Part shown: one piece after another, positions 1-58,833 of the stretch
Layout of the letters: each line of letters begins with the position of its first letter
Position numbering within the stretch: the stretch's first letter is position 1
DNA from: a virus
Lineage: Duplodnaviria > Caudoviricetes
DNA length: 58,833 nucleotides
Virus record (IMG/VR): IMGVR_UViG_3300028361_000031
Location: 1-58,833 of that record
Direction: 5' to 3' (one strand)
Notes under the pieces: model-generated
Database searches by the model: none
What the model saw: the letters and a program-made list of their open reading frames with translations, nothing else
What the model was told of the DNA's origin: nothing
Made by a program: the position numbers and the translations under genes

Positions 1-20300: not shown

Positions 20301-20350
20301 AAATCATCAAGGCAAAGGATTTAGTTGAATTGGATGATATAATTATTTAA
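17327..20350 (+). CDS. polB: family B DNA polymerase part 1 (exonuclease + motifs A,B) with contiguous intein
   Basis: YDIEC, TGWN, YRLD, YN..DV, FAGAYV, DLTSLYPS, KILLNSLYG; lacks motif C. Confidence 0.92.
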   Translation: MYKNIHYSRRKNMIYVWDDVLGLKTFKYIKYAYQPAINGEYRSIYGDKLTKTYQYNHDDAGLFESDVPETTRTLIDMYSESDDVSNGHTILTYDIECEMISGLPDPLEATNELTSIALHSSYNDQYWVLVMDKDGSMVERKTDKAIVIPFQREEDMLLKYLELYEQIAPTIVTGWNCIPTNSNIWKKHEIVKLNTILKNDVLYDSKCTELYPVSEKIINTISLKNGECLDASSEHKFLVRYKHKSKYTNLQSSSNTYTESYLSTSDIREKSDMYDIFFQVNVNDNTNNDIEISDDCLYAMGLIYTDGSISKTDKCVSIYNNDYNLICEVKKYLDTQKRVFRTSNFRELPPKTTYRLRTWMTEYNELTKYINFIWNPDIKCKQLNVNLLSKLSKRQFWIFMSGCIDGDGHVFKDGSRGVNLCNYNGDIHNFVELIRWNGAFSYSNDNQLTIPMNSNNLWLKKYLILKIKYKKDGLQSHNTYDIKYSRSKTIKWRYDSISKSYFVALKSIEVSDKSSEMMDISCTGGQFKYRGISTHNCDNFDTPMLYNRIKRLLGETTANRLSPIGECYYSPNRKRFSIAGVSYLDYITLYKNYNFGELPNYRLDTVAKIELGRGKIEYDGNLDELFKDDIEKFIEYNLVDVELVVDFEKKLQFIELCRGICHAGHVPYEDFPWSSKYLEGALLTYLRRGNLVAPNKPNRVTLRIKSGSKGDKNIYMDKLPQNTPTSGNIKISKSPSSHFQLEFSDVDFKTNSFILKEPLPTTLLSEWKLKIDFAGAYVKPPIVGKYDWIFDLDLTSLYPSIIMSLNISPETKIAKIKDWDANKFLNGDVDEYSIDGNIITKENLRKYLDESKYTVASNGMLYQTDIVGCIPGILDLWFNKRVEYNTEKKKWGKLGDKDKYDFYDKRQLVQKILLNSLYGCLGLEIFRFFDIQNAEAVTTTGIFVIKSTADMTNIKYNRELGGQPYIFKLENGETIQRWPNSDVSVNREGIIQIIKAKDLVELDDIII
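17855..18934 (+). mobile_element. contiguous intein with LAGLIDADG endonuclease (360 aa) in PolB ExoII
   Basis: TGWN|CIPTNS...ASSEHKF...MGLIYTDG...SGCIDGDG...ISTHN|CDNFD. Confidence 0.9.
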
Positions 20351-20363
20351 ACAAAAAACAAAT

Positions 20364-20447
20364 ATGAAAATAACAAAAATTACTCGTGGGAACATCAGTA
20401 TAGATGAAAGAGGACAGTGCGACTCTAACATTTATATTGATTTCTAA
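20364..20447 (+). CDS. polB: PolB part 2 start (27 codons, ends ...SNIYIDF*), absent from ORF track
   Basis: MKITKITRGNISIDERGQCDSNIYIDF; same frame as 20478 ORF; supplies YID of the YxDTDS motif. Confidence 0.75.
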   Translation: MKITKITRGNISIDERGQCDSNIYIDF

Positions 20448-20477
20448 TCCCCGTTAGTTAATTCTTTCGGGGATAAA

Positions 20478-21338
20478 ATGTACACAGATTCAGTATTTTT
20501 TAGTGCAACACCATTGATGGATAATAGGTTGCCTAATTGGAAAAATGAAACACAGGAAATAATAACAGGATATGTAAACGATATTGCAACCGAAGTCCAA
20601 GATTATCTAAATAATTTTTATGATGTCCTTGCACCTAAAATATTTAATATCGATAAAGATAAACATAGATTTGAGATAAAGAAAGAATATGTTGCAAAAT
20701 CTGGAATTTGGATTGCAAAAAAGAGATATGCACAGTGGATAATATCAGATAATGGGTTACCAGTTGATAGATTGGATGTAAAGGGATTGGATGTCAAACG
20801 TAGTTCATTTCCAACTGCGTTCAAGGGAATCATGTCAGAGGTTCTAATTTCAATACTAAAGGGTGAAACTGAACAAGATTTATCAGACAAAGTTTTGAAA
20901 TTCAAAAAATCATTACCATCCATAAAAGTCAAATCCATATCTAAAAACTCGGCAGTTAAAGAGTTATCAAAGTATGTATCGAGTGGTGATAGACATCTAT
21001 TTCAATTTAAAAAAGGAACACCCGCCCACGTAAAGGCCGGGATTGCATATAATGATTTACTAATACATTATAAATGTGATTTTAAATATGCTCCACTTTC
21101 GAACGGATCAAAAATTAAATGGATATATTTACGGAATAATCCATTAGGATTGGATGCACTTGGATTTACAGGATATCAGGATCCACCTGAAATTTTGGAA
21201 TTATTGGAAACATACGCACATCATGATAAGATGTTCGAACGGGATTTAGAGGGCAAGCTCCAAGATTTTTGGGATTCGTTGGGTTGGGGAAAAGTAATAG
21301 ATCAAAAGAAATCAGCAGAAAAGTTTTTCAGTTTTTAG
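20478..21338 (+). CDS. polB: family B DNA polymerase C-terminal part (TDS, palm/thumb)
   Basis: TDSVFF, AKKRYA, VKGLDVKRSS, GTPAHVKA, KIKWIYL. Confidence 0.9.
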   Translation: MYTDSVFFSATPLMDNRLPNWKNETQEIITGYVNDIATEVQDYLNNFYDVLAPKIFNIDKDKHRFEIKKEYVAKSGIWIAKKRYAQWIISDNGLPVDRLDVKGLDVKRSSFPTAFKGIMSEVLISILKGETEQDLSDKVLKFKKSLPSIKVKSISKNSAVKELSKYVSSGDRHLFQFKKGTPAHVKAGIAYNDLLIHYKCDFKYAPLSNGSKIKWIYLRNNPLGLDALGFTGYQDPPEILELLETYAHHDKMFERDLEGKLQDFWDSLGWGKVIDQKKSAEKFFSF

Positions 21339-21531
21339 ATTGTGGAAGTAATGATTATAAATAAATTAAGTGAACTATGATTGACACATTTGAAGAACGA
21401 ATAAAACATAAACTCCGTATTCGGGGGTTTTCGGAAAAAACAATACTCAACAATAGAGGTTTAATCGGTGCTGTAATCGAAGATGTAATATTAGACATGA
21501 ATTTGAATGATTTAAAAAATAAATAAAAATT

Positions 21532-21900
21532 ATGAAAGAAACAAGTTATGCAGATATGGTTACTGCATTAGTAAAACCAGGAAAAGACATTCTAACATCA
21601 TTGACATCTGAACAATGTGATATGTTACATATGGGAATTGGAATATCAGGAGAATCAGGGGAACTTTTGGACGCAATAAAAAAATCGACCATTTATCAAA
21701 AACCTATTGATAGGGAAAATATCATAGAAGAATTGGGTGATTTAGAATTTTATATGGAGGGTTTACGACAAAATCTCGGAATATCACGTGAAGAAACTAT
21801 TAAACAAAATATGGATAAATTATTAACAGGAGAAAAGGCTAGATATAAAGTTGGAAAATACACAGATCAACAAGCACAAACTCGTCAAGATAAAGAATAA
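21532..21900 (+). CDS. MazG-like NTP pyrophosphohydrolase
   Basis: GISGESGELLDAIKK...EELGDLEFY...N..KL..RY. Confidence 0.85.
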   Translation: MKETSYADMVTALVKPGKDILTSLTSEQCDMLHMGIGISGESGELLDAIKKSTIYQKPIDRENIIEELGDLEFYMEGLRQNLGISREETIKQNMDKLLTGEKARYKVGKYTDQQAQTRQDKE

Positions 21901-21903
21901 ATT

Positions 21904-22674
21904 ATGAAACTATACGGTGTATCCGGTAAGATAAACTCGGGCAAGGATGAAATCGCGAAAATGATTCAATATTTGAATTATTGCAAATATAATAATGTAA
22001 ACGAATTATCCTATGATGATTTTGAAACTTTATATGATACCGTGCGAACGGATATATCACGTACTAAAATAGAAAAGTTCGGTAGTAAGTTAAAGGATAT
22101 TGTTTGTATCTTATTAGGTTGTACTAGAGAACAATTGGAAGATAGGGAATTTAAAGAAAAAGAATTAGGAGAAGAATGGTGGTATTATGGTTTTGGAGAA
22201 AACAAAATTAATGGAGTTGTTAAACTTGATTATAATAGTCATAAAGAAAACGTCACTGAAAATGGAGTAGATAAAAATGAACAATATATAGTTAAACTTA
22301 CACCTAGACTTTTACTTCAATTAATTGGAACTGAATGTGGCCGTGAAATTATACACCCCAATATTTGGGTAACCTCGACTCTATCTAGTTATAAGGAACA
22401 ACTTAGGTGGTTAGATGTGGATAACTACAATATAGAAAAACAACCAAATTGGGTAATTTCCGATGTAAGATTTCCAAATGAAGTAAGTAGTATCGAAAAT
22501 TTAAATGGAATTGTAATTCGTGTTATCAGAGGAGACAATATAATCACGGAAAAAGAACATGAATCAGAAACTGCGTTAGATTCTCATATATTTGAATATA
22601 TAATTGAAAATAATGGTACAAAGGCTGAATTATTAGAAAAAGTTAAAAAAATAATTGAAAATAAATCCAAATAA
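21904..22674 (+). CDS. deoxynucleoside monophosphate kinase
   Basis: GKINSGKD, PRLLLQLIGTE.GR, ISDVRFPNE, HESETALD. Confidence 0.88.
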   Translation: MKLYGVSGKINSGKDEIAKMIQYLNYCKYNNVNELSYDDFETLYDTVRTDISRTKIEKFGSKLKDIVCILLGCTREQLEDREFKEKELGEEWWYYGFGENKINGVVKLDYNSHKENVTENGVDKNEQYIVKLTPRLLLQLIGTECGREIIHPNIWVTSTLSSYKEQLRWLDVDNYNIEKQPNWVISDVRFPNEVSSIENLNGIVIRVIRGDNIITEKEHESETALDSHIFEYIIENNGTKAELLEKVKKIIENKSK

Positions 22675-22745
22675 ATTTGGTAAATCGAAATAAAAATCGT
22701 ATCTTGTATGGGATATAATATAATCTAAAATTAAAATAATTACAA

Positions 22746-23459
22746 ATGGAAAAACAAAAATTAAACAAGTTTATTAGTAAATATTCACTTGGTTCACTCA
22801 TTGAAAGTGTTAAATGGCAATCTGAAAATAACACTTTACAAACATCATTTATTTCAGATGATAAATCTGTATTGGGTAAGGTATCCATGACTGAATTTGA
22901 ATTTGATAATTCTGAATTCGGTGTATATGATACAAGTAAATTAAAAGGAATGTTATCCGTACTTGGTGATGATATTGATTTCTCAATCACATCTGCAAAT
23001 GAAAAATCAGTTTCATTGAAATTCAAGGATAAATCAACTTCTATTAATTATATGTTAGCAGACTTATCGGTAATACCAAATGTTCCCGATTTAAAGACAT
23101 TACCAGATTTCGATGTTGAAATTAAATTAGATGATGTCTTTATTAATAAATTTATTAAAGCAAAAGGGGCTCTTTCAGAGGAAAATAACTTTACGTTCAT
23201 ATCTAAGAATGGGAAAGATCAAATAATCCTAGGGTACACCACTATTAATTCAAACCGAATTACAATTGATGTTGATAGAGATGGTACAGGTGATGTAGAA
23301 CCTATTTCATTTTCAGCAACATATTTGAAAGAAATATTACTTGCGAATAAAGATGCATCGGATGCAACATTAAAAATATCAACACAAGGATTATCTCATA
23401 TTCATTTTAATGTAGGTAATTACTTATCAGATTATTATCTTGTGGAAGTTAAATCGTAA
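22746..23459 (+). CDS. DNA polymerase sliding clamp (gp45/PCNA-like)
   Basis: 237 aa, FGVYD..KL..LSV, YMLAD..VI, C-terminal S.QGL..F..YYLV; replication context. Confidence 0.7.
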   Translation: MEKQKLNKFISKYSLGSLIESVKWQSENNTLQTSFISDDKSVLGKVSMTEFEFDNSEFGVYDTSKLKGMLSVLGDDIDFSITSANEKSVSLKFKDKSTSINYMLADLSVIPNVPDLKTLPDFDVEIKLDDVFINKFIKAKGALSEENNFTFISKNGKDQIILGYTTINSNRITIDVDRDGTGDVEPISFSATYLKEILLANKDASDATLKISTQGLSHIHFNVGNYLSDYYLVEVKS

Positions 23460-23473
23460 AAATCTTAATTTAA

Positions 23474-24613
23474 ATGAACGATTTTTTCGGCACGGTTGAT
23501 ATGGATAATAGTAGGAAAGTTTTGGTGATACCAAATATCACCAATTATTCCAACATTGAAAAGGACTCCTTTGTGGATGTTATTAATAATCACATCGTTG
23601 CTTTACAACATCGAGGTGATTATTTTTGGCACATCATAATGCCAACCGGAAATCTTAGTAAGAAATTGAACTTGTTAGATAACGTTCAACAACATCAAAT
23701 GGATATTCCAGGTGATATGATGAACCAACGTTCATTTCCATCCCCAGATATTATCAAATTATTACGTGATATCGATTATGATGCTATTTATTCACACTTA
23801 CCCGATTGGGTACAAGTTGGTAGGTATAAAAAATCAGTAGATACCAAGATAATTGGATATTGTCATTGGTGGGAAATGAAAGGTGCCAACGGTGTAGATT
23901 ATAGAGCTGGAAAACCTAAATGGATGTGGTTACCGGTAGAATTATTGGGAATTTCACAAATGGAAACGTGTTATCTAAATACACAAGACCAAAAGAATAG
24001 GGTAATTGAACAAGCTAAGGAAACCTTTAACGAAGACTTTGTAAAAAAATTGGAAGATATATTAGTGGTATGGAATCTCGGTGTGAACAAAAAATCGATA
24101 ATCACTACTGCTAAAGACGAAAAAGAAAAAGTGATTGTGTTCAATCACCGTGCAGCCTCGTATAAGGGGTATCCGAAGTTCATAGAATATATGAAGGATT
24201 ATCGGAAAAAAAGACAGGATTTTACGGTATGGGTGCCTCAACTAAACGGCACTCCTGATGAATCTTGGATAGATAATACCAAAGTACCCAAGCACGAATA
24301 CTATAAACGATTACAGAGCTGCACCGTCGGTATCCAAATGAGGCAGACTAATTACGGTTGGTCGGTAAGTGGTACGGATTGTATGATGAACGGTACACCT
24401 ATGGTATGGCAGGAATCCGATTGTTATCATGAAATAGATCCAGACGGATTGTTTTTCAAGACAAAGAACGAGTTGTTCGAACTATTGGATAAATTATTGG
24501 ATAATTTAGAATTCCGTAAATTAAATGAAGCTCGCAGTTTACACCGATCACATATACTTTCAGAAAACGAAGGAAAAATGATTGACAAACTTAACGAAAA
24601 ATTAAAGAAATAA
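23474..24613 (+). CDS. GT-B glycosyltransferase (possible DNA-modifying)
   Basis: VFNHR..YKGY..F, KHEYY..L, GWSVSGTDCMMNGTP (GT4-like motif variant). Confidence 0.65.
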   Translation: MNDFFGTVDMDNSRKVLVIPNITNYSNIEKDSFVDVINNHIVALQHRGDYFWHIIMPTGNLSKKLNLLDNVQQHQMDIPGDMMNQRSFPSPDIIKLLRDIDYDAIYSHLPDWVQVGRYKKSVDTKIIGYCHWWEMKGANGVDYRAGKPKWMWLPVELLGISQMETCYLNTQDQKNRVIEQAKETFNEDFVKKLEDILVVWNLGVNKKSIITTAKDEKEKVIVFNHRAASYKGYPKFIEYMKDYRKKRQDFTVWVPQLNGTPDESWIDNTKVPKHEYYKRLQSCTVGIQMRQTNYGWSVSGTDCMMNGTPMVWQESDCYHEIDPDGLFFKTKNELFELLDKLLDNLEFRKLNEARSLHRSHILSENEGKMIDKLNEKLKK

Positions 24614-24614
24614 T

Positions 24615-25775
24615 ATGAAATTTTGGGATACTGGTATTGATACTTCTATATTCGATTTCGAACGGGAAAAAAAAACCCTAATCGATAATCTTGAATACCT
24701 GAATTCTATGGGTGTTGAGGAACAGACCTTATATAAGAAATATGTAGAGTTACAGACACCATCGAGTATTAATAGTAGATCTGATTTTGCTAGATATTAT
24801 GATTGGCAATGGTCACCAACCGATATAAACAATAAAGAACTTACGATTAAGGAGATAAGTGCGTTGGATCCTTATATCGAAATCGTAGAACGGGATGATC
24901 AGTTGGTGAAATGGACTTCGGTACGTAAGATGATACATACTATGAGTTGGACTGCTAACCCAGGTCGTAACGTGAAGATTTTTGTAATCGATAGAACATC
25001 GGGTAAACTTTTGGGATTGATTTCCCTTGCTTCAGATGTAACGTCCATCGGTTGTAGGGATAGGTATATCGGTTGGGGTAAGGAAGATAAGTTTGAAAAT
25101 GGTAAACTTAACAGTACCACTATCGCTTCAACGATTGTATGTACCCAACCTTTAGGATATAATTTTCTAGGTGGAAAATTGATAGCGATGATGTGTACTT
25201 CACCTGCGGTAAGGGAACATTGGAAAGAAAAATATGATGATATCCTTATAGGTGTAACCACTACGTCATTGTACGGCATACATTCACAATATAACGGAAT
25301 ACCACATTTTAAGACAGTTGGTGAAACCACGGGTCAAACTTCACAGAAACCTGATGATTTCATTTATAAACCATGGCATGATTGGTTGAAGCAAAATTAT
25401 TATGAGGAATGGCATAAAGCTGTTAGTGCTACAGGCCCTAAGCAAAATATATTGAATCGTATCTATAAACATATAGATATGTCAAGTAAACAATTCCAAC
25501 ATGGGTTCAGACGAGGTGTATATTTTGCTCAAATGTACGATAATGGGAATGATTTTCTATGTTCCAAAATTGATGAAAGTGAATTGGTAATGAAACAGAA
25601 AATGGTAGATGGTGTTCCATATATCAATAATTGGTGGAAACGTCAGGCTACCAAACGGTATGTAAAATTACACGAACAGGGTAGATTGAAACCTGATTGT
25701 CTATATTATCACAATGCAGTTGGCTGTAGCTGGGAAGAAATGAAGAATAAATATTTAAAAGAAGTTGGACGTTAA
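24615..25775 (+). CDS. DUF4338/DruA-like protein, copy 1
   Basis: NPGRN..IFV.D..SGKLLG.I.LASD...RD.YIGW...TQPLGYNFLGGKL...TTSLYG.HSQYNG. Confidence 0.7.
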   Translation: MKFWDTGIDTSIFDFEREKKTLIDNLEYLNSMGVEEQTLYKKYVELQTPSSINSRSDFARYYDWQWSPTDINNKELTIKEISALDPYIEIVERDDQLVKWTSVRKMIHTMSWTANPGRNVKIFVIDRTSGKLLGLISLASDVTSIGCRDRYIGWGKEDKFENGKLNSTTIASTIVCTQPLGYNFLGGKLIAMMCTSPAVREHWKEKYDDILIGVTTTSLYGIHSQYNGIPHFKTVGETTGQTSQKPDDFIYKPWHDWLKQNYYEEWHKAVSATGPKQNILNRIYKHIDMSSKQFQHGFRRGVYFAQMYDNGNDFLCSKIDESELVMKQKMVDGVPYINNWWKRQATKRYVKLHEQGRLKPDCLYYHNAVGCSWEEMKNKYLKEVGR

Positions 25776-25776
25776 T

Positions 25777-26988
25777 ATGGAGTTTTGGGATGCAGAAGAT
25801 GATAGGGTAGATTTTAATTTTGATACCGAAAAAAAGTACTTGATGGAAAACATGGAGTATCTTATGAATATGTCCGTTGAGGAGCAGACCTTATATAAAA
25901 AGTGGGTGGAATTACAAGAACCCAATGTTATAAAGGAAAAGTATTCTTCGTACGCTGGATTATACGATTGGCAATGGAAACCGACTGATATCTATAATAA
26001 GGAACAAACTATCAAAGAGATAGAAGAACTTGAACCCGAAGTATGGATAGTAAAGGATGATTCCGAGGCCACACGTTGGGTTAAATCTCGGAAGATGATA
26101 CACACAATGAGTTGGACTGCTAATCCAGGTCGTAATATGAAAGTATATGTTACCGATAAAAAATCCCATAAGTTATTAGGACAGATTTCGATTGCATCCG
26201 ATGTGACTTCATTAGGGGTACGGGATAAATATATCGGTTGGTCAAAGGATAATAAATTTAAGGATGGTAAATTGAACCATACAGCTATCGCATCAACGAT
26301 AGTTTGTACGCAACCATTGGGATATAACTTTTTAGGTGGGAAATTAATTGCTATGATGGCCACAACAGCTCCAATACGTGATTTTTGGGAAGAAAAGTAC
26401 GGACAGAAATTAATCGCTCTTGGTACAACTTCTTTATATGGAATTCACTCGCAGTATAATGGAATTCCACATTATAAAACTCTTGGTGAATCCAAAGGAC
26501 AGGTATCCGTAAAACCAGATGATTCATTTTATGATCCATGGCATCAATGGTTGAAGGAAAACCGAAGTGAGTGGTATCAAAAAAATATAACCGATGAACG
26601 ATTACGAAATGGTGAATCTATGGGAATCGCTTCTGGACCTGTGAATGGTATCAAGCAAAAAATTCTTGGTAAGATATTCAAGGAAATTAATATAAACCCA
26701 AAGATATACAATCATGGGTTTAAACGCGGTATCTATTTAGCTCAAATGTATGATAACGGTAATGAATTTTTACGTTCCGAGATAGATGAATCAGAATTAA
26801 AATTGAAAAAGAAATTCGATGATAATGTTACATATATAACAAATTGGTGGAAACCAAAAGCGATTAGACGATATACCAAGTTGTTCGATGAAAATCGTAT
26901 CAAACCAGAATGTTTGTTTTACTTAGATGCTATCGGAACTTCTTGGGAAATGGTAAAAGATAAATACTTAAATGAAGTTGGACGTTAA
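25777..26988 (+). CDS. DUF4338/DruA-like protein, copy 2 (tandem paralog)
   Basis: Collinear with copy 1 end to end (M.FWD...EVGR); ATG 25777. Confidence 0.7.
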   Translation: MEFWDAEDDRVDFNFDTEKKYLMENMEYLMNMSVEEQTLYKKWVELQEPNVIKEKYSSYAGLYDWQWKPTDIYNKEQTIKEIEELEPEVWIVKDDSEATRWVKSRKMIHTMSWTANPGRNMKVYVTDKKSHKLLGQISIASDVTSLGVRDKYIGWSKDNKFKDGKLNHTAIASTIVCTQPLGYNFLGGKLIAMMATTAPIRDFWEEKYGQKLIALGTTSLYGIHSQYNGIPHYKTLGESKGQVSVKPDDSFYDPWHQWLKENRSEWYQKNITDERLRNGESMGIASGPVNGIKQKILGKIFKEININPKIYNHGFKRGIYLAQMYDNGNEFLRSEIDESELKLKKKFDDNVTYITNWWKPKAIRRYTKLFDENRIKPECLFYLDAIGTSWEMVKDKYLNEVGR

Positions 26989-27073
26989 AAATAAACCTAA
27001 ATGTTTTTAAAACGAAAATATAATGAAAGAATATATAAGTACGAACCGTGTTTAACTTTTTTGAAAAAATAAT

Positions 27074-27319
27074 ATGAAACGTTATCAAGAATGTAATTTT
27101 TTAGAGAAGATTTGGAGGACCAGGTGGTATTTGGTTCTACCGTTTATTTTCTTATATGAATATACTAAGTATTCGTATAAAACAAAAACATTTGATAAAT
27201 ATGGGGCTAATCTTATTTGGAGTATTAATGTTAGTATATTACAGTTAGATAAAATGAATTATTATTGGGAATCGGAAGAAGTTTTTAGTAGAATCAAAAC
27301 CGTAATAGAAAAAAAATGA
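27074..27319 (+). CDS. hypothetical protein
   Basis: 81-aa ORF. Confidence 0.5.
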   Translation: MKRYQECNFLEKIWRTRWYLVLPFIFLYEYTKYSYKTKTFDKYGANLIWSINVSILQLDKMNYYWESEEVFSRIKTVIEKK

Positions 27320-27727
27320 TAGAACATCAAAAAATAATAGATAAACTCTATTTTGATTTATTTGGCCAACGGATAAATACATTAGATGTATTTGATGATA
27401 AATTTTGGGAAATATGAAATTAAAACAAGACTAAATGTTTTTTAAACGAAAAATTCAAAAAAAGTATATTACTACTATATAGATGGTGTCGATGTTGAAA
27501 CCATATCTGCACTATTAGGAATACACCATGATGATGTAGATGAAATAATTGATTATTTAAACTATTTAATATAAAGATATGGCAGGAAACGACAACGTAT
27601 CATACAGTGGATGGTATACGGCCCGTGAAGTATTTGAAATAGAAAACATAAAACAAAGGCATATAACTACTGTAACTCGTGGTTGGGTTAACAGATCCGG
27701 GAACGTGGTAACATTTGGGATGTGTAA

Positions 27728-28294
27728 ATGATGAAAGAATATATAAATCATACAGGAGGTTGTGTCGGTGCGGATATGAGTTGGGAAACCCAAGGGATTG
27801 AATATGGTATATATTCTATATCATATTCATATAGAAACCATCACCAAAGTGGTAGAAATCAATACATCATGACCGTGGATGAATTGATGGAGGGATGGGA
27901 AAATGTACAAAAGGCAGGACAATCATTAAAACGGAATTTAAAGACAATTGAGTATAATCCGTATGTTAAAAACTTACTATCACGAAACTGGTTTCAAGTA
28001 AAACATTCAGATGCAATATTTGCCATAGGTACATTTGTGAATTCCAAATTAACAGAAGTAAGTGGTGGTACAGGTTGGGCAGTACAAATGGGAATTGATA
28101 ATAATAAACCAGTATATGTTTTTGATCAAGAAATGAATAGTTGGTTTATGTACTTATATTCAGAATGTAAATTTACTAAGTGTTATTCGATACCTAAATT
28201 AACAGAAAATTTTGCAGGAATTGGTACACGCGGCCTAAATATTTTTGGAAAACAAGCAATAGAAGAAATATATAAACATAATTTTAAGAAATGA
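27728..28294 (+). CDS. SLOG/YspA-like nucleotide-binding protein
   Basis: HTGGCVGAD, RNWFQV..SDAIFAIG, SGGTGWAV, KPVYVFDQ, FAGIGTR. Confidence 0.65.
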   Translation: MMKEYINHTGGCVGADMSWETQGIEYGIYSISYSYRNHHQSGRNQYIMTVDELMEGWENVQKAGQSLKRNLKTIEYNPYVKNLLSRNWFQVKHSDAIFAIGTFVNSKLTEVSGGTGWAVQMGIDNNKPVYVFDQEMNSWFMYLYSECKFTKCYSIPKLTENFAGIGTRGLNIFGKQAIEEIYKHNFKK

Positions 28295-28574
28295 CTTGCA
28301 TAGTTGGAATAATAGATAAGGAATCCGCATTGGTGGTAATTCCGTCGGTGTATACTGGACAGATATATACATTAGAAAGGATGTAAAGGTATTTAGAGTA
28401 GGTGAATCACATGATAATTATGCATTAATCGGATGTGGTGAATCATATGCATTGGGTTCTTTATTCGAAACTCAATCAAATCTATCACCGAAACAGAGAA
28501 TAATCAAATCGTTGTAATGTATATCCAAATTCAGTAATGGAGTAGCACCACCATTCATACTAGAAAAAATATAA
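28291..28574 (+). pseudogene. degraded HslV/proteasome-like Ntn protease
   Basis: Fragments MTCIVGII.., IRKDVKVF, IGCGESYALGSL..PKQRI..*..FSNGVAPPF with frameshifts, deletion and stop. Confidence 0.6.
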
Positions 28575-28634
28575 TTTAACAAAACTTTAACTTTTAGTAT
28601 GTGGTAGAAAAGTATAGACCTCATACTTATAAGT

Positions 28635-29279
28635 ATGATTATATACAAAGTAACAAATACTATAAGCAATAAAGTTTATATAGGACAAACAATTCAGACA
28701 CTACCACAAAGACAATCGGTACATCGAAAAACAGCAAAGAATGGATCCGAAACTAATTTCCATAGAGCATTGAGAAAATACTCAAAACGCAATTGGAAAT
28801 GGGAAGTATTGGAAACTGTAAAATCGGCTGAATTACTTAATGAACGAGAGATATTTCATATTAGAGAATATGATGCATATAAGTCAGGATATAATATGAC
28901 CGAAGGTGGTGATGGGGGATTGACATATAAAAAGGGAACTGAATTATACGAACGTATCAAACATAAACTTGGTAAATGGGAGAATGGAAATCCGGGTGCA
29001 ACACCAATTGCAATAAAAAAGAGATTAGAAACTTTCAAATCCGTAAATTGGCCAAGCGGTGAAACTCACGGTAACTATGGAACGCATCCTGAAAAACCAT
29101 CTTTACGTGGCAGTGGTAATCCAATGTATGGTAAGACACCTACAAATGCTCGTAGAGTAGAGGTTGATGGAATTGTATATAAAAGTGTTGCTGATGCAGC
29201 TCGGAAACTGGATACCAATAATAATACGATTAGGAGAAGGTGCTTAAATGAAGAATTAACAAATTATAAATATAAATAG
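28635..29279 (+). CDS. GIY-YIG homing endonuclease
   Basis: IIYKVTN...VYIGQT...R...E...GYNMTEGG; NPMYGK; NUMOD1 tail. Confidence 0.88.
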   Translation: MIIYKVTNTISNKVYIGQTIQTLPQRQSVHRKTAKNGSETNFHRALRKYSKRNWKWEVLETVKSAELLNEREIFHIREYDAYKSGYNMTEGGDGGLTYKKGTELYERIKHKLGKWENGNPGATPIAIKKRLETFKSVNWPSGETHGNYGTHPEKPSLRGSGNPMYGKTPTNARRVEVDGIVYKSVADAARKLDTNNNTIRRRCLNEELTNYKYK

Positions 29280-29282
29280 AAT

Positions 29283-29933
29283 ATGGGGTTTTTTGAAGAA
29301 AAGAAATCAGTAAAAAAAGTAAGTAATTCACTTTGGTGTGAACAGTATAGACCAACAAATTTAGAAGAATATGTTGGTAATACACATCTAAAGGAAAAGA
29401 TTCAGGGGTATTTGGAATCGGGTGATATTCCACATTTATTGTTATTTGGTAAAGCTGGCACCGGCAAAACTACATTAGCTCGATTGATAGTAAACACAAT
29501 AGAATGTGATCACATAATCATAAATGCATCCGATGAAAACAACGTGGACACGGTAAGAACCAAGGTCAAGGGATTTGCATCAACCGTGGGGTTTAAGGAT
29601 AAGAAAGTTATTATATTGGATGAGTGTCTAGATGAAAATACATTGGTTTCGGTTATGCGGAATGGTAATGAAGTTAAACTTCCAATTAAAAGTTTAGATG
29701 ATAAAAATGATTTAGTAAAATCGTGGAATGTGGATAAGAGTCAAATCCAATGGCGACCTTTTTATCATTGGAATGTGGGTGTTAGGGATGTCTATGAAAT
29801 TGAACTTGAAAATGGAGAAATAGTGGTATGTACCGAAGAACACAAATGGTATGTATTGGATAAGAATGATAATCTGATAGTAGTAAAAACTAAAGATTTA
29901 CATAAATATAATTATATTTTATCCCCACAATAG
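29283..29933 (+). CDS. clamp loader AAA+ subunit N-part + IntN (29625-29930)
   Basis: WCEQYRP, GKAGTGKTT, INASDE, IILDE|CLDENT...CTEEHKW. Confidence 0.92.
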   Translation: MGFFEEKKSVKKVSNSLWCEQYRPTNLEEYVGNTHLKEKIQGYLESGDIPHLLLFGKAGTGKTTLARLIVNTIECDHIIINASDENNVDTVRTKVKGFASTVGFKDKKVIILDECLDENTLVSVMRNGNEVKLPIKSLDDKNDLVKSWNVDKSQIQWRPFYHWNVGVRDVYEIELENGEIVVCTEEHKWYVLDKNDNLIVVKTKDLHKYNYILSPQ

Positions 29934-29961
29934 GATAAAAAAATACAATTAAATAAGTTAT

Positions 29962-30702
29962 ATGATGGAGTTAAAAAAAATTAAAATCAATTCAATAAAT
30001 AAGTTAACCGAACAACGTAGCGTCTACGATATATCGGTTGAAGGTAATCATAATTTTTTCATTGGAAAAACGGAAACACTAACACACAATTGTGACTATT
30101 TAACCCCAAATGCTCAAGCTATAATGCGTAATCTAATGGAAACGTTCTCACATCACTGTAGGTTCATCCTAACGTGTAATTACGTGGAAAAGGTTATACC
30201 ACCCATTCAATCCCGATGTCAGACGTTCCAGATAGTACCACCGACCAAGAAGGATGTAGCAGTTCAAGTCGCGAGGATACTTGGGTTGGAGAGTATTACA
30301 TACGAACCGCAAAATATTGTAACAATAGTAGATTCAGCTTATCCGGATATTCGTAAGATTATCAACACTGCTCAAATGAATTCTAGTAAAGGTACACTAA
30401 AGTTGGATAAAACTAATATCATAGATTCGGATATACGGACCAAGATTGTAGAAATATTACAATCTAAGGATGATAAACGAAACAAATATATGAATTCAAG
30501 GAAGGCTATTGCTGATTCACGGATGCAGGATTTTACCGAACTGTACACGTATTTATATGAGAAAGTAGATGATTATGCGGATGGAAATACATCATCGGTA
30601 ATCTTGTTATTAGCAGAAGGACAATATAAGGATGCAATGGTCGTGGATCGCGAAATCGTTTTTATGGCCACTTTGGTAAATATAATCGGAGTTGTATCGT
30701 AA
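29962..30702 (+). CDS. IntC (29962-30090) + clamp loader C-part
   Basis: VYDISVEGNHNFF...LTHN|CDYLTPNAQ..RFILTCNY..IQSRC..DIRKIIN. Confidence 0.92.
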   Translation: MMELKKIKINSINKLTEQRSVYDISVEGNHNFFIGKTETLTHNCDYLTPNAQAIMRNLMETFSHHCRFILTCNYVEKVIPPIQSRCQTFQIVPPTKKDVAVQVARILGLESITYEPQNIVTIVDSAYPDIRKIINTAQMNSSKGTLKLDKTNIIDSDIRTKIVEILQSKDDKRNKYMNSRKAIADSRMQDFTELYTYLYEKVDDYADGNTSSVILLLAEGQYKDAMVVDREIVFMATLVNIIGVVS

Positions 30703-30938
30703 TTAATTAGGAATTCTCATTTAAAATTTGTATATTACAATGATGGAAGCAAACGTAACAAAACGCACCGATGATTATATCTTAATCTTTTGGGAAGATG
30801 ATTGGGAATTCGGTAACATTAAAATAGAACGAGATGGAAATGGTATGAAAGTAGATTCGGAGTGCATTGGATTTGATAAATTTTTGAAAGTGATGCGAAA
30901 TATAAATTAATACAACTATACAAAATCAAACTATAGAA

Positions 30939-31334
30939 ATGAGTACCAAGGAGAGTATTTTAAAAAAATTCGAAGGACTAAAGGGTCAATTTGTAATTAT
31001 ATCAAACTGGAAAATTGAAAGATTAGTTGCTGTTGCAGAGGATTTGGACGATTATTATTATATTACATATAATGGGTCGAAGTTAAATTTTCAAACTTGT
31101 TTATGTAAGTTAGTCCAATTAAAGGGAAAACTTGATGAAAGAGATTATAATGAATTTGAGCGATTATCAAGGTTAAACCATTATGATAAATTAATACGTA
31201 CTGAAACATATCGGTGCTATCATAGTGAACTTGGACAACCATTACCAACACTAGATGAATATAAACAATCACTAATATCAACTTGGGATGTAAATGATAA
31301 ATTATTAACTGAAATTATTTTTGATGATGAATAA
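30939..31334 (+). CDS. hypothetical protein
   Basis: 131-aa ORF. Confidence 0.55.
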   Translation: MSTKESILKKFEGLKGQFVIISNWKIERLVAVAEDLDDYYYITYNGSKLNFQTCLCKLVQLKGKLDERDYNEFERLSRLNHYDKLIRTETYRCYHSELGQPLPTLDEYKQSLISTWDVNDKLLTEIIFDDE

Positions 31335-31371
31335 CATTCTACAACGAGAGTTGTTGACATAAATAAATAAA

Positions 31372-32409
31372 ATGAATTTATATAAATTGGATAGTAAAGG
31401 TAAATTACGAATTTTAATCATAACTGCTGAAAGCGGTAATTTAATTCAAGAATCCGGACTTTACGATGGAAAACACGTAATTCATAGTAAATTATGTAAA
31501 CCAAAGAACATAGGTAAATCAAATGAAACCACGGAAATTACACAAGCGGAATGTGAGTTAGATGCATTGGTCATTAAAAAATTACGTGAGGGGTATTCAT
31601 CTACCATAGATGGTGCAAGGAATACCATAACGATTTTACCCCAACTAGCAAAGGACTTTTTCAAGGAATATAAAAAAGTGGATTGGAATGATGCATATGT
31701 CCAACCAAAATTGGATGGCATGAGAGCATTGGGTAAGAGTGGTACATTGACATCGAGGACAAATTCAGTGATTACTACATTATCACATATTGAAAATTCC
31801 ATAACTAACGAGGTTCAGTTTATTGATGGTGAATTATATGCACATGGGTTATCATTCCAAGAAAATATGAAAATCATTAAAAAATACAGAAAGGGTTTAA
31901 CAGAAAATGTAAAGTTCCATGTATATGATATGATTTCAGATAAACCATTTATCGAAAGATACGAGGGATTAAAGGAAATCGTTGCAGGTTTACCACATAT
32001 CGAACTAGTACCAACTTTCAAAATCAACAATATAGGGGAGTTGGAAGATAAATACATAGAAATGATGCAGAACGGATATGAGGGTGTTATGTTACGTTGG
32101 GGAAGTTCCGGGTATCAAATCAACTCTAGAAGTTCTAATTTACTTAAATACAAGAAATTTTTCGATATTGCGTTACCTATTGTAGATATCACCCCGAACG
32201 ATGCAACACCGACACACGGTACTGTTTGGGTCGAGTATAATGGTCAAATTACAAAAACAGGAGCTAAGTTATCCCATAAAGACCGCGAAGAATTATTAAT
32301 CAATAAGGATGAATATATAGGAAAAACCGCGGAAATTCGGTATTTTGAAGAAACGGATGAAGGTTTAATGAGATTCCCTGTATTTTATGGAGTTAGATTG
32401 GATAAATAA
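31372..32409 (+). CDS. ATP-dependent DNA ligase
   Basis: QPKLDGMR, IDGELY, FHVYD, GYEGVMLR, LLKYK, RFPVF. Confidence 0.92.
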   Translation: MNLYKLDSKGKLRILIITAESGNLIQESGLYDGKHVIHSKLCKPKNIGKSNETTEITQAECELDALVIKKLREGYSSTIDGARNTITILPQLAKDFFKEYKKVDWNDAYVQPKLDGMRALGKSGTLTSRTNSVITTLSHIENSITNEVQFIDGELYAHGLSFQENMKIIKKYRKGLTENVKFHVYDMISDKPFIERYEGLKEIVAGLPHIELVPTFKINNIGELEDKYIEMMQNGYEGVMLRWGSSGYQINSRSSNLLKYKKFFDIALPIVDITPNDATPTHGTVWVEYNGQITKTGAKLSHKDREELLINKDEYIGKTAEIRYFEETDEGLMRFPVFYGVRLDK

Positions 32410-32430
32410 GACAACAAAACAAATAGAATT

Positions 32431-32688
32431 ATGTCTAAAATATTAGGAAAAGATGGAATGGGAAATCCAGTAAAACCCAAAACAGCGTTAGAACAATCTA
32501 CACCAATGGAATGTACTAATTGCAGTAATGATGTTTATATACCTGCGATTAAAATGAGAAGATTATCAAAGCTTTTAAGTGGTAAACTGAAAGATGATAT
32601 TATTCCTATTGAAGTATATTGTTGTTCGAATTGTGGTGAACTAAACGAGGAATTATATCCGGAGGAATTGAAATCTTTATTATTATAG
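32431..32688 (+). CDS. zinc-ribbon protein
   Basis: CTNC...CSNCG. Confidence 0.65.
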   Translation: MSKILGKDGMGNPVKPKTALEQSTPMECTNCSNDVYIPAIKMRRLSKLLSGKLKDDIIPIEVYCCSNCGELNEELYPEELKSLLL

Positions 32689-32836
32689 TATGAGATTAAT
32701 ATTAGGTGATAGTGCAATAAAATTAAGAGAATTGGATGATAATTCCGTAGATAGTATCGTGACTTGTTGGGACACAATGTGTTTTTGATTATTTCCTTAT
32801 ATTTATACATAAAATAAATAATCAAAGAATAACTTT

Positions 32837-33430
32837 ATGGATAAACGAAAATTAAAAAATAGCAGTTGGGATAATTTAATAAAAGGGCCAGATGTGATGA
32901 AGAAAATCTCAATTAGTAATCAGTTATATAATACTTGTTTGAATTGCAATGAGAAAATCAAAGTATATCCATCAACACAATCCATAAGAAAATTTTGCAA
33001 TCAAGATTGTAAAAATAAAGGACAATCCAAAGGATTAACCGCACCAATGCGAAAAGGAACAGGTGTTGATATAGTGACAAAGAATCTTAAAGGAAAATAT
33101 TATAAATATAGAAAAAAAGATAAAGTATTAGATTATTCGGTAAGTGAGTTTATAGATAGAATATATAATGGTCATTGTGAGTATTGTGGTAGTACTGAAC
33201 ATCAAACACTTGGACTTGATAGAATTGACAATGATATGCCACATTTATTAAATAATACTAATGTTTGTTGTGAATTATGTAATACAACACGAGGTCATAG
33301 ATTTGATGTAATTCAAATGAAAAGAATTGGGAAACTCATAAAATCTTTTAATATGAATGGTTGGCGGGTTATGAATGAAAAATCTTTATTAAAAATGAAA
33401 GAATCAATAAATAATAAAATACTAGATTAG
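32837..33430 (+). CDS. HNH-type endonuclease
   Basis: CLNC..FCNQDC; CEYCG..GLDRIDN..H..NTNVCCELCN. Confidence 0.7.
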   Translation: MDKRKLKNSSWDNLIKGPDVMKKISISNQLYNTCLNCNEKIKVYPSTQSIRKFCNQDCKNKGQSKGLTAPMRKGTGVDIVTKNLKGKYYKYRKKDKVLDYSVSEFIDRIYNGHCEYCGSTEHQTLGLDRIDNDMPHLLNNTNVCCELCNTTRGHRFDVIQMKRIGKLIKSFNMNGWRVMNEKSLLKMKESINNKILD

Positions 33431-33479
33431 AAGTTAAACCAGAAGTAGTAAAAACTTTGAATAAATTTTTTGGATAATT

Positions 33480-33947
33480 ATGAGTAATACGACAAAAGAA
33501 ACCGCTACTTTGTTTTCACACATCAAACAAATAACTGGTGTACAGGACCCCAAATATTGGGATAATTTGGATGATGCATCTAAACGAACGTGGAGTAACT
33601 ATATGGTGCATAGATTTTTATCAATGGAACCTGATTGGTTAGAAACTATATCAGATTTACAACCTTACACGGAAATATTAGAACCAAGAGAACTTTATCT
33701 TGTATATATTGGTATTCTGCCGAAATCAAGAAAGTTCTTAAAGTATGTTAAGGGTAAGAAAGAAGATAAGCATGAAAAGTGGTTGGTGGAATTAATAAAA
33801 CAGGATTATCAGTGTTCACTAAAGGAATCCACGGATTATTTGGATATTTTATATGCTACCAAAAAAGGAAAGGAACATATAAAGTATATTTGTGAAAAAT
33901 ATGGCACGGATCCCAAAGTTATTGTTAAACTTCGACTTGGTAAATAA
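33480..33947 (+). CDS. clamp loader small subunit (gp62-like)
   Basis: LF.HI..IT...YMVHRFLSM...LPK.RKFLKY.K pattern. Confidence 0.6.
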   Translation: MSNTTKETATLFSHIKQITGVQDPKYWDNLDDASKRTWSNYMVHRFLSMEPDWLETISDLQPYTEILEPRELYLVYIGILPKSRKFLKYVKGKKEDKHEKWLVELIKQDYQCSLKESTDYLDILYATKKGKEHIKYICEKYGTDPKVIVKLRLGK

Positions 33948-34068
33948 TCAAAATAAACAGGACAGGGGCCAAAATTTTTGTTAAATTTTAAGATTTATAA
34001 TTAGGATACTCCGATTTGATTTTGTATATTTACTACATAGTAACTAATAAAAGCTAAATGAATAAGTT

Positions 34069-34434
34069 ATGCGTATATTAAAAATATTATCTAATAGGTA
34101 TTTTGCACAGGAATTAGAAGATGATGATGTCAAAAAATTCAAGGTGATGATTAAACACATCAACGGAAAGGATACCGAGTTTTCCGTTACTTCCGATGGG
34201 ATGGAATTTATTATATCAAATGATAAGACACATTATGATTTACTCATCAACGATACTGGTATTCAGTTGGTAAATACAAAAGATATAATTGATATCCACG
34301 TTTCGGATAGAATTAAACAAAAAGTACTGAATCGTGTTCAGAGCAACATAAACAAAGAAAGACGTGCACGGATACAGAAGATACTATCACGTAAAGAAAA
34401 CACCTTGGATAACATATTATCCAAAATGAACTAA
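34069..34434 (+). CDS. hypothetical protein
   Basis: 121-aa ORF after promoter motif. Confidence 0.55.
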   Translation: MRILKILSNRYFAQELEDDDVKKFKVMIKHINGKDTEFSVTSDGMEFIISNDKTHYDLLINDTGIQLVNTKDIIDIHVSDRIKQKVLNRVQSNINKERRARIQKILSRKENTLDNILSKMN

Positions 34435-34472
34435 AAGAAAACACATTGGATAACATATTATCTAAAATGAAC
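34392..34472. repeat. tandem duplication (~40 bp x2), each unit with internal inverted repeat
   Basis: AAAGAAAACAC.TTGGATAACATATTATC.AAAATGAAC twice; TTGGATAA-cata-TTATCCAA palindrome. Confidence 0.85.
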
Positions 34473-34524
34473 CGACCTCTACTTTGTAGGGGTAGTCTTG
34501 TATCCGATATTCTCGCGTAAGTAT

Positions 34525-34608
34525 GTTAAACTTTAACATATTAAATTAGGAATTGTAAAATTTATTTTGTAGATTAGTGAGATAATAAGAAAAAAGATAT
34601 AAATTATG
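34525..34608 (+). promoter_or_regulatory. repeated promoter/leader module, copy 1
   Basis: TTAAACTTTAACATATTAAATTAGGAATTGTAAAAT identical at 35140; ends TAATAAGA..GATA.AAATTATG. Confidence 0.75.
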
Positions 34609-34839
34609 ACACAGAATGATTTGATTGAAATAGGATTTAAATTATGTGGGGTAGAAGATGACGACCCATATTACAAATTAACATACAGGCCTCCTTTTAA
34701 CTTTTGCATAAGTAGTTTAAGCGGTGTATTAGAAGAGGGTAGTTTTTGGCTTTATGGAAACGACAAACGCTACTCGGATAAAAACGAATTAAAAGAAGTG
34801 ATAAATATATTGGGTAATGAGTTTTATAATTTTACCTAA
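34606..34839 (+). CDS. hypothetical protein
   Basis: 77-aa ORF directly after module. Confidence 0.55.
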   Translation: MTQNDLIEIGFKLCGVEDDDPYYKLTYRPPFNFCISSLSGVLEEGSFWLYGNDKRYSDKNELKEVINILGNEFYNFT

Positions 34840-34847
34840 CACATTGA

Positions 34848-35105
34848 ATGAATTATTATACTAATTTAAAAAATATAAAAATGGATATAGAACAAATGAC
34901 CGATAAGGAAAAAACGGAATTACATATAGATTATGTCAATGAGAGTTATTTAGTTTTTACTGGTAGGTTGAAAACACTGGAGATAAATAAATATGATGAT
35001 GGTGATGTAGAATTAAATTTGGATGATGGTAGGGAACGAATTACATATGTATTTAACAAAAATCAAATAGAATTCCTATCGAAATGGTTGGGTAATTCCC
35101 ATTAA
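34848..35105 (+). CDS. hypothetical protein
   Basis: 85-aa ORF. Confidence 0.5.
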   Translation: MNYYTNLKNIKMDIEQMTDKEKTELHIDYVNESYLVFTGRLKTLEINKYDDGDVELNLDDGRERITYVFNKNQIEFLSKWLGNSH

Positions 35106-35138
35106 CGATTGTGTAACCACAATTCATCATAACCTACT

Positions 35139-35222
35139 CTTAAACTTTAACATATTAAATTAGGAATTGTAAAATCATTTTTGTACTTTAGTAGGGTAAT
35201 AAGAAAAGAGATAGAAATTATG
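35139..35222 (+). promoter_or_regulatory. repeated promoter/leader module, copy 2
   Basis: Near-identical to 34525-34608. Confidence 0.75.
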
Positions 35223-35441
35223 AGAAATTATTTTGAAGAAATAAAGAAATTTTATGGGTATGTATGGGAGTTCTATAACTTAGAAAGTGGTATATATCCA
35301 ATCGCTACCGATGAAAAAATTCAAGAATCGGTAAATATATATTTGGAATCAAAACCCTTGGGTGAGATTCATTTCGATTCATTCGATAGGGAATCGGTTC
35401 GTATGATAATAGAACCGAGTTATTCAATGTTCTTATCTTAA
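35220..35441 (+). CDS. hypothetical protein
   Basis: ATG 35220 at end of module. Confidence 0.55.
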   Translation: MRNYFEEIKKFYGYVWEFYNLESGIYPIATDEKIQESVNIYLESKPLGEIHFDSFDRESVRMIIEPSYSMFLS

Positions 35442-35695
35442 ACATAAAATTACAAAATCATGACACAGATCGATGCAATGAATTTTTACATAGTAGGAAT
35501 GTCCTACTTTATTTTAATGGTGTTAGCATACGTAGTATACAACTATATTAGTGCAGTAATTAACGAACGTAGAACTTTTAAAAATAGAAAACCATGAAAC
35601 AACAATCACAATCAGAAACACTAGAATATTGGTTTACAATTGGAATGGGTAAGGGATTATCATTTGAAGATGCTGTGTTGTACGCAGAAAAAAAT

Positions 35696-35778
35696 GTTAA
35701 AATTTAACATTTTATATTAGGAATTGTAAAATCAATTTCGTACTTTAGTACGGTAATAAGACAGGGATAGAAATTATG
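35696..35778 (+). promoter_or_regulatory. repeated promoter/leader module, copy 3
   Basis: GTTAAAATTTAAC...ATTAGGAATTGTAAAATC...CGTACTTTAGTA..GTAATAAGA..GATAGAAATTATG. Confidence 0.75.
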
Positions 35779-36003
35779 AAAACTGTAAAAGAAATCAGAA
35801 ATACACACGCTGACAGATTTGATATGGGTAATACTAGTAGTAGTTTTTACGAGTTAATCGACAAATTGGAGGAACATGCTAAACTCAAAGACCCACGATT
35901 GGGGAGGTGGGATATAGATACCTATTATAATATTGCGTTCGCTTGGATGGGAAAGGACAAGGAACTGAAACAGAAAGTCGATAGTCTTGATTTTGGAAAG
36001 TAA
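35776..36003 (+). CDS. hypothetical protein
   Basis: 75-aa ORF after module. Confidence 0.55.
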   Translation: MKTVKEIRNTHADRFDMGNTSSSFYELIDKLEEHAKLKDPRLGRWDIDTYYNIAFAWMGKDKELKQKVDSLDFGK

Positions 36004-36131
36004 TCCCAAATCGGCGATTTAATCACGGAATTTAGTAAATGAATAATTAATAATTAAGCAAAATAGTTTTAAAAGAACCGTAACACGGTTAAACTTTGAA
36101 TTATGACAGAAGAAAATAAAAATACAGAACA

Positions 36132-36425
36132 ATGAAAATAAGCAAAGCACTTAAAAAAACATTTAACGCTAATGTTAAAATACTTACTAAAAATGCTATT
36201 AAAACCATAAAGTTAGCGTGTAATGATGGAAGTTACACTGCGGAAGTGGAATTTCTTGAAGATGACTTAAAAATCAGACCAACCTTTAAGATTAACCAAC
36301 AGCTTGTAAGTAACCTACAAAAATTAGGCTATAGAATAGGAAGCCATAACAAATCCTTGCAAGGATTTGTTAATGTTTTTTGGGATGAACCAGATCTTAA
36401 TAAAGAAGATTTTACAAACTCTTAA
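36132..36425 (+). CDS. hypothetical protein
   Basis: 97-aa ORF. Confidence 0.5.
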   Translation: MKISKALKKTFNANVKILTKNAIKTIKLACNDGSYTAEVEFLEDDLKIRPTFKINQQLVSNLQKLGYRIGSHNKSLQGFVNVFWDEPDLNKEDFTNS

Positions 36426-36717
36426 TTGGATATAACGGACGTCAATATGAAGTGGTTGTTTTTCACAACTGATTTATATCGTGTGTTGTACACATTCCGG
36501 ATTTAGTAAAAGGACAAATTTACAATAACATTTTAGATAAAGATATTCCTTTAATGTTTGCAGGTAAAAAACACACAAAAAACGAAATGGGATATTTTTC
36601 TACCTTAGCACAGTTTATTCCTGTAAAAACAGAAAAAAATAAAAATTGGTTTAATTCTATCGAAGTTTATAACAAAAACTTTGATAACGATAACGGAAAT
36701 AAATACATAACTCAATA

Positions 36718-37083
36718 ATGGAACTATCAGAAATAGTAGAGCAAATATTAAAAATTACAAATGAATCTCCTCATAGCCACTTAGATATGGATAGCACAGA
36801 ATCTGGCGAAATATGGAAAATTTTAAATAAAGAACTGATCCAGACCGGGAAGTTTACCGTTGGTGATACAGCACCAACGTCAAAGTTTACCGTTGGTGAT
36901 ACAGCACCAACGTCAAAGTTTGCCGTTGGTGCTGAAGTTGAAATACATGAATGTATTCACGGACACGAATTTGAATTTGGTGAAAAAGTTATTTTAATAG
37001 AAAGGGATGAGGATATGTGGTGTTCTATAAATGAGAAAGGTGTACGGTGGTTTATAGGCGAAGATGAGGCAAATGTTTGCTGA
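36718..37083 (+). CDS. hypothetical protein with internal KFTVGDTAPTS repeats
   Basis: 121-aa ORF. Confidence 0.55.
   Translation: MELSEIVEQILKITNESPHSHLDMDSTESGEIWKILNKELIQTGKFTVGDTAPTSKFTVGDTAPTSKFAVGAEVEIHECIHGHEFEFGEKVILIERDEDMWCSINEKGVRWFIGEDEANVC
36850..36931. repeat. 33-bp in-frame tandem repeat x2.5 with internal hairpin
   Basis: AAGTTTACCGTTGGTGATACAGCACCAACGTCA twice plus partial; CGTTGGTG/CACCAACG inverted repeat. Confidence 0.9.
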
Positions 37084-37393
37084 CCCCTGGGTATGTTCAG
37101 AAAATTTAACGATTAAATAAAATTAAATTATGAATATAAGAAAAGTTAAACAATTGATTAAAATTGCAAGAGAATATAAAATGTATCCATTGGTAAAATA
37201 TTATGAATTGAAAATAGAACTCATCCGAATTACCGATGAGTTGATTGAATGCAAAAAAACTAAAGTTGGAACATACCAAGATTCTGCAGAAGGATATTTT
37301 ACAAAATATTAAATTAGGAAAATCCTTAACATTTATTATTTGGTAATATCAATTAAATTTTATAAATTAGTAAGGTAATAAAAAGTAGTAATT

Positions 37394-37792
37394 ATGAACA
37401 CATTATATTTAATAAGAGGACTTCCGGGAACCGGTAAATCTACATTAGCAAAAACACTGGTCGGCGAGGATGGTAGAAACTATGAGGCCGACATGTATTT
37501 TATTGATGAAAAAACAGGTGAATATAAATTTGATGTTAATAAGTTAGGGGCCGCACATAAATGGTGTGAATACATTACAGGATATACGATGAGTTTCGGT
37601 GTACGTGATGTGGTTGTATCGAACACACTTACTACGGAAAAAGAAATGAAACCATATTTGGAATTGGCGAAATCTTATGGATATAAAGTTGTATCTTTAG
37701 TAGTTGAAAACATTCACAATGGTAAATCCATCCATAACGTACCCGATGAAACTATCGAAAAAATGAGGAAACGATTTACAATCCGAATATAA
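37394..37792 (+). CDS. P-loop kinase (AAA_33 / polynucleotide kinase-like)
   Basis: RGLPGTGKST, EADMYF, AHKWC, VVVSNT, HNVP. Confidence 0.8.
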   Translation: MNTLYLIRGLPGTGKSTLAKTLVGEDGRNYEADMYFIDEKTGEYKFDVNKLGAAHKWCEYITGYTMSFGVRDVVVSNTLTTEKEMKPYLELAKSYGYKVVSLVVENIHNGKSIHNVPDETIEKMRKRFTIRI

Positions 37793-37794
37793 TT

Positions 37795-38061
37795 ATGAAT
37801 AAATATAGAATAATTAGAACCGATGAATACGATAAACATGGATTTAATAAAGGATCCATATTTAGGATTCAACGAAAATTCATACTATTTGGATTTGAGT
37901 TTTGGATTTACGTTATAGATAAAACTACTAATATACTATTCGAACCAATTACACCAAAAATCTATTTTACTACATTACATCTAGCACAAGATTTCATAGA
38001 AACGGTATTGGTACAAAATAAACCGTATAATACATCAACCAACGAAATTATAGAATCATAA
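37795..38061 (+). CDS. hypothetical protein
   Basis: 88-aa ORF. Confidence 0.5.
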   Translation: MNKYRIIRTDEYDKHGFNKGSIFRIQRKFILFGFEFWIYVIDKTTNILFEPITPKIYFTTLHLAQDFIETVLVQNKPYNTSTNEIIES

Positions 38062-38330
38062 TGGATTCATATATAGAGAATGAAATAATATTAGATATAA
38101 CAATAGATGGATATAAATAAACTTAGGGCACTCAATGTTAGCATGATGATAATTTTCCTTGTGGCTAAATTAACAACCACGCGGCATTTCGGTTGGGATT
38201 TCTCATTGGATATATTAATTATTTGTATGGTCGGTATATTAATAGAAAATTATTTACAAGAATTAGGAGATGAGTAAAGATTATAAAGTAATCGAGGTTG
38301 ATTTTATAAAAATAAATAAAAATCAAGAAG

Positions 38331-38735
38331 ATGGATAGTGATAAAGAAAAAATGATGGAGGATTTGGTTGAACTTCTCAACGGTTATATGGAAAAATCGG
38401 TGCAATTGGATAATCAATACGTTGTTGGGTATTACAGAGTTAAGGATGATGAATTATTAGGCTACCACCAATCTTCTTTTTGTGAAATTACCAACGAGAT
38501 ATTGCGGGGAAAACGATATACTGCTGATAACCCATATGCACAAATACAAACAATCAGTGATAATTTAAAGTACATATTGGAATGCACGGAATCGAATCCT
38601 GGATTTATGTCCATGGGTAATGTAATACGTAAAAAATATTTTGATGGGTACACACATGAAGAACTGTATCTTCAAGTGGTTCACCTTACAGATGGTACAC
38701 CGACACATCCAATAAAATTTACATATAAAAGTTAG
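38331..38735 (+). CDS. hypothetical protein
   Basis: 134-aa ORF. Confidence 0.55.
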   Translation: MDSDKEKMMEDLVELLNGYMEKSVQLDNQYVVGYYRVKDDELLGYHQSSFCEITNEILRGKRYTADNPYAQIQTISDNLKYILECTESNPGFMSMGNVIRKKYFDGYTHEELYLQVVHLTDGTPTHPIKFTYKS

Positions 38736-38781
38736 GATATGTGGATTATTATTCGTACATTAGTATTCTAATAAAAAGGTA

Positions 38782-39513
38782 ATGGACATTAAACAAATTA
38801 TAGGATTCGCGAATAAGTATTATACTCTATGGGATTATTCTACGGAGAAAAATTATGTTACTAATTCAAGTGGTAATTCACAGGTATCATCAGTTTATCA
38901 TAAATTTCAATATCTTAAAAACATTTCATTTGATCTTGATAAAGTTAAATCTTTATATCCGAACGTTGAAATCGATGATAGTTTACGTGGTATGAGTTCA
39001 TCATTCATTCGAACTGAAAAAATAAATGTTCCCGAAAATGTTATTCCATTTGGTAAATATTATGGATCCATTATCGATGATATCCTAAAATCAGATTTTA
39101 AATATTGTTTATGGTTGGTTGATAACTCAAATCATGAGTGTGTCGGGTATATAAAGAATAATCCAATTTATATTTCTTACATAGAATCTCTTCTTTCCGC
39201 GGATCGGGAAATCTTAAATAATTCAAATCTACTTAAAGTTGGGGATGTTGTAGATGTGGAGTTTCTTACAAATGGTTATAATTCGAATGAAGATTATACC
39301 GAATGTTTTACCGCCGGCCGGTATGGTGATATTCGGTTATCCATTAGGTGTAATGGGGTTAGAAGGGTAGATGGAATGTATCCATATTTAATGCCAATGG
39401 TTGATGGTAAAGCACAGAGAACAAAAAATAAAACAATCAAAGTAACTATTTCAGAAAACAGTAGAACCTACATCAGTGATGGGGAGGTTGTACAGGATAT
39501 AGCAATATTATAA
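38782..39513 (+). CDS. hypothetical protein with PFGKY.G..I...D..Y..WL motif
   Basis: Motif typical of exonuclease-X C-terminal/DUF3820-like module. Confidence 0.55.
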   Translation: MDIKQIIGFANKYYTLWDYSTEKNYVTNSSGNSQVSSVYHKFQYLKNISFDLDKVKSLYPNVEIDDSLRGMSSSFIRTEKINVPENVIPFGKYYGSIIDDILKSDFKYCLWLVDNSNHECVGYIKNNPIYISYIESLLSADREILNNSNLLKVGDVVDVEFLTNGYNSNEDYTECFTAGRYGDIRLSIRCNGVRRVDGMYPYLMPMVDGKAQRTKNKTIKVTISENSRTYISDGEVVQDIAIL

Positions 39514-39514
39514 A

Positions 39515-40117
39515 ATGGTAAACAACAAAGAACAAATTATAAAATTATTGGAGTTTGAAACTAAAGATGATTTTTACTATCTTCAAGTTCTTCAACGAAA
39601 AAAAGAAAATCCTGAAATCGGCAGTAAATCATATTTGGTAAAATCATATCAGATTACATCAATTAAAAATATGGAACGAAAGATGTCTGAAATTATAAAT
39701 CTATGTGAATTTCATAATGCAAGGGCATACATTAATTTAAATCGTAGAAGTTTTAGAAAAGTTGCATTTGAACTAAATCTTAAAATTGCAAATCAATTTA
39801 AGAACCAGGATTATTTATCGGTACGTAAATCATATGATTCGGTATGTGGTACATCCGAGGGTATGAATCAAAAAAACAGAAGATGGGTGGTTGATATAGA
39901 TACTCATGATGTTGAAACAATCAAAGAAATATCAGAATTTATTAATTCAATTCAACCAGTATCAAGGGATGGTGATGCGACAAGAATCATTTGTTCATTA
40001 AAAACCCTAAACGGTATTCACTTGATTACCAACTCATTCCGGCTAGATACATTCAAACAGAAGTATCCGGATGTAGACGTTCAACGTAATAATCCCACTT
40101 TGTTATACATAAGTTAG
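39515..40117 (+). CDS. conserved phage protein, possible AEP/primase-like fold
   Basis: FY.LQ..QRKKEN, RAYI.LN.RS, WVVDID, T.NGIHLIT (DxD + H). Confidence 0.5.
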   Translation: MVNNKEQIIKLLEFETKDDFYYLQVLQRKKENPEIGSKSYLVKSYQITSIKNMERKMSEIINLCEFHNARAYINLNRRSFRKVAFELNLKIANQFKNQDYLSVRKSYDSVCGTSEGMNQKNRRWVVDIDTHDVETIKEISEFINSIQPVSRDGDATRIICSLKTLNGIHLITNSFRLDTFKQKYPDVDVQRNNPTLLYIS

Positions 40118-40147
40118 TAAATTTAAAAATAATTCACATATTAGAGT

Positions 40148-40921
40148 ATGAAAATAATTAAAGATAAAACGCATAATGTATGGTTCTTTTCAGATCCCCA
40201 TTATTCTCACAAGAACATCGTGGCAGGTGTAACCGAATGGGATAAAAGTAGAGCAAATAATAGTACACGGAAGTTTGATACTATTAAACAAATGAATAGG
40301 ACAATTGTTGACAACATCAATGAAGTTGTTATGCAAAAGGATACCTTAATTTGTTTGGGTGATTGGTCATTCGGTGGGATAGAGGAAATATGGAATTTTA
40401 GACAACAGATAATCTGCGAGAAAATTATATTGGTACTTGGTAATCATGATCATCATATCAGAGATAACAAAGTTCTACCCAACGTACACCAACATAGAGA
40501 TTATGAAGGAGTACTCATCAATGGAAAAAATACAAATAGCTATGGTGATTCTCGGGATGATATGTTCGGTGTACATGCACATGACCTATTCGAATGGGTC
40601 GGGGATTACTTGGATTTGACCATCGTGGATAACACGGGTTCTAATTTAGTATCAAAGAACAGAATAAGTATGGTCTGTACACATTATCCAATGGCAAGTT
40701 GGGATAGATTGGGTAAGGGAAATATCCACCTACATGGACATATCCACACATCAAAACAATTCATAATTCCTAAGATTGGAAAAATGATGGATGTTGGTAT
40801 GGATGGAAACGATATGAAACCTTGGTCACTCGATGACGTCGTAAAACTAATGGGGAGACAAAAAATAGGTGGATTACTACAACATGGAGGTGATCACCAC
40901 ATTGACAAAGATACTCATTAA
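40148..40921 (+). CDS. calcineurin-like metallophosphoesterase
   Basis: SDPH..H, LGD, GNHD, HYP, HGHIH, DVGMD. Confidence 0.9.
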   Translation: MKIIKDKTHNVWFFSDPHYSHKNIVAGVTEWDKSRANNSTRKFDTIKQMNRTIVDNINEVVMQKDTLICLGDWSFGGIEEIWNFRQQIICEKIILVLGNHDHHIRDNKVLPNVHQHRDYEGVLINGKNTNSYGDSRDDMFGVHAHDLFEWVGDYLDLTIVDNTGSNLVSKNRISMVCTHYPMASWDRLGKGNIHLHGHIHTSKQFIIPKIGKMMDVGMDGNDMKPWSLDDVVKLMGRQKIGGLLQHGGDHHIDKDTH

Positions 40922-41001
40922 ATTATTTATTGTGAAAAAAACATGGAACGTAATAAATATTTTAATGGATTATCTTTACTAAAACTTAATAAATAATAAT
41001 C

Positions 41002-41253
41002 ATGAAACCAAAAAAATTCAAAGAAGCAACAGTAGAACTAAAAAAACCAGACTCGATGACGGATGATGAATGTGGTAGTTTATTTATACATCAATCCAAA
41101 ACTGGAGAATGTATTTCATTATGGAATACAACGTTTTGGGAACGATTAAAGTTTCTTTTTCATGGTAATCTATGGATAGGTGTGTTAAGTGGTAAAACTC
41201 AACCACCTATATGGTTGGACATGACAGAAACTGTATTTATAGATGAAAAATAA
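41002..41253 (+). CDS. hypothetical protein
   Basis: 83-aa ORF. Confidence 0.55.
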   Translation: MKPKKFKEATVELKKPDSMTDDECGSLFIHQSKTGECISLWNTTFWERLKFLFHGNLWIGVLSGKTQPPIWLDMTETVFIDEK

Positions 41254-41782
41254 TATGTGTAGTGATATAGAAATATTTGGAAAGTGGGCAGAACTAGAAG
41301 CTTTAAAGATTATTTCACAGAACTTATCTATTACTGAAATGAATCCTAGTGTTTGTAAGTATTCACCCATCGATGCGATTGTATTACAAGATAACAAATT
41401 GTACCCCATACAGATAAAAACACGATCACCCCGAGCACTGTACCGTGATATATCTTTGCCATTAAAACAATGGAAAAATTATCAAGATATTGCAGAAAAG
41501 AATACCACATATGAGTGCTTCTTAATATGTGATATGTATAACCCGCAACATGATATCGATTATAAGATGTACTCGTTCGATGTTGGTACGGTCAAATACA
41601 CAAATGGAGGTTTCAGTAGTAAGGACGGACGGGAATGTGTATTCATTAAGTTAAGGGACATGAAGGAGTACAATTGTTTTACAAGTGAGTTCCAACAAGA
41701 ACTGGAACTAAAACATATAGAATTAATACGGCCAGGTATACCTCGGAGAAATTTACAATTTTATAAAAATAAATTCCAATAA
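41243..41782 (+). CDS. PD-(D/E)XK nuclease-like protein
   Basis: G..AE...PIDAI...IQIKTR. Confidence 0.5.
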   Translation: MKNNMCSDIEIFGKWAELEALKIISQNLSITEMNPSVCKYSPIDAIVLQDNKLYPIQIKTRSPRALYRDISLPLKQWKNYQDIAEKNTTYECFLICDMYNPQHDIDYKMYSFDVGTVKYTNGGFSSKDGRECVFIKLRDMKEYNCFTSEFQQELELKHIELIRPGIPRRNLQFYKNKFQ

Positions 41783-41947
41783 CATGAAACAATACATAAA
41801 TATTTTTCTTACCGTCTGTTCTATACTTTCACTTCTATTATCGGTAATCGAAACCTTTGCAGGTAGAATAGATGAATCTATATTATTTTTAATATGGTCG
41901 ATTTATTTAAGATAGCTATCCCAAAATTAGGATAATCTAAATAAAAG

Positions 41948-42343
41948 TTGTATATTAGTACAATAATAAAAATTATCCCTAAAAAATGTATTACGGATGT
42001 GATGATGATGGAATATACACATCACGTGGAAGTACGTAAAAAAGATAATGAAGGATTAGCAAATCCCGACGTGGTGAAGGTTCGAATCTTCATCGGCCAC
42101 ACTACAGTCAATGGTAGGAAAGAGGTGTTCAATGGAGTAATCGCGGGAATGAAACGGTTTATAATAGAACCACCACAGGGATTGGATAATTCAATACTAA
42201 AGGGTATGGTTTCACAAGAACAGCACGGGTACTTTACGGTGTCTCATTTGAATAAATTACTTAGAATTAGTAATCAGTATGATATTAATTTATGTATCCC
42301 TAAGATTTGGAAAACCTTAATTACCGAATACACAAGTTTATAA
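41948..42343 (+). CDS. hypothetical protein (start likely nearer 42003)
   Basis: ORF; listed start overlaps promoter motif. Confidence 0.45.
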   Translation: MYISTIIKIIPKKCITDVMMMEYTHHVEVRKKDNEGLANPDVVKVRIFIGHTTVNGRKEVFNGVIAGMKRFIIEPPQGLDNSILKGMVSQEQHGYFTVSHLNKLLRISNQYDINLCIPKIWKTLITEYTSL

Positions 42344-42345
42344 GA

Positions 42346-43365
42346 ATGGATTTAAAAAAATTAGAACAATATTATAACGATGGGTGGTTGATAAAACAAA
42401 CACACCCCACTCTTCCGTTGACTATTTGGAACTATTCTCAAACCACGCAATTCGAACGAAACTGGGATGAGGTAACACTCGCGTGCAGGGGACTAGTAAC
42501 AGATGATAATACTGGAAACGTGGTAGCAAGACCTTTTAGGAAATTCTTTAACATAGAGGAATCTAAACATACACCTACAAAAGAATATTCAGTATTTTCA
42601 AAAATGGATGGTTCGTTGGGTATTTGTTTTTTCTATAATAATGAATGGATATTTGCATCCAGGGGTTCATTTACTTCCGATCAAGCAATAAAGGGAAAGG
42701 AATTATTAAACAAATATGATATGGAGTTGTTATCTACTGGATATACTTACTTATTTGAGATAATATTCGAATCGAACCGAATCGTGGTGTCATATGATTA
42801 TGAAGATGTCGTCTTACTTGGATGTATAGAAATTACCGATGGAACTGAAATTGATATTCATACTAATTATTATAAGGATAACTTTAACGTAGTTAAAAAA
42901 TTAAGTACTAACTTAGATTTTGTTTCACTCAAAAATTTAGATTTACCGAATGAAGAGGGATTTGTAATTCATTTTTCCAATGGTCATAGGGTAAAAATAA
43001 AATTTGAAGAATATTGCAGGTTGCACAGGATCATGACTGAAGCATCAACCACTGCAATATGGGATATTTTGAGAAATGACGATTCAATGGAAGAATTTCT
43101 AAAGGAAGTTCCGGATGAATTTTATGTAAAAATCAAAGACTTCAAAGATTCATTGGAAGATGAATATTGGGAAATCGCTGATAGGGTTAAAGGGATGTTC
43201 TCTATAATCTATAAAGATGGAATGACTCCAAGGGATTTTTCAAAAGAAGTTAGATATATCCCACAACCATATGTTACTTTATTATGGTGCCAGTTCAATA
43301 TGAAAATGAGTGGATATTCGGAATGTATCTGGAGTAGTATTAAACCTGAATATAGAAAATTATAA
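42346..43365 (+). CDS. RNA ligase 1 (T4 Rnl1/RnlA-like)
   Basis: CRGLV, RPFRKFFN, KMDGSL, SRGSFTS, FEII, EEGFV, RVKIK. Confidence 0.9.
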   Translation: MDLKKLEQYYNDGWLIKQTHPTLPLTIWNYSQTTQFERNWDEVTLACRGLVTDDNTGNVVARPFRKFFNIEESKHTPTKEYSVFSKMDGSLGICFFYNNEWIFASRGSFTSDQAIKGKELLNKYDMELLSTGYTYLFEIIFESNRIVVSYDYEDVVLLGCIEITDGTEIDIHTNYYKDNFNVVKKLSTNLDFVSLKNLDLPNEEGFVIHFSNGHRVKIKFEEYCRLHRIMTEASTTAIWDILRNDDSMEEFLKEVPDEFYVKIKDFKDSLEDEYWEIADRVKGMFSIIYKDGMTPRDFSKEVRYIPQPYVTLLWCQFNMKMSGYSECIWSSIKPEYRKL

Positions 43366-43368
43366 ATT

Positions 43369-43731
43369 ATGGCAGTGATCAGTATAGATTATAATGAACC
43401 GAACGTAAATGAATATCTGGCCGTAAAATTATCCAATCCAGAAGGATCAGCTGGTAGTTGGAATTCTGGTGATTTCGTAAAGGATTGGTATGATTGCATG
43501 AAGTTTATACTTACGGGCAAAATAGGTGAATATTTTTTTGTAATTCATTCGTCTAGTGTAGATCATTTTATAATGGATGATATATCTGATAAATACGAAA
43601 GCTGTTGGTTGGTGACAAGTAAAGATCCCGTAGAATTTGTGAAGAAACATTCAGGAGAAGGAATCGAGTTCTTCGTTAATAAAGGATGGAGCGGAACTTG
43701 GGAAGAATTTAAAGATAAATACGAAAACTAA
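43369..43731 (+). CDS. hypothetical protein
   Basis: 120-aa ORF. Confidence 0.55.
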   Translation: MAVISIDYNEPNVNEYLAVKLSNPEGSAGSWNSGDFVKDWYDCMKFILTGKIGEYFFVIHSSSVDHFIMDDISDKYESCWLVTSKDPVEFVKKHSGEGIEFFVNKGWSGTWEEFKDKYEN

Positions 43732-43735
43732 GAAT

Positions 43736-43966
43736 ATGAAAGCACAACAAGCACAAGATATAACAAATACCATCAATGACCGTTTAGATACTGATAATTA
43801 TAAACATATTATTGAAAAAATAACAAGTTCTGCTAGTTCGGGTAATTATACCGTGGGTATCACGAGTATACGAGAAAATACAATAGCAGCATTAAAGAAA
43901 GATGGATATAAAGTAATAGTGGATCCGGATCCTCGGGACTATGGTTATACGATATCATGGAAATAA
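43736..43966 (+). CDS. hypothetical protein
   Basis: 76-aa ORF. Confidence 0.5.
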   Translation: MKAQQAQDITNTINDRLDTDNYKHIIEKITSSASSGNYTVGITSIRENTIAALKKDGYKVIVDPDPRDYGYTISWK

Positions 43967-44072
43967 ATCTTAAATTTTAACAGTTAGAATTTGGTAGTTC
44001 AGTTAATTATTTGTATATTAGAGTATTGATAAAAAATGGGTTATGTGAATATCCCGAAAATAAAGATTAATT

Positions 44073-44255
44073 ATGAAAACTAGATTAAAATATTTGTTAA
44101 TATCGATTGTATCCTTCATAGGAGCCATTGCCATTTCTTCATATCAACTAATTACAGATACACCATTTGATTCGGTATATTATTTACAAGTAGTTCTATT
44201 GGTTATAGGTTGGATATTCTTAATTAAAATGAAACCAATAAAATCGATAAAGTAA
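44073..44255 (+). CDS. small membrane protein
   Basis: Two hydrophobic segments. Confidence 0.5.
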   Translation: MKTRLKYLLISIVSFIGAIAISSYQLITDTPFDSVYYLQVVLLVIGWIFLIKMKPIKSIK

Positions 44256-44277
44256 AAAAAGAAATAACACGTAGAAA

Positions 44278-44607
44278 ATGAATGAACTATATGTAGAATC
44301 GATACACCGTAATGCAATACAGGGTGATACCTCTTTTACGGAAACGGGATTTTGGGGAAGTACTCCATCATACTCACAAGCGGAAGTCCGAAAGATTTGG
44401 TTCGATGGTATCAAATCAGGTATACGGACTGGGTTACATAAAGCCAGTTTACCCAGCCAGAAAATAGAACTCACATCAAGTATAAAGAATAATAATCAAC
44501 GTGAATTTATAGAGAAATTCTACGAATTATGTGAAAATCACAATTGTGCGATAGTATTCCATCCAGAACATGGTATGGTTATATCGGATTTGAACAAAAA
44601 TATATAG
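44278..44607 (+). CDS. hypothetical protein
   Basis: 109-aa ORF. Confidence 0.5.
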   Translation: MNELYVESIHRNAIQGDTSFTETGFWGSTPSYSQAEVRKIWFDGIKSGIRTGLHKASLPSQKIELTSSIKNNNQREFIEKFYELCENHNCAIVFHPEHGMVISDLNKNI

Positions 44608-44610
44608 AAA

Positions 44611-45696
44611 ATGGAAAGAAAACTTGCAACATTAAGAATAGTATCAAAGTTAGAACCAATTGAGGGAGCTGATAGGATTGAACTTGCAACCGTAGATGGT
44701 TGGAAAGTTGTAGTTGCAAAGGATGTAGGTCATAAAGTAGGTGATATGGTTGTTTATTGTGAAATAGATTCATTTCTGCCGATTAGACCAGAATATGAGT
44801 TTCTACGTAAAACCTCATTCAAAAAAATGGGGGATTTCGAAGGATTCAGATTAAAAACTACAAAGTTCCGCGGCACAATCTCCAATGGATTGATATTACC
44901 ATTGCATGCATTAGAGAATGATAATAAAATGAAAATCGGAGTTTCAAGACAACCACATGGTGATCAATTACAATTGGGGCCGTATGATGATGCATTTATA
45001 ATAGAAGTGGGGGCTGATGTAACAGAGTTATTAGGTATCGTTAAATACGACCCACCGATGCCTGCATGCCTAAATGCGGTTGCAAAGGGGTATTTTCCTG
45101 GGTTCATCCCAAAAAGTGATGAAATCAGATGCCAAAATTTTACTGCATCCGAATACGAATCATTGAGGGAAAAGGAATATTATGTTGCGGAAAAGTTGGA
45201 TGGAAGTTCAGTAACCTTTTTCTTGCATGATAACGAATTCGGTGTATGTTCACGAAATTTAGAATTAATAGAGGATGATACTAATTCAATTTGGAAAGTT
45301 GCAAGGGAACTGAAAATTGAAGAAAAATTAAGAGGATGTGGTATACCCGGAATCATGATACAGGGTGAAATAATCGGTGAGGGAATCCAGAAAAATTCAT
45401 ATAAGATAAAGGGGCAGACTGTTAAGTTCTTCACCGCGTATAACATTGGGAATCGTTCTCGTTATAAATTCAATAGATTTGAAGAAATTATCAGAGATTT
45501 GGGATTAGAAACTGTACCCATATTATCACAAAATATAAAATTACCTGATAATATTGAGGATTTGGTTAAAAGTGCAGACGGTAAATCAATATTGAATAAA
45601 AATACAAACCGTGAGGGATTGGTATATCGTAGTTTAGATGGTGAAATTTCATTTAAATGCATAGGAAATGAATTTTTAATTAAAGAAACGGATTAA
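44611..45696 (+). CDS. RNA ligase, DRB0094 family
   Basis: RKLA..I.PIEGADRIE, YCEIDSFLP, EKLDGSS, VCSRN, QGE..G, REGLV, SFK. Confidence 0.9.
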   Translation: MERKLATLRIVSKLEPIEGADRIELATVDGWKVVVAKDVGHKVGDMVVYCEIDSFLPIRPEYEFLRKTSFKKMGDFEGFRLKTTKFRGTISNGLILPLHALENDNKMKIGVSRQPHGDQLQLGPYDDAFIIEVGADVTELLGIVKYDPPMPACLNAVAKGYFPGFIPKSDEIRCQNFTASEYESLREKEYYVAEKLDGSSVTFFLHDNEFGVCSRNLELIEDDTNSIWKVARELKIEEKLRGCGIPGIMIQGEIIGEGIQKNSYKIKGQTVKFFTAYNIGNRSRYKFNRFEEIIRDLGLETVPILSQNIKLPDNIEDLVKSADGKSILNKNTNREGLVYRSLDGEISFKCIGNEFLIKETD

Positions 45697-46200
45697 ATTA
45701 TGATGGATACATACATTTATAACGACACACGTAGGTCCGTGGAAAAAAAAATGCAAGAAACTATATAAAAAAGGATTCTTCGATAGATTTTGGAATAAAG
45801 AAGTTGATCCTATAATGAAAATGAGGTTTAGTAAAATACAAGATTGGTTAAATGAGTAGAAGAGAAATAAAACTAACATATGAAAGAATGGGCCACGTAA
45901 GGGAAATGTTGGCTCGGTGCTTACATACTGGAACTACCGAATTCCTATTACGTATATATGAAACCGGATGTTACACAAGTGATGATCGAAGCCGATTAAA
46001 TATAATCGTGGAGAAATTTAATAAAGAGAATGATTAAGATGGAAGAAGAAACTAAATTATTAATAGAACAATGTTATGTATTAGCAGAGGATTTCGAAGA
46101 TTTTTATGGAATGATTAAAAACCTATTAAAATGAGTAAACTTTAACAAAAATTTAACAAAATATACACACTATATTTGGAACACCAACATATTTATATGT

Positions 46201-46857
46201 ATGGTAATATACAAGACAACAAATTTAATCAATGGCAAAATCTACGTTGGTAAGGATACAAAAAACAAACCAAGTTATATTGGTTCTGGAAAGATATTAA
46301 AACAGGCCATAAAAAAACACGGTAAAGAAAACTTTAAGAAAGAAATACTGGAATATTGTAATGATATGGTAGAATTGGAACAACGTGAGATATACTGGAT
46401 ATCCAAATTGAATTCAATATCCAATGGATACAATATAACAGAGGGAGGGACAGGTGGTGATACGTGGACTAATAATGATATATCTACACATTGGAATACC
46501 GGAAAGACTCCGTGGAACAAAGGTATTCCAATATCAGATGAAATGAAATCTCGGATCAGTGAAACTAAAAAAGGAAACTCAAAGTCCAATTCGGGATCAT
46601 ATAAAAAAGGCAAGGAAAATCGTCATTTCGGAAAAAAACAAAAAGATAGTACTGTAAATAAACGTGTTAACACTAGAAGAAAAAATGGGTCGTATGTGGG
46701 TATAGGTATATTCAAACCAAAAGGAGTAAGACACATTACAGATAATATAGAATTCAATTCAATAAAAGAAGCAGCAGAACATTACGGTATCACTAGAGAT
46801 AGAGTGGGATATAGTTGTAGAACAGAATGGAAAAATGGTAAATTCAGATTTATATGA
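46201..46857 (+). CDS. GIY-YIG homing endonuclease
   Basis: VIYKTTN..NGKIYVGK..YIGSG..E..GYNITEGG; PWNKG, NUMOD1 tail. Confidence 0.88.
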   Translation: MVIYKTTNLINGKIYVGKDTKNKPSYIGSGKILKQAIKKHGKENFKKEILEYCNDMVELEQREIYWISKLNSISNGYNITEGGTGGDTWTNNDISTHWNTGKTPWNKGIPISDEMKSRISETKKGNSKSNSGSYKKGKENRHFGKKQKDSTVNKRVNTRRKNGSYVGIGIFKPKGVRHITDNIEFNSIKEAAEHYGITRDRVGYSCRTEWKNGKFRFI

Positions 46858-47738
46858 TCGAAGAAATAAAAAAAAGAAATAAAGTAGTTAGTTTTTCACA
46901 ATATACAATGTTTAGTTCTTGTAAGAAAAAATATAAGTTAAGGTATATTGATAAATTAGCTAAAGGTAGTGGTAATGTGCATAGTGTTTTCGGAACTGCT
47001 ATACACGAAACTATACAAAGTTTCCTAAAGGTAATGTACGGTGAAAGTAAGAAAGCCGCTTTGAATATCAATCTGGATTCTTTATTGTATGAGAATTTAA
47101 TAATAGCATTTCAAACCGACCAAAAAAAAATGGATGGTGCACTGCCGTGTACCAAGGAAGAACTTATAGAATTCTACGAGGACGGTCAAAATATACTACA
47201 GTATTTTACAGGTAAATTAAATAAGTTCTACCCGAAACAGGGATATGAATTAGTTGCCATAGAATATAGAATCGAGGAAGAATTAAAACCTGGAGTTATA
47301 TTCTGGGGATTCATAGATGTGGTATTACGTGATAATATTTCAGGCAAGATAATAGTAATCGATTTAAAAACATCCACCAAAGGCTGGGGTTCATATAAGA
47401 AGAACGATAAAATCGGTACATCACAAGTACTGTTATACAAAAAACTATATTCTGAAAAGGAGGATATTCCACTTAATGATATAAGTGTGGAGTATCAGAT
47501 TATGAAACGTAAGTTACCTCAAAATTCAGAATGGCCGATTCCAAGAATTTCCAAGTTCGTACCCGCTAACGGAAAACCATCGGTAAACAAAGCATGGAAT
47601 TCATTTATGGAATTCGTAGATTATGTATTCGATGGAGAAGGTAACTACCGTACAGAAAATTTATTTGAAGCAAGCCCTTCCAAACTTTGTGATTGGTGTT
47701 TTTTCAAAACTTCTGGACATTGTGATTCATGGAGATAA
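46854..47738 (+). CDS. PD-(D/E)XK (RecB/Cas4-like) exonuclease
   Basis: SFSQ..C, FGTAIHE, GFIDVV..IDLKTS, Q..LY, CDWC..C. Confidence 0.85.
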   Translation: MIEEIKKRNKVVSFSQYTMFSSCKKKYKLRYIDKLAKGSGNVHSVFGTAIHETIQSFLKVMYGESKKAALNINLDSLLYENLIIAFQTDQKKMDGALPCTKEELIEFYEDGQNILQYFTGKLNKFYPKQGYELVAIEYRIEEELKPGVIFWGFIDVVLRDNISGKIIVIDLKTSTKGWGSYKKNDKIGTSQVLLYKKLYSEKEDIPLNDISVEYQIMKRKLPQNSEWPIPRISKFVPANGKPSVNKAWNSFMEFVDYVFDGEGNYRTENLFEASPSKLCDWCFFKTSGHCDSWR

Positions 47739-47756
47739 TCGATCAAATAAAAATAT

Positions 47757-48059
47757 ATGGATATAATAGAACTAGAAAAAAAAAGAATGGAACGGTCATT
47801 AAAAACATTCCCCCATGCTACCCCACGTGGTTCATTGGAAAGGGCTAAAGAAGAGATTAAGGAAATTCAAGAATATATTGACAATGGGGTAAAAGACCCA
47901 TATGAATATCTCGATGCAATTATGTGTATATTTGATGTCGCAGGCAGGATGGGTATTAGTGCCAGAGAAGTAATGATTGCGTATGAACTGAAACTCGATA
48001 TCAACACAAAACGTACTTGGAACAGGAATCCAGACAACAGTTATTCCCACAAAAAATAA
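47757..48059 (+). CDS. DUF550 / MazG-fold dNTP pyrophosphohydrolase-like protein
   Basis: S..TF..G.L..KEEI.E...EY.D...KL.IN..R.W. Confidence 0.6.
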   Translation: MDIIELEKKRMERSLKTFPHATPRGSLERAKEEIKEIQEYIDNGVKDPYEYLDAIMCIFDVAGRMGISAREVMIAYELKLDINTKRTWNRNPDNSYSHKK

Positions 48060-48145
48060 ACTTCATAATTTATTTACGTTTTTCTAAAACGTATATATGT
48101 ATATACGACCAATATATAAGTATATATTAATTATGAAAAAATGAC

Positions 48146-48346
48146 ATGGCAAAAACAGAAACAAAATTAACTTCTGTAAAGATTATTAAGGACATTTACA
48201 GTAGGTTTAAGAAATTATCTTTTGAAAGTAATTTGACATTACAAAAACTAGTCAACCGCTCGTTGACAAAATATGTAGAAGATGAAACCTTCCGAGTAGA
48301 AATAAAGGAATATACGGAACTAGAAACTTCTGGTTCACAATTTTAA
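48146..48346 (+). CDS. ribbon-helix-helix-like DNA-binding protein
   Basis: LTSVKI..Y..FK..LQKLVNRS. Confidence 0.55.
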   Translation: MAKTETKLTSVKIIKDIYSRFKKLSFESNLTLQKLVNRSLTKYVEDETFRVEIKEYTELETSGSQF

Positions 48347-48353
48347 AAAACAA

Positions 48354-48914
48354 ATGAAGTTACGTAATTTACTACCAAAATCCTTATTAAAAGAGGGTGT
48401 AAAACATAAGTTTGGATATATAGCGTTATTTTTCACATTTACCGAAATGAAAAAAATACATTCGGTAATTGATTCTAATGATATATTCATAGATGATGAT
48501 GATGATGATTCATTTGGATTAGAAACAGAACCGCATACAACTCTTTTATATGGGATACACGAGGAAGTTTCCGTGCAAGATGTAGAGGATATTCTAAATA
48601 AATACACATACTATACGTGTGAAGTAAGTAACCCATCATTATTTGAAAGTGATAAATACGATGTATTAAAATTTGATGTTACAGGAGACAACCTCCATGA
48701 AACAAACGGTGATTTAAAATCATTACCACATACATCAAGTTATCCGAAATACCATCCACACTTAACGATTGGATATGTAAATCCAGGTAAAGGAAAGAAA
48801 TACGTAGATAAATTGAACAAAATTGGACAAAACTCATTTTGGTTAACACCACAGTACGTTGTGTTTTCACGAGCAAACGGTAAAAAAACAAAAATTAAAA
48901 TAAGAATAGATTGA
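48354..48914 (+). CDS. 2H phosphodiesterase, Acb1/T4 gp57B-like
   Basis: Two HxT motifs: EPHTTLLYG and YHPHLTIGY. Confidence 0.75.
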   Translation: MKLRNLLPKSLLKEGVKHKFGYIALFFTFTEMKKIHSVIDSNDIFIDDDDDDSFGLETEPHTTLLYGIHEEVSVQDVEDILNKYTYYTCEVSNPSLFESDKYDVLKFDVTGDNLHETNGDLKSLPHTSSYPKYHPHLTIGYVNPGKGKKYVDKLNKIGQNSFWLTPQYVVFSRANGKKTKIKIRID

Positions 48915-48940
48915 TATGGCACTAAATAAAGTAAATTAAA

Positions 48941-49510
48941 ATGAATAAAGACAATTTTGGTAGTAATGGTAAAAAATGTATTTTGTTGCTGAGTGATGAT
49001 TTAAGAATGGCAAGTGGTATAGCTACGATGTCGAAGGAATTCGTACTAGGTACACTTGATAAATATAACTGGGTTCAGTTGGGTGCAGCGATTGACCATC
49101 CCGACCAAGGGAAGGAGTTGGATATGAATGATGATGTTAGGAAATCAACAGGAATTAAGGATGCAGAACTTAGATTGATCCCATGGAGTGGATATGGTGA
49201 TGCAAATATCCTACGCCAACTTATAATGAAATACAGACCAGATGCAATACTACACTTTACTGATCCGAGGTATTTTTATTGGTTATACGAAATTGAGGCT
49301 GAAATTAGGGAGAACATTCCAATACTATACTATACTATTTGGGATAATGTGGGAACACCGGAAACCGATTGGGCAGGTGATCCTGATTACAATTCAGAGT
49401 ATTACTCATCATGTGATGGGTTATTCTGTATCTCCCGACAGACGTATGGAATGGTTAATCGGGTAATATCAAAAAAATATGGAGATGAGTTAGAAATTGT
49501 TAATAACTAA
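48941..49510 (+). CDS. GT-B glycosyltransferase, N-terminal half
   Basis: LLLSDD..SGIAT, PDAILHFTDPR, IWDN, CISRQT. Confidence 0.75.
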   Translation: MNKDNFGSNGKKCILLLSDDLRMASGIATMSKEFVLGTLDKYNWVQLGAAIDHPDQGKELDMNDDVRKSTGIKDAELRLIPWSGYGDANILRQLIMKYRPDAILHFTDPRYFYWLYEIEAEIRENIPILYYTIWDNVGTPETDWAGDPDYNSEYYSSCDGLFCISRQTYGMVNRVISKKYGDELEIVNN

Positions 49511-49576
49511 TTGAACTTATTTGAATGTTTTTTAGGTTTTTTTGATTGTTTTTTTGTTTTTCTTATATTCATATGT

Positions 49577-50134
49577 ATGAAGCATTATGTATATAGATTA
49601 GAAGATCCGATAACTAATGAATTTTACATTGGAAGTAGAAGCTGTAAATGTGATATAAAAGATGATCCTTATATGGGTAGCTATTATACTTGGAAGCCAG
49701 AAGACAAATCAATCTTGGTAAAAACAATATTAAAATCAAATTTTAGAAAACGAGAAACTTGCATAAAATACGAAGCTAAAATTATTAAAGAAAATATTGA
49801 TACTAAATTAAACAGGAATTATCACATTCCGAAAGCTGGATTTCATACTATGGGAAAATCATGTAGTGATGAAACCCGTAAAAAGTTAAGTAATATAATA
49901 TTAAATAATTTAGAAGAACACCGAGCACGGGTAAAAAAGTACCATGCTGATGTTAGAGGTGAAATGAACCCCTTTTACGGAAAACATCATACGGATAAAA
50001 CTAAATTAAATCATAGTAAATTTATGAAATCACAACCATCTATTAAATGTCCTTATTGTGATAAAGTTGGAGGGAATGGTATAATGCAACGTTGGCACTT
50101 TGATAATTGCAAATTAAAAAATAAAAATGACTAG
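49577..50134 (+). CDS. GIY-YIG homing endonuclease inside split glycosyltransferase
   Basis: HYVY...FYIGSR...YMGS; NPFYGKHHT (NUMOD3); CPYC..RWHFDNC. Confidence 0.85.
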   Translation: MKHYVYRLEDPITNEFYIGSRSCKCDIKDDPYMGSYYTWKPEDKSILVKTILKSNFRKRETCIKYEAKIIKENIDTKLNRNYHIPKAGFHTMGKSCSDETRKKLSNIILNNLEEHRARVKKYHADVRGEMNPFYGKHHTDKTKLNHSKFMKSQPSIKCPYCDKVGGNGIMQRWHFDNCKLKNKND

Positions 50135-50270
50135 ATACACAGTAAATATAAAAGAAGAAGCATATTCAAAGATAAGGGAATATTGTAAAGAAAATGCATT
50201 AAAAATTAATGGTTGGGTAGAAAAAATACTAATGGATAAATTAGATGAAATTAACAAGAAAACATTATGA
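50127..50270 (+). CDS. small RHH-like protein (47 aa, not in ORF track)
   Basis: MTRYTVNIKEEAYSKIREYCKENALKINGWVEKIL...; overlaps flanking stop/start codons. Confidence 0.5.
   Translation: MTRYTVNIKEEAYSKIREYCKENALKINGWVEKILMDKLDEINKKTL

Positions 50271-58833: not shown

Follow-up and report, generated by a model that had tools for sequence, protein, structure and literature searches.

The stretch of DNA analysed here (the window) is a 58.8-kb IMG/VR fragment of lake-water origin with a G+C content of 32.5%, about 30% complete as a genome, for which no near-identical phage DNA was found. It carries a family B DNA polymerase gene (PolB) of the T4 gp43 type that lies in three pieces on the + strand: cistron A (17327-20350), micro-cistron B (20364-20447) and cistron C (20478-21338). 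The family assignment was given by Pfam matches on A (DNA_pol_B_exo1, 5.5e-14; DNA_pol_B, 8.5e-22) and on C (DNA_pol_B, 6.3e-8; 566 homologues). Cistron A, which is in the ORF list and may start at TTG 17327 or ATG 17363, codes for 1007 aa with the exonuclease domain, motifs A and B, the latter reading LNSLYG, and a C-terminal extension (CTE). Cistron C codes for 286 aa beginning with MYTDSVFF and contains the second catalytic Asp, the rest of the palm and the thumb. Motif C is shared out between B (YID) and C (TDS).

Cistron A contains a LAGLIDADG-type intein of 360 aa at the Exo II motif (17855-18934, + strand; GWN/CIPTNS...STHN/CDNFD). Its Pfam matches were weak and both below the cut-off (LAGLIDADG_3, 1.9e-4; Intein_splicing, 4.5e-3). 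The intein ends were intact (C...HN/C), and the corresponding site in the unsplit relative L005 reads GWNIDFFDTPMLY, without the intein. The CTE of about 47 aa (GGQPYIFKLENGE...DDIII, 20207-20347) is not present in unsplit PolB; in L005 and Mel-JY01, KYN.ELG directly joins D.NIYIDTDS. Tails resembling the CTE were found in L162, L142 and L143-L158.

A and B are separated by a spacer of 13 nt (20351-20363), at the position where relatives have a free-standing endonuclease-like ORF. This A/B boundary is an additional split 90 nt upstream of the interruption in motif C, and was absent from an earlier note made from the letters of this DNA. Micro-cistron B, also in the ORF list, consists of 27 codons and a TAA and reads MKITKITRGNISIDERGQCDSNIYIDF: an N-terminal extension (MKITKITRGNISIDERGQC, 20364-20420) is followed by the PolB-homologous part DSNIYID (20421-20441), a Phe and the stop. 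The earlier note had read an ORF from 20364 ending in NIYID-F-TAA, and we found the same, with TAA at 20445-20447, one codon past the Asp codon. The 42-nt in-frame insert that it saw splitting YID from TDS (20442-20483) was likewise confirmed. B and C are in one frame, the insert amounts to 14 codons placed exactly after the Asp codon and before the Thr codon of YIDTDS, and its excision restores NIYIDTDSVFF, as read in unsplit relatives such as L005. The insert ends with ATG TAC (20478-20483), of which ATG starts C, and TAC, directly before ACA, is the imperfect match to Asp that had been pointed out. An intein at the gap was rejected, as there are only 14 codons with an in-frame TAA. A degenerate split intein, formed by the tail of A and the head of B, was also set aside, as no Pfam Hint match was found there.

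Two hairpins had been described around the Asp codon from the sequence alone, and both were present in the MFE fold. Hairpin 1 (20389-20445) has a 13-bp core stem including two G-U pairs (20394-20406/20429-20441) that stops at the final base of GAT, the Asp codon, and the MFE fold lengthens the stem via 20389-92/20442-45. Hairpin 2 (20447-20474) lies inside the gap and has the stem ATCCCCG/CGGGGAT (20447-53/20468-74) with a 14-nt loop. The last base of the TAA stop of B opens hairpin 2, and its 3' arm holds a G-run (20469-20473) and an in-frame GAT (20472-20474). The 105-nt region with both hairpins had an MFE of -34.3 kcal/mol (z = -5.05), and 0 of 200 shuffles were as stable. The G-run is the GGGGA that the earlier note saw hidden upstream of the ATG. 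It does lie in the arm of hairpin 2, but the claim was weakened by the finding that Shine-Dalgarno (SD) sites were upstream of only 5 of the 62 ORFs in the window phage; because SD sites are this rare, the G-run is more probably a structural element than an SD site. A single TCCCCG..CGGGGA was present in the window, whereas shuffles predicted 0.00. In IMG/VR, the hairpin 2 pattern was found in six stretches, five of which were unrelated G+C-rich DNA. Since L162 was the sole PolB stretch among the six, hairpin 2 is not a dispersed repeat in IMG/VR. A second CCCCG..CGGGG site in the window (51326-51348) was unrelated in sequence.

Comparison of the locus in relatives, which had been proposed as a check, revealed what appears to be a mobile, endonuclease-linked cassette. 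The nearest IMG/VR relative, L005 (65% identity), has an unsplit PolB, and so do most of about 150 related loci, which read ...KYNKELGTPDLDSNIYIDTDSVFF and have no intein, split or insert. Among the best 120 of the 566 homologues of C, many were proteins of 303-314 aa that begin with MKIKKI... and continue into NIYIDTDSVFF, indicating that the first split (A/B) is widespread. Through this split, A gains a tail of about 45 aa, and the downstream cistron a head of about 16-20 aa. The MKIKxI head was fused to C in 35 database or locus sequences and was present in all gapped loci. Some database proteins start or break at motif C itself (e.g. MTDSVFF, VTDSVFF and MDSVFF). A search of IMG/VR for relatives of the database protein P0098 found none. 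Five relatives (L143, L144, L148, L150 and L156) have an ORF of 157-334 aa between A and B. The ORF of L156 contains four NUMOD3 repeats (7.6e-22) and matched a PHROG homing endonuclease (3.4e-10), and three others have one unnamed PHROG in common. A and B are separated by a short spacer alone in the window, L162, L142, L145, L155 and L158. When a tree of 179 C pieces was built with FastTree, the split and gapped states were scattered; well-supported branches force at least 17 changes of the split state and at least 11 of the gapped state, which are rough figures with many rows classified from protein N-termini. Gapped lineages show strong purifying selection on cistron C: between L143 and L150, both gapped, dN/dS was 0.064 at a dS of 0.89.

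Pattern scans of IMG/VR identified 21 contigs, representing 11 distinct lineages, with a short gap at motif C. In this form, a micro-cistron beginning with MKIK.I... ends with Y-x-D-T-stop, and the frame of C is offset by 5 nt in 10 lineages and by 7 nt in L168. A Thr codon followed by a stop was found in 11/11 lineages, with TGA, TAA and TAG all represented. The landing codon, which directly precedes the codon of the second Asp, was ACN in 7/11, ATG in 2/11, ATT in 1/11 and GCG in 1/11. A single transition separates each of the four non-ACN codons from a Thr codon, and G-U might allow them to pair with a Thr anticodon. In four of the 11 lineages (L144, L145, L148 and L152), ATG, GTG, TTG, CTG and ATH are all missing from the C frame in the interval from its last stop to the catalytic Asp. 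Therefore C is not initiable there, and a ribosomal hop is needed; a start-like codon (CTG, TTG, ATG or ATT) was available in 7/11. We infer that peptidyl-tRNA-Thr hops over the stop in the short-gap lineages and restores DTDS, because the invariant DTDS results in all of them by a hop only. Reading the short gaps as frameshifts (+2, -1 and +1) was rejected, as this adds one or two residues, differing per lineage, in the invariant DTD turn. Stop-codon reassignment was rejected as well: the frames differ, and TAA is the terminator of 42 of the 62 ORFs of the window phage.

Hairpin 1 accompanies these gaps. In 13/13 gapped lineages it stands in one common register, with the final base of the first Asp codon closing a stem of at least 10 paired positions. 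In the comparison with ungapped sequences, 12/12 gapped ones had at least 10 paired positions against at most 9 in 71/71 distinct ungapped ones, so that the gapped stems are longer than all 71 ungapped (Mann-Whitney p = 2.7e-9, which is indicative only as the sequences are related). The hairpin is missing from L050 and L070, in which the head is present and the gap is absent. Being present in all gapped and in none of the 71 ungapped sequences, hairpin 1 goes with a gap of any length. The stem covaries, with two or three pair types at several positions (e.g. GC 8, CG 2, AT 3), and where the PolB codons change synonymously, the pairs are kept at the cost of amino-acid replacements in the head. 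This compensatory pairing indicates selection on the nucleic acid. Pairing of the mRNA exiting the ribosome has been proposed as a driver of forward bypass in gene 60, according to the available text of 10.1101/2024.12.09.627546.

The short gaps and their hairpin bear on one option raised in the earlier note, that the 42 nt are a mini-intron excised by protein catalysis; a phage nuclease, kinase and ligase would remove it from the mRNA. Exact excision would restore the motif, and that note reports two RNA ligases and a kinase in the phage. However, gaps of 5 and 7 nt lie at the same site, behind the same upstream hairpin, in 11 lineages. Gaps of these lengths are too short for introns, which leaves the mini-intron unsupported, and a 5' hairpin shared across gap lengths argues for a single translational mechanism. 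The insert had no Rfam match and no repeat or bulge-helix-bulge at its ends; an Rfam scan with E up to 10 returned only four chance-level matches. We know of no precedent for a mini-intron of such a kind, and judged this option to have almost no chance of being right. A group I or other self-splicing intron was rejected, as Rfam showed no catalytic RNA fold and 42 nt is much too short.

A 42-nt gap at the same position as in the window was found in L162 (IMGVR_UViG_3300023478_000001, 12207-12090, minus strand), and these two are the only 42-nt gaps known. They are homologous in length, position and the central hairpin, with one compensatory pair between the two sequences (z = -6.70 for L162). 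In L162, GAT precedes the gap and GAT is also the last codon of the gap, so that the codons for take-off and for landing match. The gap has no ATG, its stop is located in the hairpin loop, and its 3' part is AU-rich, with GAG 6 nt 5' of the landing GAT and then AAAATT. The codon following the take-off is the rare GCG (2.3 per 1000). Features like these are described for natural gene-60 cassettes, including clades with Asp codons at both take-off and landing, in the available text of 10.1101/2022.08.31.505936. In L162, ribosomes would probably bypass the 42 nt from GAT to GAT. The ribosomal bypass that the earlier note listed among its options thus gained ground in relatives, from the GAT/GAT pair of L162 and the 11 Thr-stop-Thr lineages, but lost it in the window, where the landing is mismatched.

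When the two gaps were compared, the centre was conserved and both ends were rewritten. At the 5' end, the window has TTC TAA where L162 has GCG TTC. Toward the 3' end, the window has GAT where L162 has GAG, so that the 3' gap now includes an Asp triplet. At the 3' end itself, ATG TAC stands in place of ATT GAT, with three of the six bases changed, and so the matched landing codon is lost in the window. The take-off GAT and the landing TAC of the window cannot be read by one tRNA. The codon after GAT in the window is the common TTC (16.6 per 1000) and TAA is next, so that the A site holds a stop only for take-off at TTC. The ATG at 20478 has the leader ATAAA, which resembles the A/T-rich starts of the window phage. 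TAA 20445-47 adjoins hairpin 2, and the ATG is 4 nt past that hairpin. The layout, with a stop near a start codon and a leader masked by structure, fits termination-reinitiation, the coupling itself being predicted.

The window gap may nevertheless still be bypassed. The tRNA-Asp would leave GAT at 20439-41 and re-pair with TAC at 20481-83 through two of three bases, producing one B-C chain. Hairpin 1 would re-form behind the ribosome, which would slide over hairpin 2 and resume decoding at ACA, and the ATG would be incidental or the source of a minor second product. The gap is homologous to that of L162, whose GAT/GAT suits classical bypass; hairpin 1 is conserved with compensatory changes, and would supply the exit pairing proposed as the driver; a G-run is present 7 nt 5' of TAC; and bypass is the sole route to the invariant motif YIDTDS. 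Landing pairs of 2/3 are known in yeast mitochondrial byps, as far as the available text of PMC5009743 goes. However, the mismatch falls on the first base of the landing codon, and the in-frame GAT at 20472-74 would catch the tRNA earlier, giving YID-KMY-TDS. In the available text of 10.1101/2022.08.31.505936, premature landing triplets are described as avoided in the 3' gap of natural gene-60 cassettes. In addition, the A-site codon after GAT is neither a stop nor rare, SD-guided landing is doubtful in a phage with so few SD sites, and the changes at the 3' end relative to L162 create an ATG. We consider a residual bypass in the window unlikely, but a contender to be taken seriously.

Another alternative is an in-frame hop on a matched pair within the gap, either from TTC 20442 to TTC 20466, the A site then holding TAA, or from GAT 20439 to GAT 20472. 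The product would be a single chain with six or three extra residues in the catalytic turn, reading NIYIDFGDKMYTDS or NIYIDKMYTDS at the junction. The matched codons are present, a stop follows immediately after TTC, and hairpin 1 reaches through TTC in the MFE fold. Against this, the insertion would fall in the invariant DTD turn, where none of the 71 ungapped sequences and alignment A1 show one, and the equivalent TTC pair in L162 would insert seven residues. This makes such a hop very improbable.

We also considered that the cassette is decayed and this polB copy inactive, in a defective genome or in a phage with another polymerase beyond the window. The bypass signals of L162 are degraded in the window, and the record holds only about 30% of the genome. 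The coding sequences speak otherwise: A (1007 aa, with intact intein ends) and C (286 aa) are both open, all 54 invariant columns of alignment A1 are kept by C, and hairpins 1 and 2 are both intact. To our knowledge T4-type phages have one gp43, which counts against decay, and no second PolB was found in the 58.8-kb record, which spans only that part of the genome. The earlier note's question whether another intact polB exists while this copy decays was therefore answered for the record, where there was none and C was intact. As for whether the insert is absent from reads, it was kept in a 25-kb contig at depth 23 from a single lake-water run, which may be the window's own source. Positions 20392-20511 were absent from the contigs of three other lake runs, and the 25-kb contig was the only one to span the gap. 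The depth of 23 in a lake sample speaks against a decayed cassette, which we regard as improbable.

Among the readings of the window, we place even confidence in the following: the 42 nt would be a coding gap belonging to a mobile cassette of split-and-bypass type, which has colonised PolB in a clade of uncultured T4-like phages, and the window copy would be a remodelled form in which translation restarts. The cassette cuts PolB about 10 codons ahead of motif C, with the upstream cistron gaining a tail, and would originally have carried a free-standing homing-endonuclease gene, which is gone from the window. It resumes with a Lys-rich head (MKIKKI...) and a few PolB-homologous codons, and then breaks the invariant YxDTDS by a short untranslated gap with a conserved hairpin ahead. 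In relatives, the ribosome would cross this gap by a Thr-stop-Thr hop of 5 or 7 nt or a GAT-GAT bypass of 42 nt. In the window, the remodelled cassette would now be read by termination and reinitiation, a reading on which opinion could fall either way, to give a three-chain polymerase. B would be translated as far as TAA 20445, the ribosome terminating there would open hairpin 2, whose 5' arm begins at the stop, and translation would restart 31 nt downstream at ATG 20478. The direction of change, from bypass to restart, is a guess, because only two 42-nt gaps are known. Reinitiation at MYTDS had been suggested in the earlier note and turned out to be the best fit for the window copy, where a landing match is lost and a stop and an ATG are gained; the enzyme of separate chains, also suggested there, would follow only if the pieces work together.

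The polymerase would then consist of spliced A, the 27-aa peptide B, contributing the strand NIYID with the first Asp, and C (MYTDS...), contributing the metal-binding second Asp. A structural model of A, B and C together scored 0.73, against 0.01 for the best control; of 80 solved complexes, 58 attained the 0.73 mark, as did 2 of 110 mismatched pairs. Between runs, 89% or more of the contacts agreed, with a partner pLDDT of 83 or higher. In the model, B residues 23-27 contact C residues 4-16, and the IYIDF strand of B lies beside the DSVFF strand of C and the motif-A region of A. As the pieces come from a split gene with solved homologues, this pass indicates likeness to PolB, not binding. 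Against restart, hairpin 1 is intact in the window and compensatory relative to L162, as expected under forward bypass that is still selected; what it does in the restart would be a matter of inference. C would begin with fMet-Tyr where the fold expects Ile-Asp, so the last residues of B and the first two of C would compete for one place. We know of no tested precedent for a free peptide of 27 aa that donates a strand of a catalytic motif.

The closest analogue is the T4 mobA/gene 60 arrangement, in which a 50-nt bypass accompanies the split large subunit of topoisomerase II. Both involve an endonuclease-linked split at a metal-binding motif of an essential enzyme. The two halves have CTE and NTE tails, and in the second cistron a short head and host-homologous codons lead, after about 15 codons, to a gap at an invariant Asp. 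The MobA element often loses its endonuclease and sometimes its bypass, leaving a plain split, according to the available text of 10.1101/2022.08.31.505936; in the present case, the split gene and the tails are in the window, and the endonuclease-like ORF is in five relatives and gone from the window. In that same text the MobA element is stated to occur only in Topo2L and is called unique. The host gene here is PolB, and therefore the cassette is an analogue of the MobA element and not a member of that family; the likeness is one of architecture. The head is 31 aa there and about 16-20 aa in the PolB cassette, and most PolB cassettes have a gap of only 5 nt instead of 50 nt. The 5' hairpin is strongly conserved in the PolB cassette, whereas the gene-60 5' SL is described as not conserved (10.1101/2022.08.31.505936, available text). 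The window copy also differs in having no matched landing codon.

The original paper on split gp43 in Aeromonas phages is reportedly that of Petrov and colleagues, from 2010. Split gene 43 (43A/43B) of Aeromonas phages 44RR and 25 likewise consists of T4-type PolB cistrons set apart by a short untranslated spacer, where a free-standing endonuclease gene may be present or absent, and the split gp43 pieces co-purify and are active (PMC2988022, available text), which speaks for the three-chain reading. Unlike the window, these phages are not known to have a motif-C gap, a micro-cistron or recoding. The short-gap form resembles the stop-hops and short bypasses known from synthetic constructs in E. 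coli, from Hau3 and from byps, where peptidyl-tRNA leaves at a stop or slow A-site codon and re-pairs a few bases downstream. In the available text of PMC5009743 and PMC10732093, the terminase of Streptomyces phage Hau3 has a 10-nt gap, and short bypasses tolerate 2/3 landing pairs. Those cases are synthetic, low-level, regulatory or mitochondrial, whereas the PolB hop would be obligatory for an essential enzyme of the phage and has a conserved hairpin. The available text of the 2016 review lists gene 60, yeast mitochondrial byps, a candidate in Hau3 and an unconfirmed case in Prevotella as natural cases, and describes stop-hops from synthetic constructs only (PMC5009743). In our literature search, no phage DNA polymerase was described as subject to bypass or hopping.

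We lean slightly toward the view that the PolB cassette is a second, independently evolved phage bypass family, with gaps of 5, 7 and 42 nt inside YxDTDS and driven by the conserved hairpin that stops at the take-off site, and that the window captures a transition from bypass to an active site whose catalytic beta-hairpin is divided between the 27-aa peptide and a separate C-terminal chain. Efficient phage bypass has so far been essentially one element, T4 gene 60 and its homologues. If true, the PolB loci would provide a natural series of 5-, 7- and 42-nt gaps with one covarying 5' hairpin, and an independent test bed for the roles of mRNA re-pairing, stop codons and landing codons in ribosome sliding. 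They would also be a second case in which selfish endonucleases shield their insertion site via untranslated DNA in a catalytic motif, and the window would hold a candidate polymerase with an active-site hairpin built from two chains. In LR756508.1, an uncultured huge phage, an intein-like insert sits precisely between YTD and TDS, behind a head, MK.KKI, in common with the cassette. Unlike that insert, the one in the window, of 14 codons with a stop, cannot be an intein, and the coincidence of place suggests that the D/T junction is targeted by several kinds of selfish insert. Such loci also affect annotation, as these polymerases come out truncated from gene callers. Among the best 120 of the 566 homologues, at least 14 start at a Met 12 residues beyond the catalytic Asp.

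The PolB gene in the window is split a second time, 90 nt upstream of the motif-C gap. At this A|B junction (20207-20420), cistron A carries a C-terminal tail of about 47 aa (…LENGETIQRWPNSDVSVNREGIIQIIKAKDLVELDDIII), and a spacer of 13 nt separates this tail from the Lys-rich head of cistron B. In all split relatives the tail showed the same pattern again, …E.G…V.V.R.G…I….L…DD.I.

Cistron A also contains an intein of 360 aa (17855-18934), which includes a LAGLIDADG-like domain and whose Pfam matches were below the cut-off. The intein is inserted in PolB at Exo II (GWN|C...HN|CDNFD), and sequence comparison showed that it is missing from L005, the unsplit nearest IMG/VR relative, and from most other relatives. 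At motif C itself, exactly at YTD|TDS, the C-terminal PolB cistron of a 484-kb uncultured phage (LR756508.1, 2984-4849) carries an insert of about 315 aa that resembles an intein; the Intein_splicing match of this insert (E = 1.1e-6) was below the cut-off. This cistron opens with the same MK.KKI head as those of the split relatives, and no N-terminal PolB part was found within 3 kb upstream of it.

In six related loci, endonuclease-like ORFs were located between the PolB halves: L143 (9934-10404), L144 (3471-4313), L148 (1977-2648), L150 (4033-4875), L156 (9060-10061, minus strand) and L168 (about 4100-4225). Judged by eye, these ORFs have a C-terminal motif in common, …EY.E..H…D..R…I…L.C.F..I.E, and for three of them the sole match was the unnamed PHROG 22677. 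They may represent a distinct homing-endonuclease family.

Among the database protein homologues of cistron C, eight (P0038, P0069, P0092, P0095, P0096, P0098, P0104 and P0114) had odd motif-C sequences, for example ...CTSTPEADSVFF, ...TSTRKSDSIYF, YIDTQFTDS and YIDTQIDS. Their sequences look as if additional types of gap, perhaps of 7 nt, had been read through. The PolB frame of another related locus, L031 (IMGVR_UViG_3300046170_000405, about 3300-3504), switches between motifs B and C: LNSLYG and DSNIYIDTDS lie in different frames with normal spacing between the motifs. An error in sequencing, a frameshift or an additional site of recoding could each account for this.

Among the 62 ORFs of at least 120 aa in the window, only 5 were preceded by an SD-like motif, A/T-rich runs were found upstream of the starts, and all but 4 were encoded on the plus strand. 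These features suggest that the host, for instance a member of the Bacteroidota, initiates translation independently of SD sites.

G+C-rich hairpins of the CCCCG...CGGGG type occur twice in the whole window, against 0.07 expected. The second of them, CCCCGA...TCGGGG (51326-51348), is intergenic, with a single nucleotide between its 3ʹ end and the ATG at 51350.
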